Assembly (NCBI GenBank): GCA_965208935.1
Contig: CBDBPR010000003.1
Span: 91,877 to 155,876, forward strand
Length of the DNA: 64,000 nt
From: Longimicrobiales bacterium
GTDB taxonomy: Bacteria > Gemmatimonadota > Gemmatimonadetes > Longimicrobiales > Gaopeijiaceae
Direction: 5' to 3'
Part shown: positions 1-64,000 of the stretch, piece after piece
How the letters are laid out: each line of letters begins with the position of its first letter
Position numbering within the stretch: the first letter of the stretch is position 1
Translations under genes and position numbers: made by a program
The notes under the pieces: generated by a model
The model's database searches: none
What the model was told of the DNA's origin: nothing
The model's input: the letters and a program-made list of their open reading frames with translations, nothing else

Positions 1-118
1 CCAGGGACTCCATTACACTCCCGGTCGCCATGTTCGGTGTTTTTGGTGCGGCGAGTTGGCGCGATTCTTGCTATATTGCGTGTCCTTCACCGGCTTTGGA
101 CAGAAAGTGGACAACGCA

Positions 119-3100
119 ATGCAACCCGGTCGGGCGACAAGGCCGCCGCTTCGGCGAGGCGGTTCGCGGTTGGCCATCCTGCTTGGCATCGTGTTGCCGG
201 CGCTTTCCTGCCATGACGACGCGCCGGAGCCGTTGAGCCCGTTCACGGAGACGGCTCCCTCGGCGCAAGCGAGTCTCACGGAGCCTGACCGAGCCACGCT
301 TGTGGAGTTCTATCGTGCGACCGGCGGCGATGACTGGAAGAACAACGGCGGCTGGCTCTCGGACGACCCGATCGGCACATGGCATGGCGTGAGGGTGGAG
401 GGCGGCCGGGTGGTGCGGCTTGACCTCAGGGACAACAACCTGAGGGGGCGCCTTCCGAAGATCGTTGCCGAACTGGCCGGCCTTCGCGTTCTGAGTCTGA
501 GCAGCGGGTCGTCCGGGAGCCCGAACAGGAACAGGCTGTGGGGCCGGATTCCGCCCGAGTGGGGCGATCTCTCCGAATTGCGGGAGTTGCGGCTGGGACT
601 GAACCTTCTTTCCGGCACCATTCCCACCGAACTGAAGCGGCTGTCGCGCCTGGAAGTCCTTGGGTTGGGGTTCGCGGGCGTTGAGGGTCCGCTGCCCGCG
701 TGGCTGGGCGAACTGACGGAGCTTTACGAACTGGGTTTGTCGGGGAACTACTTCGACAGCCCGATACCGCCCGAACTCGGTAACCTGCGCAATCTGAGAA
801 CGCTGGATCTGTCCGGAGCCGAGGTCTGGGGGCCGATACCGCCGGAGCTCGGCAACCTGTCGAAGCTCGGATACCTGTCCCTCAGCGACAACCATTTCTC
901 TGGCTCGATCCCGTCAGAGTTGGGGAAACTCGGCCGTCTCGGCAGGCTCTTCCTGTCGAGATCGAATCTGAGCGGCGCGATTCCTGCCGAGCTGGGGAAC
1001 CTGACGGACCTCACGACTCTTTGGCTCGACGACAACGACCTGACCGGGCCGATCCCTCCGGCGCTGGCCGATCTGGCGGAACTGGAGGATCTGTTTCTGT
1101 CGGGCAACCGGTTGAGCGGAAGCCTGCCACCCGAGATCGGCGGACTGTCGAAGCTGGAGCGGCTCTGGCTGTCGGGCAACGGGCTCGAAGGCGGCGTTCC
1201 ACCCGAGTGGGGAGGGCTTTCGAGCCTCCGCGAGCTGTTGCTGGGACGGAACCCTGATCTGGGCGGAGCGCTGCCGCGCGAGTTGACGCGTCTGGACCTG
1301 AACTGGCTGGATACGGACGCTTCGGGACTGTGTGCCCCCAAGGACCCCGAGTTCGCGGACTGGTTGGGCCGTATCGCGATTCAGGCGGCGGAGCCGTGCG
1401 GACAGGGCGACCTCGATGCCTATCTCATCCAGGCGACACAGTCCCGGAGCGGTCTGGTTCCGCTTGTTGCCGGCCGGAAGGCGCTGTTGCGGGCGTTCGT
1501 GACGGCGGCGGACGCCGTCGAGCGCTTCCCGGACGTGCGGGCGCACTTCTATCTGAACGGCGCGCCGGCACACGTCCTCGACATTCCCGGGAAGCCGGGT
1601 CCGGTTCCGGGCGAGGTGGACGAGGGCGATGCCGCGATATCCGTCAACGCGATGGTTCCGGGGTGGGTGATTCAGCCGGGCCTGGAGATGGTGATCGAGG
1701 TCGATCCGAACGGGGAGGTGGCCGACAGCGTCGACATGGCGCGCCGGATTCCGGGCGAGGGCCGGATCGAGGTGGACGTTACCGAAATGCCGGAGATGGG
1801 GTTGACGGTGATTCCGTGGTTGTGGCCGAAGGATCCCGAGGAGGAGATCCTGGACCTCATGCGGGGCATCTCGGCTGAGTCGGAGGTGTTCCACGCCACG
1901 CGGACGCTCCTGCCCGTCGGCGAGGTCGGCCTGGCGGTTCACGAACCGGTGTACACGACGACGAACTCCGGTTTTGAGATTCCCTACGAGGTGCAGGCGC
2001 TCCGGGCCATCGAGGGCGGGTCGGGGTACTACATGGCTCTCACGGCACAGGTGGACCGGGACCGTGGCGTCGCCGGCGTGGCCCTGCGCAGCGGGTGGTC
2101 CGCCTGGTCGGTGTTCAACGGCGGCGTCATCGCGCACGAACTCGGCCACAACCTGAGTCTGGGCCACGCGCCGTGCGGCACGTCGGGCGACCCGCGCTAC
2201 CCGCAGCCGGACGGGTCGGTCGGCACGTTCGGATTCGACCTCGATACCGGAATGGAGTCGGTCGTCCATCCCAACACGAAGGACTTCATGAGCTACTGCG
2301 GCCCGACGTGGGTCGGGGCGTGGCACTTCCGGGAGATGACCCGTCACCGCGTGAGGCGGGAAGTCTCGCCGACCGGGGGCGAGCGCGCGGCTCAATCGAA
2401 GTCGCTGCTCCTGTGGGGAGGGCGGGACGACAGGGACGGGCTCTTCCTGAAACCGGCGTTCTGGGTGGACGCGCCTTTGACGCCGCCGCCCCCCGGCGAC
2501 CGGTACGAGTTGAAGGGATGGTCGGCGACGGGCGAGCAACTGTTCTCCGTTCGCTTCGGCATGGTCGAGTCCGAGGACGGGGACGGGCGCGCGGGGTTCG
2601 CCTTCGCGCTCCCCGCGCGTGCGGAGTGGGGCGATCTGGCGGAAGTCGCCCTGAGCGGGCCGGGCGCGGCGGCGTTCTTGAACCGCGACACCGACCGGCC
2701 GTCGGTCATTCTGCGGGACGCCGCGACCGGTCGGGTGCGGGCGATGTTCATCGACGCCCCCGTCGCCGCCATGGCCGCGAGCGCCGATGGCGGGGCTTAC
2801 TTCTCGGGCGGTGCCCGCCTCGTGGCCGCGCGCAGTCATGGACTGCCGGACCCCGCCGACTGGGAACCCACGGGCGCGGGCGCAAGTTCGGGTGCGAGCG
2901 ACTCCGGCACCGTGGCTTCGATCACGGTAACGCCCGCTGCGGCGACAGTGGCCCTGGGGGATACGGTACGCCTCGTGGCGACCGCGCTGGACGCCGACAG
3001 CTCGGAGGTGGATGGGGTCGAATTCGAGTGGACTTCCGGCGACACGCTGGTGTTTTTGGTGGACCAAGCGGGGCTGGTCACGGCGCTCCGTGCGGGTTCA

Positions 3101-5770
3101 ACCGTCGTCACTGCGACTGCGGGCGGGGTGTCCGGACGGGCCGAGGTTCGGGCGGAGCAGCGCGCCGTGTCCGTGGTGTTGACCCCCGGGGCCGCAACGG
3201 TCGCGGCGGGCGACACGGTGCGCTTCACGGCGACGGCGCTTGATGTCAACGGCTCGCCCATGGCGAACGTCGACTTCGAGTGGGCCGCGAGTGACACCTC
3301 GGTGGCCTGGGCCGGTCGTTCCGGGCTTGCCTTTGGCTGGAGGGCCGGAAGCGCCACCGTATCGGTTCGCACCGACCGCGGCGTATCCGCTTCCGCCGAC
3401 ATGACGGTCGAGGGGGAGTTGGAGGTGGAACGGTTCGCGTTGACGCGCCTGTACGCTCGCCTGCGGGGGTGGGACTGGCGCGAAAGCGGCAACTGGCTCA
3501 CGGACGCCCCGCTCGCGGATTGGCACGGAGTCACCGTGAACAGGGGAACCGGCAAGGTCACCGGCCTCGATCTTGGAGCGAACAACCTGAGGGGGCAGTT
3601 GGGTCCCGAACTGGGAGCGCTTGGCGAACTGGAAAGACTCGGACTCGGATACAACACCATCCGGGGCAGGATACCGCCGGAGATCTGGCGGCTCGACCGG
3701 CTTTGGGTGTTGGATCTTGGTGGGCTGGGCCTCACCGGCCCGCTATCGCCCGAGATCGGGAACCTCTCCCGGCTCATCCAGCTGAACTTGGGCGGCAATG
3801 CGCTGTCAGGCGTCATTCCGCCGACCATCGGCGAACTGACGAACCTGATCAGCCTGAGTCTCTCGGACAACGTGTTCGAGGGACCGATACCGGCGGAAAT
3901 CCTGAACATCACGGATCTTGCGTCGCTTGATCTGGCCGGCAACCGGTTGACCGGAGAAATCCCGGCGGGGCTGGGTGAGCTCGCGAACCTCCAGTCACTC
4001 GATCTTCGGCGCAACCGGTTGACCGGAGAACTGCCGCCAAGCCTCGGCGGGCTCGAACTGCTTCACGAGCTTCGCGTCGCCGACAACGACCTGACGGGCG
4101 AACTGCCACCCGAATTCGGCGGGCTTCGGGCGATCGACCGGATCGACCTGGCGGGCAATGCCATGTTGCAGGGCGCCCTGCCCTCGGCCTGGGTCGAAAG
4201 GAACCAGAGGATGGACGTGAAGGCCGCGGGCACGGAGTTGTGCGCTCCCCGGCACGCGGGTGTTCTGGACTGGCTGCGCATGAACGACCTGACGTTCATT
4301 CCGGTCTGTGCCGGGGGAGAAGCGGCGTTCGCGTATCTCGTGCAGGCCGTCCAGTCGCGGCAGTACCCGACGCCGATCGTCGCGGGCGAGGACGCGCTGC
4401 TGAGGGTCTTCATGTCCACCGACGGCCACGCGGACATGCCGCCGGTCAGGGCCACCTTCCACGCGGGCGGCCGGATCATGCACACGGCCGACATCCCGGC
4501 GGGCCAGGCGCGCATTCCGCCGGAGATCGACGAGGGGGACCTGTCGAAGTCGGCCAACGCGGTCGTTCCGGGAGAAGTCGTGCAACCCGGCCTCGAAATG
4601 GTGATCGAGATCGATCCGGACGGCACCTTGGACACAGGGCTGGGCATCCCCGGCCGGATTCCGGCCGAGGGCCGGGCACCGGTCGAAGTGCGCGCGATGC
4701 CGGTGCTCGATCTCACGGTGATCCCCTTTCTGCAGGCGGACAACCCGGACTCCACATTGCTTGAGCGCGCGCACGACTTGGAAGCCGACACCAGCGTATT
4801 TCGTGCGGCGGACCGGCTCCTGCCGGTCGGCGAACTCGCAGTGACGGTGCATGAGCCCGTGTTGACCAACTCCGGCGACTTCGCCTGGGATCTGTTGCAT
4901 GAGACGGAGTTGATTCGGGTCGTCGAGGGCGGCGACGGCTACTACATGGGCCTCTTCGGCCACATCCGCTCGGGCGTCATCGGACAGGCTTCCTACATCG
5001 GGGGCAGGAGCCTCGTGTCCCTCGCCCACGCCGGCACGGTCGCTCACGAACTCGGACACGCGATGAGCCTTCTGCATACGCCGTGCGGCGTCCGGGGGGA
5101 CGACCCGGACTATCCTTGGCGGGACGGCTCGACGGGCTCGTGGGGATACGACTTCGCCACCGGGACCCTGGTGCCGCCGGAAGCCACAGACCTCATGGGG
5201 TACTGCGGCCGGCAGTGGATCAGCGGGTATCATTTCTCGAATGCGCTCGACCACCGCCTTCGCACCGAGGCGGCGGCACGACCGCCCGCGGTGGCGGAAC
5301 AGGCGCTCATCGTCTGGGGAGGCGTCGATGCCGCCGGGCAGCCCTTCCTGAAGCCCGCGTTCGCCGTCGAGGCGCCGCCCAGGCTGCCCGCACCGGGCGG
5401 CGACCACCGGTTGACCGTCCTCGCGGCCGGGGGCGAGACGCTGTTCTCGATCAGCTTCGACATGCCCGAGACCGCGCATCTGGACGGGGCGTCTTCGTTC
5501 GTCTTCGCCATCCCAGCGCCCGGGGGTTGGGCCGGAAACATCGAACGCATCACGCTCGACGGACCCGGCGGGACCGCGGCCTTGGACCCGGAGACCAGCG
5601 CGCCCGCCATCATCGTCCGGGATCCGACCGATGGGCGCGTGCTCGGCCTCCTCACCGACCCGCCGCCCAACCTGCTGCCCTCCGCGGATGGCCGGGGGAA
5701 CTCGCCCCTCTCGGGCTTCGATATCGTGGTAAGCAGCGGGCTGCCCGAGGTCCCGCCTGAGCGACGTTGA
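119..5770 (+). CDS. Giant lipoprotein with duplicated architecture: plant-type LRR array + metzincin-like Zn-metalloprotease module, two Big_2 Ig-like domains, then a second LRR + metalloprotease module
   Basis: ORF 56..5770. The ATG at 119 gives MQPGRATRPPLRRGGSRLAILLGIVLPALSC, a signal peptide with a lipobox. 24-aa LRRs (LxxLxLxxNxLxGxIPxELGxL) follow LRRNT-like caps (LVEFYRATGGDDWKNNGGW and LTRLYARLRGWDWRESGNW). Zinc motifs are HELGHNLSLGH (nt 2135-2167) and HELGHAMSLLH (nt 5045-5077). Two ITVTPAAATVALGDTVRL-type Big_2 repeats lie at nt ~2910-3410. Confidence 0.85.
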   Translation: MQPGRATRPPLRRGGSRLAILLGIVLPALSCHDDAPEPLSPFTETAPSAQASLTEPDRATLVEFYRATGGDDWKNNGGWLSDDPIGTWHGVRVEGGRVVRLDLRDNNLRGRLPKIVAELAGLRVLSLSSGSSGSPNRNRLWGRIPPEWGDLSELRELRLGLNLLSGTIPTELKRLSRLEVLGLGFAGVEGPLPAWLGELTELYELGLSGNYFDSPIPPELGNLRNLRTLDLSGAEVWGPIPPELGNLSKLGYLSLSDNHFSGSIPSELGKLGRLGRLFLSRSNLSGAIPAELGNLTDLTTLWLDDNDLTGPIPPALADLAELEDLFLSGNRLSGSLPPEIGGLSKLERLWLSGNGLEGGVPPEWGGLSSLRELLLGRNPDLGGALPRELTRLDLNWLDTDASGLCAPKDPEFADWLGRIAIQAAEPCGQGDLDAYLIQATQSRSGLVPLVAGRKALLRAFVTAADAVERFPDVRAHFYLNGAPAHVLDIPGKPGPVPGEVDEGDAAISVNAMVPGWVIQPGLEMVIEVDPNGEVADSVDMARRIPGEGRIEVDVTEMPEMGLTVIPWLWPKDPEEEILDLMRGISAESEVFHATRTLLPVGEVGLAVHEPVYTTTNSGFEIPYEVQALRAIEGGSGYYMALTAQVDRDRGVAGVALRSGWSAWSVFNGGVIAHELGHNLSLGHAPCGTSGDPRYPQPDGSVGTFGFDLDTGMESVVHPNTKDFMSYCGPTWVGAWHFREMTRHRVRREVSPTGGERAAQSKSLLLWGGRDDRDGLFLKPAFWVDAPLTPPPPGDRYELKGWSATGEQLFSVRFGMVESEDGDGRAGFAFALPARAEWGDLAEVALSGPGAAAFLNRDTDRPSVILRDAATGRVRAMFIDAPVAAMAASADGGAYFSGGARLVAARSHGLPDPADWEPTGAGASSGASDSGTVASITVTPAAATVALGDTVRLVATALDADSSEVDGVEFEWTSGDTLVFLVDQAGLVTALRAGSTVVTATAGGVSGRAEVRAEQRAVSVVLTPGAATVAAGDTVRFTATALDVNGSPMANVDFEWAASDTSVAWAGRSGLAFGWRAGSATVSVRTDRGVSASADMTVEGELEVERFALTRLYARLRGWDWRESGNWLTDAPLADWHGVTVNRGTGKVTGLDLGANNLRGQLGPELGALGELERLGLGYNTIRGRIPPEIWRLDRLWVLDLGGLGLTGPLSPEIGNLSRLIQLNLGGNALSGVIPPTIGELTNLISLSLSDNVFEGPIPAEILNITDLASLDLAGNRLTGEIPAGLGELANLQSLDLRRNRLTGELPPSLGGLELLHELRVADNDLTGELPPEFGGLRAIDRIDLAGNAMLQGALPSAWVERNQRMDVKAAGTELCAPRHAGVLDWLRMNDLTFIPVCAGGEAAFAYLVQAVQSRQYPTPIVAGEDALLRVFMSTDGHADMPPVRATFHAGGRIMHTADIPAGQARIPPEIDEGDLSKSANAVVPGEVVQPGLEMVIEIDPDGTLDTGLGIPGRIPAEGRAPVEVRAMPVLDLTVIPFLQADNPDSTLLERAHDLEADTSVFRAADRLLPVGELAVTVHEPVLTNSGDFAWDLLHETELIRVVEGGDGYYMGLFGHIRSGVIGQASYIGGRSLVSLAHAGTVAHELGHAMSLLHTPCGVRGDDPDYPWRDGSTGSWGYDFATGTLVPPEATDLMGYCGRQWISGYHFSNALDHRLRTEAAARPPAVAEQALIVWGGVDAAGQPFLKPAFAVEAPPRLPAPGGDHRLTVLAAGGETLFSISFDMPETAHLDGASSFVFAIPAPGGWAGNIERITLDGPGGTAALDPETSAPAIIVRDPTDGRVLGLLTDPPPNLLPSADGRGNSPLSGFDIVVSSGLPEVPPERR

Positions 5771-5865
5771 CGGAGCCGACGCCGACGCGGCGGGAGGCCC
5801 TTTGGGGGGGTTCGAAGGGGGGGGCGGAGCCAACCCCTCGCCAGCCCCGTTGTATGACAAGGGGT

Positions 5866-5903
5866 GGGCTGGCTGAGCCGCAGTAACGTGGTTCAGCCAG
5901 CCC
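5866..5903 (+). terminator. Possible stem-loop downstream of the giant gene (no U-tract)
   Basis: Perfect 11-bp inverted repeat GGGCTGGCTGA (5866-5876) / TCAGCCAGCCC (5893-5903) with a 16-nt loop, about 100 nt after the stop at 5770. Confidence 0.25.
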
Positions 5904-6205
5904 GGTCGGACGACCGCGAAACGCCCCCGTGCGTCTCCCGAGACCACGGTGCTGCGGCCTTGCAGCGCCCGCTCGGAAACCACCTCAAGGCTGACGACGC
6001 CAAGGGGTCAATCGGCGCGGAAAACGTCCCGGCTGTCGGCATTGTGAATGTCCCGGTTCGGCGACGGGCGCAGCCGCTGGCAAACGCCAGCGAACATTGA
6101 CGCCGCCCGACCACCCGTCGAGTATTGCAAACTGAGTACAAGTGACGACCCCCGAATCATCCGCGTCCACCGGGCGCGGACCTGCCTCCAGAAAGGACAG
6201 CGGAC

Positions 6206-6853
6206 ATGGGCAGCTTGCATGATGCCGTCATGCAGTACGTGGAACAGGAAATGAAGAAGGACCCCGGCGTGAAGAACGCCGCCCTGTTCGCCGGTGCCCG
6301 CGAGATCGACGAGTTGATCGGGGAACTCAGGCCGCAACAGTTCCACGCCAGGTATCGGCTGCCGGTGACGCGGCGGCTGGCGGAACAGCGACGGCCCGCA
6401 CGGCAAGCGAAGACGGCCCCGGCACCTGACCCCGCGCCAGCGTCATTGGGAGATGGTGCCGCCGTCATGGAGTACGTGGAGCGGACGCTCGAAGCGAACC
6501 CCGGAATCGCGAACGCGGACCTGTTAGCGGGTGCCCGCGAGATCGACCCCTCGGTCGGGCAACTCTCGGCCCGGCAGTTCCACGCGAGATACCCCCTCCA
6601 AGTCAAGGCGCGGCTCGCAAGGGCCGCCGCGCCCGAGCCCAAGCCGCCGCCGGAACCGGAGGTCCCAACGGCTGAGGAGCCCACCGCGCCGGACCTATCG
6701 TCGGCGGGAGACGGCGACCCGCTCGCGGTTCGCCGTCTGCTGCTCGATCTGGCCAAGGAACTCGCGAGCGCGGAGAGCAAGGCGGAAGTGATCGAGGTCA
6801 TGGCCCGGCTGGACGACTACGTGGCCGAGATCATGGAGGCGGCAGGGGACTGA
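6206..6853 (+). CDS. Hypothetical protein with an internal tandem duplication of a ~58-aa unit
   Basis: ATG at 6206 is preceded by GAAAGGA. Repeat 1 (nt ~6218-6391, AVMQYVEQEMKKDPGVKNAALFAGAREIDELIGELRPQQFHARYRLPV) and repeat 2 (nt ~6455-6628, AVMEYVERTLEANPGIANADLLAGAREIDPSVGQLSARQFHARYPLQV) are separated by a Pro/Ala linker. I recognise no family. Confidence 0.55.
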   Translation: MGSLHDAVMQYVEQEMKKDPGVKNAALFAGAREIDELIGELRPQQFHARYRLPVTRRLAEQRRPARQAKTAPAPDPAPASLGDGAAVMEYVERTLEANPGIANADLLAGAREIDPSVGQLSARQFHARYPLQVKARLARAAAPEPKPPPEPEVPTAEEPTAPDLSSAGDGDPLAVRRLLLDLAKELASAESKAEVIEVMARLDDYVAEIMEAAGD

Positions 6854-6890
6854 TTCACCCGCCAGCATCGGCGGCCGGAGCGGCGCGCGA

Positions 6891-7190
6891 CTTACGACCG
6901 TACTGGCGCGTGAAATCGACATGGAGGGTCGATTCACACTTTGGCCCTCCGGCGATTCACACCGGCCCTGCCGACTATCCGCTGGCGCGGCAACGTCTTG
7001 CGGCCCGGCCGTCCGGTGGCCCGTGGCACACGAGCGGTTCGGGCCGTGGTGGGAGCGACCCGCCTCGCCGAGGGCTCGGTACGGGCTCGGGCCGAGGTGG
7101 AAACTCACACCTCGCCCCCCGCCCTCCACGGGTCGCTCCCACACCATCGGTCCCTGCGGGAAGGCCCGTCAAGCGCCGCTTCGAGGCGCT
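6891..7190 (+). repeat. R-element copy R1 (structured ~300-nt repeat, + orientation)
   Basis: Aligns to 42571-42872 along its length. The closing stem GGGAGCGACC (7051-7060) / GGTCGCTCCC (7131-7140) encloses hairpins GCCGAGGGCTCGGT and GAGGTGGAAACTCACACCTC. It also has the conserved block TCCCTGCGGGAAGGCC (7151-7166) and a terminal hairpin AGCGCCGCTTCGAGGCGCT. Confidence 0.75.
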
Positions 7191-7338
7191 GGACCACACA
7201 CTCGCCGTACAACCCCTCCGGTCCAACGCGACCGGGCGTTCCATTCGCTTCTGTACTACGTTGAACCCGACGTTTCGGTTTCGCCGTTTCGGCCTCGACG
7301 GGCCGATTCACTCTCAACCGGGGGATCCGGCCATCGCG

Positions 7339-7773
7339 ATGAGAAAGCTGTTGTTGCTGGGTCTGGCGCTCTTGCCCGCGCAGGTCGAGGCGCAGGAGAG
7401 GCCCGGCCGGATGATGCTCGAAGCGGGACTCGTCGGCGGCAGCGGCGACGCCTGCCCGGGAAGGTACGTCGGCATCAAGGGACGGCTCGCCGGGCCGGTG
7501 TCCCTGTACGGCATGGTCGAGACCTACCGCTGTGCCGATTTCGCGGGCTCCGCCAACCGCATCGGAACCTCCGTCCGGCTCGGACGCGACCGCTGGTTCG
7601 TTCGCCCGGCGATGCGGGCGGGCATCGAGTACGACGGCGGAGACGTTTCGCCGACCGCCGGGGCGAGCCTGACGTTCGGACGGCGCTACGGCGCGCGCTT
7701 CATCCTCCACCTCGGTGAGGCCTCCGGGGGCACCCTGACGCTCTTCCAGATGGGCGGTTACATCTCGTTCTGA
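7339..7773 (+). CDS. Small secreted beta-barrel-like outer-membrane protein (144 aa)
   Basis: The signal peptide is MRKLLLLGLALLPAQVEAQ. The sequence has alternating Gly/aromatic beta-strand-like segments and a C-terminal ...GGYISF aromatic end. The upstream part of track ORF 6910..7773 is the R1 repeat and is not coding. Confidence 0.6.
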   Translation: MRKLLLLGLALLPAQVEAQERPGRMMLEAGLVGGSGDACPGRYVGIKGRLAGPVSLYGMVETYRCADFAGSANRIGTSVRLGRDRWFVRPAMRAGIEYDGGDVSPTAGASLTFGRRYGARFILHLGEASGGTLTLFQMGGYISF

Positions 7774-7798
7774 GCCCGAGCCGATGCGACCGACGGGG

Positions 7799-8110
7799 GC
7801 TCCGACGTTTCAGCCGGAACCGACCGTCGGAGCGACGCGCCGTTGGCCTTCCCGCACGGGATTGCTGGGCCGTAGCGACCCCCGCGGAGGGTGGGATGGG
7901 CAGTGCACATCCCAACCCTCCTCGATGCCACGACAGGCATCGAAATAGGGGGGTCCTACCGGCATCGGCCCTGAAGGCCGACACGGCATAGGCGCCCCGG
8001 TGGACGGATCGCAAGCCCAACAGCGCCAGCAGCTTGGGGAATCGGTGCTGTGCACGGCCAGGACGCTTTTTCGTGCACAACGACCCCCGCGTCACATGTG
8101 CACCTCTGGA
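7799..8110 (-). repeat. R-element copy R2 (inverted relative to R1)
   Basis: The reverse complement carries the same blocks: GCTGGCGC, closing stem GTAGCGACCCCC (7872-7883) / GGGGGGTCCTAC (7948-7959), hairpins TCGATGCC..GGCATCGA and GGGATG..CATCCC, ATCCCGTGCGGGAAGGCC, and terminal hairpin GCTCCGACG..CGTCGGAGC (7799-7833). Confidence 0.7.
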
Positions 8111-8325
8111 TCGGCATCGGGCGCACCGAAAACTGTCTCCGCGTTACCGCTTCCCGACCGAAGATCGGGGAGCTCCGGCGCGACCGGTAGACGGCGGATT
8201 CCCGGCCCGATTTCGCGGAGGATGCCACGCGCTTCGAGCACTCCGTCAGTCTGGCGGAGAACGCTACTCTCCGCGATACTTCGTTGCGCAGATCGTGCAG
8301 TCCATCAATCGAGAGGAATCGAACG

Positions 8326-9486
8326 ATGGTACGCACGAAACGAAGTCGGCGCTCGTACGGCGCTGGCGAATGGGGCCGGAACCGGGTCCGGGTGTTCCCG
8401 GACGCCAAGACTGGCCTGTATCAGTTGGAGTGGCGCGAGAACGGGCGCAGGCTCACCCGGTCGCTCAAGCACCGCGACTGGCGGCGCGCGAAGCGGCAGG
8501 CGGACCAGTTCGCCGCAGGGTTCGTCGGCCCGGAGATCTGGGGCGGGGCGGAAGCCAAGCCCGAGCCGCTCACGCTGGGAAGGCTCTTTGACATCTACGG
8601 TGAGGAGGTGACGCCCACCAAGGGCGCGCACACGCGGGGGCACGACCGGGCCGCCATGCGGATGTTCCTCCGGTTCTTCGGACGGAGCCGCGACCCGGCG
8701 ACCTTGTCTCAACGGGACTGGGATCGCTTCATCCGGGAACGGCGAGCGGGCAGGATCGGACCGAGCGGCAGGCCCGTGTCGGACCGCACGGTCGAATACG
8801 ACCTGAAGTTCCTGATCGCGGTGCTGAATTGGGCGGAGAGGTCGAGGGACGAGCAGGGCCGGTTGTTGCTAGACCGGAACCCGCTCAAGGGTCTCAGGAA
8901 GCCCGCTGAGAAGAACCCGACGCGGGTGGTGCTCGCCGAGGAGGAGTATCGGGCGCTGCTGGAGGTGTCGCGCCGGGTGGACTGGCGGTTCCGAATCGCG
9001 CTGGTGCTCGCGCACGAAACCGGGCACCGCATCGGTGCCATACGCCAGCTTCGGTGGCCTGACATCGACTTCGAGGGTCGGACGATCCGCTGGCGGGCCG
9101 AGCACGACAAGTCGGGCTACGAGCACATCACGCCCGTCACCGCCGAGGCGCTCGACGCGCTGAAGGAGGCGCGGAGCCCGATTCCCTTGGCCGGGGATGC
9201 CCCGGTGCTGCCCGCACCCAGGAATTCCTCGGTCTGCATGGGAGCCGCGTTGGCGCAGGGGTGGTGGGACAGGGCCGAACGGCTTGCGGGTCTGGAGCCC
9301 AAGCCCGGCAGGGGCTGGCACTCGCTGCGGCGGAAGTTCGCCAGCGACCTGATGGACCAGCCGCTGAAGGTGCTCTGCGAGCTGGGCGGCTGGAAGACGG
9401 CGAAGACGGTTCTTCAGTGTTATCAGCGCGCGAATGAGGGACAGCTTCGGACGGCTCTGGAAGCCCGTAGAAGACTCCGCGATTAG
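8326..9486 (+). CDS. Tyrosine recombinase / phage-type integrase (copy 1)
   Basis: ATG at 8326 follows GAGAGGA. Box I is LAHETGHRIGAIRQLRW. Box II is GWHSLRRKFASDL ... GGWKTAKTVLQCY (H-x-x-R and the catalytic Tyr). By eye it is roughly 75-80% identical to the CDS at 45445-46605. Confidence 0.9.
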   Translation: MVRTKRSRRSYGAGEWGRNRVRVFPDAKTGLYQLEWRENGRRLTRSLKHRDWRRAKRQADQFAAGFVGPEIWGGAEAKPEPLTLGRLFDIYGEEVTPTKGAHTRGHDRAAMRMFLRFFGRSRDPATLSQRDWDRFIRERRAGRIGPSGRPVSDRTVEYDLKFLIAVLNWAERSRDEQGRLLLDRNPLKGLRKPAEKNPTRVVLAEEEYRALLEVSRRVDWRFRIALVLAHETGHRIGAIRQLRWPDIDFEGRTIRWRAEHDKSGYEHITPVTAEALDALKEARSPIPLAGDAPVLPAPRNSSVCMGAALAQGWWDRAERLAGLEPKPGRGWHSLRRKFASDLMDQPLKVLCELGGWKTAKTVLQCYQRANEGQLRTALEARRRLRD

Positions 9487-9495
9487 ATCCGCAAT

Positions 9496-9546
9496 CGGCG
9501 GGAGTCAAACGGCTGGAATCCGACCGGCCAATCCCGTAAGTTCAAC
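9496..9546 (+). other. Conserved segment immediately downstream of integrase 1 (paralogous to 46618-46666)
   Basis: GCGGGAGTCAAAC-N19-CCAATCCCGTAAGTTCAA compares with GCGGGAGTCAAAC-N18-CCAATCCCGTAAGCTCAA after integrase 2. CGGGA/TCCCG can pair. Homology ends right after this segment. Confidence 0.5.
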
Positions 9547-9726
9547 CTCCATGAGCAGATGCGAATCCACGACCGACTGCCGGGCCGGCAAGGCGCGACG
9601 AAGGGCCAGTAGCAGCGCTACGGGCCCGAGGAGCAACGCAGAGCGAAGCGGTCCGGCCCGGATGCATCGCCGCTCGAATGCCGGGGGGATTTTGTCCACG
9701 GGCTGCCAGGGGGACGCGCAGCAGGG

Positions 9727-10245
9727 TCAGTCCAGGCCCGCCACGGCGCTCCGCCGCTCCATCATCACGACGTCCCGCCAGCGCCCGTCGTGGAACCGGC
9801 CCAGGCGGTCGTGAGTCCCCAGGATGCGGAAGCCGACCCGCTCGAAGATGTGGATCGAGGCCCGGTTTTCGGGGAAGATCCCCGCCTTCAGGGTCCAGAT
9901 GCCCTGGGCCTCGGCATCGTGGACGAGCCGTTCAAGCAGCTGGCCGCCCACACCCTGTCCGCGCGCCGACGCGGCGATGTAGATCATGACTTCCTGCACA
10001 CCTGCGTAGACGGGGCGCCCGGACACGGGGCTGAGGGCAGCGAACCCGACCGTCTCTCCATCCACGGCCGCGATGATGCGGCAGGCGGAATGTCGTGCGG
10101 AGTCCCAACTCTCCCAGTCCGGCACTTCGGTCTCGAATGTCGCGTTGCCCGACTCGATGCCCTGCCGGTAGATCTCCGCCACGGCGGGCCAATCGCCCGG
10201 GACCATGGGGCGGAATGTGACCTTCGGGGAGCGCGGCGTCATCAC
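9727..10245 (-). CDS. GNAT N-acetyltransferase, phosphinothricin acetyltransferase-like
   Basis: FRPMVPGDWPAVAEIYRQGIESGNATFE ... ARGQGVGGQLLERLV ... ENRASIHIFERVGFR has the typical PAT/GNAT A-motif layout. Confidence 0.8.
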   Translation of the reverse strand: MMTPRSPKVTFRPMVPGDWPAVAEIYRQGIESGNATFETEVPDWESWDSARHSACRIIAAVDGETVGFAALSPVSGRPVYAGVQEVMIYIAASARGQGVGGQLLERLVHDAEAQGIWTLKAGIFPENRASIHIFERVGFRILGTHDRLGRFHDGRWRDVVMMERRSAVAGLD

Positions 10246-10265
10246 GATGGCGTCTCCTGGGGCTT

Positions 10266-11987
10266 CTACCGCTTCACGACCTCGCCGGGTGCCTCGCCGG
10301 TCATCTCGCCATCGCGCAATACGGGGACGCCGTTGACGAGCACGTGCACCATCCCCTCGGCGAAGCGTTGGGGATTGTCCCAGTCCGAACGGTCGATGAT
10401 CGTGGCGGGGTCGAAGATCGCGATGTCCGCGCGCATTCCCGCGGCCAGTCGGCCACGGTCATCGATACCGTGAAAGCTCGCAGGGAGCGATGTGATCTTG
10501 CGCACGGCCTCTTCCAGCGACAGGACCCCTTCGTCACGAGCGTAGTGGCCGATCAGGCGTGGAAAGGTGCCCGCGCTGCGGGGGTGGCCGGCCTGCGCGT
10601 CGGAGCCGTCGGCAAAGCCCCCATCGCTCGCGATCATGTTCCACGGCTGGACCATGAGGCGGCGCACGTCGTGTTCCTTGATCGCGCCCAGGGTCAGGTT
10701 GACGGGCCGGGTGGCGCCGATGATCAGGTCCGCGACCGCGTCGAAGGGGTCCTGGCCCCGCTGCTCTGCGATCTCCGACAGGTAGAGTCCCACGAGTTCG
10801 GGATAGTCCGCCGAGCTCGTAATCCTCATGCTGGTGTACCCGGTTGCATTCAGCCACGCGAAGCCCCCGTTCACCCCGTTCTCGCTGGCGTCCTTGAGGA
10901 GGGCGCGGGACGCCGGATCCGCCAGTGCCGCCCTGAGTTGCGTCATCGCTTCGTCCGTGCGGCCCTGCCGCTGCATCTGCCGAAAGGCGTCCAGGCCCTC
11001 GAGGCCGGGCGGCGCCACCACGATGCCGGTCAGGCTGGCCGTCGCCGCCCCGTCGTACGGGTACTGGTCGGATACGATCACGACGCCGCGTTCGCGTGCG
11101 GTCTCCACCAGCTCCACGATATCGGCAATCACGCCCTCGTTGTGCAGGCCCACCGCCTTGAGGTGACCGATCTTGCCCGGCAGCCCCGCCGTTTCCGCGA
11201 TCTCGACCACCTCGCGGTCCGAGCCGACGAAATCGTGCACCGGGTTGCGGACGTGCGAGTCGTACACGCCGCCGTACTCCGCGGCTTCCATGGCGAGCGC
11301 GATCACCTCGGCCGTCCCGGCGAACATCCCGGGTTCGTACATCAGACCGGTCGAGAGCCCGAAGGCGCCGAGTTCCATGCCTTCGCGCACAAGGGCCCGC
11401 ATCGTCTCCAGCTCGTCGTCCGTCGGCGCCCGCCGCTGGTCGTCGCCCAGGACCTCGTTGCGGATGCCGTTGTGCCCGATGTAGAAGGCCACGTTGGTGC
11501 CGATGCCCTGTGCCGCGTACAGCTCGGTGAAACGGCGGATGTGCGCCGGGGCGAACTGTCCGTCCGGTCCGCCGAAGACGGTCGTCACGCCCTGGCGGAT
11601 GAAGCCCTCGTTGAGGTGGTTGCCAGGCAGCACGATCGCCGGCGGCGTGTGATTGTGGACATCGATGAAGCCGGGAGCCACCACCAGGCCGGTGGCGTCT
11701 ATCGTGTCGGTGGCCTGCGCGCCGCCGCCATCGGCCGCGGCGCCACCTGCGGTGACGATGCCGTGCCCCGCGATCACGACGGTAGCGACACGGGGCGGGT
11801 CTCCCGAGCCGTCCACGATCGTGCCGCCGAGGACGATGAGATCGGCCGTTTCCCCACCGCGCACGCATGCGGCGAACAGGAGCGCGGCGAGCAACGGCTT
11901 TGCCGCGCCTGGCCGGCGCCGGGGCCCGGTGTGCGAATCGACGCCACGCCTGACGATGGATCGGCGCGTCATGGCGGCCTCCTGCAT
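10266..11987 (-). CDS. N-acyl-D-amino-acid deacylase (D-aminoacylase), amidohydrolase superfamily, secreted
   Basis: LIVLGGTIVDGSGDPP...PGFIDVHNH metal motif, YVSHVRN-like YDSHVRN, and a C-terminal ADIAIFDP...VLVNGVPV. Start is ATG 11987 or 11972, followed by a signal-like LLAALLFAAC. The upstream 50 aa of the track ORF were not used. Confidence 0.85.
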   Translation of the reverse strand: MQEAAMTRRSIVRRGVDSHTGPRRRPGAAKPLLAALLFAACVRGGETADLIVLGGTIVDGSGDPPRVATVVIAGHGIVTAGGAAADGGGAQATDTIDATGLVVAPGFIDVHNHTPPAIVLPGNHLNEGFIRQGVTTVFGGPDGQFAPAHIRRFTELYAAQGIGTNVAFYIGHNGIRNEVLGDDQRRAPTDDELETMRALVREGMELGAFGLSTGLMYEPGMFAGTAEVIALAMEAAEYGGVYDSHVRNPVHDFVGSDREVVEIAETAGLPGKIGHLKAVGLHNEGVIADIVELVETARERGVVIVSDQYPYDGAATASLTGIVVAPPGLEGLDAFRQMQRQGRTDEAMTQLRAALADPASRALLKDASENGVNGGFAWLNATGYTSMRITSSADYPELVGLYLSEIAEQRGQDPFDAVADLIIGATRPVNLTLGAIKEHDVRRLMVQPWNMIASDGGFADGSDAQAGHPRSAGTFPRLIGHYARDEGVLSLEEAVRKITSLPASFHGIDDRGRLAAGMRADIAIFDPATIIDRSDWDNPQRFAEGMVHVLVNGVPVLRDGEMTGEAPGEVVKR

Positions 11988-12042
11988 TGTCGTGTAGCTG
12001 TACCGGTGCGAATCCGGCACTCCCGCGCGGGATGTCGGGACG

Positions 12043-12804
12043 TCAGCCGCCCGTGACGGAATGGACCGCGAACGGCACCCCTTGCGCGTCCAGGCACTGT
12101 GCGATGAAGTCGCCACCCGGCACCTGCATCGGACCATGGAGAACCTGTCCGCCCATTTCCTTCACTGCCTCGGCCGCTGCGTGCGCGTCGGGGACGCGGA
12201 CATACAACAGCCAGCCCGGCGGCATCCCATCCGGCGCATTGTAGATGCCGCCGAGAGGATGCGCGCCCCGACTGAACATCTGGTAGAAGCCGTTCGGCCC
12301 CATGTCCATGCGGTTGGCGGCCTCGAGGGCGAACACTTCCGAGTAGAAGGCCCAGGCGGCGTCCATGTCGGTGGTCGCCAGATCACGCCAGGAGAACTCG
12401 CCGACGCCCGCGGGGCCATCGTGACCTGCCGCATCGCCTTCGGGCTCAAGGACGGCGAAAACGCCGCCCTGCGGATCCTGCAGTATTGCAAAGCGACCGA
12501 CTTCCGGGACCGCCATCTCCTCCATCACGGTCCCACCCAGGCGCCGGACCCTTCCCAGCGTTTCGTCCAGGTCGGGCGTCGAAAGGTAGGAAAGCCAGCA
12601 GGGAGGCACCTCCGGCGCCGGCAACGCCATGAGGCCGCCCACCGGCATTTCGCCGTTCATCCACATCTCGTAGGGGTCGTCACCGCTGTCCCAGATGCTG
12701 GTTCCCCAGCCCACCAGGCGCGTGTAGAAATCGCGCGCCGCATCCGGATCCGACGTCATCAGTTCATGCCAGGTAAAACGTCCCAGAGGTTTGTCGGACA
12801 TCAT
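12043..12804 (-). CDS. VOC (glyoxalase/bleomycin-resistance) family protein, two-domain
   Basis: AAGGAGAACG precedes ATGATG at 12804/12801. FTWHELMTSDPDAARDFYTRLVGW and FSWRDLATTDMDAAWAFYSEVF are repeated VOC N-motifs. Confidence 0.8.
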   Translation of the reverse strand: MMSDKPLGRFTWHELMTSDPDAARDFYTRLVGWGTSIWDSGDDPYEMWMNGEMPVGGLMALPAPEVPPCWLSYLSTPDLDETLGRVRRLGGTVMEEMAVPEVGRFAILQDPQGGVFAVLEPEGDAAGHDGPAGVGEFSWRDLATTDMDAAWAFYSEVFALEAANRMDMGPNGFYQMFSRGAHPLGGIYNAPDGMPPGWLLYVRVPDAHAAAEAVKEMGGQVLHGPMQVPGGDFIAQCLDAQGVPFAVHSVTGG

Positions 12805-12852
12805 CGTTCTCCTTGGTATCTCCACCACCCATCCAATCACGAACCTCGAATT

Positions 12853-14232
12853 CTAAACCCGCGCACCTGATCGGCCAATCGAAGCTGGCGGCGGCCCCCA
12901 TCGCACCCACACCGTCGGAGGCGTGCGGAACTCGTGCCCGTAGGGCCTTGATGGCCGCTCCGAGTCCAGCCGCAGGCCGGGCAGGCCCCCGAAGACCCCA
13001 CCCAATGCCTGCTCCGCCTCGATCCGCGCCAGCGACGCGCCGAGACAAAAGTGGCGGCCCGCCCCGAAGGCGAGGTGGTCCCGCGCATTTGGACGCCCCG
13101 GATCGAAACGGTCGGGGTCGGGGAAGTGCGCCGGATCGCGGTTGGCGGCGCCCAGCAGACAGTGCACCGTCTCGCCCCGCGCGATGGGCACGCCCCGGAT
13201 TTCGACGTCTTCGGTGGCAAAGCGCATGCAGGACTGCACCGCGGGTTCCCACCGCATCGACTCCTCGATGACCCCGGCCAGCAGCGGTCCGCCAGCGCGG
13301 TGCCCCGGGCCGGCGCGCTCCAGGCCGGAACGGGTCAGGCCGGCACGCGCCACCCCGGGACTCCCGTCGCGGGAGCAATCCGCCGCCAACCGCTCCGCCA
13401 CCTCGGGATGCGAAAGCACCGCCCAGAAGGCGTTGCCGATCATCGACTCCGTGGTCTCGATGCCGCCGAACAGGACGAGCAGCAGGTTGGCCACCATCTC
13501 CGACTCCGAGAGCGGGTCGCCCCAGCCGCGCTGGGCGCCGCGACCGGGCCGGTACGGATCCCGTTCGCTCAGCAACGCTGCGATCATGGAGCCCCGCGGC
13601 ACCGCACGGTCTCCCCGCAGGAACGGCGTCACGTAGTCGCGGAACTCGCGCGCCGCGCTCTTCCCCGCGGCCCTCACCGCAGGCTCGCCCGCAAAGTTCT
13701 CGAGTGCGGCGGCGAAGTGATCGTACCAGTGCAGCAGCCGAGGGCCATCCTCATCAGGCAACCCCAGCACGCGGCAGATGCTCCGCACCGACAGCGGACG
13801 CGCCACGCGGGACCGCAGGTCGGCACGCCCGCCCCTCGCGCCCGTTTCCCCCGACCCCATCTCCAGATCCTCCATTAACTCGTCCAGCACGCCCTGAACC
13901 GTGCCCAGCAGGTTCTCCTCCAGCTTCCCCCGCCTGAACGGCCCGATGAAGCGCCGCTTGTAGCGGATCTGTTCCTCGCCGTCCGTCGTCAACATGTGCG
14001 ATCCGAAAATGTCGCGGATCGTCGACGCCGGAGAGTCGGTCGTGAAGCGTTCCCAGTCGGCAAGCACCCGCACAATGTCGTCCCGCCGCGTGAGCAGCCA
14101 CATCCCGAGCGCGGGCGCCCAGGTCACGGGCTCGGTGCGCCGCAGTTCGTGGAAGATGGGATAGGGGTCGTCGGCAAGCGCCTCCATGGTCACCTGACGC
14201 CCCATGGGGAACCGTGCCGACCGGTCGCTCAT
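12853..14232 (-). CDS. Cytochrome P450
   Basis: Heme-binding loop FGAGRHFCLGASLAR, ExxR (EESMR), and I-helix-like LFGGIETTE. A ~30-aa Gly/Arg-rich insertion lies before ExxR (nt 13282-13377). Confidence 0.85.
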   Translation of the reverse strand: MSDRSARFPMGRQVTMEALADDPYPIFHELRRTEPVTWAPALGMWLLTRRDDIVRVLADWERFTTDSPASTIRDIFGSHMLTTDGEEQIRYKRRFIGPFRRGKLEENLLGTVQGVLDELMEDLEMGSGETGARGGRADLRSRVARPLSVRSICRVLGLPDEDGPRLLHWYDHFAAALENFAGEPAVRAAGKSAAREFRDYVTPFLRGDRAVPRGSMIAALLSERDPYRPGRGAQRGWGDPLSESEMVANLLLVLFGGIETTESMIGNAFWAVLSHPEVAERLAADCSRDGSPGVARAGLTRSGLERAGPGHRAGGPLLAGVIEESMRWEPAVQSCMRFATEDVEIRGVPIARGETVHCLLGAANRDPAHFPDPDRFDPGRPNARDHLAFGAGRHFCLGASLARIEAEQALGGVFGGLPGLRLDSERPSRPYGHEFRTPPTVWVRWGPPPASIGRSGARV

Positions 14233-14265
14233 CCGCTCCCCGGGCGCGTCTTGTCCACGGGCCTG

Positions 14266-15426
14266 TTAGTTGGCGGACAAACTGCGCAGCAGGCTTCCCG
14301 CGGCCTCGCCCAGGCTGGTGCGGCCCCGGTTGTAGTTCCGCAACAACACCGCGGTCAGTCCCGTCGCGGGCTCGAAGAGCAGGTATGCCGTGTAGCCCGC
14401 GACCGAGCCGCCGTGACCGGCAAGGATCCGGCCGTCCACGGTGTTGATCGAAAAGCCGAAGCCGTAGCCCGAGTCGGGGCTCTCGGGCGTCTGTATCGAC
14501 AGCACCTCTGCGCGCATCGCGTCGCCGAACAGAGGAGGACGGCCCCGTCCCATCACGCCCGCGGCAAAGGCGGCGAGGTCGTCGACGGTCGAATACACAC
14601 CTCCGTTGGGGACCTTGTAGCCTCGCCCGCCGTGCTCGCGCGCGGGCCGCTCGGTATCCACTTCGCCGTCCGGGCCATTGGCGTGCCCGACGGATAGTGA
14701 CGGCTGCAGGCGGTCGTCGATGACGAAGGCGCTGCTGGTCATCCCGAGCGGCTCGAAGATGCGCGCCTCGACCTGGTCCATGAACGGCACCCCTGCCGCG
14801 CGCTCCAGACCGAAGCCCAGAATCCCGAAGCCGATGTTGGAATACGAATACTCCGTGCCCGGGTCTGTCTGGTACCGCGTAGTGGGAATCGACTCGAGGA
14901 TTTTCCCGGTCCAGTTCTCGATGGGTCCGGCGGCCGCGTCGGGCAACTCCGGCTCGCGCGCCAGGCCCGCGGTGTGGCTCGCCACCTGCCGCAGCGTCGG
15001 GTTGGCGTCGGGAGGCCGGTCCGTCAGCTGGCTGATTTCGGGTACCAGATCCTGCAGGGGGGTCTCCAGGGCAACCGTCCCGTCCTCGGCCAGAATCGCC
15101 ATGAGAACCGCCGTGACCGACTTGGAAATCGAGCCCGTCCGGTAGATGGTTCCCCGGTCGGCCCGGACCTGGGCGACCGGGTCGGCCCACCCGTAGGCTC
15201 CCCACCACAGGACCTCGCCATCCCGGGCCAGCGCCGCCGCAATGCTCCCGACGCCGTCGTGCTCGACATCGGCAGCGAGCGTCTCGCCGAAGCGGTCGAG
15301 CGTCTGCTGCCATTCATCGGGGAGCTGCCCGGTCTCCGGGGCCGCACAACCCGACGCGACCGCGACGGCAACGAATACGGCAAGCCACCACAACGGTCTC
15401 TTCCACTGCAATTGTTTCGTCGACAA
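14266..15426 (-). CDS. Serine hydrolase, beta-lactamase (class C-like) family lipoprotein
   Basis: SxxK motif in YRTGSISKSVTA. A TTG at 15426 is preceded by GAGGAAG and gives MSTKQLQWKRPLWWLAVFVAVAVASGC, a lipoprotein signal. The track ORF start at 15543 is probably too long. Confidence 0.8.
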   Translation of the reverse strand: MSTKQLQWKRPLWWLAVFVAVAVASGCAAPETGQLPDEWQQTLDRFGETLAADVEHDGVGSIAAALARDGEVLWWGAYGWADPVAQVRADRGTIYRTGSISKSVTAVLMAILAEDGTVALETPLQDLVPEISQLTDRPPDANPTLRQVASHTAGLAREPELPDAAAGPIENWTGKILESIPTTRYQTDPGTEYSYSNIGFGILGFGLERAAGVPFMDQVEARIFEPLGMTSSAFVIDDRLQPSLSVGHANGPDGEVDTERPAREHGGRGYKVPNGGVYSTVDDLAAFAAGVMGRGRPPLFGDAMRAEVLSIQTPESPDSGYGFGFSINTVDGRILAGHGGSVAGYTAYLLFEPATGLTAVLLRNYNRGRTSLGEAAGSLLRSLSAN

Positions 15427-15601
15427 GATTCTTCCTCGTGTGTGTTGTGCTGCTCCGGAGCGGCCAACGCCATCCGCCCTCGACGCCCGCGTTCCGTTTC
15501 CGTCCCAAGCTGCCATTGATCCGCCTGGCGTGCAATTGCGCACCCGCGCCGATCCGCAGAGTGTTCAAAGGCGACGCACAACACAACAAGCGAGTACCAG
15601 G

Positions 15602-16114
15602 ATGCGGCGACTGTTGCTGGCCAGACACGCGAAGTCCAGTTGGGGCGATGTCACGCTGTCCGACCACGACCGGCCTCTGAGCTCCCGCGGACGCAAGGCC
15701 GCACCGCGGGTTGCCAAGGCGCTCAGCCAGGCGGGGTTCGTGCCGGACCTCGCCTATTCGAGCACGTCCGTCCGCACGCGCGAAACCTGGGCGCTGATGG
15801 AGCCGGCATTCCCCGAACCGCCCGCTGTCGAGTTCCTGCGCGAGCTGTACGGCGCTTCGCCGCGAGGGGTGCTCGACGTCATTGCAGCCGCGCCGGATAA
15901 CGTCACGACGCTGCTGGTCCTGGGGCATAACCCGTCCACCCACGCGCTCGCCGCCTACCTCTCGGAGAGGGGTCACCCGGAACGGATCGACCGGCTCCGG
16001 TACAAGTTCCCGACCGGCGCGGTCGCCGTGATCGAACTGGCCGCCGCGCGTTGGACCGACGCCGGGGAGGGGGGGGAGCTGCTCGACTTCCTCCTGCCGA
16101 GGCTCCTGAAGTAA
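15602..16114 (+). CDS. Histidine phosphatase family protein (SixA-like)
   Basis: MRRLLLARHAKSSW (RHA catalytic motif) and LVLGHNPSTH. About 170 aa. Confidence 0.75.
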   Translation: MRRLLLARHAKSSWGDVTLSDHDRPLSSRGRKAAPRVAKALSQAGFVPDLAYSSTSVRTRETWALMEPAFPEPPAVEFLRELYGASPRGVLDVIAAAPDNVTTLLVLGHNPSTHALAAYLSERGHPERIDRLRYKFPTGAVAVIELAAARWTDAGEGGELLDFLLPRLLK

Positions 16115-16272
16115 CGCGGTCTCCCGGCGCCTCGTTCGCGATCGATTCGGTCCATCTTGCCGAGCGCCCCATTCGCCCGTAGTGACCGACCTCGTTAGGT
16201 TGCGGCTCGGGACGACCAGTCCGCGGGGTGTCAGCGTCCCCGGACGCGATGATCGATCCAGGGGAGCCGCAC

Positions 16273-17199
16273 ATGTCATCGGCGAATACGAAGGGAAGTG
16301 CCGAAGCCATGGACAGCCTGCCGACGCCCGGGATGCCCGAGGCCGCCGAGACGCCCGAAACCATCGAGCGCGTCTTCCGCGAAGGGGTCTATCCGTACAA
16401 GGACAAGATGCCGCGCCGCGCGTACAATCGGGAAAAATCCCTGCTGCAGGTCGAACTCCTCAAGGTGCAGCGCTGGGTCCGCAGTTCAGGAGTCAAGATC
16501 GTCATTCTCTTCGAGGGGCGTGACGCAGCCGGAAAGGGCGGGACGATCAAGCGCTTCATGGAGCACCTGAATCCCCGCGGCGCGCACGTGGTCGCACTGG
16601 ACAAGCCCAGCGACGTCGAGCGTGGCCAGTGGTACTTCCAACGCTATGTAAACCACCTGCCCACCGCCGGCGAAATGGTCCTGTTCGACCGTTCGTGGTA
16701 CAACCGGGCCGGCGTGGAACGGGTCATGGGCTTTTGCACCGGCCAGGAATACCTCGAATTCCTGCGCCAGTGCCCCGAAGTGGAGCGGATGCTGGTCAAC
16801 AGCGGGATTCGGCTGTTCAAGTTCTGGTTCTCGGTGTCGCAGGAGCAACAGGCGCACCGGTTCGACCGCAGGAAGACCGACCCGCTCAAGCAGTGGAAGA
16901 TCTCGCCGATCGACCTGGCTTCGCTGGACAAATGGGACGAATACACTCATGCGAAGGAGGCGATGTTCTTCTACACCGACACCGCGGACGCGCCGTGGAC
17001 GGTCATCAAGTCGGACGACAAGAAGCGGGCGCGCATCGCCGCGATGCAACACTTTCTTTTCCGGCTGCCGTACCCGGACAAGGACCATTCGGTGGTGACC
17101 GGTCCGGACCCTCTCATCGCCGGGCCGGCGACCCGGGTGGTCAGCCGCGACGAGCCCATGGCCGGTGCGCCGGACTCGCGTTCCGGGCTGGTTCGCTGA
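16273..17199 (+). CDS. ppk2: Polyphosphate kinase 2
   Basis: LFEGRDAAGKGGTIKR Walker A, YFQRY, DRSWYNRAGVERVMGF, KISPIDL. ATG at 16273 follows GGGGAG. Confidence 0.9.
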   Translation: MSSANTKGSAEAMDSLPTPGMPEAAETPETIERVFREGVYPYKDKMPRRAYNREKSLLQVELLKVQRWVRSSGVKIVILFEGRDAAGKGGTIKRFMEHLNPRGAHVVALDKPSDVERGQWYFQRYVNHLPTAGEMVLFDRSWYNRAGVERVMGFCTGQEYLEFLRQCPEVERMLVNSGIRLFKFWFSVSQEQQAHRFDRRKTDPLKQWKISPIDLASLDKWDEYTHAKEAMFFYTDTADAPWTVIKSDDKKRARIAAMQHFLFRLPYPDKDHSVVTGPDPLIAGPATRVVSRDEPMAGAPDSRSGLVR

Positions 17200-17221
17200 C
17201 ACCGCCATCCTGCCGGCAACC

Positions 17222-18469
17222 ATGCCAGGGACCGTCCACGCAACCGATTCCACGAAATACACCCGCGAGGCACGGGAGCTCGCCGCCAGCCCGACGATCG
17301 CCAACGCCTTCCGTATTATCGAGGAACTCGACGAATGGGCGCTGCGGCGGCTGATCGAACTCACCGAGATACCGGCACCGCCGTTCATGGAGGAGGCGCG
17401 GGGACGCCGCTTCGCCGAACTCCTGACCGAAGTCGGCGCTGATGCCGTGTGGACTGACGAGGTCGGCAATGTGATCGGCTTGCGCAGGGGCCTGCGGGGG
17501 CACCGTTCCATCGGTCTCGGCGCCCATCTCGACACGGTCTTCCCCGAGGGAACGGACGTGACGGTGACCCGGCGCGGCGACACTCTGTTCGCACCGGGGA
17601 TCAGCGACGACACACGCGGGCTCGTGGTCGTGCTGGCGGTGCTGCGCGCGATGCGGGAAGCGGGAATAGAGACGGACGCGGACATCCACTTCGTGGGAGT
17701 CGTCGGCGAGGAGGGCCCGGGCGACCTGCGCGGCATGAAGCACATGTACCGCGACCCGGCCACGGCCCCCGACGCCTGGATCGAGGTGGACGGCGGGGGT
17801 CTGCAAAAACTGGTGGTCGACGGGCTCGGCTCCGTCCGCTACCGCGTCACCTTCAAGGGCCCGGGCGGCCATTCGTGGGGCGCGTTCGGACTGGCCAACC
17901 CCGCGCACGCCATGAGCCGCGCCGTACGACTGTTCCAGGACGCCGCCGACCCTCTTACCTACGGCGGACCCCGAACCAGCTACAACGTGGGACGCATCGG
18001 AGGCGGCTCCTCGGTCAACGCCATACCCTGCGAGAGCTGGATGGATGTCGACATGCGCTCGGTCAGCCCGGAGAGCCTGGCCCGAATCGAGCAGGTGTTC
18101 CTCGAGGCGATGGACCAGGGACTCCGCGAAGAGAACGCACTAAGGCGGAGCGGCCCTCCGCTTTCCGTCGAAAAGGCCAGGATCGGGGACCGTCCCTCCG
18201 GCGAGGGGGACCGTGACGCGCCCCTTGTCCGGCGAGCACTGGCCGCAACCGCTGTTTTCGGGGTACAGGGCACGCTCGGCCGGTCCTCCACCGATTCGAA
18301 CGTCCCCATCGCCCTCGGTGTGCCGGCGGTGACAATAGGCCGTGGCGGGATGGGTTTCGGCGCACACTCGCCCGGAGAGTACTGGGTCAACGTGGACGGG
18401 CACCTTGCCATCCAGCGGGCCCTTTTACTGCTTGTCGCTGAAGCGGGGATCGCGGGGCCGGTTCCGTAG
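17222..18469 (+). CDS. M20 family metallopeptidase (peptidase T / ArgE-like)
   Basis: LIELTEIPAPPFMEE, GAHLDTVFPEGTD (H-x-D), GISDDTRG, EEGPGDLRG, and FGAHSPGEYW. Confidence 0.8.
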   Translation: MPGTVHATDSTKYTREARELAASPTIANAFRIIEELDEWALRRLIELTEIPAPPFMEEARGRRFAELLTEVGADAVWTDEVGNVIGLRRGLRGHRSIGLGAHLDTVFPEGTDVTVTRRGDTLFAPGISDDTRGLVVVLAVLRAMREAGIETDADIHFVGVVGEEGPGDLRGMKHMYRDPATAPDAWIEVDGGGLQKLVVDGLGSVRYRVTFKGPGGHSWGAFGLANPAHAMSRAVRLFQDAADPLTYGGPRTSYNVGRIGGGSSVNAIPCESWMDVDMRSVSPESLARIEQVFLEAMDQGLREENALRRSGPPLSVEKARIGDRPSGEGDRDAPLVRRALAATAVFGVQGTLGRSSTDSNVPIALGVPAVTIGRGGMGFGAHSPGEYWVNVDGHLAIQRALLLLVAEAGIAGPVP

Positions 18470-18507
18470 AGTATCCGTCGGGCTGGCGCTCGGCCGCATG
18501 CCAGAGA

Positions 18508-18783
18508 CTACTCCCGCTGCCCGGCCGGGCCGGATCCCTCACTGGCAATCAGCCGCTCGGTGAAGTCCTGGCGCTCTTCCAGGAGCGACAGCCTGTCGTT
18601 CATTGCTTCGATCGCGTCCCCGATGGTGCGGTCCTCCATGCCGGACATCTTGCTCTTCTCCAGCACCATGACGTCGAGAAGCGCACCGAGTCGTCTTGCG
18701 AGCGGCCGTAGGAGCACTACGCCGCCAACGGTGAGGATCAGGACGATCGAGACGATCATGGGAGCGACGAATTCCCATTCCAT
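18508..18783 (-). CDS. Small membrane protein, hypothetical
   Basis: One N-terminal TM segment (FVAPMIVSIVLILTVGGVVLL) followed by a charged helical tail. I recognise no family. Confidence 0.5.
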   Translation of the reverse strand: MEWEFVAPMIVSIVLILTVGGVVLLRPLARRLGALLDVMVLEKSKMSGMEDRTIGDAIEAMNDRLSLLEERQDFTERLIASEGSGPAGQRE

Positions 18784-18896
18784 GTAGCGTTCTCCGTTGT
18801 GTGACGACCAGAAAGGCTTCGGCGAGGCAAGAACACCAACCCCTCCCTACGAGTCACCGCGAACCGGGTTCCACGTGAACCCGCGCCGGGTGGCGC

Positions 18897-19814
18897 TCAG
18901 CCCCTCCACAACGGCAGCGTCAGACAGGTCGGACCTCCCTCGCACGGGACGCACAACGCATCGGCATCAAAGCACGCCACTTCGCAACCCGCGTCCCTCA
19001 TCAGCTGCAACGTCCGCGGAAACCCGCCCACGGCGATGCACCGGCGCGGACCGAGTGCCAGCACGTTCAGGTTGAGGCCGTGCGAGGCCGCGAACTCGCC
19101 ATCGCTCGCCTCCAGGCACCGGATGCCGCGCCGGATCAGAAGCCGGTATAACGCGACCGGCAGCAGCCGGGGGTAGATCAGCGCCAGGTCATGGTCGAGC
19201 GGACTGATGACCGAGAGGAGGTGCAGGCACGCGGCGGTGCCTTGCCACAAGGGAAGATCGAACGAATGCACCTCCACCTCGAGCGGTGCCAGAATCACCT
19301 CCAGTTGCTCGATGCCCGCCTGATTGGTGCGGAGACCTCGCCCCACCAGCAGCGTCTGCTCGTCGAGCCATATCAGGTCGCCGCCTTCCACGGTGCCCGG
19401 CGGCTCGATGGCCGCGATGACGGGCACCGCCAGCCGCGCATACAGCGCTTCGTGCGACGCTACCTCGGGGCGGCGCAGCACCTTCCCCGGCCGAAGCAGG
19501 ACCGCGCCCGCCGGAGTCATGAACGAGGGGTCGAAGACGAAGATGGCGTCGGCGAGCCCATCGTCCGCGTCCGGGATCCACTCGATCTCCGCGCCCGAAT
19601 CCCCGACCAGTGTGGCGAACGCGCCGTACTGGCGTGCGAGGCGGTCGGTGTCGAGCGGGCCCGCGTAGTGCCAGCGCACCGGATCGGCCTCGAATGTCGC
19701 CGGGCCGGGACGGCGCATCGCGACACGGCGAAGGGGCGCCACCATGCTTCCCACACCGAACCGAGTGGAGGGCGCGGCATCGTCCGTGGTTGCGATCCTG
19801 GTGTTGCCGGTCAT
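18897..19814 (-). CDS. Amidinotransferase / dimethylarginine dimethylaminohydrolase-like (guanidino-group modifying enzyme fold)
   Basis: EGGDLIWLDEQTLLVGRGLRTN and the C-terminal catalytic-Cys context CVPCEGGPTCLTLPL. Start is the ATG at 19814 (MTGNTR). Confidence 0.7.
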   Translation of the reverse strand: MTGNTRIATTDDAAPSTRFGVGSMVAPLRRVAMRRPGPATFEADPVRWHYAGPLDTDRLARQYGAFATLVGDSGAEIEWIPDADDGLADAIFVFDPSFMTPAGAVLLRPGKVLRRPEVASHEALYARLAVPVIAAIEPPGTVEGGDLIWLDEQTLLVGRGLRTNQAGIEQLEVILAPLEVEVHSFDLPLWQGTAACLHLLSVISPLDHDLALIYPRLLPVALYRLLIRRGIRCLEASDGEFAASHGLNLNVLALGPRRCIAVGGFPRTLQLMRDAGCEVACFDADALCVPCEGGPTCLTLPLWRG

Positions 19815-19901
19815 TGCAGGTCTCCGGCTGCGTCGGAAGCCTCCGCTCTCCTCCACCCGAAACAATGCGAACAGGGCATGTCCGCCGCCAGGCGCGGAAA
19901 C

Positions 19902-21215
19902 TCAGCGAACTTCGGCAGCCAGCCTCCGCACCACCACGCGGGCCACGTCGAAATCGTCAAGCTCGATGAAGGCCGCCAGTCCGTCCGGACCGAACGCGTC
20001 CGGCACCTGGGTGGCGTCCGTGGCGTAGGTGCCGACGTACTCGCCTCCGGCCGTCAGCACATCGACGGGTCCGTCGCTCTCCGGCAGTTCACCGCGGCGC
20101 TGCACCCAGATGCGGCTGTCCCATGTGACGGCAAGGCTGCGGAGCACGGGGATCTCGTGGTAGTACTTCTGCTCCAGCTGGAAGGTCGCCGTCGGGGTGG
20201 GATTGTCGCCCTGTCCGCGCCTCTGAAACTGCACCATTCTGAGACCCGCCCTGCCGGCGGCCTGGCCAGCCTCTTCGCGCGCGGCAGCGGTCCGTTCCTC
20301 GTACTCCTGCTGAACCTCCGGCGTCAGGGGTTCTGGCGACATAGGCCGCTGGATGATTCGTGCCACGCCCCTTGCGCCCGGCGGCGTGACCTTGAGCGCG
20401 TAGGCGGACGAATCGGAGTGCACGATGCCTCCGTCCGGCAGGGTACCCACCAGAAGCCTGGGCTCGAATCGGGTGGTCATGCTCATTCCTCCCATCATGT
20501 CCCGAAGCTGTGCGGGAACGTCGGTTGGGAGGTCCAGCTCGTTGCGCGGAGGCAACCATCCGTGCACCACCGTGTCGGCCTGGACGCCGTCGTCGCCGAG
20601 TCCAATCCGCACGACCGGACGGGAGGTCGGAGGAGCGCTGCCGCTGTCCGCACCTCCCGTTCGGAAGCTGATGCCCGGCCCTCCACCGAAGCCTCCGACG
20701 AAGACGGCTCCGCCGCGCGGGTCGGGCTGGACGTTCCCCGAGAGCCCCGGCGTGCTGCCCGGCTCGTCGCCGGCGCGCACCATCCGCTGGAAGACCCCCG
20801 ACCGGTCGAATATCTGGTAGGCGCCGTGGCCTGCGTCGCTGACCACAACGGTTCCATCACGGAGCACGGCAAAGCCGGCTGGCCGGTTGAATTCGCCGGG
20901 GCCTTGTCCCGACGAGCCGAACTCCCGTGTGAAGCCGCCTGCAGCGTCGAACACCAGGACCCGCAGGTCGGAACCCATCGTGTCCGAGGCGTCGAACACG
21001 TACAGGTTGCCCTCCGCGTCGAAGGCCACCCGCCGTATCCGGCCGAACATCTCCCAGGACTCGCCGTCGAGCACGCCGACGCGGTAGACCTCCTCGAAGT
21101 CGGGTTCGATCAGTCGGTCACGCCCCGGCAGTTCGATCACGTCCTGGGCCTGAAGGGCGGTGGCTGCAAGCGCGAGCAGGAAGGTGGCGGGAGCGAGCGG
21201 GCGGGATGTTGCCAT
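19902..21215 (-). CDS. 6-bladed beta-propeller (NHL-like) family secreted protein, paralog 1 of 4
   Basis: The signal peptide is MATSRPLAPATFLLALAATALQAQ. It has the family motif FGSSGQGPGEFNRPAGFAV and the C-terminal pattern shared with 37834-38931, 39888-41039 and 53641-54861. Confidence 0.75.
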   Translation of the reverse strand: MATSRPLAPATFLLALAATALQAQDVIELPGRDRLIEPDFEEVYRVGVLDGESWEMFGRIRRVAFDAEGNLYVFDASDTMGSDLRVLVFDAAGGFTREFGSSGQGPGEFNRPAGFAVLRDGTVVVSDAGHGAYQIFDRSGVFQRMVRAGDEPGSTPGLSGNVQPDPRGGAVFVGGFGGGPGISFRTGGADSGSAPPTSRPVVRIGLGDDGVQADTVVHGWLPPRNELDLPTDVPAQLRDMMGGMSMTTRFEPRLLVGTLPDGGIVHSDSSAYALKVTPPGARGVARIIQRPMSPEPLTPEVQQEYEERTAAAREEAGQAAGRAGLRMVQFQRRGQGDNPTPTATFQLEQKYYHEIPVLRSLAVTWDSRIWVQRRGELPESDGPVDVLTAGGEYVGTYATDATQVPDAFGPDGLAAFIELDDFDVARVVVRRLAAEVR

Positions 21216-21488
21216 GGTCGGATTGCCTCTGTGCAGGTCCGTTCGGGAGCCAGAATCGGTTGACCGCGCCCTCTGTGAAGCCGGTCTCGGCAGACCTGTG
21301 GACGGGTCCTGTGATTGGATGCGAAACCACGCTGTTCAGGTTGTCCGCCAGGACCGATGTCGTCGTTGTTGCCGCGCCTGCTCGGCGCCGTGGGCGCCGG
21401 TCGGCACGCGAACTGGCGCTGGACCCCGCCTCTCACCATCCTCCAAGGCAAATGGAGATCCTCCACCGCCACCCAGGACCATGACCGT

Positions 21489-23261
21489 ATGCCGAAACTG
21501 CCCGGATACCTGCCCGCGCGACGCCATCCCGTCGCAAAGCCCCTCTTTCTCGGCACCGTACTACTGGTGACCGCTGCGGCCTGCGAGACCCCCGATCCCC
21601 GGGCGCAATCGAGCGCCGGCGGGCCGCAACCCGACGACGTCCGCTTTCCGGCGACCAATCGCCCAGACGTGCGGGGTGTCACAGGCGCGGTATCGGCGGG
21701 CCATCCCCTCGCCGCGGCCGCGGGCTACGACATCCTGCGCCGGGGCGGCAACGCGATGGATGCGGCGATCGCCATGGCCGGTGTGCTGGCCGTGGTGCGG
21801 CCTCACATGAACGGTGTCGGCGGTGATGCGTTCGCGCTCTACTACGAGGCGGAGAGCGGCCGTGTGCACGCCATGAACGGCAGCGGGCGCGCCGGGGCCC
21901 TGGCAACGCCAGCGCTCTTCGCCGAACAGGAGCTGGACGAGGTGCCGGGCAACGGACCGCTCTCGGTTACGGTCCCCGGGGCAGTCGCAGCGTGGGTGGA
22001 CGCCGCGGACCGCTTCGGCACACTGCCCGTCAACGAACTGCTCGCTCCCGCGATCGGGTACGCGCGGGGCGGATTCCCGGTCTCCACGCGGCTTGCCAGC
22101 GACATCCGAGCCCAGTCGGGCGCGCTGAACGACCACGCACGAGCCCTATACATGCCCAATGGCGAGCCGCCGCCGGCAGGAAGTCTCCTGCTCAATCCGG
22201 CGCTCGCGTCGACGCTGGAACTGATCGCCCGAAGCGGAAAGGACGGCTTTTACAGGGGGCCCGTGGCCGAGCGACTGGCGACCTTCATCGAGGCGGAGGG
22301 CGGCTATGTGCGGGCCGCCGACCTGGCGGCACACGCAACGACGTGGGTAGAGCCTCTTCGGGGCGATTTCGAAGGCTACACGATGCTGGTTCTTCCACCC
22401 AACACCCAGGGAATCGCCCAACTGCAACTGTTCGAAATGGCCAGGTCGTTCGACGTGGCGGGAATGGGTCACAACAGCGCGGCGTACCTGCACACGCTGA
22501 TCGAGTTGAAGAAACTTGCCTTCGCGGACCGCGACCAGTGGGCGGCGGATCCGGAGTTCACGGACATTCCGCTCGACGACCTCCTTGATGGCGGCTACCT
22601 CGCGGGGCGGGCGGGGATGGTCGACCCGGACTGGGCGGCTGAGCAGCGCGCACCTGGAGTGGTGCCGGCCACGCTCGTCGCCGAGCGATCACGCGACGAC
22701 TCCGGGGACACGGTCTACCTGACCGCCGTCGACCGATGGGGCAACGCGGTCAGCTGGATTCAGAGTCTGTTCGCCGGCTTCGGCTCCGGGCTGCTGGAGC
22801 CGGAGACGGGGGTGGTTCTGCACAACCGCGGCGCCCTGTTCAACCTGGACGCCGGACACCCCAACGTCATCGCGCCGGGCAAGCGGCCCTACCACACGCT
22901 CACTCCGATGATGGCGGTCCAAGGCGACGGCAACTTCGCATTCACCCTGGGAACGCCCGGAGGGGACAGCCAGCCGCAGAGCCTGCTTCAGATCGTGAAC
23001 AACCTTGTGCACTTCCGCATGACCCCGCGGGCCGCAATCGAAGCGCCCCGCTTCCGCAGCTACGGCGGACTACGGGTGGCGTTCGAGGATCGAGTTGCGG
23101 CCGCGGTGCTGGGGCACCTGGGTGAACTGGGCCACGAGGTCGAGGTGGTGCACGGCTGGACCGCCACCTTCGGCGGCGCGCAGATGATTGTGCGCGACCG
23201 CGACGGCACGCTTACCGCCGCTTCCGACCCGCGCCGCGAGGCCTACGCGATCGCCTACTGA
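21489..23261 (+). CDS. ggt: Gamma-glutamyltransferase (lipoprotein signal)
   Basis: AGHPLAAAAGYDILRRGGNAMDAAIA, the nucleophile context SGDTVYLTAVDRWGNAVS, and PGGDSQPQ. ATG at 21489 gives ...LLVTAAAC. Confidence 0.9.
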   Translation: MPKLPGYLPARRHPVAKPLFLGTVLLVTAAACETPDPRAQSSAGGPQPDDVRFPATNRPDVRGVTGAVSAGHPLAAAAGYDILRRGGNAMDAAIAMAGVLAVVRPHMNGVGGDAFALYYEAESGRVHAMNGSGRAGALATPALFAEQELDEVPGNGPLSVTVPGAVAAWVDAADRFGTLPVNELLAPAIGYARGGFPVSTRLASDIRAQSGALNDHARALYMPNGEPPPAGSLLLNPALASTLELIARSGKDGFYRGPVAERLATFIEAEGGYVRAADLAAHATTWVEPLRGDFEGYTMLVLPPNTQGIAQLQLFEMARSFDVAGMGHNSAAYLHTLIELKKLAFADRDQWAADPEFTDIPLDDLLDGGYLAGRAGMVDPDWAAEQRAPGVVPATLVAERSRDDSGDTVYLTAVDRWGNAVSWIQSLFAGFGSGLLEPETGVVLHNRGALFNLDAGHPNVIAPGKRPYHTLTPMMAVQGDGNFAFTLGTPGGDSQPQSLLQIVNNLVHFRMTPRAAIEAPRFRSYGGLRVAFEDRVAAAVLGHLGELGHEVEVVHGWTATFGGAQMIVRDRDGTLTAASDPRREAYAIAY

Positions 23262-23277
23262 GGGGAGCGAGCAGCGG

Positions 23278-23655
23278 TCAGCTGCTGCCGCGAAGCTCCA
23301 CGGGCTGACCGTGCGGCGTGCGGCGGTACGCTTCCGCCCACGCGTCCTTGCGCTCGGTCAGCGCCGCCAGGTCGATCAGATCGTGGTCGGCAACCAGCCG
23401 CTCCAGCGCGGCTACCCAGTGATGGTAGTATGCGGATCCGTCGTCGGGGTCGCCTCGCGCATCGGCACGCGCGATCTCCTCGGCAAGCGTGGCCGCCCAG
23501 GTCGTCCACGAGAAATACCCCAACTCCGAGAGCTTGACCGCCAGCGCAAAGGCCTGGGCCTGCCACGGCGCCTCGAAGACGGGTCCTTCCGCATCGCGGG
23601 GCAGCGGCGGCAGTGCCGCGAGGCGCTCCCCACCGCTGCTCGTCGCCGCCGCCAT
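23278..23655 (-). CDS. Nitrile hydratase accessory (activator) protein
   Basis: PVFEAPWQAQAFALAV...YYHHWVAALERLV is the typical accessory-protein signature. Its start ATG overlaps the beta-subunit stop by 1 nt. Confidence 0.8.
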   Translation of the reverse strand: MAAATSSGGERLAALPPLPRDAEGPVFEAPWQAQAFALAVKLSELGYFSWTTWAATLAEEIARADARGDPDDGSAYYHHWVAALERLVADHDLIDLAALTERKDAWAEAYRRTPHGQPVELRGSS

Positions 23656-24305
23656 CACGCCGTCTCCAGGTATTCTTCCCACAGGTCCACATACACGGCG
23701 TCGCGGGCGCCCGAGCGGTCTCCCCAGAGTTCCCGCCCCTCAAAGCGGACCGAGTAGACGTGTTGCGGGTCGTCCAGCGGCAGTTGGCCACGCTCGTCGC
23801 TATCCTGCAGCGCGTAGACGCCGTAGTCCTCGACCACCGTGCCGAGGCGGCCCTTCACGTATCGAGGGAGCCGGTTGTGACCGCGCGGGTTCAGATTCCG
23901 GGCGCGCACGCGGTCGCCCGGTGCAAAGCGGGCTCGCACATCCAGGTCCAGGAGGGCGAAGCCGAGGGAACCGTCCTCGGGAGGAAGCAGTTCGGGGCTG
24001 GATTCGCCGGGGTCGGGTCTACCGGATTCGACCTCGGACCCGGCGATCAGGCCTCCGGCGAGCAGGCGCGTGACCACCATGTGAAACCAGCGCTCGTAGT
24101 ACGACATCCGCAGGTAGTCCACGGGCGGAATGCTCTCGAGAACGAATCGGAATCCCGGCAACTTGCGGCCACGCAGCCAGGGCTTCACCACCCGGGTCAG
24201 CGCGTACACCCGACCCTCCCACGGGTAATGGAACACCGGCTCGTCGTCTTCGCGCGCGACGGGGCCGAACCCGTCCATGCCGCCCATGTCGTGGATGCTG
24301 TTCAC
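23655..24305 (-). CDS. nthB: Nitrile hydratase beta subunit
   Basis: The GTG at 24305 gives [16 protein letters not shown], the canonical N-terminus, and makes a 4-nt GTGA overlap with the alpha stop. YYERWFHMV and [13 protein letters not shown] are also present. Confidence 0.85.
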
Positions 24306-25009
24306 GAGTCGCTCCGCTGCGGTGCTGCCACCCTCGCGACCCCGATCATGGCATCGCGGGTGACAAGTGCGGCCAGTTCCTCCTCGGTCATGTCCTCGGT
24401 GCCACCGGGGCGCTCCGGCAATACCAGGTAACGTATCTCGGCGGTGCTGTCCCAAACGCGCACTTCCACGTCGTCCGCAAGCTGGAGACCGAATTCGCGC
24501 AGCACTTCGCGCGGTTCGATGACGGCCCTCGCCCGATACGCCGACGACTTGTACCAGGTCGGCGGCAGACCCAGTGTGGGCCACGGATAGCACGAACACA
24601 GGGTGCAGACCACGAGGTTGTGCACGGCGGGGGTATTGGCGACGACCTTCATGTGCTCCCCCTGGCCACCGAGGTATCCGAGCTCGCCGATCGCCGCGGT
24701 GCTGTCCGCCAGAAGCCGCTGACGGAAAGCGGAGTCGGTCCATGCCCGCGCCACCACCTGCGCGCCGTTCCTGGGTCCGATCCGGTTCTCGAAGGAATCG
24801 ACGATCTCGTCGAGTTCGGCGGCATCGACCATCCCCTTTTCGACCAGGAGGGATTCCAGCGCCGTTACCCGGAGGGAGATGTCCGGGGGAACATCCTGGT
24901 GGTCGTGGTGATGGTGGTGATGCCCGTGGTGGTGGTCGCCGTCACCGGCGTGGTGGTGATCGTGGCCATGGCCGTTGTGGCCGTCGGTGTCGTGACGGTC
25001 CTTGTGCAT
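24302..25009 (-). CDS. nthA: Nitrile hydratase alpha subunit, cobalt type, with His-rich N-terminal extension
   Basis: The metal site [11 protein letters not shown] has Thr, indicating the Co type. The N-terminus [39 protein letters not shown] has 20 His in 39 aa. AGGAGA lies 5 nt upstream of the ATG. Confidence 0.9.
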
Positions 25010-25018
25010 GCGGTTCTC

Positions 25019-25522
25019 CTATTTCAACTCCACCAGCTGCTCGGGATCCACCCGAACGACGATGTAGGTGATCGTCTCGGTGATCTCGCTGAAGCCGTGG
25101 GGCGAATCGGCCGGGATGATGACCATGTCCCCCGGACCGACCTCGCGGCTCTCCCCGCCTTCAATGCCACCCACCGAACTCGGGCCGGTGAGCGTCCGCA
25201 CCACGGTCCCGTCCGGGTCCAGCCGGCGGCCGTCCGAAAGCACGCCTCCCGTCACCAGCGTCCCGCGCCCGGACACCACGTAGTAGACCTCGGTCTGGTT
25301 GTGGTGCTGAATGGCGCCCAGTGAAGTGGAGGGCGGCCGCTGGACGACGCCGATGCCGACGTTGTGTCCGCCCGCGTCGATGTGCCGGATCTGCTGGTCG
25401 CTGACCCTCCCCTCCGGGGCATTGGCGATTGTGGCGCGAATGTCCTCGCTGGATATATGGATGCCTACGGGGTGCTGGGTTAGCGCTCCGGTCGCGAACA
25501 GTGCAAGAATCAGCTTGTCCAT
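25019..25522 (-). CDS. Cupin domain protein with signal peptide
   Basis: MDKLILALFATGALTQ signal, HHNQTEVYYVVSGRGTL and GDMVIIPADSPHGF cupin motifs. Confidence 0.7.
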   Translation of the reverse strand: MDKLILALFATGALTQHPVGIHISSEDIRATIANAPEGRVSDQQIRHIDAGGHNVGIGVVQRPPSTSLGAIQHHNQTEVYYVVSGRGTLVTGGVLSDGRRLDPDGTVVRTLTGPSSVGGIEGGESREVGPGDMVIIPADSPHGFSEITETITYIVVRVDPEQLVELK

Positions 25523-25527
25523 TTCCT

Positions 25528-25564
25528 GGCTCCTACAGGTACGTGGCTCCTACAGGTACGTGGC
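25528..25564. repeat. Perfect 17-bp tandem duplication (GGCTCCTACAGGTACGT x2 + GGC) across the SulP stop / cupin RBS junction
   Basis: 25528-25544 and 25545-25561 are identical and are followed by GGC. On the coding strand the unit carries TAGGAG (stop + SD-like). Confidence 0.9.
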
Positions 25565-27121
25565 CGGCGGCATCCCGAAGATGTTGTCGATCAGCGCGCG
25601 GGCCTGTGGCGGCACACCCTTCAATGAAGAGGGAATGCCCATCGCCCGAGTCTCCTCCACCACTCGCTTGAGCACAAGAGCCCCGGTCAGATCGATACGC
25701 CCGAGGCCTTCCAGGTGGATCACCACCTCGGATACCGCGCCCGCCCCCGTGAGCTTGCTCATCAGCGCTTCCTCCAGCCGCGGGGCGGAGGCAAACCAGA
25801 GGATGCCCTTGACCTCGAGGTGCAGGACTCGGTCCTCCATCCAGCTGTCGAATCCGGCCCGCCGCTCGCGCCAGACGTGAATCGCGAGAGACAGGAGGAT
25901 GCCCAGCAACAGGGCCTGCTCGATCCGGGGGGCGAGCAGCAGGCACAGCGCGAGGGTGAACCACACCACCAGCGCCTGAATCCGCGACAGCGTCCAGACG
26001 TTGATCAGCAGGCGCGGACGCACGAGGCCGCCAACCGCAGCGATCACGATCCCCGCCAGGACAGCCTTCGGGAGGGCCGACAACACACCTGCAAAGGGCA
26101 GGAACAGCAGCACGGCGACACCCGTGATCGCCCCGGACCATCGGGTACCGGCGCCTGAAAGGTGATTCAGGCTGCTGCGGGAGAGCGAGCCATCCACGGG
26201 CATGCCACCGCACACCCCGGAGACGACGTTGGCGGCTCCCTGGGCCAGGAACTCCCGGTCGGGGCTCCAACGGGCGCGGTCCTGGGTTGCGAAGCTGCGG
26301 GCGATCGCAGTGGTCTCGGCGAAGCCTACCAGGGCAATCACCACGCCCGGGAAGACCAGCGCCGGCACCAGATTCCAGGGCAGGGCAAGGCTGATGGGGG
26401 GCAGCGAGCCGGGAATGGTCCCCACGATCGGTCCCTGGTAGCCGGCCAGCGTGGCAAAGAGGACGCCGCCCAGGACCGCCACCAGCGCCCCCGGGAACAG
26501 CGGGTGGATCCTGCGTGCCATAAGCGTAATCGCCACGGTGAGCACCGTCAGTACGATGGCGGCCACATTCCACGCACCGGGCCCGACAAGCGCCTGGATC
26601 GTGTTGCCGACCAGCCCGCTTTCCCCCGACGCCGTCAGGCCCAGCGCGGACGGAAACTGTGAAAGCAGGATGAGAATGGCCGCGCCCGAGGTGAATCCCC
26701 TCACCACCGGCTGCGACATCAGATAGGTGACCTTGCCGGCACGCACCAGGGCGATCGCCAGCCGCGTGAGTCCCACAATCAGCGCGAGGAGGGCGGCCGC
26801 GCCCACATACTCCCGACTCCCGGGCGCCGCAATGGTGACGAGGGCACCGTGGGTGAGCAGCGCGGTCAGGGCAACGGGACCCGACTGCAGGTAGGGGCAC
26901 GAAGCGAAGAGGCCGGCCGCAATAAGCGGCAACGCCGACGCGTAAAGGCCATGGACGCTGGGCAGGCCCGCCAGTTCCGCGTACGCCATGCTCTGCGGGA
27001 TGATCAGAAGGGTGACGCTCAGGCCCGCGACCACGTCCCGGGACGTCGCACGGCGCGCGGTCCACGCCGCCGCTCCCACGACGGGGCCGCCACCCCCCCG
27101 CCCCGCCACCCTCACGCTCAC
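25550..27121 (-). CDS. SulP family anion transporter with C-terminal STAS domain
   Basis: DVVAGLSVTLLIIPQSMAYAELAGLP, multiple TM segments, and a STAS-like tail (VIHLEGLGRIDLTGALVLKRVVEE). The GTG start at 27121 forms a GTGA overlap with the upstream gene stop. The track ORF start at 27301 would overlap that gene by 180 nt. Confidence 0.85.
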   Translation of the reverse strand: MSVRVAGRGGGGPVVGAAAWTARRATSRDVVAGLSVTLLIIPQSMAYAELAGLPSVHGLYASALPLIAAGLFASCPYLQSGPVALTALLTHGALVTIAAPGSREYVGAAALLALIVGLTRLAIALVRAGKVTYLMSQPVVRGFTSGAAILILLSQFPSALGLTASGESGLVGNTIQALVGPGAWNVAAIVLTVLTVAITLMARRIHPLFPGALVAVLGGVLFATLAGYQGPIVGTIPGSLPPISLALPWNLVPALVFPGVVIALVGFAETTAIARSFATQDRARWSPDREFLAQGAANVVSGVCGGMPVDGSLSRSSLNHLSGAGTRWSGAITGVAVLLFLPFAGVLSALPKAVLAGIVIAAVGGLVRPRLLINVWTLSRIQALVVWFTLALCLLLAPRIEQALLLGILLSLAIHVWRERRAGFDSWMEDRVLHLEVKGILWFASAPRLEEALMSKLTGAGAVSEVVIHLEGLGRIDLTGALVLKRVVEETRAMGIPSSLKGVPPQARALIDNIFGMPPATYL

Positions 27122-28014
27122 TGCCCCGTCCCTCCGCCCACCGCCACCGTCTCGGCCACCCCCTCTGTCACCGCCCCCTCCGCCAGCCCGGTGAGCAGCC
27201 GCGCGGACTCGCACGCCCGCCCCGACCACCATCGCGCGATCGCCTCCGGCCCCCGCCCGGCGACCCGCTCGCTCCACCCCCTCGCGTGGCTGGCCAGCCA
27301 CCGCAGCGTTCCGGCCGGGTCCTGCGCGAAAAACGAGCGCAGCACGTACCGCCGCTCCCCCGCGCGACAGGCCAGCCCTACCTCGTCCCCGAGCCGGACC
27401 AGGTCGTCGCGCAGGATGATCGCGCCGGCGCGCACCGGCGTCAGCAACCCCGCCAGGAAAGCGCTACCGCCCTCGCGCCGCGGATCCGCGAGCCCGGGCG
27501 CCTCACGCAACGCCACGGGCAGGTAGCGGGGAAGCTCCATTTCGCCCGTCACTTCGTCCATCGCCTCACCAAGCAGTTGCGCCCACGCCTCGTAGAAGGC
27601 ATCGCCGCACCTCTCGAAGCTCGCCAGGTAGGGACCGAGCCACGACGCCATATGTTCCCAGACCAGGGTCATCAGGGCCTGGGCCAGGAGCACGCGACGC
27701 GCGTCGGCGCGCTCTTCGCGCCGCCATCCGTCGAGCGCGGCCAGCAGTGCCAGCAGCGAGGCCAGGTGATCCTCCTCCGTCTCCGCGTCGACACCCAGCG
27801 CCCTGCGAAACCCCGCCACCCGGTCGCGGGCCTCGCCGCCCATCATCCCCTCCGAACCCAGGTAGACGGAGGCATACGGGTAGCGCTGGAAGGCCACGAC
27901 GGCCCCGTGGACGGACGGAGCCGGCGGACAAGGCAGACCGATGGCTTCGGCAATCCGCTTGTGCTCGTGTGAGGGAGGCTCGATCAGCGAGCCAAGCGCG
28001 CGCAGAAGTTCCAT
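27118..28014 (-). CDS. TorD/NarJ-family redox-enzyme maturation chaperone with a C-terminal extension
   Basis: YPYASVYLGSEGMMGGEARDRVAGFRRALGV...EEDHLASLLALLAAL matches the TorD/nitrate-reductase-delta pattern. It lies 6 nt after the Mo-subunit stop. Confidence 0.7.
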   Translation of the reverse strand: MELLRALGSLIEPPSHEHKRIAEAIGLPCPPAPSVHGAVVAFQRYPYASVYLGSEGMMGGEARDRVAGFRRALGVDAETEEDHLASLLALLAALDGWRREERADARRVLLAQALMTLVWEHMASWLGPYLASFERCGDAFYEAWAQLLGEAMDEVTGEMELPRYLPVALREAPGLADPRREGGSAFLAGLLTPVRAGAIILRDDLVRLGDEVGLACRAGERRYVLRSFFAQDPAGTLRWLASHARGWSERVAGRGPEAIARWWSGRACESARLLTGLAEGAVTEGVAETVAVGGGTGQ

Positions 28015-28020
28015 GCAAAG

Positions 28021-31000
28021 TCAGTGGTCGGCCCGGCGATCCCCGTCCGAGTCGCCCGGCTTCCGGCCGTCCCCGGTTCGCCCGCCCGAAGCCGCCCGCA
28101 CCGCCCCATCCTCCTCCGACAGCCGGAACGCCCCCCGCTCAGGCCGCACCGGCCGCAGCAGCCAGTACGGACGGCGGGTCCCGTCCGGCGAGTGGAGCCC
28201 GGCGGGACGAGTGAGCTTCAACCAGCGGCGAAACGCGCGTCGCGACCGCTCCGTGTCAACCACGATGTCACCGTAGCGGTCGCCCTGCTCCGCTCTCCTC
28301 ACCCTGACCGCCTGATGCCAGCAGTGCGCCCCCGATATGGGATCGGGCTGCACGGGGAAGGTCATGTTCTGATGCACACCCACGTCCGTCCACCAGATCC
28401 GCGACGTGTCGGGATCGGCGGACGTGAAGGGCCCGGTGCCGTTCTTTCTCTGCATCCCCCACCCGCTTCCCTCACGGCTGAGCGCCACGGTTGCCATGGT
28501 CTGGCGCGGCCCGTCCCCCGTCTTCCACCGCCCCATGTGATGCGAGCACGCCACGACCCCGGGGTGAATCCCCTCCGTCACCCAGGCCTTCACCACGAAG
28601 TGACCGATCCCGGTCTCGACCCGGACGAGATCCCCCGTCTCCACCCCCAGGCGCGTCGCGTCCCGCGGGTGCAGCCACAACGGGTTGGTGTGCGCGATCT
28701 CGTTCAGCCACTTGGCGTTGGCGCTGCGCGTGTGAATCTGCACCGGCAGCCGAAACGTGGAGATCAGGCACATCTGGTCCCGCTCCAGGTTCGCCCTGTG
28801 CACATGGCTTCGCACGTAACCGGGCACCGCCATCTCCGGCCAGCCCCACTCGGCCAGCGTCCGCGACCAGAACTCGAGCCGGCCGGTCGGCGTCGGGAAC
28901 CCGCGACGGACCACGCCGTCCACCTCCACACCCACCCGCCGCCGCCCCTCCGCATCGCCATCCAGCGGCGGCAGCGGCACCACGTTCAGGGACGGCGGCG
29001 CCGCGGCCCGCGTGTACGCCCGCCCGCCCGCATCGACATGCACGTCCTCGAGTTCGGCCTCCGGTACCCGTCCCTCATGGACCGCGCCCACCCCGCGGCT
29101 GATCTCGAAGGCCCCGTACCGGCGCATGTACGCCAGCGGCGTCAGACCCTCGCGCGCGGCCCGCTCCGGCAGCCCCGGGACCGAGTTCTCGAAGATCCAC
29201 CCGTAGTACTCGTCCACGGTCATCTTCTCGCCCGGCCGCTTGCGCGACTCGAAGAACTTGCGGATTCCGCGCGAGCCGTCCGGGTCGATCCGCCACGTCA
29301 GCTCGATCCAGAATTCGTTTTCCTCCCACACCTCCCCCGGCGTCACATCCCGGGTCGATTCCACCTCCTCGCCCAGCCGCTCGCGCGCGGCGCGCAGCAC
29401 CGGCTGCCGGAAACCGAGCCAATAGCCGTCGTACTGCTCGTACGAAGTCAGGTCGTGGCGCTCCGAAGAGTGGCCCATGGGCAGCACGTAATCGGCGAAA
29501 AACGCGGTCTCGTTCCAGGTCGGCGTCAGCGCGACGTGCAGCCCGATCCGCTCCGGGTCGGTCAGCATCTCGATCCACGAAAAGCCGTCGGGATTGGTCC
29601 AGACCGGGTTGTAGACGCGGGTGAAATAAACATCCAGGCGCCCGTTCCGCTCGGCGGTCAGGTGCGGCAGAAGGAACGACATCTCCATCAGGCTCAGCGG
29701 GTAGTCGGACGGCCACGTCAGGTCGTTCCAGCGCTTCGGATGCTGCGCGGGCATCCGGATCGGCCGCGGCACGAACTTGTTCCACGAGTTGGGATAGGTC
29801 CCGCCGGGCACCGCGATGGCACCCATCAGCGCGTTCAGAAGGAACAGGGCCCGCGCCACCTGCCAACCCCCCAGATTGCCCGCCGCCGCGCTCCGCCAGT
29901 TGTGCGTGGACAGCCGCTCCCCCGCCCCCGCGACGGTCTCCGCGACCGCCTCGATCGTTTCAGCTGAAACGCCGCTCTCGGCCGCCGCGAATTCGAACGT
30001 GAACTCGGCGTAAAGCCCGCCAAGCACCGACTTGAATGTCTCGAAGGTGGCCGGCCCGCCGGGGTGGTTCTCCTCCAGGTACTCGCGCCAGTTCCACCAG
30101 CGCTCGACGAAGCGCTCGTTGTAGCGGCCGGTGCGAATCAGGTGGCTCGCAACCGCCAGCAGCACCGCCGCCTCCGACCCCGGATAGGTCGACAGCCAGT
30201 GATCCGCGTGCGTCGCCGTGTTGGAAAGCCGCGTGTCGAAGACGATCAGCTTCGCCCCCCGCTTCTTCCCCTCCATCACGCGCTGCGCGTGCGGATTGAA
30301 GTAGTGGCCGGCCTCCAGGTGGCTGCTGACCAGCAGAATGACGTCGGCGTTTTCGTGATCCGGGCTGGGCCGGTCCATACCCATCCACAGGTGGTAACCC
30401 ATGCGGGCGCCCGAAGAACAGATGTTTGTATGGGAGTTGTGACCATCCACGCCCCACGCCGCCAGCGTCCGTTCCGTGAAGCCGTCCTCGCCGGGACGTC
30501 CGACGTGGTACATGACCTCGCGGTGCCGGTCCTCGTCCATGGCCGCGCGGATCCGCCCGGCGATGTCGTCCAGCGCCTCGTCCCAGCCCACCCGCTCCCA
30601 CTGCCCCTCGCCCCTGGCCCCGACGCGCTTGAGCGGCGTGAGGATCCGGTCCGGATCGGTGAGCTGCGTCGCGGTGGCGGGTCCCTTGGCGCAGTTCCGC
30701 CCGCGCGACCCCGGGTGCTCCGGGTTGCCCTCGAACTTGCGCACCTCGAGCGTGTCGCGATCCACGTACGCGAGGAGACCGCACGCGGACTCGCAGTTGA
30801 AGCACGTGGTGGGCACCAGCATGTAGCGACGCTCCACGCGCTCCGGCCACGCCTTCGAGTCCAGTTCGACCCAGTCGCTCCAGCGCTCCTTCGGGGGAAA
30901 CGCCGCGAGGTGCACCCTGCTGGCCCCGGGGTAGAAGGTCTCGCCGCGGGCCTCCACGTCGGCCCTGGAGGCGGACACGCGGCGGTTCAGGTCGTCAAGT

Positions 31001-31077
31001 GTGAGGCGGCGCTCACCACCGTCCTGTCCGCGCCGGCGCCCGTCGCCGCGTTCCGCGCCCCCGCCGCGACCGCTCAT
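28021..31077 (-). CDS. Molybdopterin (bis-MGD) oxidoreductase catalytic subunit, PsrA/PhsA/TtrA-like, substrate unknown
   Basis: N-terminal FeS motif TTCFNCESACGLLAYV...GRNCAKG and large MopB-type conserved blocks. ATG at 31077 overlaps the upstream stop (ATGA). The N-terminal 50 aa contain no hydrophobic signal region. Confidence 0.85.
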   Translation of the reverse strand: MSGRGGGAERGDGRRRGQDGGERRLTLDDLNRRVSASRADVEARGETFYPGASRVHLAAFPPKERWSDWVELDSKAWPERVERRYMLVPTTCFNCESACGLLAYVDRDTLEVRKFEGNPEHPGSRGRNCAKGPATATQLTDPDRILTPLKRVGARGEGQWERVGWDEALDDIAGRIRAAMDEDRHREVMYHVGRPGEDGFTERTLAAWGVDGHNSHTNICSSGARMGYHLWMGMDRPSPDHENADVILLVSSHLEAGHYFNPHAQRVMEGKKRGAKLIVFDTRLSNTATHADHWLSTYPGSEAAVLLAVASHLIRTGRYNERFVERWWNWREYLEENHPGGPATFETFKSVLGGLYAEFTFEFAAAESGVSAETIEAVAETVAGAGERLSTHNWRSAAAGNLGGWQVARALFLLNALMGAIAVPGGTYPNSWNKFVPRPIRMPAQHPKRWNDLTWPSDYPLSLMEMSFLLPHLTAERNGRLDVYFTRVYNPVWTNPDGFSWIEMLTDPERIGLHVALTPTWNETAFFADYVLPMGHSSERHDLTSYEQYDGYWLGFRQPVLRAARERLGEEVESTRDVTPGEVWEENEFWIELTWRIDPDGSRGIRKFFESRKRPGEKMTVDEYYGWIFENSVPGLPERAAREGLTPLAYMRRYGAFEISRGVGAVHEGRVPEAELEDVHVDAGGRAYTRAAAPPSLNVVPLPPLDGDAEGRRRVGVEVDGVVRRGFPTPTGRLEFWSRTLAEWGWPEMAVPGYVRSHVHRANLERDQMCLISTFRLPVQIHTRSANAKWLNEIAHTNPLWLHPRDATRLGVETGDLVRVETGIGHFVVKAWVTEGIHPGVVACSHHMGRWKTGDGPRQTMATVALSREGSGWGMQRKNGTGPFTSADPDTSRIWWTDVGVHQNMTFPVQPDPISGAHCWHQAVRVRRAEQGDRYGDIVVDTERSRRAFRRWLKLTRPAGLHSPDGTRRPYWLLRPVRPERGAFRLSEEDGAVRAASGGRTGDGRKPGDSDGDRRADH

Positions 31078-32603
31078 GCCAACGGCACCGACTGACCGGC
31101 CTGGACGTAGGCGTGTTCGTAGGCGAGCAGCGCGGCGAGTCCGACCGGTACCGCCACCCACCCCAGCCAGGGAGCCGCGGCCCCGACCAGCGCGCCGGCC
31201 AGGCCCAGCCGGAACCAGCCCCGGAAGCGGCCGTGCGTCATCTCGCGTTCGGCCAGGCGGGCGTGCGCGGTGGGCGGCGGCATGAGGACCTCGCCGGCGA
31301 TCATGAGGGCGTGGGCCCCGCTGGCCACGGCGAAGACGGTCAGCGCGGCGGCCGAGGCTGTCCCAGCGCCCTCGATCATGAGCGCGGCGAGCGCGGTCAC
31401 GGCGCCGCCCGCGACCCCGGCCTGCACCAGGAAGTGCGCGGGCAGCAACGGGTTCTGCCACATGTCGCGCGCCTTGGCCTGCCCGAAGAGGAAGGCCGTG
31501 TACACCGCCGTGAGGACCGCGAGACCGCCCCCGAGCCAGCCGAGCCAGGGAGGCGGGGACACGCCGGTGACGGCCGCCCCGAAGTGCGCCGCCAGCACGG
31601 CTCCGTAGCCGCCGATGATGAACCCGCCACGTACCAGCCAGCTTCGCCACTGTGGGCGGCGGAAGATCAGGTGGAAGCGCTCGGGGTGCTCCAGATCCCA
31701 GATAAGGATGGCGCCGGTGAGCGCGAGGAAGACGCCGGCCACGATCGGCGCGGCGAATGTCCAGAGCGAATGGGTGATTGTCAGCGCGCCGGTCATGAGA
31801 AGGAGCAGCGGCACCAGATACGCGCCCGCTGCGACGGACTTCGTCCAGGTATAGAGCGAGACGCGGAAGTCCCACGGGGCGGTGTGCGGAATGTCGTAGC
31901 TGAGCACCGCCGCCGCCGACGAGTTCCATGGCCCCGGGTGTCCCGACGGCACGCCGTGCTCCACCTCGCCCTGCTCGCTCCACATGAAGAGGCCGCCGTC
32001 GGGACGCCGCGCCGCGAGAGGATCGAGCGTCACCTGGTCGCCGCCCTTGTAGTACAGCTTCGGCTTCGTCTCCTTCTCGGGCCGCCGCACTGCCACCGGA
32101 TCGCGGTTGATGATCCCGGCCACCTTCGAGGACGGGTCGTTCATGTCGCCCACCAGCAGGGCCTCCGTCGGGCAGACTACCACGCAAGCAGGCTCCAGGC
32201 CCACGTCGAGCCGGTGAGCGCAGAAGTTGCACTTCTCGGCCGCACCATCGGATGGATTGATGAAGATCGCGTCGTAGGGGCAGGCCGCGATGCAGGCCTT
32301 GCACCCGATGCACGCGCTCTTGTCGAAGTCGACGATCCCGTCCGCACGCTTGAACATCGCGGACGTGGGACACGCGTCCACGCACGGGGGCGCTTCGCAC
32401 TGGTTGCAGCGCGTGACCTGGAAGGATCGCCGAGCCTCGGGGAAGATCCCGGTGTCGACGTACTTGACGTACGTGCGCGTAACCGAGAGTGGGACTTCAT
32501 TCTCGGATTTGCAGGCCGTGGTGCAGGCGTGACAGCCGATGCACCGGGTCTGGTCGACCACCTTGGCCCACGCGGGACGTGAGTTGAGGTGAACAGTTTC
32601 CAT
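31074..32603 (-). CDS. Fusion protein: 4x[4Fe-4S] ferredoxin subunit (PsrB/NrfC/DmsB-like) + NrfD/PsrC-like polytopic membrane anchor
   Basis: CIGCHACTTACKSEN, CNQCEAPPCVDACP, CIGCKACIAACP and CNFCAHR...CVVVCP, followed by ~8 predicted TM helices (aa ~270-509). Start METVHLNS at 32603. Confidence 0.85.
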   Translation of the reverse strand: METVHLNSRPAWAKVVDQTRCIGCHACTTACKSENEVPLSVTRTYVKYVDTGIFPEARRSFQVTRCNQCEAPPCVDACPTSAMFKRADGIVDFDKSACIGCKACIAACPYDAIFINPSDGAAEKCNFCAHRLDVGLEPACVVVCPTEALLVGDMNDPSSKVAGIINRDPVAVRRPEKETKPKLYYKGGDQVTLDPLAARRPDGGLFMWSEQGEVEHGVPSGHPGPWNSSAAAVLSYDIPHTAPWDFRVSLYTWTKSVAAGAYLVPLLLLMTGALTITHSLWTFAAPIVAGVFLALTGAILIWDLEHPERFHLIFRRPQWRSWLVRGGFIIGGYGAVLAAHFGAAVTGVSPPPWLGWLGGGLAVLTAVYTAFLFGQAKARDMWQNPLLPAHFLVQAGVAGGAVTALAALMIEGAGTASAAALTVFAVASGAHALMIAGEVLMPPPTAHARLAEREMTHGRFRGWFRLGLAGALVGAAAPWLGWVAVPVGLAALLAYEHAYVQAGQSVPLA

Positions 32604-32717
32604 GTCTTGACAATAGACACGCTTTGCGCCGTCGAACAGACACGCCGTCCGCCGCCGGACAGGCCGCATCCCCTCCGTGCCCCACCCGGCGCCCGATTGC
32701 GTACCTTTGGGAAGATC

Positions 32718-33518
32718 ATGAGAGCTTGCCTGTTCGTCCGCGACCGACTCGTCCTCGCCCGAAACGCCGTGGAACTGCCGTCCCTGAGCGACGTGAAGGA
32801 CTGGGGGGTGGGTAACCTCGACTGGTTTCCGGTGCATGCCCCGAACTCGGGCGCGTGCGCCACCGCCGCCCTGGCGAATCCCGATTGGCGACCTCCTCCA
32901 GGCGTCGCCCCCGTCGGTTTGCGCGCCGTACTCGGGATACTCCCCGAACCCGAGTTGTGGCTGGCGCTCACCGCCGCGCACCTCGCCCGATGGCGCCGCA
33001 CCTCCCGTTTCTGCGGCGTGTGCGGCACCGAGACCACCCGGGCGGATCATCACAAGGCGATGCTGTGTCCCGCCTGTGGCCACCTCACCTTCCCGAAGGT
33101 GTCACCCGCCGTGATCGTCCAGGTGACGCGCGGCGCCGAGATCCTGCTCGGCCGCTCGCGCCGCCACCCGAGCGGCTCATACTCGGTGCTGGCGGGCTTC
33201 GTCGACCCGGGTGAGAGCCTGGAGGACGCGGTTCGGCGTGAAATCGAGGAAGAGTCGGGGATCCGCGTCACGGACGTCCGGTACTTCGGCAGTCAACCCT
33301 GGCCGTTTCCCGACTCGCTGATGGTGGGGTTCACAGCGGCGTACGAAAACGGCACGCTGCAGAACCTGGACGGCGAACTGGAGGATGTGGGCTGGTTCAC
33401 CGCCGACGCCTTGCCTCCGGTGCCGCCCGGATACAGCATAGCCCGGGCGCTGATCGACGATTTCGCCCGGCGCAGCGGCGTGGACCCGGCGGATGTGCCG
33501 ACCTGGAGACGCCGATGA
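32718..33518 (+). CDS. nudC: NAD+ diphosphatase (NADH pyrophosphatase), Nudix family
   Basis: Zinc ribbon CGVCGTETTRADHHKAMLCPACG and Nudix box GFVDPGESLEDAVRREIEEESGI. ATG at 32718. Confidence 0.85.
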   Translation: MRACLFVRDRLVLARNAVELPSLSDVKDWGVGNLDWFPVHAPNSGACATAALANPDWRPPPGVAPVGLRAVLGILPEPELWLALTAAHLARWRRTSRFCGVCGTETTRADHHKAMLCPACGHLTFPKVSPAVIVQVTRGAEILLGRSRRHPSGSYSVLAGFVDPGESLEDAVRREIEEESGIRVTDVRYFGSQPWPFPDSLMVGFTAAYENGTLQNLDGELEDVGWFTADALPPVPPGYSIARALIDDFARRSGVDPADVPTWRRR

Positions 33519-33925
33519 CCACAGACCATTCCCACCCGCAAGCGAGCCTCCCGATGAACCGACGCGTTCCCCTTGCCCTGATCGCCGCCACGCTGGCCGC
33601 TTCCTGTGCCACCGGCCCCTCCGGACCCCCACCCTTCGATCCGGTCGGCACCTACTCCTACAGCGCCGAGGTGGACGGACAGATCATCCCGGGTTCGATG
33701 ACCATCGAAGTGGCCGGAGACGGATACACGGGGCAGATCCGGAGCGACTTCTTCCCTACCATTCCGATCAACGCGGTCACGGTGGTGGACCAGGCCGTCA
33801 CAATCGAGGCGTCGGGACCGGATGGTCCGCTTCTCATCGAGTTCGCGGCTGTTGAAGGCGCTCTCGGCGGGACCTGGGCGATGGGCGAGCAGGGCGGCAC
33901 CTTCTCCGCGACGAAGACGAACTGA
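33515..33925 (+). CDS. Small lipoprotein, hypothetical
   Basis: The lipobox LAASC follows MNRRVPLALIAATLAAS. Start is either 33515 (ATGA overlap with nudC) or ATG 33554. Confidence 0.55.
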   Translation: MTTDHSHPQASLPMNRRVPLALIAATLAASCATGPSGPPPFDPVGTYSYSAEVDGQIIPGSMTIEVAGDGYTGQIRSDFFPTIPINAVTVVDQAVTIEASGPDGPLLIEFAAVEGALGGTWAMGEQGGTFSATKTN

Positions 33926-33981
33926 GACGCTCCCGGGCCCTCAAGCGCCCGCCGGCCGTCAGCCGAGCTTCACGGACTCGA

Positions 33982-35286
33982 TCACGGCCGCCCCAGGAAC
34001 CGCATCACCGCCAGCGCCACCGCGCGCGCGCCGTCCACCAGTTCGGCTACTCCGATGGATTCGTCCTCGCGGTGCGCGTTCGCGACATCGCCCGGACCGA
34101 ACAGCACGCCGGGCGTGCGTCCCGCGTTCACGAGGTGGCGCAGGTCGGAGCCGTACGGAACCGCCGCGAGCCCGCCCGGGCCCACGCCGAGATCGCGCGC
34201 CACCGACCGTGCGACCGTGACGATCCGGGCATCCTCCGGGGTCTCGCAGGGAGCGAACTGGCCGCCCCACCACTCGACACGGATGGGATTGCTGCGCAGG
34301 AAGTCGTCCCGGGCGCAACACTCTGCCACCTGTGCTTCGAACAGGCGGCGGGCGGCGTGGACATCTTCGCGTACGCCCACGCCGAAGCGCCCCTCGGCCC
34401 GCACCACTTCCGGCACCGAAGACGCCCACTCACCCCCCTGCACGGTCCCGATGCAGATCGCGTAAGGCGCTGGATTGGATCCGAAGCGGGAGTCGCCCAC
34501 ACAGGCATTGCGCTGCCGTTCAAAGTCCATCAGATGCCCGTAGACAAGCATGAGCTTCTCCAGCGCGCTCACGCCCTCGTGACGGAGTGCCCCGTGGGCG
34601 GCCCTCCCGGGGACGGTGAGGCGGAAGTTGAGCGCCCCGGCCTGGGCATTGGCCACATGGAGACCGGTCGGCTCAAGGACGATCGCGCCGTCCCCCGTGT
34701 GGCCGCGCAACACCGACGCCAGCGTCCCCAGTCCCCCGTCCTCCTCTCCGATGACGCTCTGGAAGAGCAGCGATCCGCGAAGGCCGACGCCGGCATCGAG
34801 CACGGCCTTCACCCCAGCGAGGCCGGCGACAAGCGGACCCTTCATGTCCAGCACCCCGCGCCCGTACACGCGGCCGTCGCGAACATCCATCCGAAACGGC
34901 GGCGCGGTCCAGCGGGACACCTCTCCCGGCGGCACGACGTCAACGTGGCCGTTGAGGACCAGCGTGGGGCCGCTGCCGGTAGGGCTGCTCCCGGTGGGGC
35001 CACGTCCGACACCCCCGTCCCAGTCCATGCGCCCCACCACACCGAGCGGGTTCCGCCGCTCGAGTTCGGTCGCGTAGTCGGGGTGCCGGCTCAACTCGCC
35101 CTCGTCGATCTCCCAGACATCGAGGTCCATCCCCAGCCCATCCATCACCGCGGCGACATACTCCTGAGCCGCACGTTCGTCGCCCTTCCACGAGGGGATG
35201 GCCACCAGCCCGGCGAGCGTTTCAAGCAGCCAGGCTTCGTCGATCGCCGGGGCCGCTACGGCGATTCCGACAGTCTCAACGCCCAC
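33982..35286 (-). CDS. M20 family peptidase, ArgE/DapE-like
   Basis: LNGHVDVVPPGE (H-x-D), SVIGEEDGGLGT, and LFGPGDVANAHREDE. The start is uncertain: GTG 35286 (chosen) or ATG 35343, both overlapping the upstream gene end at 35256. Confidence 0.8.
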   Translation of the reverse strand: MGVETVGIAVAAPAIDEAWLLETLAGLVAIPSWKGDERAAQEYVAAVMDGLGMDLDVWEIDEGELSRHPDYATELERRNPLGVVGRMDWDGGVGRGPTGSSPTGSGPTLVLNGHVDVVPPGEVSRWTAPPFRMDVRDGRVYGRGVLDMKGPLVAGLAGVKAVLDAGVGLRGSLLFQSVIGEEDGGLGTLASVLRGHTGDGAIVLEPTGLHVANAQAGALNFRLTVPGRAAHGALRHEGVSALEKLMLVYGHLMDFERQRNACVGDSRFGSNPAPYAICIGTVQGGEWASSVPEVVRAEGRFGVGVREDVHAARRLFEAQVAECCARDDFLRSNPIRVEWWGGQFAPCETPEDARIVTVARSVARDLGVGPGGLAAVPYGSDLRHLVNAGRTPGVLFGPGDVANAHREDESIGVAELVDGARAVALAVMRFLGRP

Positions 35287-44232: not shown

Positions 44233-45203
44233 TCAGAACATCTTGCGCCGGAGCCGCTCCGACCGCCAAGTGCCCACCCGGTGCAACAGCCCCCGGCCGG
44301 ACTCCCGAAGAGCCCGATTCTGGAGTTCCGCCAGCCGCACGAGCCCGCCCCGGATGTCGCCGCACACCTCTCGGACCAGCCTCTCGTCCCTGCTGCGGAG
44401 AACATCCTTGATCCACTCGATCTCGCGGTCGATCTCCGGGTCGTAGTCGGACGAGCGCAGGCCCCTCGCCCAGTTGCCGAGCACGGTGTCCGCGCGGCTC
44501 GTCTCCTTCGAGCCCCGCCCGACGGCCACGATCTCGATCTTGCGTTCGCGGTCCCGGAGCATCGCCCACAACTCCCGGTGCGCCGCGCCCCAGGCGCGTA
44601 GCCCCCTCGCGGTCTCGTGACCGGGATCGACATGGACGAAGACGGCGCGCTTCGCGTCCAGCGCGACCGGAAGCCCGAGATGAAAGTGCCGCCGGATGTT
44701 CCCGGCCGCGCCCCGGTAGGTCCGCTGGGGCAGAACCCGGCGCTCGATCCCGAGCGCCTCGAACGCGGCGACCTTCTCGGCCTCGGTCGGCAGCCACGGC
44801 AGGCGGGGATGGTCGAGCACGTAGTCGAGTGCCAGCAGCCGTCGCATCAGCACGTCGCGGGAGGTGATCCGGCGACGCCGATGGAACTCCCCGGCTCCGA
44901 GCGCCCGGAACACTCTGCGGGCTTGGATGCGGCACACGCGGCCGATCTTGCGGACGCCGGCCGGGGCCTCCTCGACGGCCAAGCCCTGCGCGACGAGGGA
45001 GTGGACGGCGCGCCGCACCTTCTCCGGGTGGCAACCCAGGAAACTCGTCCACTGCAAGCGGGTGAAGACGCCGCCGTGAAGGCAGGCCAATGCGATCCAC
45101 TCGGCCCGGCGTCCGGTCCAGCCGAACGCCTCCAGAGCTTTCTCGCGTCCCTTGAGATGGGCGATCAGCGCGGCCTCCCGTGGTTGAAGGACCGGGCGCG
45201 CAT
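44233..45203 (-). pseudogene. Frameshifted (or mis-assembled) gene for a winged-helix protein, possibly replication-relaxation-like
   Basis: A strong start (GGAAGGAG + 5 nt + ATG at 45203) opens a 12-codon ORF ending at the TGA at 45165. The long frame (open from 45216 to 44233) has no ATG/GTG before the TTG at 45090, yet reads sensibly upstream (REAALIAHLKGREKALEAFGWTGRRAEWIALACLHGG). The family call is weak (wHTH-like VFTRLQWTSFLG...VRRAVHSLVAQGLAVEE). Confidence 0.45.
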
Positions 45204-45444
45204 GTGGGCTCCTTCCTCACGCTGCGTGTCACTCCCGTTGGAATCGGGAGAGAGCCCTCGGGCCGCGTCAAGCCGCGCCCGCGAGCGGATGTCCCAAGCG
45301 GTCCAGCCGGATCCCGGATGGAGATCGGCCTTCGGCCACAGTCCCTCCGTCGCGTTCCGGGGGTGTCGGCACTGGTCAAGACGCCCCTTCCGGGCGAAGT
45401 TTCGTTCGCGCAGATCGTGCAGTCCGTCAGTCGAGAGGAATCGA

Positions 45445-46605
45445 ATGATGGCACGCACGAGAAGAAGCCGTCGGAGCTACGGCGCCGGCGAGTGGGGCCG
45501 GAACCGCGTGAGGGTATTTCCCGACCCGAAAACCGGCCTGTTCCAGATAGAGTGGCGCGAGAACGGCCGAAGGCTGAGTCGGTCGCTCAAACACCGCGAC
45601 TGGAGGCGCGCGAAGAGGCAGGCGGACGAGTTTGCCGCCGGGTTCATCGACGCGCCGAACGGCAAGGCGGAGGCCAAGCCCGAGCCGCTCACGCTGGACA
45701 AGCTGTTTGAAATCTACGGTGAAGAGGTGACGCCCACGAAGGCGGAGGCGTCCCAGCGGTCCGACCGGGCCGCGACGAGGATGTTCCTCCGGTTCTTCGG
45801 ACGGGACCGGAGTCCCGAGACGCTATCCCAGCGCGATTGGGACCGGTTCATCCGGGCACGTCGCTCGGGCAGGATCGGGCCAAGCGGAAGGCCGGTGTCC
45901 GACCGCACCATCGAGCACGACCTGAAGTTCCTGATCGCCGTGCTCAACTGGGCGTCCAAGTCCCGGGACGAGCGGGGCAAGCTCCTGCTCGCGTCGAATC
46001 CGCTGAGGGGTCTCAGAACGCCCACGGAGAAGAACCCCACGCGGGTGGTGTTGTCCGAGGAGGAGTACCAGGCGCTTCTCGGGGTGTCCCAAGAGGTGGA
46101 CTGGCGCTTCCGCGTCGCGCTCGTGCTCGCCCACGAGACGGGCCACCGAATCGGGGCCATCCGTCACCTTCGATGGTCTGACATCGACCTCGAAGACGGG
46201 GTGGTGCGGTGGCGCGCGGAGCACGAGAAGACCGGATACGAGCACCGGACGCCGGTGACGGCCGAAGCGTTGGCCGCCCTGCACGAGGCGCGGAAGAGGA
46301 GTTCCGGGCATGAGCACGCTCCGGTGCTGCCCGCGCCGACGGATGGCTCCAAGTGCGCCGGCCGGTCGTTGGTGCGAACTTGGTGGTACAGAGCCCAGAC
46401 GCTGGCGGGGCTCGAACCGAAGCGCGGGAGAGGCTGGCACTCGCTGAGGCGGAAGTTCGCTTCCGACCTCATGGATCAGCCGCTCAAGGTGCTCTGCGAG
46501 TTGGGCGGTTGGAAGACCGCCAAGACGGTGCTTGAGTGCTACCAGCGAGCCGACGAGGGACAGCTTCGGAAGGCACTGGACGCCCGCCGGAGACCTCGAA
46601 GCTGA
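45445..46605 (+). CDS. Tyrosine recombinase / phage-type integrase (copy 2)
   Basis: ATGATG at 45445 follows GAGAGGA. LAHETGHRIGAIRHLRW, GWHSLRRKFASDL and GGWKTAKTVLECY. The upstream 276 aa of track ORF 44617..46605 are antisense to the 44233-45203 gene and were not used. Confidence 0.9.
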   Translation: MMARTRRSRRSYGAGEWGRNRVRVFPDPKTGLFQIEWRENGRRLSRSLKHRDWRRAKRQADEFAAGFIDAPNGKAEAKPEPLTLDKLFEIYGEEVTPTKAEASQRSDRAATRMFLRFFGRDRSPETLSQRDWDRFIRARRSGRIGPSGRPVSDRTIEHDLKFLIAVLNWASKSRDERGKLLLASNPLRGLRTPTEKNPTRVVLSEEEYQALLGVSQEVDWRFRVALVLAHETGHRIGAIRHLRWSDIDLEDGVVRWRAEHEKTGYEHRTPVTAEALAALHEARKRSSGHEHAPVLPAPTDGSKCAGRSLVRTWWYRAQTLAGLEPKRGRGWHSLRRKFASDLMDQPLKVLCELGGWKTAKTVLECYQRADEGQLRKALDARRRPRS

Positions 46606-46617
46606 GGCTCATGAATC

Positions 46618-46666
46618 AGCGGGAGTCAAACAGCGAGAATCGAGCTTACCAATCCCGTAAGCTCAA
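46618..46666 (+). other. Conserved segment downstream of integrase 2 (paralog of 9496-9546)
   Basis: See the entry for 9496-9546. This copy overlaps the last codons of the convergent DUF222-HNH gene. Confidence 0.5.
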
Positions 46667-47796
46667 GGGAAAACAGGAGATCCGATCTTGAACAACACCG
46701 CCGTAACGTTAGGGTTAGCGGTCCCATTGCCCCGGTGTCCCATCCGGACATGCCGGTGTCCCTGGATTTGCCGCGGAAACGCGGGGGCATCCCCTGCGGT
46801 CGCCCCGCCTGCCTGCTCTTCCGCCTCCCACGCCGCCTCGACCGCCTCCCTGACGGCCGCCTCGATCTCCCAGAGTATCGCCGAGTCCACCAGCCGCGCG
46901 GCCCCGTTGTACATCTCCCCGGGCCCAAGCGGGGGCGGGGGCGGCAGGGGCAGCGTCGGCTCCGGCAGCGGTGGCGCGCTCGCGATCATCCCGCCGCTGC
47001 GCGCGAAGAACACCGCCTGGCCGAGCCGGTCGAGCGCCATCCGGACCCGGCCCTCGTGCACCAGCCGGTGATGCCGCCGGCAGAGCAGCACCGTGTTGGC
47101 CAGACTCGTCTCCCCGCCATCGGCCCAGTGCCGGACATGATGCGCCTCGGTGAACCGGCCCCCGCAGCCCGGGTACCGGCAGCCCCGGTCCCGTTCCTCC
47201 AGCGCCCGGCGAATGTGCGGCGGGATCGTCCGCGTCTTCCGCCCCACGCTGACGACCTTGCCCCCCCGGTGCAGCATCGAGACCAGCGACGCGTCGCACG
47301 CCATGCGCCGCGACGTCTCGGCGCTCACCCGCACCCCGTCCAGTTCCGACCGGCCCCCCTCGACGGCCCGCATCAGCACGGCCCCGGCCTCGGGCTCGAG
47401 CCGCTCCCGCACCATCCGCTCCACCGCCGCGGCCGACCCCTTGTCGGCGTATTCGAGCAGCTTGCCCTCGGTCTCGGGCGTGGCCACCCGGGTGATGGCC
47501 CGCGCCTTCGCGTAGGATAGCTGCCCGGCCTTCATCGCGGCCGAGGTCTTCGGCAGGTCCTCGAGCGCATGCGCGACACGCACGTTCTCACGGCAGGTCG
47601 CGACCGTGCGGCCGGTCCTCCAGGCGAGCCACTCGGCGCAGGAGTCGAAGGTGTCGGCCCACCCCTCGCGGCGGTCGAACTCGGCGACGAGGGTGAGCAT
47701 CTCGTGGGTGGCGATGTTGATCCGGGCGGCGAGTTCGGCGATGCGCTCTCCGAGTTGGACGGTGTTCATGTGATCCTCCAGGTCGAGTTCCGGCAA
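46663..47796 (-). CDS. DUF222 + HNH endonuclease domain protein (REP13E12-like selfish-gene family)
   Basis: N-terminal DUF222-like LAARINIATHEMLTLVAEFDRREGW...GQLSYAKARAI. HNH motif CRYPGCGGRFTEAHHVRHWADGGETSLANTVLLCRRHHRLVHEG. Start is ATG 47796 or 47769. Confidence 0.85.
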   Translation of the reverse strand: MPELDLEDHMNTVQLGERIAELAARINIATHEMLTLVAEFDRREGWADTFDSCAEWLAWRTGRTVATCRENVRVAHALEDLPKTSAAMKAGQLSYAKARAITRVATPETEGKLLEYADKGSAAAVERMVRERLEPEAGAVLMRAVEGGRSELDGVRVSAETSRRMACDASLVSMLHRGGKVVSVGRKTRTIPPHIRRALEERDRGCRYPGCGGRFTEAHHVRHWADGGETSLANTVLLCRRHHRLVHEGRVRMALDRLGQAVFFARSGGMIASAPPLPEPTLPLPPPPPLGPGEMYNGAARLVDSAILWEIEAAVREAVEAAWEAEEQAGGATAGDAPAFPRQIQGHRHVRMGHRGNGTANPNVTAVLFKIGSPVFP

Positions 47797-48187
47797 CGGC
47801 TTATGTGAATCGTGCCTGAAATTTAACTATCGATTTTCGGCCTTCTCTGCGGGCCCAGGACGCGAAAAGTCCGGTCACGACGACGCCGAAGGGTCACCGG
47901 GCGTCGTTCGCCCGCCAGCGGGGCTCCCGCGGCTCCTGGCGGCCATCCCTGCACCGGGTCCCGGACCTCGCCGAAGTCGCCATTTCAGAACCCGTCCATA
48001 GCAGGATCGGCCTGCATATGGACGATTTGGGACAGGGGGGCGGCAAAGGGTGCCCGGGAGAGACAATCCCGGAGTCCGCCGGGGAGAGACATCCGGCGAC
48101 CCGCCGAGGCATGGCGCGCCAGCCCGCCGCCCCCGTCAGCCCCACGTTTCCGCGGCAAATCGCGGGACATCCGCATGCTCGTATGGG
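46739..48187. mobile_element. DUF222-HNH gene bracketed by ~50-bp imperfect inverted repeats
   Basis: 46739-46788 (inside the 3' end of the HNH ORF) is the reverse complement of 48140-48187: GCCCC(C/A)(G)CGTTTCCGCGGCAAATC(CA/GC)GGGACA(C/T)C(G/C)GCATG..CG.ATGGG. Confidence 0.35.
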
Positions 48188-48285
48188 CGCGCGTCCAGCA
48201 AATGTGCAGCGGCGCACCCCGGACAAGCACGACCACCGCCGAAACCGCGAACGCACAGGACGCCCAACCATCCGCGCTGTGCCAA

Positions 48286-48435
48286 ACCCCCGCTGCCCGC
48301 GCCGACCTCCCCACCTGCATCACCGAATCCCTACCCGACTGGGACATCCCCGGCTTCGCCGTCGCCGTCGTCCACAAAGACCAGGTCGTCTTCGCGCAGG
48401 GCTTCGGGATCAGGCAGGTCGGCCGCCGTCCCCGA
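48286..48435 (+). pseudogene. Fragment of a serine hydrolase / beta-lactamase-family gene (N-terminal region only)
   Basis: Frame of ORF 48175..48480: ADLPTCITESLPDWDIPGFAVAVVHKDQVVFAQGFGIRQVG is the typical segment that precedes the SxxK motif. The frame has no convincing signal peptide, and the sequence breaks off into AT-rich DNA at ~48440. Coordinates are approximate. Confidence 0.45.
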
Positions 48436-48441
48436 CCGACC

Positions 48442-48485
48442 TATCGCGATATGACACTTTTTTGCCGATATGTCGTATAATACGA
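48442..48485 (+). promoter_or_regulatory. AT-rich sigma70-like promoter with palindromic operators upstream of the PadR gene
   Basis: TATAAT at 48476-48481 with TGACAC/ATGACA at 48451-48457 (17-19 nt spacer). A perfect palindrome TATCGCGATA lies at 48442-48451. A 6+1+6 palindrome TCGTAT-A-ATACGA at 48473-48485 overlaps the -10. Confidence 0.5.
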
Positions 48486-48549
48486 TGTAGATATATCGCG
48501 ACACATCAATCCATCGATGAACCAGCAATCAAACCACGGAGATCAAGCA

Positions 48550-49176
48550 ATGAGATTCGACGATTATCTCGATATCGACAACTGGCCCTGGCCCTTCGGT
48601 TCCGCCGAGCGGCGCGGCCCACGGCAGCGGCAACGGCGCGTGCGCTGGAGATGGTTCGAGCGCGGCGACCTCAAGTTCGCGATCCTCGCCCTCATCGAGG
48701 AGAAGTCGATGCACGGATACGAGGTCATGCAGGCGCTGGAGGAAGAGTCGGCGGGCTGCTACAAGGCGAGCCCCGGTTCCGTGTACCCCACTCTCCAACT
48801 GCTTGAGGACCAGGGGTACGTCTCGTCACGCGACCAGGGCGGCCGCAAGATCTATTCGATCACGGACAGGGGCCGGGCCTACCTGGAGGAAAACCGCGAT
48901 CACGTGGAGCACATCTTCGAGCGCGTCTCCAAGTTCAGCACGCGGTTCTTCGGACGGGACATGAGCCAGCTGACGCGCAAGCTCTCGCGTCTCGCGCGGA
49001 CCACCTTCCAGGGCGCGGTCGGCTGGATCGAGGACGAGCAGCTGTTCAGCGACATGAAATCGGTCCTGGACAAGGCGGTGAAGGACATGGACGCGGCGTG
49101 GGACGCGGCCCGGGAGCGACGTCGGGCCGGCAAGGCGGAGAGGGCCGCGCGGAACGAGGACGCCCCGGCGACCTGA
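48550..49176 (+). CDS. PadR family transcriptional regulator with C-terminal extension
   Basis: LKFAILALIEEKSMHGYEVMQALEE...GSVYPTLQLLEDQGYV...RKIYSITDRG. ATG 48550 follows GGAG at 48538-48541. The alternative ATG at 48517 has no SD. Confidence 0.8.
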   Translation: MRFDDYLDIDNWPWPFGSAERRGPRQRQRRVRWRWFERGDLKFAILALIEEKSMHGYEVMQALEEESAGCYKASPGSVYPTLQLLEDQGYVSSRDQGGRKIYSITDRGRAYLEENRDHVEHIFERVSKFSTRFFGRDMSQLTRKLSRLARTTFQGAVGWIEDEQLFSDMKSVLDKAVKDMDAAWDAARERRRAGKAERAARNEDAPAT

Positions 49177-49251
49177 CACCGACCGGGCACGGCGGGGTGG
49201 CCGCCGCGAGCGAGGAAAGCAGCCGACCCGCGACCGGCCACCCCCGTGCGC

Positions 49252-50082
49252 TCACGCAGGCGGCCGCCAGATGTGCCGCATGTAGCGCGCGGGCGCCTGC
49301 AGGAAGCTCCTGAGTAGCGTCACTCCTTCGAGCCCCTCGTACTCCACGCGCTGGAGCGGCGAGGCGTCGAAGGAGTACAGCGTGGCGCCCGGCACGGCCA
49401 TCAGCACCGGCGAGTGCGTGGCGATCACGAACTGGCCGCCCTCGCCCACCATGTCGCTCATCATCGACACGAAGCCGAGCTGGCTCTGCGGGGAGAGCGC
49501 CGCCTCGGGCTCGTCCAGCAGATAGAGCCCGCCGGGCACGAAACGCGACCGGAACAGGCGCAGAAAACTCTCCCCGTGCGAATTGGCGTCGAGGTCGTCC
49601 CCGTACCGGGACCGCATGGCCGCCAGGGAGCCCAGCGCCGGTCCGCGCGCCAGCTTCCGGGCCAGATCCGAGCGGTCCGCGTACTCGCGGTCGACCTCCG
49701 CCAGCCGTTCCTCCATTTCGGTCTTCATCGCGCCCAGCCGCCGCACGAAGCCGAAGAAGTCCTCCGCTCTCAGGAAAAAGCCACGGTGAGACCGCCCCCG
49801 CCATATCGGCGTCATCACCCGCGCGAGTCTGCGCGGACCCTCCAGCGACTCGTCCACCGCGGCATCGGCGCTGCCCGCGGTCGGCAGGCTCGCGACGATC
49901 GCGAGGGCTTCGAGCAACGTCGATTTGCCGGACCCGTTCTCCCCGGCCAGAATCGTCACCGGTCCCGGAAAGCCCACCTCCCCCAGCCCCTGCAGGGCCG
50001 GAATCGTGAAGGGGAAGCTGCCGTCCTCGCCTCTCGGGGGATGCCCAATGCGAACCCCCGAGAGCATTTGCGATCCGGTCAT
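49252..50082 (-). CDS. Stand-alone ABC-type AAA family ATPase (COG3910-like)
   Basis: FPFTIPALQGL...VTILAGENGSGKSTLLEALA (Walker A), NSHGESFL, LYLLDEPEAALSP (Walker B) and IATHSP. Start ATG 50082. The longer track ORF to 51024 runs antisense into the S9 peptidase gene. Confidence 0.8.
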   Translation of the reverse strand: MTGSQMLSGVRIGHPPRGEDGSFPFTIPALQGLGEVGFPGPVTILAGENGSGKSTLLEALAIVASLPTAGSADAAVDESLEGPRRLARVMTPIWRGRSHRGFFLRAEDFFGFVRRLGAMKTEMEERLAEVDREYADRSDLARKLARGPALGSLAAMRSRYGDDLDANSHGESFLRLFRSRFVPGGLYLLDEPEAALSPQSQLGFVSMMSDMVGEGGQFVIATHSPVLMAVPGATLYSFDASPLQRVEYEGLEGVTLLRSFLQAPARYMRHIWRPPA

Positions 50083-50223
50083 GAAGCCCTTCCGATGGCG
50101 ATTGACCCCGGAGGACCCGGGAAGCGACACCGGAGGATGGGACCCAACCGCCTTGTTGGCAAACGGTGAGGGCCCCATTATGCCCCTCCGTTCGCCTAGC
50201 TCCGCCAGCCCGAGGACATCGCC

Positions 50224-52284
50224 ATGCAGACCGCTCGCGCATCCGCCCCGATCCTTCTGACCGCCGCCGTCCTGTGCGGCATCCTTGCGCCCACCGGCGC
50301 CGGCGCCCAGGACGCTGCCGCCACCGTTGAGGCCGACGCCGCCCCCGCCGACGACCGCTGGACACCCGCGCTCAGCATGCGGTTCCATCAGGTCGGCGGC
50401 CTGGCGATATCGAGTGACGGGAGCAAGGTGGCCTACACGGTGCGCGAGCCGCTCATGGAGGGCGAGAAGTCCGAGTACCTGAGCCACATCTGGGTCGCCG
50501 ACGCCGACGGCAGCCGCAACGTTCAGTTCACGCGCGGCGAGCACTCGGCGGGCAGCCCGGCCTTCTCGCCGGACGGAGCGTGGCTCGCGTTTGCCACGGG
50601 CCGGTCGGGCAGCAGCCAGATCTGGGTCATCGCCATGGCCGGAGGCGAGGCGCGCCAGGTCACCGACGCGAAGCCGGGCGTGGGACAGTTCCGCTGGTCG
50701 CCCGAGGGAGACGCCTTCGCCTTCATCATGCGCGACCCCCAGACCGAAGAAGAGGAGAAGGCGGCGAAAGAGAAGCGCGACGTCGAGATGGTGGACCAGA
50801 ACTTCAAGTACGGCCACCTCTACACCGTCCCCTTCGACCCCGTGGCGACCGAGACCGCCGAGGCCACCCGCCTCACCGAGGGCGACTTCCACGTCACCGG
50901 CTTCGACTGGTCCCCGGACGGGTCGCAACTCGTCTTCGCGCACCAGGCCGATTCCCGCATCAACACCGGCCGCCTTTCCGGCGACATCGCCCTGGTGTCC
51001 GCCAACGGCGGCGACGTCAGCCAACTCGTCACGGGACCCGGTGTCGAGTCATCGCCACGCTGGTCGCCCGACGGTTCACTGATCGCCTACGCGTCGACGG
51101 GAGATCAGCCGGAGCCCGTAGGACTGAGCGACCTGTACGTCGTGGATCCGGAGAGCGGTGACGTGCGGATGCTGCCGGAGACCCCGAACCGCAGCGTGTT
51201 CATCCTCGGTTGGTCCGCCGACTCGGACGAGATCTTCCTCAACGAGTCGCTGGGCACCACCCGACACGTGATCGCGGTCCCGGTCGGCGGGGGCGAGATC
51301 CGCCAGGTCACCGAAGGCGCGGGCGTAGTGGGCGCCACGGCGTTGGCTGCGGGTGCGGGAAGGCTGGCCGTGACCTGGGAGACGAACCACGAACCGCGCG
51401 AAGTCCATGTCACGGGACTGGACGCCTTCCGTCCCGTGCAGCTGAGCAACGTCACCGCCGACGTGCCGCGTCCGCCGATGGGCCGCACGGAACTGCTCGC
51501 ATGGGAGGCGCCCGACGGCACCCCGGTCGAGGGCCTGCTGACCTATCCGGTCGGATACGAGGAGGGAAGCCAGGTCCCGCTGATCCTAAACGTGCACGGC
51601 GGTCCCGCGGGCGTCTTCGCCCAGTCCTTCACGGGGAATCCCAGCATCTACATGATCCAGTACTTCGCCCAGGAGGGGATGGCGGTCCTGCGTCCGAACC
51701 CGCGCGGGAGCACCGGCTACGGCAAGGAATTCCGCTATGCGAACTTCATGGACTGGGGTTACGGCGACCTGTCCGACCTGCTCGCGGGCGTGGACGAGGT
51801 GATCGAGATGGGCGTGGCCCACCCGGACAGCCTGCTGCTGATGGGCTGGAGCTACGGTGGCTACATGACATCCTTCGCCGTCACCCAGACCGACCGTTTC
51901 CGCGCAGCGTCCATGGGCGCCGGCCTGCCCAACCTGGTGAGCATGGTCACGACCACCGACATCGGGGACTACCTCGTGGGCCACATGGGTGAAGAGTACT
52001 TCAACGACTACGAGACCTACGAGAAGCACTCGGCGATCTACCACATCAAGAACGTGACCACCCCCACCCAGGTCATTCACGGTGCCCTCGATCTGCGCGT
52101 GCCGTTCACGCAGGGACAGGAGTTCTACACGTCGCTGCTACGCCTCGGGGTCGACACCGAGTTCGTCGTCTATCCCCGCACGCCGCACGGCCCGACCGAG
52201 CCCAAGTTCCTGATGGACGTGTCGGAGCGGATCCTGGTCTGGTTCAACAAGTACCTGAGGGGACCGCGGCCGACGGCGGAGTAA
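50224..52284 (+). CDS. S9 family serine peptidase (prolyl oligopeptidase / acylaminoacyl-peptidase type) with N-terminal beta-propeller
   Basis: Signal peptide, repeated FSPDG/WSPDG propeller motifs, and the nucleophile elbow GWSYGGYM. The C-terminal IHGALDLRVP region would hold the Asp/His of the triad. Confidence 0.9.
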   Translation: MQTARASAPILLTAAVLCGILAPTGAGAQDAAATVEADAAPADDRWTPALSMRFHQVGGLAISSDGSKVAYTVREPLMEGEKSEYLSHIWVADADGSRNVQFTRGEHSAGSPAFSPDGAWLAFATGRSGSSQIWVIAMAGGEARQVTDAKPGVGQFRWSPEGDAFAFIMRDPQTEEEEKAAKEKRDVEMVDQNFKYGHLYTVPFDPVATETAEATRLTEGDFHVTGFDWSPDGSQLVFAHQADSRINTGRLSGDIALVSANGGDVSQLVTGPGVESSPRWSPDGSLIAYASTGDQPEPVGLSDLYVVDPESGDVRMLPETPNRSVFILGWSADSDEIFLNESLGTTRHVIAVPVGGGEIRQVTEGAGVVGATALAAGAGRLAVTWETNHEPREVHVTGLDAFRPVQLSNVTADVPRPPMGRTELLAWEAPDGTPVEGLLTYPVGYEEGSQVPLILNVHGGPAGVFAQSFTGNPSIYMIQYFAQEGMAVLRPNPRGSTGYGKEFRYANFMDWGYGDLSDLLAGVDEVIEMGVAHPDSLLLMGWSYGGYMTSFAVTQTDRFRAASMGAGLPNLVSMVTTTDIGDYLVGHMGEEYFNDYETYEKHSAIYHIKNVTTPTQVIHGALDLRVPFTQGQEFYTSLLRLGVDTEFVVYPRTPHGPTEPKFLMDVSERILVWFNKYLRGPRPTAE

Positions 52285-52320
52285 CCAGGTTGACTAACCA
52301 TCTGGCTAAGGCTGGTTGGT

Positions 52321-53484
52321 CTACGCTGGCCGGGATCCCTCTATCCGCTCGCGAAGCGTTGCGATCTCCCACAACGGCACCACCGTGATACGCTCGCTGA
52401 CCGGATAGGCTCGCGGCGCGGGACAAACTACGAACAGGTGATCGACCTCCAGCGCATCCGCCGCGGCCCGGGTCATGCGCGAAACGGATGGCGACTCGCT
52501 GAACTTGATCTCGAATCCCGTCCACCGGCCGTCGACGTTGGCCAGCAAGTCCAGCTCCCCGCCCCGGTGCGCGGCCCAGAACCATGCATCGGCCGGACGC
52601 AGGACGCGCAGTAGCTGCTCAATCACGAACCCCTCCCACGAAGCTCCGACGCGCGGATGCGAGAGCAGCGCCGCATCGTGGGGGATACCCAGCAGCGTGT
52701 GAAGCAGGCCCGTGTCGCGCAGGTAGACTTTGGGTGCCTTGACCTGACGCTTGGAGATGTTGTGAAACCACGGCTGCAGCTGCCGGACCATGAAGGTGCC
52801 GGTCAGCAGATCCAGATAACGACGCACCGTCTTGTCGGACAGCGACAGCGCACGTCCCAGGTTGGACGCGTTCCATGTCTGGCCGTGCGAATGCGCGAGC
52901 ATGGTCCAGAAGCGCCGCATCGCCGCGGACGGAATGGAAATCCCGAGCTGGGGCACGTCCCGTTCCAGGAACGTGCTGACGAACGAATCCCGCCAGGCCC
53001 GACTGTCATCGTCCGACGCCGCCAGATAGGATCGAGGAAAGCCTCCGCGCAACCAGAGGTCGCGCCAGTGCGACATACCGATCTCTTCCAGGCCGAAGCC
53101 GCTCATCTCGATGAGTTCCACCCGCCCGGCCAGCGACTCCGAGACGCCGCGCACCAGGTCCGGCGCCGCGCTGCCCAGGATCAGAAACCGTGTCCGCGAA
53201 TCCGGCCGGTCCACCAACACCCGAAGAGCCGAGAAGAGCTTCGGCATCCGCTGGATTTCGTCCAGCACGACCAGTCCATCCAGGGATCCCAGTACGAGCT
53301 CGGGATTGGCCAGTCGGCGGACATCCGGCTCTGACTCCAGGTCGAAGCGCGTCGCCTCCCGCCCAGCGGCGAACTGCCGCGCCAGCGTGGTTTTCCCACA
53401 CTGTCGCGGCCCAAGCAGCGCGGTGACGGGAGCGCGCGCTGTGGAGATTTCCAGCCGCCGGAGATAATCGGGTCGTGCAAGCAT
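52321..53484 (-). CDS. AAA+ ATPase with DUF4143 domain (COG1373-like)
   Basis: LLGPRQCGKTTLARQF Walker A, VVLDEIQRMP Walker B, and the C-terminal GGELDLL...FEIKFS pattern. Confidence 0.85.
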   Translation of the reverse strand: MLARPDYLRRLEISTARAPVTALLGPRQCGKTTLARQFAAGREATRFDLESEPDVRRLANPELVLGSLDGLVVLDEIQRMPKLFSALRVLVDRPDSRTRFLILGSAAPDLVRGVSESLAGRVELIEMSGFGLEEIGMSHWRDLWLRGGFPRSYLAASDDDSRAWRDSFVSTFLERDVPQLGISIPSAAMRRFWTMLAHSHGQTWNASNLGRALSLSDKTVRRYLDLLTGTFMVRQLQPWFHNISKRQVKAPKVYLRDTGLLHTLLGIPHDAALLSHPRVGASWEGFVIEQLLRVLRPADAWFWAAHRGGELDLLANVDGRWTGFEIKFSESPSVSRMTRAAADALEVDHLFVVCPAPRAYPVSERITVVPLWEIATLRERIEGSRPA

Positions 53485-53640
53485 AACCCCAAACTAATGT
53501 GAAAACTCGGAATGCGCATCCGAATTTTCCCGAGATATGTCACTGATGGCGCCCTTGACCTGCGTTTGCCGTCCGCGCAAGGATGGGAGTGCTGTTGCGG
53601 CCAAGTGGTGATCGGATGACTTCTCGCCGCTCACCGGATA

Positions 53641-54861
53641 GTGGACCCTGACCCGGAACTGACCTTGCCTCGCCCAACTTCGGTTGTCGGTCTGCTTCTC
53701 CTTTCCGCCCTGCCCTTTCTGCCGTCCTGCGAGTACAGCGAGGACGGGCCGCCCCTCGTCGTCCAGCGCGATAGCGCCGGCATCGAGATCGTCGAGGCCA
53801 TGCGGCCGCTCTGGGGCGACTCGAGTCTCTGGAACATCGATCCGGATCCTGTCGTCGACCTGACGCTTTCCGGCACCGGTCCGGCCCACGAGTTCCATCG
53901 GGCCCACAGCATGAGTCAACGCCCGGACGGCTCGCTCATGATTGCCGACGGGAGCTCCAGGGAAGTGCGGGTGTTCTCCGCCAACGGCGAGTTCCTGGGG
54001 TCGTTCGGGGGGAGCGGCGACGGTCCCGGCGAATTCAGAAGCCTGCGGCGGATCGAGAACGCGGGCGATACCGTGCTGGCCCTCGGCCGCGGACGCGTCA
54101 CCGTGGCCGCCCACGATCTGACCCTTGTGAGGACCTTCAACATCGATCGCTGGACGATCGACCTGCACCACCTTGGCGGGGGCCGGATCCTGCCGGAGCT
54201 ATCCAGGCCGGTGTTGCCCATGGATGGCCTCGCCGGCCCGGTTCGGCGTCCGGAACCTCTCGTACTCCTCGATTTGGAGGGGACCCGGATCGACAGTGTC
54301 GGCCAGATGCCGGGAGCCGAGGTGTACGTGCTCGTCCGCGACGGCTCGTATGTCGGGGCCGCGCCGCACTTTTTCGGCAAACGATCTCACGTCGCTGCCC
54401 TGGGCCGGCACATCCTGCTGGGTTCCTCCGACAAGATGCAACTGGAGGAAATGGACCTGTCCGGGAATGTCGTGCGTGTCCTCCGAATCCCCGATTATCC
54501 TCTGGACCTGAGCGATGCCCAGATCGCCTCGGAGCGGGACTTCGTGCTCGACAGACTAACGCCTGGAAACCCCTTGCGGGCGCCCTTCGAAGCTGCTCCC
54601 GCTTCGGAGACCCGACCCGCCTTCACCGAAATCCTCGTGGACCCGTCCGCAGCAATCTGGCTGGAACTCCACCGGGCACAGAGCGAGGAGGACCCGTCCG
54701 AGGACTGGCTGGTGCTGGACGCCGATGGTACCTGGCTCGGGACCGTCCAGATACCGGATCGCTTCAGCGTGTCTGCCATCACCATGGAGGCTGTGCTCGG
54801 GGTGTGGAGGGACGAACTCGATGTTGAGCATCCCCAGGTCCTGCGACTGACGAGGAACTAA
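53641..54861 (+). CDS. 6-bladed beta-propeller family lipoprotein, paralog 4
   Basis: GTG start. Lipobox in VVGLLLLSALPFLPSC. FGGSGDGPGEFRS motif. The C-terminal DWLVLDADGTWLGTVQIPDRF...VLGVWRDELDVEHPQVLRL is the family tail. Confidence 0.75.
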   Translation: MDPDPELTLPRPTSVVGLLLLSALPFLPSCEYSEDGPPLVVQRDSAGIEIVEAMRPLWGDSSLWNIDPDPVVDLTLSGTGPAHEFHRAHSMSQRPDGSLMIADGSSREVRVFSANGEFLGSFGGSGDGPGEFRSLRRIENAGDTVLALGRGRVTVAAHDLTLVRTFNIDRWTIDLHHLGGGRILPELSRPVLPMDGLAGPVRRPEPLVLLDLEGTRIDSVGQMPGAEVYVLVRDGSYVGAAPHFFGKRSHVAALGRHILLGSSDKMQLEEMDLSGNVVRVLRIPDYPLDLSDAQIASERDFVLDRLTPGNPLRAPFEAAPASETRPAFTEILVDPSAAIWLELHRAQSEEDPSEDWLVLDADGTWLGTVQIPDRFSVSAITMEAVLGVWRDELDVEHPQVLRLTRN

Positions 54862-56456
54862 CTCACCGGCCTCCGCACCGGCCCCCTCAGCCACCGCCCC
54901 GGCTTCTCGCCCGTCAGCCCGCCACTACGGATCACCGGCACCCCGTTCACCAGGAGGTCGTTGATCCCCACGCTGTACTGGTGCGGGTCCGAGAACGTCG
55001 CGCGGTCCGCGATCACGTCCGGGTCGAACACCGCGACATCCGCGCGCATCCCCTCGGCAATCACGCCCATGTCCTCGCGCCCCAGCCACCGCGCCGGCAT
55101 CGAGGTCATCTTCATCACGGCCTCCTCCAGCGTGATAACGCCCAACTCGCGCACATACCTGGCAAGAACCCGCGGGAACGCGCCATAGCTGCGCGGGTGC
55201 GGGTAGCCGATCCCGTAGCCGACCGCGTCGCCGTCGGTCTCGATCATCGCGAGCGGGTGCTGCATGATCCGGATCACGTCCCCCTCGTCCATGGCGTGGT
55301 AGATCGCGCTGAAGCCGCCCTGCAACTGCAGCTCGATCGCGAGCTGAATCCCCGTCTCCAGGTCGTTCGGCAGACCCCTGTCGGCCGCGTAGTCGGCCAG
55401 CGTCCTGCCGTTGTACGACTCGTCGGAGCCGAGCACCCGGAACTGGATCCGTGACATGTCGGCGCCGACCCGGTCGGTCATGATGATGCGCCGCATGTCC
55501 TCCTCCATGCGCGCCCGCGTCTCGGCGTCGGCAACCCGGGCCGCGAAGTCCTCGGGACCGCCGGCCAGCGCCCACTGCGGGAACAGGATGGCGGAACTCG
55601 TACTCGAGGCCGCGTACGGATACAGGTCGTGCGTGACGGTCAGCCCGGCCGCGTTGGCCGAGTCGATCATCGCCAGACTCCTCTCACTCCAGCCCCACTG
55701 CCCCGCTCCAGAGGCCTTATGGTGATTGATCTGGGCCGGAATATCCGCTTCCTCCGCGATCCGGATTACTTCGGCCACCGACTCCAGCAGCCCGCTCGCC
55801 TCGTTGCGCATGTGGCTCACGTAGATGCCGCCGTGCGCCGACGCCACCTTCGCCAGCTCGATGACCTCCTCGGTCTCCGCGAAGTTGGCGGGCACGTACA
55901 GCAGCCCCGTCGAAAGGCCCAGCGCCCCCTCGCGCATCGACTGGTCGACCAGCGCCCGCATCTCGTCGAGTTCGGCGGGCGTGGGCGCGCGATTCTCCAT
56001 GCCCATCACCTGCTTGCGCGTCCAGGTATGGCCCGCGAAGAACCCCACATTCGGCGCCATCGTCAGCCCCGAGGCGAACTCCTCCAGCGGCCAGGGCTGG
56101 TCTCCGGAGTGCAGCGACACGATCAGCGAGGTGATCCCCTGCCGCAGGAAGTTCTCGGCCAGCGGGTATTCGGCGATCGTCTGCTGGACGTGCGAGTGGT
56201 TGTCGATGAACCCAGGCGTGACGACCTGGCCGGTGGCATCGATTACCGTGGCCGCCAGGGACGGGTCAATGGGTTCCTGGGACACAAGCGCGATGCGTCC
56301 GTCGACAACGGCGACATCGGCACGGAACCGGTCGGCCCCGGTGCCGTCCACGACGGTACCTCCGGTGATCAGCACATCGTAGGTCTGGGCCGAGACGGGC
56401 GCGCCCGGCGCGGCGGCGAGGATCAGGGCGAGAATGGGGGCGAGTGAGGGTCGCAT
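54858..56456 (-). CDS. N-acyl-D-amino-acid deacylase (D-aminoacylase), second paralog, secreted
   Basis: ATG 56456 gives MRPSLAPILALILAAAPGAPVSA. YDVLITGGTVVDGTG, PGFIDNHSH, YVSHMRNE, and ADVAVFDP...LLVNGVPV. Confidence 0.85.
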   Translation of the reverse strand: MRPSLAPILALILAAAPGAPVSAQTYDVLITGGTVVDGTGADRFRADVAVVDGRIALVSQEPIDPSLAATVIDATGQVVTPGFIDNHSHVQQTIAEYPLAENFLRQGITSLIVSLHSGDQPWPLEEFASGLTMAPNVGFFAGHTWTRKQVMGMENRAPTPAELDEMRALVDQSMREGALGLSTGLLYVPANFAETEEVIELAKVASAHGGIYVSHMRNEASGLLESVAEVIRIAEEADIPAQINHHKASGAGQWGWSERSLAMIDSANAAGLTVTHDLYPYAASSTSSAILFPQWALAGGPEDFAARVADAETRARMEEDMRRIIMTDRVGADMSRIQFRVLGSDESYNGRTLADYAADRGLPNDLETGIQLAIELQLQGGFSAIYHAMDEGDVIRIMQHPLAMIETDGDAVGYGIGYPHPRSYGAFPRVLARYVRELGVITLEEAVMKMTSMPARWLGREDMGVIAEGMRADVAVFDPDVIADRATFSDPHQYSVGINDLLVNGVPVIRSGGLTGEKPGRWLRGPVRRPVS

Positions 56457-56493
56457 GCGTTCTCCCGGGAGTTCAAGCCAGTAGGACGATTCC

Positions 56494-56532
56494 TGTAAAC
56501 TCAGGATTACATATTGTAAATCCGAGTTTACA
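56494..56532. promoter_or_regulatory. Nested AT-rich palindrome in the divergent D-aminoacylase / xthA intergenic region (candidate operator overlapping the xthA promoter)
   Basis: TGTAAACTC-AGGA-TTACA-TAT-TGTAA-ATCC-GAGTTTACA has perfect 9-bp outer arms and 5-bp inner arms. A possible -35 ATTACA and -10 TACATT end only ~8 nt before the xthA ATG at 56542, which would give a near-leaderless mRNA. Confidence 0.4.
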
Positions 56533-56541
56533 TTTCCAGCC

Positions 56542-57324
56542 ATGCGAATCGCCACCTGGAACGTGAACTCGGTCAAGGCGCGGCGGGCGCGGCTCATCCA
56601 GTGGCTGCGCGACCACCGCCCCGACGCCCTCTGCCTCCAGGAACTCAAGACCACCGACGAGGCCTACCCCGCGGATGCAGTGCAGGACGAGGGCTACGAG
56701 TCGGCCGTGCTCGGGCAGCGGGCCTACAACGGCGTCGCCCTCCTGAGCCCGCATCCGATCACCCAGGTCCAACGGGGGATGGACGGCGACGATGCGGAAG
56801 ACACTCAGGCGCGCCTGATCGGCGGCCGCGTGAACGGAGTCACGGTGTATTCGGCGTACTTCCCCAACGGACGCACGGTCGGCTCCGAGTCGTACGCGTA
56901 CAAGCTGGCGTGGATGGGACGGCTTCTGGAGCTGCTGGAGAGCCGCCACGACCCGAACGACGCCGTCGTGCTGACCGGCGACTTCAACGTCGCCCCCGAC
57001 GACCAGGACGCCGAAAACCCCGAGCGGTGGGCGGCGAGCGTCCTGTGCCACGCCGATGTGCGCGAGGCGCTCGAGCGCATCCGCGACTGGGGACTGGTCG
57101 ACGTGGTCCGGAAGCACCACCCCCAGGGCGGCCTCTACAGTTGGTGGGACTACCGGCGCCTCGCGTTCCCCCGCAACGACGGCCTGCGGATCGATCACAT
57201 CTTCGCCACGCTGCCGGTGGCGGAGGCGTCGACCGGCGCATGGGTGGACCGCGACCAGCGGAAGGGCAAGAAGACCGACATCCCTTCGGACCACGCGCCG
57301 GTGGTGGCCGACTTCGACCTCTGA
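56542..57324 (+). CDS. xthA: Exodeoxyribonuclease III
   Basis: MRIATWNVNSVKAR...LCLQELK...YFPNG...GDFNVAP...WWDYR...RIDHI...SDHAPV are the canonical EEP/ExoIII motifs. Confidence 0.9.
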   Translation: MRIATWNVNSVKARRARLIQWLRDHRPDALCLQELKTTDEAYPADAVQDEGYESAVLGQRAYNGVALLSPHPITQVQRGMDGDDAEDTQARLIGGRVNGVTVYSAYFPNGRTVGSESYAYKLAWMGRLLELLESRHDPNDAVVLTGDFNVAPDDQDAENPERWAASVLCHADVREALERIRDWGLVDVVRKHHPQGGLYSWWDYRRLAFPRNDGLRIDHIFATLPVAEASTGAWVDRDQRKGKKTDIPSDHAPVVADFDL

Positions 57325-57446
57325 CGGGGTTCGACCTCCGCCTGGAGGCTTCCGCCGCCGCCCAAACCGGAACTTCCAGTGGCGCCAGATGTATACACCT
57401 CTGTACATTCCCAAAGCACATTCCAGAGACGGAAGGGAGAGCAGCC

Positions 57447-58091
57447 GTGACCACACGCCGCGCCAGAGACCGCCAGCACAAGCGAATCGTTGGTGTGGGC
57501 CTCGTGGTTTCGCTTGCCCTCCACGCAGTGCTGCTCGCGGGCCTCGACTTCGTAGTCCCCGATACCGAGGCCACGGTCGGGGCCGCCGAAGCGAACGCGG
57601 ACGCGCCGCTCGAGTTTGTCTCGATGGAGTTGGTGAACATCGAAGAAGTCGAACCGGTACCCGAAGAGCCGATGATTGCCGACGACCGGCTGGTCGTGGC
57701 CGACCCGGCGCCCGACCAGGTCGCGGACGCCCCCGCCGGCGACCCGACCCCCGCAGGACCCGCCCAGGGCGCACCCGCCAGCCTGGCGACCGGTGCACCC
57801 CCTCCGGCGGCCGCTCCCTCTGCCGCAGACCTCATAGCCACGCTCGAACGCCAGTCGGACGTCGCCCTGGCCATGCGCCCGCAGTTCGTCGCGCAGCGAG
57901 GTGTGCCGGGCGCCCTCGACGCCATCGACGCCATCGATGCGCACGCGGGCCACGATCACGACGAGGAAGAGGGCGACAACCAGGAGAGCTGGTGGAGGCG
58001 CCTCGGGGTCCCGCTGGGTAGCGGCGGCACGAAGATCTGCAAGCCGGCCCGTCCGCCCGTGGTCGTTCACAAGGCCGCGGTTACGCCGTAG
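57447..58091 (+). CDS. Hypothetical membrane-anchored Pro/Ala-rich protein
   Basis: GTG 57447 follows GGAAGGGAGA. One TM segment (IVGVGLVVSLALHAVLLAGL), a Pro/Ala-rich linker and an acidic/His patch HAGHDHDEEEGDNQE. Only the N-terminal layout is TonB-like. I recognise no C-terminal TonB domain. Confidence 0.5.
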   Translation: MTTRRARDRQHKRIVGVGLVVSLALHAVLLAGLDFVVPDTEATVGAAEANADAPLEFVSMELVNIEEVEPVPEEPMIADDRLVVADPAPDQVADAPAGDPTPAGPAQGAPASLATGAPPPAAAPSAADLIATLERQSDVALAMRPQFVAQRGVPGALDAIDAIDAHAGHDHDEEEGDNQESWWRRLGVPLGSGGTKICKPARPPVVVHKAAVTP

Positions 58092-58092
58092 C

Positions 58093-59004
58093 TCAAACCC
58101 CTCCCGGCGGTCGTCTGCGCGACTCGAGGTCCTCCAGTCTCCGAGGCCAGTCCCGCCGCAGCAGTCGCGAAAGGGCGCGGTCCGCAAGCAGCTTCCCACC
58201 CGTCTGGCACGTCGGACAGTAGTTCGTCTCGCGGGTCGCGTAGACGATCCGCTGGATGGGAGTCCCGCACTGGTCGCACGGTTCGCAGTACTTGCCGTGC
58301 GCGGCCATCGCGGGGTGAAACGCCGTCACCTTGGCGGGGAAGTCCTCGCCAGCCTCCTCGATCAGCCTCTTCGACCACTCGGTGAGCGAGGCGCGTGCCG
58401 CCGACCGGAGCCGCTCCACCTCTTCATCGCTAAGCCGCGAAGTGAGTTGCACCGGCGAAAGACGGGCCCGCAAGAGAATCTCGTCCGAGTGCGCGTTGCC
58501 GATCCCGGACAGGATGCGCGCATCGGTCAGCGCCCGCTTCAGCGTACGGTTCTCACGCCGGATCGCGGCCGCAAACTCATCGGACCCGGCCTCCAGCGGC
58601 TCGATGCCCCCAGGATCGTGCTCCAGCAGCGCCTCCCTCCCCCGCACCAGGTGAAGCGACGCCCGCTTGTGCGAACTCGCCTCGGTCAGGAGCAGGCTGC
58701 CGTGGCCGAAATCGAACGCCGCGTGACCCCGTTTGCGCGGAATCGCCACACCCGCATCCCGCCATTGAAAGCGCCCCGAGATCATCAGGTGGATGACGGC
58801 GAAGAGATCGTCATCCAGGCCGAACACCACCCGCTTTCCGAGCCTGGACAGGCCACGCACGACCTTGCCGTGCACCTCGCTCGCCGGGGGATCCCAGGTC
58901 TTGAGGAGTGAGGGCGACCGTATTCGCAAGCGCTCGATCGTCTCGCCCACGACCCTTGGACGCAAGGCATGAAGGTAGAGGCTGACCTCAGGCAGTTCAG
59001 GCAC
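58093..59004 (-). CDS. Fpg/Nei family DNA glycosylase
   Basis: N-terminal MPELPEV, H2TH region, and a C-terminal zinc finger CEPCDQCGTPIQR...YCPTCQ. Confidence 0.85.
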   Translation of the reverse strand: MPELPEVSLYLHALRPRVVGETIERLRIRSPSLLKTWDPPASEVHGKVVRGLSRLGKRVVFGLDDDLFAVIHLMISGRFQWRDAGVAIPRKRGHAAFDFGHGSLLLTEASSHKRASLHLVRGREALLEHDPGGIEPLEAGSDEFAAAIRRENRTLKRALTDARILSGIGNAHSDEILLRARLSPVQLTSRLSDEEVERLRSAARASLTEWSKRLIEEAGEDFPAKVTAFHPAMAAHGKYCEPCDQCGTPIQRIVYATRETNYCPTCQTGGKLLADRALSRLLRRDWPRRLEDLESRRRPPGGV

Positions 59005-60016
59005 CGTGCAAGCCCCGGTTCAGGTCGTACTGCATGATCCGTCCGTGCGGCCCCGTCCGGTCGCGCTCGACTTCGTAGACCCCGCCCGCAACCGTGTCCG
59101 GAACGGCCGCTTCGAGGCGGGCGACATCGGCCGGACGGAGTCGCACGCCGGCAACATCCAGATCCGGACCGCGCCGGCTGAGACCGACGATGACCGCGCC
59201 GACGGCGGGCTGGGCGAGCACATAGGCAGCTGCCGCCTCCGCCATGGACACCCCCGCACGCCCCGCGACGGCGCAGAGCTCCGCACGGGCGCGTTCCAGC
59301 GCCCGCAGGCCACCGACCTCGTCCACGATCAGCCGGTATTTGCGCAGCGAACGGTTGTCAGCCGGGTCCGGCGCGCCGGACCCGCCCGGCCCGTCCGCGA
59401 GGAGCCCGCCCGCCAGCGTCCCGTAGCAGAGGAGCGAGACCCCGCGCTCACGACAGATCCCCGCGAGGCCCTTGAGCGGCCGCCGGTCGAGCAGCGAGAA
59501 CTGGATCTGGTTGGCCACCACGGGGATGCCCGCGTCCAGCAGCGTGCACAGCGCCCGGCTGCCGAAGTTGGTGACGCCCACGTGCCGCACGACGCCCTCG
59601 TCCTGCAGTTCGGCGAGCCACTCGGCCGCGCGGACCCAACCCGGGACGCCGAAGTCCCACCAGTGGAGCTGGACGAGGTCCAGTGTATCGGCGCGAAGGC
59701 GCTCGCGGGATCGCTCCACGACAAGCCGGACGTAGGTTCGGTCGAGGGAGGGAAGCGACTCCAGGTCCGGCACGAACTTGGTGTGCACGACGACCCTCCC
59801 GGCGTGCGCCGGCCGCGCCGCCATCCAGTCCCCCAGCAGTCTCTCGACGCCCGTGTAGATGTCGGCACCGTCGAGGACGAGGGGACCGGGCCTCTCGGCC
59901 ACACGGTCGAGCGCGGCGAAGGCGGTGCTACGGTCCCAGCCGGATCCGTGGCCGCGGGCGAGCTGCCAGCACCCGTGGATCAGGCGCGAGGACGGTGGCG
60001 TCCAGGCCGGCGTCAC
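58997..60016 (-). CDS. Aldo/keto reductase
   Basis: LIHGCWQL...DGADIYTG...HTKF...VGVTNF...NQIQFSLLD. Start is GTG 60016 or TTG 60025 (TTGA overlap with the upstream stop). Its stop overlaps the Fpg start by 8 nt. Confidence 0.8.
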   Translation of the reverse strand: MTPAWTPPSSRLIHGCWQLARGHGSGWDRSTAFAALDRVAERPGPLVLDGADIYTGVERLLGDWMAARPAHAGRVVVHTKFVPDLESLPSLDRTYVRLVVERSRERLRADTLDLVQLHWWDFGVPGWVRAAEWLAELQDEGVVRHVGVTNFGSRALCTLLDAGIPVVANQIQFSLLDRRPLKGLAGICRERGVSLLCYGTLAGGLLADGPGGSGAPDPADNRSLRKYRLIVDEVGGLRALERARAELCAVAGRAGVSMAEAAAAYVLAQPAVGAVIVGLSRRGPDLDVAGVRLRPADVARLEAAVPDTVAGGVYEVERDRTGPHGRIMQYDLNRGLHGA

Positions 60017-60021
60017 CGTCT

Positions 60022-60396
60022 TCAAGGTGCGAGCGGCACCCGCGTCACCTCGCTGTGCCGGAACGTCGATGTCCCGGTGCGCAGAATGCGGAAACGGGCG
60101 CCGCACAGCGGATCCGGACACGCGACTTCCATGTCCGTCGTCATCCAGTCGTGAGCGTGCGTCGGTCGCTGCTTGGCGGGCAGGAGGGGCAGCAGCGCCG
60201 CGAGGGGATAGATGGGGAAGCTCTGTCCTGGCGGAAGCGACAGGTTTTCGCCCCGAAGTTCGAAGTAGTCCCCCGGACGGTGATTGCAGACCATGTCCTG
60301 CTCGGCCCCGACGACTTCGACCCGCAGGTCGTACAGCTCGAAGGCGTCGCTTTCGGTAGCGTGCGAATCGGCCAAGTCTTCACCTCGTGCGTTCAT
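60022..60396 (-). CDS. TIGR04076 family protein
   Basis: MVCNHRPGDYFELRGENLSLPPGQSFPIYPLAALLPLLPAKQR...VACPDPLCGARFRILR matches my memory of the TIGR04076 pattern. Function is unknown. Confidence 0.65.
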   Translation of the reverse strand: MNARGEDLADSHATESDAFELYDLRVEVVGAEQDMVCNHRPGDYFELRGENLSLPPGQSFPIYPLAALLPLLPAKQRPTHAHDWMTTDMEVACPDPLCGARFRILRTGTSTFRHSEVTRVPLAP

Positions 60397-60519
60397 GCGT
60401 TAGCCTTGTCTGGCGCGGCCGACATCCCGGCGGCAGGATTGCAGGGCGCCGCCCCCGATGATACACCATCTCGCAACCACCCGCGCTTCGACGACCGGAC
60501 CCGACCCGCCCCACCAACC

Positions 60520-61974
60520 TTGAATCCCCAACCCGACCCCGTCCCGGGCCCCCGCCCGGCCACCCCTCTCCGCTTCCGAGGCGGGCTGGCCGCCGCCGCC
60601 CTTCCCATCGCGGTTTTCGTGGCCGGGGCGGCCTGGCTGGGGTTTTCCGGCGCCCCCGACGAACGCGGCCTCTGGCCCGTGCTCCTCGCGGCCATCGGGG
60701 TCGGGCTCGTGCTGGCCAGACGCGCAGCCGACTACGGCGCGGCGGTCATCCGCGGCATGTCGCGCCCCATCGTCATGCTGATGGTGATGGCGTGGCTGTT
60801 GGCGGGGGTGTTCTCGGTGCTCCTCCGCGAGTCGGGCCTCGTCCACGCCCTGGTGTGGGCGGGCGGAGAACTGGGCGTGCGCGGCGGCGGGTTCGTCCTG
60901 CTGGCCTTCCTCATCGCCGTGCTGTTTTCGACGGCCACCGGCACCAGTCTGGGCACGATTCTCATCTGCGCGCCCCTGCTCTACCCGGCCGCCGGCGTCC
61001 TCGAAGCAAATCCGACGCTGCTCATCGGCGCGATCCTCGCAGGCGCCACCTTCGGCGACAACGTCTCGCCGGTGTCGGACACGACCATCGCCTCGGCGAG
61101 CAGCCAGCGGGCGCCCATGGGCGGTGTCGTCCGCAGCCGGCTCCGCTATGCGCTCCCGGCCGCGGCCGCCACCGCCCTCGTCCTGTTCGCGCTGGGCGGC
61201 GCCGACACCCCTCCCGGCGCGGCCCTCGCGACAATCTCCGCCGCCCCCGCCGGACCCGGACAACCCGGCACGCTGACCGGCAGTCCCGCCGCCCTCCCCA
61301 TGCTGCTCGCCCCGCTGGCCACCTTCCTCATGCTGTGGCGAGGCCGCGGCCTGGTGGAGAGCCTGTTCGCGGGGGTCGCGGCCGCCGTTGTTGTCGCACT
61401 GGTAGCCGATCTGGTCGCGTTTTCCGACCTGATCCACGTGGACACCGACGCATTCCGCGCCGAAGGCCTCATCCTGGACGGGATGGAGAGCGCGGTCGGG
61501 ATCGTCGTCTTCACCATCCTGCTCATGGGTATCGTGGGCGGCGTGCAGGAGGCGGGAGTCCTGGAACGCCTGGTGCGCGACGAGGGCGCCGCGAGCGAGT
61601 CCCCGCGCCGGGCCGAGCTGCGCATCTTCGGGGTGACCAGCGTGGCGGTGATCGTGACCACCCACTCGGTCATGGCCATCCTCGCCGTCGGCGATCTCGT
61701 GAGGAAGTCCGGCGGGCGCGCAGGCATCGGTCGCTTCCGCCGGGCCAACCTTCTTGACATGACCGTGTGTACCTACCCCTTCCTTTTCCCCTTCTTCATC
61801 CCCACCCTCCTTGCGTCATCCGCGACCGGATCCGGCGCCGCCTTCGGCGTGCCCAGAGTGACCGCGCTCGACGCCGGACTGGCGAATCCCTACTCCTGGG
61901 CGCTCCTCGCCGTGATCCTCGCGGCGATCCTGACCGGCTGGGGACGCACGGAATTACCAACCAGAGAACCATAG
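60520..61974 (+). CDS. Na+/H+ antiporter NhaC family membrane protein
   Basis: About 11-12 TM segments. FSTATGTSLGTILICAPLLYP and GDNVSPVSDTTIASAS are NhaC-type motifs. The start is uncertain: TTG 60520 was chosen because the earlier part of the track ORF is antisense to three supported genes. Confidence 0.75.
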   Translation: MNPQPDPVPGPRPATPLRFRGGLAAAALPIAVFVAGAAWLGFSGAPDERGLWPVLLAAIGVGLVLARRAADYGAAVIRGMSRPIVMLMVMAWLLAGVFSVLLRESGLVHALVWAGGELGVRGGGFVLLAFLIAVLFSTATGTSLGTILICAPLLYPAAGVLEANPTLLIGAILAGATFGDNVSPVSDTTIASASSQRAPMGGVVRSRLRYALPAAAATALVLFALGGADTPPGAALATISAAPAGPGQPGTLTGSPAALPMLLAPLATFLMLWRGRGLVESLFAGVAAAVVVALVADLVAFSDLIHVDTDAFRAEGLILDGMESAVGIVVFTILLMGIVGGVQEAGVLERLVRDEGAASESPRRAELRIFGVTSVAVIVTTHSVMAILAVGDLVRKSGGRAGIGRFRRANLLDMTVCTYPFLFPFFIPTLLASSATGSGAAFGVPRVTALDAGLANPYSWALLAVILAAILTGWGRTELPTREP

Positions 61975-61977
61975 ATC

Positions 61978-63174
61978 ATGATCATACGCCCACGAGTCCG
62001 CGGCTTCGTCTGCGTCACCACGCACCCCACCGGCTGCGCGCGCAACGTCGAGGCCCAGGTCGCCCACGCCTGGGCACGGCCCATCGCGAACCCGCCGCGT
62101 TCGGCGCTCGTCCTCGGATCCTCGACAAGCTATGGGCTGGGATCGCGGATCTCCCTCGCGTTCGGCGGCGGAGCCGCGACCTTCGGGGTCTTCTTCGACC
62201 GCGCGCCCAAAGGCCGGCGGCCGGGCACCGCGGGCTGGTACAACACCGCCGCTTTCGAGACAGCCGCAGCGCGCGCCGGGCAGAAGTCCGCCTGCTACAA
62301 CGGGGACGCGTTCTCCCACGAGGCCAGGGAGCGCGTGGTCGCCGCGCTCAAACGCGATTTCCCCCCGGTGGACTGCGTGGTCAATTCGATCGCCGCCCCC
62401 CGGCGGACCCATCCCGACACGGGTGAACGGTTCACCTCGGTGCTGAAGCCGATCGGCGAGACCTACCGCTCGCGCACGCTCAACACCGACCGCCGCGAGG
62501 TGACGGACGTCGAACTGGCCCCGGCCACCCAGGACGAGGTGGACGCGACCGTCGCGGTGATGGGCGGCGAGGACTGGCGGCTCTGGATGGACGCGCTCGC
62601 CGAGGGCGGGGTGCTCGCTCCGGACTGCCGGACATTCGCGTACAGCTACATCGGACCCGAGCTGACGTGGCCCATCTACCGCGACGGAGCGATCGGCCGG
62701 GCCAAGGCCGACCTGCACCGAACCGCCCGTGAACTCGACGCGAGGCTTGCCGCGGGCGGCGGAAGCGCGCACATCGCGGTCATGAAGGCGGTGGTGACCC
62801 AGGCGAGCGCGGCGATTCCGGTCGTGCCCCTGTACGTGTCCATCCTGTACAGGATCATGAAGGAGAACCAGGATCACGAGGGACCCATGGAGCAGGCGCA
62901 CCGTCTGTACGGCGGCAAGGTGTATGGTGCCGGGGGAATACAGACCGACGGCGACGGCTTCATCCGTCTCGACGACCTGGAAATGAAGCCGGAAACGCAA
63001 GCCGAGGTGATGCGCGTGTGGGATTCCATCTCGACCGAGAGCCTCGACCGCGATGCCGACTTCGAAGGGTACCGCACCGCGTTCCTGCAGCTGTTCGGCT
63101 TCGAGGTGCCGGGGGTGGACTACGCCGCCGACGTCGATCCGCTGATGGACATCCCGACGCTGATCAACGCATGA
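61978..63174 (+). CDS. fabV: Trans-2-enoyl-CoA/ACP reductase FabV
   Basis: MIIRPRVRGFVCVTTHPTGCARNVEAQV, LVLGSSTSYGLGSRI, YSYIGPELTWPIY, and KAVVTQASAAIPVVPLY. Confidence 0.9.
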   Translation: MIIRPRVRGFVCVTTHPTGCARNVEAQVAHAWARPIANPPRSALVLGSSTSYGLGSRISLAFGGGAATFGVFFDRAPKGRRPGTAGWYNTAAFETAAARAGQKSACYNGDAFSHEARERVVAALKRDFPPVDCVVNSIAAPRRTHPDTGERFTSVLKPIGETYRSRTLNTDRREVTDVELAPATQDEVDATVAVMGGEDWRLWMDALAEGGVLAPDCRTFAYSYIGPELTWPIYRDGAIGRAKADLHRTARELDARLAAGGGSAHIAVMKAVVTQASAAIPVVPLYVSILYRIMKENQDHEGPMEQAHRLYGGKVYGAGGIQTDGDGFIRLDDLEMKPETQAEVMRVWDSISTESLDRDADFEGYRTAFLQLFGFEVPGVDYAADVDPLMDIPTLINA

Positions 63175-63803
63175 AGCCGACCGGCGAAGAACTCCGCGAT
63201 CTCGCCCGGCGCGACCCCGTCCTGGGAGCGGTCATGCGCCGCCTGCCGCCCTTCCCGGGCTTCCCGATGGGGGTGCTCGCGCGCGGGTCGCACTTTCAGG
63301 CCATCGCCCGGTCGATCGCCTTCCAGCAACTCGCCACCGCGGCCGCGAACACGATCTACTCGCGGGTCTGCGCGCTGACTCCCGGCCCGCGCTTCCCCAC
63401 TGTCGAGGAGTGTCTCGAGCTGTCCGACGAAGCGTTCCGCAGCGCGGGGTTCTCGGCCCCGAAGACCCGGGCGGTCAAGGATCTGGCGACCCGGTGCAAG
63501 GACGGCTCGGTGCGTCTGCGGAGCGTATCGCGGATGACGGACGACGAAATCGTGCAGATGCTCTCGTCCGTGTGGGGCGTCGGTGAGTGGACCGCGCAGA
63601 TGTTCCTGATCTTTCGGCTCGGCCGCCTCGACGTGATGCCCGTGGGCGATCTGGGTGTCCGTGAGGGCGCGCGCCTTCTCGACGGGCTGGACGAGCGCCC
63701 CGGTCCGGCCGCGGTCCTCGAACGCGCCGAGGTATGGCGGCCGCTGCGCTCGGTGGCGACCTGGATCCTCTATCGACTGTGCGACGAGGCGAAGAATGGG
63801 TAG
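63171..63803 (+). CDS. DNA-3-methyladenine glycosylase II family (HhH-GPD, AlkA/Mag-like)
   Basis: HhH motif LSSVWGVGEWTAQMFLIF and the catalytic Asp context MPVGDLGVREG. ATGA overlap with the fabV stop. Confidence 0.8.
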   Translation: MKPTGEELRDLARRDPVLGAVMRRLPPFPGFPMGVLARGSHFQAIARSIAFQQLATAAANTIYSRVCALTPGPRFPTVEECLELSDEAFRSAGFSAPKTRAVKDLATRCKDGSVRLRSVSRMTDDEIVQMLSSVWGVGEWTAQMFLIFRLGRLDVMPVGDLGVREGARLLDGLDERPGPAAVLERAEVWRPLRSVATWILYRLCDEAKNG

Positions 63804-64000
63804 CCGGCCGGCACCCCGGTCGACGGTCCGTCTGGACACGCCGCTCGGTCCGATGAGCGCGGGCGCGACGCACGAGGGAGTCTGCCTTCTCGAGTTCGCG
63901 GACGGGGAAGCGGCACCTGGCGACGTGCTTCACGACGGCCAGGCCGCGCGGCACCTGAAAGCGCTCGAGACCCAGCTGGCGGAGTACTTCTCTGGCGCGC
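63795..64000 (+). CDS. Methylated-DNA--protein-cysteine methyltransferase, N-terminal part (partial, runs off the window)
   Basis: The ATG at 63795 overlaps the upstream stop. RLDTPLGPMSAGATHEGVCLLEFAD...LKALETQLAEYFSG is the typical MGMT N-domain pattern. The active site PCHRV would lie beyond the window. Confidence 0.55.

Follow-up and report, generated by a model that had tools for sequence, protein, structure and literature searches.

The window, that is, the whole 64-kb stretch of DNA that was analysed, carries exactly four copies of a structured element of about 300 nt, according to an unfiltered search with a covariance model built on the 3' domain. The next-best matches of the model (≤23 bits) are the antisense strands of the same four sites. 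The four copies belong to two small islands with tyrosine recombinase genes and without their own secretion system. A cognate gene for RelX, a winged-helix protein described below, is missing beside three of the four copies. The features of the two islands, in order along the window, are as follows.

6891..7190, + strand: copy A, full element, type 1, an orphan with no adjoining RelX gene
6910..6939, + strand: 5' hairpin of copy A, GTGAAATCGAC/GTCGATTCAC, as read from the sequence
6930-6939, + strand: first copy of the word CGATTCACAC of copy A, which lies in the 5' hairpin together with the inverted word
6953..6962, + strand: second copy of the word CGATTCACAC, 23 nt past the first
7045-7169, + strand: 3' domain of copy A (96.1 bits with the covariance model)
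7049..7142, + strand: closing stem of copy A, 7049-7062 paired with 7129-7142 (z -3.69)
7104-7110, + strand: third word copy, CTCACAC, in hairpin B, which lies with hairpin A inside the closing stem of copy A
7150..7165, + strand: conserved 3' core of copy A, GTCCCTGCGGGAAGGC, containing the mini-hairpin TCCC-TGC-GGGA; candidate nick or strand-exchange region
7172..7190, + strand: third hairpin of copy A, AGCGCC/GGCGCT, a tail specific to the type 1 subfamily
7339..7773, + strand: OMP1, small secreted protein of 144 aa, cargo between copies A and C
7799..8110, - strand: copy C, type 2; 3' domain 7842-7966 (84.7 bits, z -5.64), word GTGCAC
8284..9486, + strand: int1, tyrosine recombinase (PF00589, E = 2.9e-17), divergent from copy C
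42571..42872, + strand: copy B, type 1, an orphan; 3' domain 42726-42849 (103.9 bits, z -5.38)
43104..43787, + strand: OMP2, outer-membrane beta-barrel of 227 aa (PF13568, E = 2.2e-8), cargo between copies B and D
43900..44220, - strand: copy D, type 2; 3' domain 43930-44057 (100.6 bits, z -6.17)
44230..45189, - strand: RelX homolog, winged-helix protein of about 315 aa, directly 5' of copy D on the same strand
45405..46605 (start approximate), + strand: int2, tyrosine recombinase, a paralog of int1 with about 80% nucleotide identity, divergent from RelX

All four copies lie where the original prediction had placed them and score between 84.7 and 103.9 bits. Copy C was absent from the seed alignment of the covariance model, yet it reaches 84.7 bits. 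Copy D is probably about 45 nt longer at its 5' end, reaching about 44220, just past the RelX stop codon; the end of RelX is 259 nt ahead of the 3' arm. In each copy, the 3' domain consists of a closing stem around two hairpins, followed by the mini-hairpin. These folds have z-scores of -3.7 to -6.2 against dinucleotide shuffles. All four copies share this fold, with the two hairpins that had been predicted inside every closing stem. The arms that had been quoted for hairpins A and B and for the third hairpin are present in the sequence as written. Some details need to be corrected. The block GCTGGCG had been given as common to all four, while copy B has GAAGGTG instead, and the closing stem encloses about 67-71 nt, the 88-92 nt given before being its span with both arms. 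The closing stem of copy C has a one-base bulge, and the 5' end of this copy faces the start of the int1 gene.

The RelX homolog of the window has 40-59% identity to the RelX proteins of other loci (tblastn), and proteins 94-95% identical to it are present in the database. Its reading frame has no ATG, GTG, or TTG before position 45090, and therefore this RelX may be truncated or a pseudogene. The ORF of 215 aa at 6206-6853, upstream of copy A, was considered as a relative of RelX and is not related to it.

The four repeats truly belong to a family of structured DNA elements that is large and undescribed. The family set has 115 matches, which give 108 distinct rows. In these rows, 94.8% of cells hold a standard pair, and 152 cells have changed on both sides compared with 35.6 in shuffles. 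None of 500 shuffles reaches 152, and slid controls give at most 43. Covariation is found in two places, the outermost 5 bp of the closing stem and the mini-hairpin, which alternates between TCCC/GGGA and TCCT/AGGA (4 bp, with changes from CG to UA or GC). Because the MAFFT columns are out of register across subfamilies, the interior hairpins were folded sequence by sequence; in 96 of 106 copies, two hairpins form inside the closing stem (mean z -3.3). The inserts of the closing stem are 7-9, 30, 56-73, 78-83, or 92 nt long. These lengths fall in every residue modulo 3, and therefore the element is non-coding; a coding region is ruled out, the overlapping ORFs being spurious only. The original prediction of a selected, non-coding, structured element thus holds, and compensatory changes persist after homologs were added, a check that it had named itself. 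It had also claimed that the third hairpin covaries. The arms of this hairpin exist, and across the family its mean dG is -14.45, compared with -13.55 in shuffles and -12.3 in control windows, which argues weakly for a family-wide feature. In the conserved module, a spacer of 9-12 nt separates an inverted repeat of 14-16 bp from the mini-hairpin TCCC-NNN-GGGA, after which comes AGGC. The closing stem is built on AGCGAC/GTCGCT, and runs of G stand ahead of repeated words.

Every element has a word of its own, 7-8 nt long, whose copies occur at fixed positions and spacings. In the 5' half there are two direct copies about 22-23 nt apart and, in addition, one or two that are inverted; one to three further copies, about 12 nt apart, exist inside the closing stem. 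Measured from the 3' arm, the word arrays are at distances of 27-52 nt and 177-250 nt. In copy A, for example, the forward copies are at -198, -175, and -27 relative to GGGTCGCT. Copy B has the word TTCACAC at -196, -173, and -24 and an inverted copy at -221. That the repeated word is specific to the element points to protein binding on DNA. Judged by sequence, the words behave like protein-binding sites, and the protein that binds them would be RelX.

RelX proteins that are 75-90% identical elsewhere have a single hypervariable patch, consisting of the recognition helix and the wing, and this patch varies in parallel with the words. The helix TDRK[QR]AL is found with the word TGTGGCA in four of five loci, one pair of which is only 77% identical overall. 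A protein that is 89% identical overall and yet has the helix TGRKQVE is found twice with TGTGACA, and TDSK[RT]AH twice with T[GA]CGGCA. Loci L158 and L152 have the same helix, yet their words are one base apart. Note that this correspondence comprises about 10 pairs and is confounded by linkage, and that just three same-word and ten different-word pairs fall in the informative range when word and helix identity are compared pairwise.

In the search that started from the DNA pattern, RelX is found directly upstream of the element on the same strand in 37 of the 106 copies with enough flank. When RelX genes were found independently, 17 of 19 have the element 255-277 nt past the stop codon. In Acidobacteriota, the gene order is ArdC..VirB2-B3-B4-B9-B10-(unassigned ORF)-B6-B8-RelX-element-T4CP-VirB11, and six further RelX loci have the same synteny. 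No Pfam relaxase was found within 10 kb on either side of the element in these conjugation operons. There the element is in sense orientation, about 50 nt ahead of the start codon of the coupling protein, and is therefore probably also transcribed. In Gemmatimonadota, the element exists beside a tyrosine recombinase gene, often as convergent pairs around a small cargo, which in the window consists of two genes for outer-membrane proteins. Islands of integrase, RelX, and element are also found. A tyrosine recombinase stands beside type 2 copies in the window and in seven other loci (L026, L031, L053, L059, L100, L109, and L118). The convergent pairs enclose 105-3041 nt of variable cargo, including two 'empty' pairs with only about 105 nt, and in other genomes the OMP1 gene is reversed relative to its flanking elements. 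DNA therefore rearranges at these elements. Many chromosomal copies can exist in one genome, e.g., seven loci in OZ242374.1. A repeat without gene association, such as a generic REP or MITE, had been left open in the original prediction. Instead, the element is tightly linked to RelX, type IV secretion genes, and tyrosine recombinases. It belongs to no REP or MITE family, having a constant partner and several domains in 300 nt without terminal inverted repeats, yet about 60% of the copies have no adjoining RelX gene.

RelX has at least 2,800 homologs, none of them annotated. Sequence and profile searches against Pfam, NCBIfam, and PDB returned nothing, and no homolog was found by tblastn in the 72,556 plasmids of PLSDB. 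In the structure model, the N-terminus is a MarR-like winged helix (pLDDT 74; Foldseek against PDB, E about 0.03). The C-terminus has an alpha-beta-beta-beta-alpha-beta topology, which is compatible with PD-(D/E)xK and not diagnostic of it; Foldseek against PDB matched the winged helix only and recognised no PD-(D/E)xK catalytic fold.

With some reserve, we lean towards reading the element as a cis-acting site for the processing of mobile-element DNA, most likely an origin of transfer (oriT) or a closely related site of relaxosome assembly, served by RelX. As is typical of an oriT, the element stands next to coupling-protein genes (VirB8-RelX-element-T4CP-VirB11), and a 14-bp stem is followed, after the 9-12-nt spacer, by the conserved core as the candidate nick region. 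According to this proposal, a RelX multimer would bind the element-specific 7-8-nt words and thereby be brought to the conserved module. One strand would be cut at this module and passed to the coupling protein encoded directly downstream. The inverted repeat would have to fold, either into a hairpin on the single strand that is displaced or transferred or into a cruciform, which would be why the stems are kept. The words and the recognition helix would diversify together, so that each element would answer only to its own protein, and the islands of the window would be mobilised in trans. Several points count against the oriT reading, among them the roughly 60% of copies with no RelX gene beside them and the probable transcription of the element in conjugation operons. 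If the nick strand is as drawn, the recipient would receive the coupling-protein gene before the rest, an unusual order, and RelX matches no relaxase family. RelX may instead be an accessory or regulatory protein, with the relaxase encoded beyond the 10 kb examined.

Other functions can be considered for an element of this kind. It might be a structured non-coding RNA, either cis-regulatory in the RelX-T4CP transcript or a free small RNA, whose fold controls how the coupling-protein operon or the cargo is expressed. Covarying stems with significant folds, a variable-length insert in a conserved stem (typical of structured RNAs), and the sense orientation shortly before the coupling-protein gene would all suit an RNA, but several observations make this rather improbable. 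The two strands fold equally well, the 3' domain being more stable on the opposite strand, by 3 kcal/mol on average. There are 28 G:T wobbles against 45 A:C mispairs, that is, no wobble excess. Such absence of strand preference is as expected for a DNA site. Helically spaced, element-specific words with a matching hypervariable DNA-binding helix are not a feature of RNA, and the orphans and convergent pairs exist in unrelated transcriptional contexts. No promoter-like or terminator-like site was found at the window copies in a scan limited, for promoters, to the sigma-70-like type. Rfam had no match over the window at the gathering threshold, and up to E = 10 only weak chance matches far below it, in agreement with the original prediction, which could place the element in no named ncRNA family. 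That prediction had proposed an RNA or single-stranded DNA fold. The single-stranded DNA part fits the oriT reading, because the transferred strand would carry these hairpins, while nothing favours RNA over DNA. The position upstream of the coupling-protein gene, with words at helical spacing and a MarR-like winged-helix partner, would also suit a promoter-operator region, with RelX as a transcription factor that controls the coupling-protein and VirB11 genes. This is very unlikely. A covarying stem of 14-16 bp with an insert of 7-92 nt nested in it and a core shared across phyla far exceed what an operator needs; orphans and convergent pairs lie upstream of no conserved gene, and the window copies contain no sigma-70-like promoter, the one type covered by the scan.

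The rearranged cargo and the neighbouring recombinases raise another explanation, a site for a tyrosine recombinase (attachment, inversion, or cassette capture), in which the words would be arm-type sites and the core or folded stem the crossover. The 'empty' pairs, the cargo found in both orientations, and the recombinase genes adjoining type 2 copies are consistent with it. Nevertheless it is unlikely, since the secretion-operon elements of Acidobacteriota lack a recombinase within 4.5-10 kb, RelX rather than a recombinase is the constant partner, and the breakpoints of the OMP orientation change cannot be placed at the core. No tRNA or tmRNA target lies within the window, and no att-like direct repeats longer than 11 nt exist at the island ends. 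The lack of such repeats and of a recombinase near the copies in conjugation operons does not fit an integrase attP with arm-type sites; the original prediction, too, could place the element in no att family. An integron attC site is similar in being a folded site whose structure is kept above sequence, with a variable centre, a tyrosine recombinase, and flanking cargo. However, the elements have about 300 nt compared with 57-141 nt for attC, a strongly conserved sequence core, convergent rather than tandem copies, and RelX as a constant partner. The recombinase is not an integron integrase (TIGR02249, 18 bits against a cut-off of 265), and the NCBIfam scores of int1 are far under the cut-offs for both Xer and integron integrases. 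Finally, repeats, a hairpin, and an adjacent gene for an initiator-like winged-helix protein are also the parts of an iteron-type or rolling-circle replication origin. RelX would then be the initiator, the words the iterons or binding locus, and the hairpin and core the nick locus. Two RelX-bearing contigs of about 77 kb, ctg353028 and ctg460590, have names with the suffix '_c', which may mean circular, and the functions of relaxases and rolling-circle initiators overlap (PMC12857230). The chances of this explanation are slim, because the RelX model has no structural match to RepA/RepE/Pi-type or Rep_trans initiators in PDB, the element is found inside a secretion operon adjoining the coupling-protein gene, and its copies are chromosomal and numerous within one genome.

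The oriT reading has parallels in known systems. The oriT2 sites of pAD1 and pAM373 reportedly lie between the gene for a traX-type protein and a coupling-protein-like gene, and are said to have repeats that set specificity and a large inverted repeat by the nick region. By analogy with pAD1 of Enterococcus, RelX would correspond to TraX in its winged helix, and the element to oriT2 in its short direct repeats, its inverted repeat, and its location before the coupling-protein gene. In pAD1, the winged helix stands at the N-terminus of TraX, a MOBC relaxase whose binding site is a set of five direct repeats at a distance of 70-120 bp from nic (PMC12857230). The N-terminal winged helix of RelX and the short direct repeats away from the candidate nic, which RelX would bind, follow the same pattern. 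In contrast, no sequence homology was detected between the two systems (tblastn against PLSDB; Pfam and PDB searches), and RelX shows no homology to TraX/MobC with a PD-(D/E)xK domain. In addition, the RelX elements carry words inside the inverted repeat, and their hosts are Acidobacteriota and Gemmatimonadota.

Another parallel is found in the origins of transfer beside tyrosine-recombinase-like relaxases, which are GC-rich, rich in inverted repeats, and contain AGCGA motifs; that of pIGRK has AGCGA motifs and a G-rich tract (PMC8152469, PMC6414798). The origins served by MobK (pIGRK), MpsA (SGI1), and TcpM (pCW3) have 125-150 bp or more and exist directly upstream of a gene of the tyrosine recombinase family. 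By description, the AGCGAC/GTCGCT stem, the G-runs before the words, and the type 2 copies that abut a recombinase gene are similar. Unlike in those systems, the recombinases here are full-length (400 aa), like ordinary integrases, and the elements in conjugation operons have no recombinase nearby.

The nick region of IncP and Ti is said to consist of an inverted repeat, a spacer of about 8 nt, and YATCCTG/Y (the slash marks the nick). The ATCCCTG/C of the element, with an inverted repeat and a 9-12-nt spacer ahead of it, presumably resembles this consensus, but it has one extra C and is inside a mini-hairpin, and no MOBP relaxase is encoded within 10 kb of the elements. A literature search for the IncP nick consensus string gave no match. 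The oriT of another element can serve as the integration site of an integrative mobilisable element (IME), and the IME_oriT of streptococci are small islands with an integrase and their own DNA-processing module beside the transfer origin of another element (PMC7563843). By analogy, such integration could explain the convergent pairs of type 1 and type 2 copies. IME_oriT differ in having a Rep_trans relaxase and Firmicutes hosts, and att repeats were not found in the window here.

A bolder version of the oriT reading, which we regard as doubtful, is that RelX and the element form a previously unrecognised class of conjugative DNA processing. Such a class would have a non-HUH winged-helix relaxase, a 7-nt code that is present in four to six repeats and can be swapped, and origins that recombine with each other or with a tyrosine recombinase to capture or invert cargo.

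Acidobacteriota and Gemmatimonadota are abundant phyla of soil and of sponge symbionts, and to our knowledge their conjugative elements are essentially uncharacterised. The element and RelX occupy the usual place of relaxase and oriT in widespread type IV secretion clusters. If the oriT reading is true, the missing origin of these conjugative elements would be found, perhaps along with a missing relaxase family, and the covariance model together with RelX would be a searchable marker for ICEs, plasmids, and mobilisable islands. The words and the recognition helix would then be a natural modular protein-DNA specificity code that prevents cross-talk among related mobile elements. Surface-protein genes of symbionts may also be shuffled in a new way, through the convergent pairs whose cargo is variable or can be inverted.

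Four related segments of about 300 nt (copies A to D) are found in the window where the original prediction placed them, both by reading of the sequence and by alignment. Copy D lies next to a homolog of RelX, our label for a winged-helix protein encoded directly 5' of the element.

Element copies and RelX homolog in the window
6891-7190, + strand: copy A (type 1), read from sequence
42571-42872, + strand: copy B (type 1), read from sequence
7799-8110, - strand: copy C (type 2), read from sequence
43900-44175, - strand: copy D (type 2), read from sequence
45189-44230, - strand: RelX homolog, directly 5' of copy D

Mean column identity in the alignment of the four copies is 69%. A covariance model of the 3' domain, seeded without copy C and searched unfiltered against the window in full, returns four strong matches and no more (84.7-103.9 bits); all others score at most 23 bits, and the best of them are the antisense strands of the same four sites. 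Each 3' domain folds into a closing stem around two hairpins, followed by a 4-bp mini-hairpin (z-scores -3.7 to -6.2). All stem arms quoted in the original prediction are found in the sequence, and its structural observation is correct. GCTGGCG, said to be shared by all four copies, is missing from copy B, and the closing stem encloses about 70 nt instead of 88-92 nt. The 5' limit of copy D probably lies about 45 nt beyond the end listed here.

The element is real, widespread, and not previously described. Scanning one genome per species for an exact pattern finds at least 117 loci in Gemmatimonadota (Longimicrobiales, Palauibacter, and Gemmatimonadaceae), Acidobacteriota (Vicinamibacterales, Bryobacterales, Terriglobia, Holophagales, and others), and two proteobacterial MAGs, which are probably mis-binned. 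Many genomes have multiple copies (OZ242374.1 has seven loci), and a relaxed pattern with a covariance model gathers about 155-165 distinct copies. Among 108 distinct rows, 94.8% of cells are paired. Two-sided changes occupy 152 cells, a count that none of 500 shuffles reaches; shuffles give 35.6 such cells, and sliding the partner column gives at most 43. The pairs that covary are the five outermost of the closing stem (AU/GC/CG/UA) and those of the mini-hairpin, which alternates between TCCC/GGGA and TCCT/AGGA across the family. The inner part of the closing stem, AGCGACCCC, does not vary. A proposed third hairpin (after GGAAGGC) has its arms in the window copies; it is subfamily-specific and weakly supported family-wide. 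The closing-stem insert can be as short as a 7-9-nt loop and as long as 92 nt (mode 67-73 nt), and in the modal class 96 of 106 copies have two hairpins (mean z -3.3). Since insert lengths span all phases, the element is not coding, as had been argued. Its separation from named ncRNA families also holds: no Rfam 15 family reaches its gathering threshold, and relaxing the cut-off to E 10 yields only weak chance matches far short of that threshold.

Minimal versions exist in Vicinamibacterales (L015, L028, L037, L043, L071, L075, L082, and L106; L-numbers denote other loci of the family). They consist of the closing stem on a 7-9-nt loop (GAGCGACCCCGGTTCCGGGGTCGCTC) and then TTTTTCCCTGCGGGAAGGC. 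Their 5' regions do not align to full-length copies, and no RelX homolog is detected beside them. The covariance model, run on the first four, scores 51-57 bits. At L052, an IS110-family transposase gene (PF01548/PF02371; -1330 to -103 relative to the element) abuts the 5' side of one copy and is probably an incidental insertion.

The idea that the element has no associated gene proved wrong. Among the 106 copies with sufficient flanking sequence, 37 have RelX (about 315 aa) encoded directly upstream on their own strand. The reverse test gives a stronger result: 17 of 19 metagenome RelX genes found by protein similarity alone have the element 255-277 nt past their stop codon. The gene is absent beside about 60% of copies, in the window A, B, and C. 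RelX belongs to no Pfam or NCBIfam family, and none of its homologs (more than 1,000 with one query, 2,829 with another) is annotated. Its AlphaFold model (pLDDT 74) has an N-terminal MarR-like winged helix and a C-terminal domain of alpha-beta-beta-beta-alpha-beta topology without a structural match. No ATG, GTG, or TTG precedes 45090 in the window RelX, though homology begins near 45189; the alternatives are a pseudogene, an N-terminal truncation, or an unusual start codon.

Roughly one copy in two carries a 7-8-nt word of its own that recurs at set positions. Relative to the 3' arm of the closing stem, the word lies in one or two inverted copies near -247 and -222, and in direct copies around -200 and -177 (spacing 22-23 nt). 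A further one to three copies lie near -27, -40, and -52 (spacing 12 nt); they are enclosed by the closing stem and occupy hairpin B's loop and 3' arm. A G-run is usually 5' of the word. The word varies among otherwise similar elements (e.g., ATTCACAC, ATGCGCAC, CATGTGCAC, TGTGGCA, TGTGACA, TGTTCCA, TGTCCCA, GTGCAAC, and TTCAAGT); in the window it is (A)TTCACAC in A and B, GTGCAC in C, and CGGACA in D.

The recognition helix and wing (about residues 45-78) form the sole hypervariable patch among RelX proteins of 75-90% identity. The helix TDRK[QR]AL accompanies TGTGGCA at L152, L062, L154, and L155; L062 is 77% identical overall to L010. L102, although 89% identical to L010, has the helix TGRKQVE and the word TGTGACA, a pairing repeated at L156, and TDSK[RT]AH accompanies T[GA]CGGCA at L103 and L157. 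L158 is an exception, with the helix of L152 but the word TGGGGCA. This match of helix and word across loci is suggestive, not proof, as helix codons and words lie within about 1 kb and linkage could account for it.

In Acidobacteriota the gene order is ArdC ... VirB2, B3, B4, B9, B10, (unassigned ORF), B6, B8, RelX, element, coupling protein, VirB11, and no relaxase recognised by Pfam lies in the 10 kb on either side. Six more look-ups show the corresponding order VirB6-VirB8-RelX-(about 360 nt)-coupling protein. Two of these are on contigs of almost equal length with a '_c' suffix, L155 (ctg353028_15x_c, 77,708 bp) and L156 (ctg460590_50x_c, 76,727 bp), carrying RelX, element, and T4SS genes; '_c' may mean circular, and each contig may be an entire circular conjugative plasmid of about 77 kb. 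In Gemmatimonadota, including the window, a tyrosine recombinase is divergent from RelX or the element, and no secretion genes lie near the copies. The 35 kb separating the two window loci encode ordinary metabolic enzymes.

A 72-nt segment past the stop codon of both window recombinase genes, int1 and int2 (9493-9564 and 46614-46685, 72% identical), reads AATC.GCGGGAGTCAAAC...CCAATCCCGTAAG. ARAGORN finds no tRNA or tmRNA there; the segment may be an attachment site or a small RNA gene remnant. Just beyond int2 is a DUF222/HNH endonuclease gene (46663-47796, - strand). A 48-nt inverted repeat (46739-46786 and 48140-48187, 83% complementary) has one arm within this gene and the other just downstream; the region, which also contains GGTGTCCC repeats, looks like a separate small mobile unit. 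At 56-5770 (+ strand) a protein of about 1,900 aa is encoded, with many leucine-rich-type repeats of 72-nt period and an internal duplication of about 2.9 kb including a HELGH metalloprotease-like motif (repeat families D4, D5, D9, and D14). The longest inverted repeat of the window (37948-38086 and 40736-40874; 139 nt, 71% complementary, 2.6 kb apart) is inside divergent ORFs, 37834-39144 (- strand) and 39855-41039 (+ strand), without Pfam matches, and is probably an inverted gene duplication.

Convergent pairs occur at about 21 loci: a type 1 copy and a RelX-linked type 2 copy point their 3' ends at each other, 105 to 3041 nt apart. Two pairs are empty (about 105 nt apart) and the others hold small cargo, which in the window is two different outer-membrane-protein genes (OMP1 and OMP2). 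L109 is collinear with the window's A-OMP1-C segment, with 78% identity across 1273 nt. With the OMP gene aligned same-sense, both flanking elements are inverted in L118, L148, and L125 relative to the window, so the enclosed segment occurs both ways round: OMP1 has one orientation to its type 1 and type 2 flanks in the window (7339-7773) and L109 (3156-4417), and the opposite in L118 (11514-12027), L148 (4856-5371), and L125 (7447-7897). The pattern points to inversion or re-insertion having occurred at the elements. Convergent pairs and orientation polymorphism would suit a recombination site for the tyrosine recombinase, but operon copies exist without a recombinase and this explanation is unlikely.

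The original leaning towards RNA is unsupported. Fold strength is equal on both strands, the opposite strand of the 3' domain being more stable by a mean of 3 kcal/mol; the closing stem has no G:T excess (28 G:T pairs vs 45 A:C mispairs); and neither a sigma-70-like promoter nor an intrinsic terminator is found at the window copies. A structured RNA is therefore doubtful. Words at helical spacing beside a winged-helix gene point to protein binding on duplex DNA. An operator region is improbable, and a replication origin slightly more so.

An origin-of-transfer-like DNA-processing site is favored, with modest confidence. Word arrays would recruit the cognate RelX, a strand would be cut at the conserved inverted repeat with its nick-like core, and the cut strand would be handed to the product of the neighbouring coupling-protein gene. 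The stems would be retained because they must form as folds on the displaced strand. The element's ATCCCTG-C may resemble the IncP/Ti nick consensus. Among known systems, TraX, a MOBC relaxase with a winged helix, recognises five direct repeats located 70-120 bp from nic (PMC12857230). Origins of transfer (oriTs) beside tyrosine-recombinase-like relaxases are GC-rich and inverted-repeat-rich, and the oriT of pIGRK has AGCGA motifs and a G-tract (PMC8152469, PMC6414798). Mobilisable islands are able to integrate into oriTs of other elements (PMC7563843). Homology searches do not place RelX in MOBC, so the claim is that the system works like MOBC, not that it belongs to it. The element would belong in a known class, the transfer or processing origins of mobile elements; it has an unusual nested architecture, a per-element word code, and an uncharacterised protein partner.

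Follow-up and report, generated by a model that had tools for sequence, protein, structure and literature searches.

A candidate family of multicopy integrase modules with paired hairpin-rich elements and a variable gene slot in Longimicrobiales

Accessory-site recombination systems include TnpS/TnpT of Tn4651 with its rst site, Xer recombination at cer and psi, and TnpI of Tn4430 with the IRS. These systems combine a tyrosine recombinase with an adjacent, divergently transcribed accessory DNA-binding protein of ~310-330 aa and a site of a few hundred bp mixing inverted and direct copies of the binding motif, features that are shared by the module analyzed here. To our knowledge, the reading of folded DNA by tyrosine recombinases is known in few systems only, with the attC sites of integrons and the attachment site of phage CTX among the examples. 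The module, denominated module A, was identified in a 64,000-nt stretch of a Longimicrobiales genome (contig CBDBPR010000003.1; hereafter the window) and no description of it was found in literature searches on RNA-guided tyrosine recombinases, mobile elements of sponge Gemmatimonadota, and TnpS/TnpT. It is tentatively read, at a likelihood just short of an even balance, as a single representative of a family of multicopy integrase modules of the Longimicrobiales in which a small secreted-protein gene is the cargo of a slot. The family looks to be spread through this order of the Gemmatimonadota in several diverged copies per genome and appears to be previously undescribed.

Module A displayed two copies of a ~285-nt hairpin-rich element, termed R, that face each other across a small gene as the first-pass annotation had claimed. 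The distal copy R1 (6885-7166, + strand) belonged to clade D and the proximal copy R2 (7845-8126, - strand) to clade P, with scores of 255 bits (D model) versus 43 bits (P model) for R1 and 234 bits (P model) versus 46 bits (D model) for R2, the D model being an HMM from distal-type copies only that still detects R2. The nhmmer matches spanned 6893-7173 and 8118-7840, and a covariance model matched the R1 3' domain at 7047-7165 (83.5 bits) and R2 at 7846-7964 (97.2 bits). R1 and the reverse complement of R2 were homologous, showing ~68% identity in a gapped alignment that scored 50 versus 5.7 +/- 4.7 in shuffled sequence. The earlier description of R as ~300-nt folded elements also held, as both cores folded better than 200/200 dinucleotide shuffles (z = -3.8 for R1 and -4.0 for R2) and measured ~325 nt together with a trailing hairpin of ~45 nt each. 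The longest identity between the copies was the 12-bp perfect inverted repeat TGCGGGAAGGCC (left arm 7155-7166 on the + strand, right arm 7845-7856), the sole long perfect inverted repeat between them, corresponding to the R 3' terminal motif whose columns were invariant or nearly so in the R alignments. Conservation ended directly past GCGGGAAGGC and before the trailing hairpins, which were variable and differed between clades, including GCGCCGCTTCGAGGCGC after R1 (7167-7212, + strand) and CTCCGACG...CGTCGGAG after R2 (7800-7844, - strand; read from sequence and alignment).

The gene between the R copies (7339-7773, + strand) was the complete 435-bp ORF with a signal peptide of the earlier annotation, coding for a 144-aa protein with an N-terminal signal-like segment (MRKLLLLGLALLPAQVEA) and a C-terminal Phe (...GGYISF). 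The protein matched no Pfam family, and the label "beta-barrel-like" is therefore given by sequence features alone. The gene was present only in the window and in loci L001, L002, and L052. A longer ORF running through R1 into the cargo gene (6910-7773) was rejected as coding because R1 homologues exist without the downstream ORF.

Clade D accounted for 41 and clade P for 72 of the 113 full R copies identified, and the clade predicted the position across them, D copies taking the distal place and P copies the one beside the integrase; truncated copies also occurred. The R architecture was maintained at ~55-70% identity, and Rfam searches gave no match in the whole window at gathering score and chance-level matches only in 6700-8400 at E up to 10. 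The element contained at least five nested and covarying helices. For the 3' domain, pair counts taken from an alignment fitted to the very structure tested gave 80% of cells pairing versus 74% in shuffles (0/500), a covariation score of 0.168 versus 0.088 in shuffles (0/500) and 0.04-0.05 with slid partners, and compensatory changes of both sides in 22 of 33 pairs. No G-U excess over A-C was identified (151 versus 181; further counts 60/65 and 89/97), including the best-aligned helices P4 (6 G-U versus 32 A-C) and P5 (1 versus 18), and this absence fits better with pairing at the DNA level than with RNA. A clade-specific 8-mer recurred at four fixed places in R (2.9 copies per R; shuffled motif, 0.27). 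R may serve as folded DNA, as a protein-binding platform, or as RNA.

In complete copies of the module, each R sits 4-18 nt 3' of a gene termed gX on the same strand, giving the order gX (+), R (+), R (-), gX (-), and integrase (+). The gX product is a 310-aa protein with an N-terminal MarR-like winged helix and a remainder without a recognized fold, and its family of 1186 members matched no annotated family. Searches of Pfam, NCBIfam, PHROGs, PADLOC, and a PDB sequence profile recognized the winged helix only, as did a Foldseek comparison of the gX model to structures from the PDB and from viruses. The gX strand of R had a weak folding advantage (2 kcal/mol, p = 0.013 in single-sequence folding; G-U 445 versus 351). 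Both gX genes were lost from module A, and R was also retained at other loci where the neighboring gX had decayed or been lost; in all loci examined, R was found only beside integrase or gX genes.

A leader of ~200 nt (8127-8325, + strand) lies between R2 and the integrase gene and was conserved among loci with a P-type R, while all relatives shared only its last ~55 nt. The tyrosine integrase (8326-9486, + strand; 386 aa; Pfam PF00589 Phage_integrase, 2.7e-17) starts 200 nt past the R2 5' end, close to the 216 nt first reported, and matched phrog_1 "integrase" over residues 19-380 (1e-47). Its translation contained the full catalytic set of R235 (ETGHR), K262 (DKSG), H332/R335 (HSLRR), W356 (GGW), and Y366 (CYQ). 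The protein scored 18.3 bits against the integron-integrase model TIGR02249 (cut-off 265) and 22-23 bits against the XerC and XerD models (cut-offs ~330), and no 11-6-11 dif-like sites were seen at the R ends on inspection of the sequence by eye. Relatives of the integrase were not found in the viral contigs of IMG/VR and hence no phage link was indicated.

The integrase is followed by a conserved tail of ~105 nt (9487-9590, + strand) with arm-like direct repeats, namely AATCGGCGGGAGT at 9493-9505 and a degenerate second copy immediately 3', which ends ~100 nt 3' of the integrase in the 13-bp palindrome TGCCGGGCCGGCA (9578-9590). The module likely has both its core site and its right end at this palindrome. 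Homology with L002 stopped at it, convergent integrase pairs were mirror-symmetric around one central shared tail palindrome, and homology between elements stopped ~100-115 nt or 150-165 nt past the integrase stop codon. A second palindrome (GGGCCAGTAGCAGCGCTACGGGCCC, 9603-9627, + strand) was identified further 3', and the near-identical contig L001 departed from the window at 9648, 21 nt past it. Within the window, further arm-like repeats were found only in the tails of modules A and B and no second copy of the tail palindrome was present, and a promoter and terminator scan of 6700-9800 revealed no promoter-like site.

Module B in the window repeated this layout, as did dozens of loci drawn from Longimicrobiales genomes and from metagenomes. 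Module B contained a clade D distal R (42566-42846, + strand) and a clade P proximal R (43934-44220, - strand), both identified by nhmmer, clade score, and covariance model, on either side of a gene (43104-43787, + strand) for a 227-aa protein (Pfam OMP_b-brl_2, 2.2e-8) unrelated in sequence to the cargo protein of module A. Its gX copy (44233-45168, - strand; ~310 aa), which had no canonical start codon, stops 12 nt short of the 5' end of the proximal R, with which it shares the strand. The integrase (45448-46605, + strand; Pfam match) shared 78% aa identity with that of module A, and the tail (46606-46716, + strand) carried AATCAGCGGGAGT at 46614-46626, with homology to L072 stopping at 46716.

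Searches identified >2700 integrase homologues and >540 integrase loci, and single chromosomes carried as many as six or seven copies; many of the Gemmatimonadota concerned come from host-associated metagenomes. The stable block order was proximal R, leader, phage-type tyrosine integrase, and ~105-nt tail with the 13-bp palindrome, and a second R of the other clade faced the first 3' end to 3' end. The block of the window from R1 to the tail palindrome (6894-9590) was 93% identical to L002 (8566-11265) between unrelated flanks. The left end of the shared region varied, lying at the distal R 5' start for module A versus L002 and 8 kb further left for L033 versus L039. Module copies of the same genome were 75-90% identical, a level of divergence that points to old paralogues and not to recent transposition. 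Flanking direct repeats, an empty site, or a circular junction were not found, and a look-up of the downstream acetyltransferase for an alternative junction or empty site returned just one 1.4-kb contig. No tRNA or tmRNA was detected in the window and 30 loci, and a tRNA-targeting island was accordingly rejected.

An expectation that homologous integrases are always adjacent to R pairs was borne out for a part of the relatives, in that 34 of 80 related integrase copies were preceded by an R(-) at a distance of up to 1.6 kb and 24 had the full pair, but failed for 27 that had no R within 10 kb and other upstream modules instead. R is thus dispensable for the integrase in one third of the cases. 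A metagenome search starting from R revealed an integrase beside R on every contig long enough.

Analysis of the slot showed that 13 of 31 convergent R pairs enclosed nothing but two small hairpins. The remaining pairs enclosed unrelated genes including porin-like proteins, an IS21 helper (IstB), a hydrolase, and a defense candidate, such that cargo, where present, consisted of whole genes of many kinds. Its edges were sharp and set by the inner (3') R ends at the invariant GCGGGAAGGC, and the commonest homology break spanning the integrase (80 cases) was the inner edge of the proximal R. Cargo common to different loci had an identical orientation in 16/16 comparisons, and ompA was oriented alike in three independent genomes (the window, L002, and L052). 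Arrays with P copies in the same direction, following the pattern D(+), cargo, P(-), cargo, P(-), and integrase, were found in L195, L176, and L130, and their extra P copies bore gX remnants. The earlier suggestion of an integrase-mobilized cassette terminated by the R pair agrees with the variable cargo bounded by inner R ends, but not with the unit common to the window and L002 that also includes both R copies, the integrase, and the tail.

The first-pass annotation had proposed a phase-variable inversion, in which inversion of the segment bounded by the 12-bp inverted repeats, catalyzed by the integrase, would switch the surface-protein gene. The module resembles invertons such as fimS with FimB/FimE and the Bacteroides invertible promoters in having inverted repeats, an adjacent tyrosine recombinase, and surface-protein genes, as the repeat flanking the gene is perfect and the best-conserved part of R and modules A and B each carry a gene for a secreted or outer-membrane protein as cargo. 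However, inverton repeats constitute the whole site (9-30 bp) whereas the 12-bp repeat tips a conserved 285-nt element, and an inverton segment bears a promoter and is seen both ways whereas many R pairs were empty and one orientation was seen throughout the 16 shared-cargo comparisons. Neither a promoter-like site nor a gene start of the inverton kind was detected in the segment, given the empty pairs and whole-gene cargo, and as R faces the cargo from each side, a flip of the gene would not obviously be a switch. The fixed clade positions, the IS and hydrolase among the cargo, and the long phage-type recombinase (386 aa) in place of a small Fim-type invertase (~200 aa and no arm-binding domain) argue in the same direction. 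The predicted inverted-state junction (...GGTCCCTGCGGGAAGGCC joined to AACGGCGCGTCGC) had no exact match in metagenome contigs, a result without weight as the source population is possibly absent from that collection. Inversion is considered very improbable. Even less probability is attached to R being MITE-like or decaying duplicates without function; R is multicopy and palindrome-rich and some copies are truncated, but the position-specific clades, the architecture held despite sequence divergence, the compensatory changes, the restriction to integrase or gX neighborhoods, and the survival of R after loss of the adjacent gX gene are at odds with passive repeats.

A structured RNA, transcribed as a gX 3' trailer or alone and working with or regulating either gX or the integrase, is unlikely but carries a modest probability. 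It is favored by the constant position of R on the gX strand just past the gX stop, the nested covarying helices, the small hairpin directly 3' of R, and the slight sense-strand folding advantage, and it would be new as Rfam held no match. It is opposed by G-U pairs that were not in excess over A-C and showed the reverse in P4 and P5, the scan without a promoter-like site, the maintenance of R after loss of the upstream gene, and a guide-like match of the tail end to the R pair of its element that did not exceed in length the match to unrelated elements (8.0 versus 7.8 nt, p = 0.31). Integron-like capture would treat R as attC-like ~285-nt fold-back sites read by structure, with the integrase inserting and excising R-bearing circles at the conserved 3' motif so that genes accumulate beside it in the space between R copies. 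The sharp cargo edges at GCGGGAAGGC, the arrays with same-direction P copies, the compensatory changes without G-U bias as predicted for folded DNA, and the diverse cargo with a defense candidate are consistent with this explanation. It is nevertheless held to be doubtful, as R copies around most cargo are inverted and not direct, the integrase score falls far below the integron-integrase cut-off, the gX remnants suggest that the arrays are perhaps decayed tandem modules, IstB in the slot indicates that ordinary IS insertion fills the slot too, and R is missing from one third of the integrases.

For the preferred reading of a multicopy integrase module family, the integrase would move or duplicate the block through site-specific recombination at the tail palindrome, and R would be a cis-acting, fold-back, palindrome-rich DNA element. 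The clade-specific 8-mers might be bound by the cognate gX, while the invariant portions of R, comprising the GAGCGACC/GGTCGCTC stem and GCGGGAAGGC at the 3' end, could be recognized by a conserved factor, probably the integrase. Cargo may be exchanged at the inner R ends, i.e., the edges of the slot. Should this reading be correct, an undescribed recombination module exists in several copies per genome throughout an entire bacterial order, and its three conserved parts are a tyrosine integrase with thousands of close relatives, the 1186-member gX family, and a 285-nt element absent from Rfam. The module would then be a swap site for genes of secreted, outer-membrane, and defense-type proteins and a handle on surface and accessory gene variation in little-studied and often host-associated bacteria. 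A further proposal, to which only a rather small probability is given, is that R belongs to a novel class of fold-back DNA sites of large size (~285 nt), conserved in structure and with a T-shaped 3' domain, and that together with a conserved non-integron tyrosine integrase and the new winged-helix family gX it would form a gene-capture and exchange platform in Gemmatimonadota, an integron analogue of independent origin. Such a platform would load secreted, outer-membrane, and defense genes between two convergent sites. Should R turn out to be either a DNA site read by its structure or an RNA linked to a recombinase, it would lengthen a very short list.

Comparison with described systems revealed partial likeness to several of them. 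As in integrons (IntI, attI, and attC), a tyrosine recombinase lies beside a site accumulating unrelated genes, and the sites are conserved in structure over sequence with compensatory changes lacking G-U bias. In contrast, attC sites are 57-141 nt, direct, and one per cassette whereas R is ~285 nt and forms a convergent pair, same-direction R arrays were found at few loci only, the IntI signature was missing from this integrase, and R is linked to a winged-helix gene. The tnpB/omega RNA and IS110/bridge RNA systems also place a long structured element tight against the end of a protein gene in a mobile module, but gX belongs to neither the nuclease nor the recombinase families of those systems and R had neither a G-U signature nor a match to the element end. 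Xer/pdif modules differ in using XerC/XerD on inverted flanking 28-bp dif-like sites, neither of which was found here. The accessory-site systems differ in that gX could not be linked by homology to TnpT or to any further known accessory protein, and here two inverted sites enclose cargo and a Tn3-type transposase is absent. Compared with lambda-type elements and islands with cargo hotspots, the module lacked a tRNA target, an excisionase, and phage genes, direct repeats of the attL/attR type were not detected, and its block can be as small as 2.7 kb with several old paralogous copies per genome. However, it shares with them a phage-type integrase with an N-terminal extension and the full R-K-H-R-(H/W)-Y catalytic set, arm-like direct repeats beside a palindromic core at one end, and the same block in different genomic contexts with a defined end beside int and variable cargo between conserved modules.

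The layout described in the first-pass annotation, a small gene between two facing copies of a folded element (R) with a tyrosine integrase beyond the second copy, was recovered at the reported place (module A); R is hairpin-rich and ~285 nt long. R1 (6885-7166, + strand) and R2 (8126-7845, - strand) flank a 144-aa ORF (7339-7773), whose N-terminus is signal-like and whose last residue is Phe, followed by a 386-aa tyrosine integrase (8326-9486). The two copies are homologous (~68% identity with gaps; alignment score nine standard deviations above shuffled sequence), each folds better than 200 of 200 shuffles, and a 12-bp inverted repeat, TGCGGGAAGGCC, is the sole long identical stretch between them. 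A paralogous module B (42566-46716) contains the parts in the same order, but its cargo differs, being an OMP_b-brl_2 protein, and an additional gene separates R from the integrase. No Rfam family or tRNA was matched in the region. The GC content of the window is ~68% and its genes find their best matches in MAGs labelled Gemmatimonadota or Longimicrobiales. The best-supported reading treats module A as a copy of an integrase module in which two convergent R elements bound a slot, with the small secreted-protein gene as its cargo. Upstream of module B, a PadR-family regulator gene (41900-42427, - strand) lies next to the distal R with no sign of a link to the module, and a 139-nt inverted repeat (37948-38086/40736-40874; 71% complementary) brackets 2.6 kb.

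The integrase has over 2,700 homologues, mostly 75-96% identical, with matches at more than 540 places when one genome per species was searched and up to six or seven copies in single Longimicrobiales chromosomes. An HMM of R detected copies in ~50 of 80 fetched loci, commonly in the order R(+), variable gap, R(-), 150-200 nt, and integrase. Upstream sequence was long enough to judge in 80 integrase copies: the proximal R was present in 34 and the full pair in 24, and 27 had zero R within 10 kb and carried other upstream modules. When metagenome contigs were searched with the R 3' motif, true R copies turned up at 26 loci, adjoined by an integrase wherever contig reach permitted.

In many loci, a ~310-aa gene (gX) on the strand of R stops 4-18 nt short of it, and the full arrangement gX> R> <R <gX INT> (INT being the integrase) was seen in loci L033 and L039. 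The 1,186 gX homologues had no family assignment in Pfam, NCBIfam, and other family searches; the structural model (mean pLDDT 73) displayed an N-terminal MarR-like winged helix, beyond which the remainder had no match. Module A lacks gX, although some resemblance to the spacer behind gX survives in a few bases upstream of R1, and the only gX kept in the window is that of module B (45168-44233, - strand). This copy (44233-45210) has no ATG, GTG, or TTG from the upstream stop as far as residue ~27 in the family alignment and may be inactive or start at an unusual codon. Most loci with a decayed gX still keep R, so R is under the stronger conservation.

Window positions 6894-9590 matched L002:8566-11265, on a different chromosome with unrelated flanks, at 93% identity; the match begins at the 5' start of R1 and ends at a palindrome, TGCCGGGCCGGCA (9578-9590), ~100 nt past the integrase stop codon. 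Conserved family-wide, the ~105 nt after this stop include two arm-like direct repeats (AATCGGCGGGA) and then a terminal palindrome of variable sequence. The tails of converging integrases in L027 and L032 share one palindrome, which lies exactly halfway from one stop codon to the other. This palindrome is probably the core site and right end of the module. The tail-to-tail genes of L027 and L032 (10001-12515 in each) have mirror symmetry about the shared palindrome (TGCCAGCCCGGCA, L027:11250-11262), and L057 and L052 have convergent pairs resembling these. The left end varies between comparisons: L072 and module B were alike (92% identity) only rightwards from the inner (3') edge of the proximal R, L033 and L039 have 9.3 kb in common including an LRR protein gene, and the inner edge of the proximal R was the most frequent left break of homology blocks spanning the integrase (80 cases). 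The shared LRR gene encodes a 1038-aa LRR_8/Big_2 protein (L033:3695-6811) upstream of the complete block; upstream of module A lies a 1904-aa LRR, Big_2, and M66-like protein (56-5770) with an internal duplication (1743-1815 versus 4653-4725).

Contig L001, from another assembly, was 99.87% identical to window 1-9648 and then diverged completely (L001:11323), 21 nt beyond a second palindrome (9603-9627), continuing with a DDE_Tnp_1 IS and other genes; this break is a rearrangement at strain level, immediately past the tail of the integrase. A DUF222 and HNH endonuclease gene (46663-47796, - strand) bracketed by a 48-nt inverted repeat (46739-46786/48140-48187) lies directly past the integrase B tail, and an 82%-identical gene follows the integrase A tail in L001 beyond an IS. 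With its repeats, this gene may be a second small mobile element targeting the region behind these integrases.

The slot was surveyed in 31 convergent R pairs, 13 of which abut and enclose just two small hairpins while the remainder enclose 0.15-5 kb. Contents were mutually unrelated across loci and included the 144-aa protein (window, L001, L002, and L052 only), the module B protein, an IS21 IstB gene, a DUF900 hydrolase, a lipoprotein, a beta-propeller protein, a PADLOC HEC-07-like gene, and a homologue of a 215-aa protein of the window. In a filled pair compared to a related empty one, a ~100-nt spacer was swapped for cargo exactly between both GCGGGAAGGC ends. The first-pass proposal of a phase-variable inversion switch, i.e., an inverton, does not fit and is given a low probability, as the two R clades hold fixed positions, many pairs are empty, the integrase is of the long phage type, and cargo orientation relative to it was identical in 16 of 16 pairwise matches between segments of different loci. 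An integron-like capture system is a less probable alternative, and there is a small but real chance that the module is an independent structure-read gene-capture system. On metagenome contig L195, a 642-aa ORF (2940-4868, - strand) matching PADLOC HEC-07 models (1.9e-14) sits between two same-direction proximal-type R copies beside an integrase. The 215-aa protein gene just upstream of R1 (6206-6853), which matched no family and has an internal tandem duplication (6261-6381 versus 6498-6618), may belong to the same mobile gene pool since its homologue (L195:1695-2342) is cargo between two R copies.

A first clustering separated R into two main clades and a few small groups, and scoring 113 full copies against both clade models gave 41 distal-type and 72 proximal-type copies, the clade predicting position (distal, or adjoining the integrase). 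Both clades have a 5' hairpin, middle hairpins, a long stem (GGGAGCGACC/GGTCGCTCCC) enclosing two further hairpins, and a small terminal hairpin (TCCC..GGGA) whose end is GCGGGAAGGC. In the 116 copies of the 3' domain, for which a covariance model was built and which have one sense throughout, pairing was 80% of cells versus 74% in shuffled alignments (reached by 0 of 500) and 39-51% with partners slid, the covariation score was 0.168 versus 0.088 and ~0.04, respectively, and both sides changed in 22 of 33 pairs; the alignment was fitted to the structure, so the pairing and covariation figures lean in its favor. A less probable alternative is that R is an RNA trailer of gX, with a small gX-strand edge in single-sequence folding in its favor, but G-U pairs do not outnumber A-C mismatches (151 versus 181 overall, similar in a second count, and 6 versus 32 and 1 versus 18 in the two best-aligned helices), which speaks against RNA. 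A clade-specific 8-mer (ATTCACAC, TTGTGCAC, or CCGGACAC) occurs at four fixed positions, twice as an inverted pair (2.9 copies per R versus 0.27 for shuffled motifs), and looks like an array of binding sites for a sequence-specific protein. Because the G-U signature is absent, the motif is repeated, R persists without the upstream gene, and recombination breakpoints cluster at its edges, R most likely acts as DNA, forming a fold-back platform studded with motifs that serves gX and perhaps also the integrase; all protein contacts with R are inferred.

The main weaknesses of the module reading are that one third of related integrases are without R and that the left end is undefined; the evidence of movement consists of shared blocks in different contexts and is indirect. 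No description of the module was found in Rfam, Pfam, NCBIfam, PHROGs, PADLOC, or the searched literature. The integrase on its own is ordinary, and the module belongs among integrase-based mobile or recombination modules; new in it are the large structured elements arranged as a convergent pair, the slot for cargo, and the gX family.
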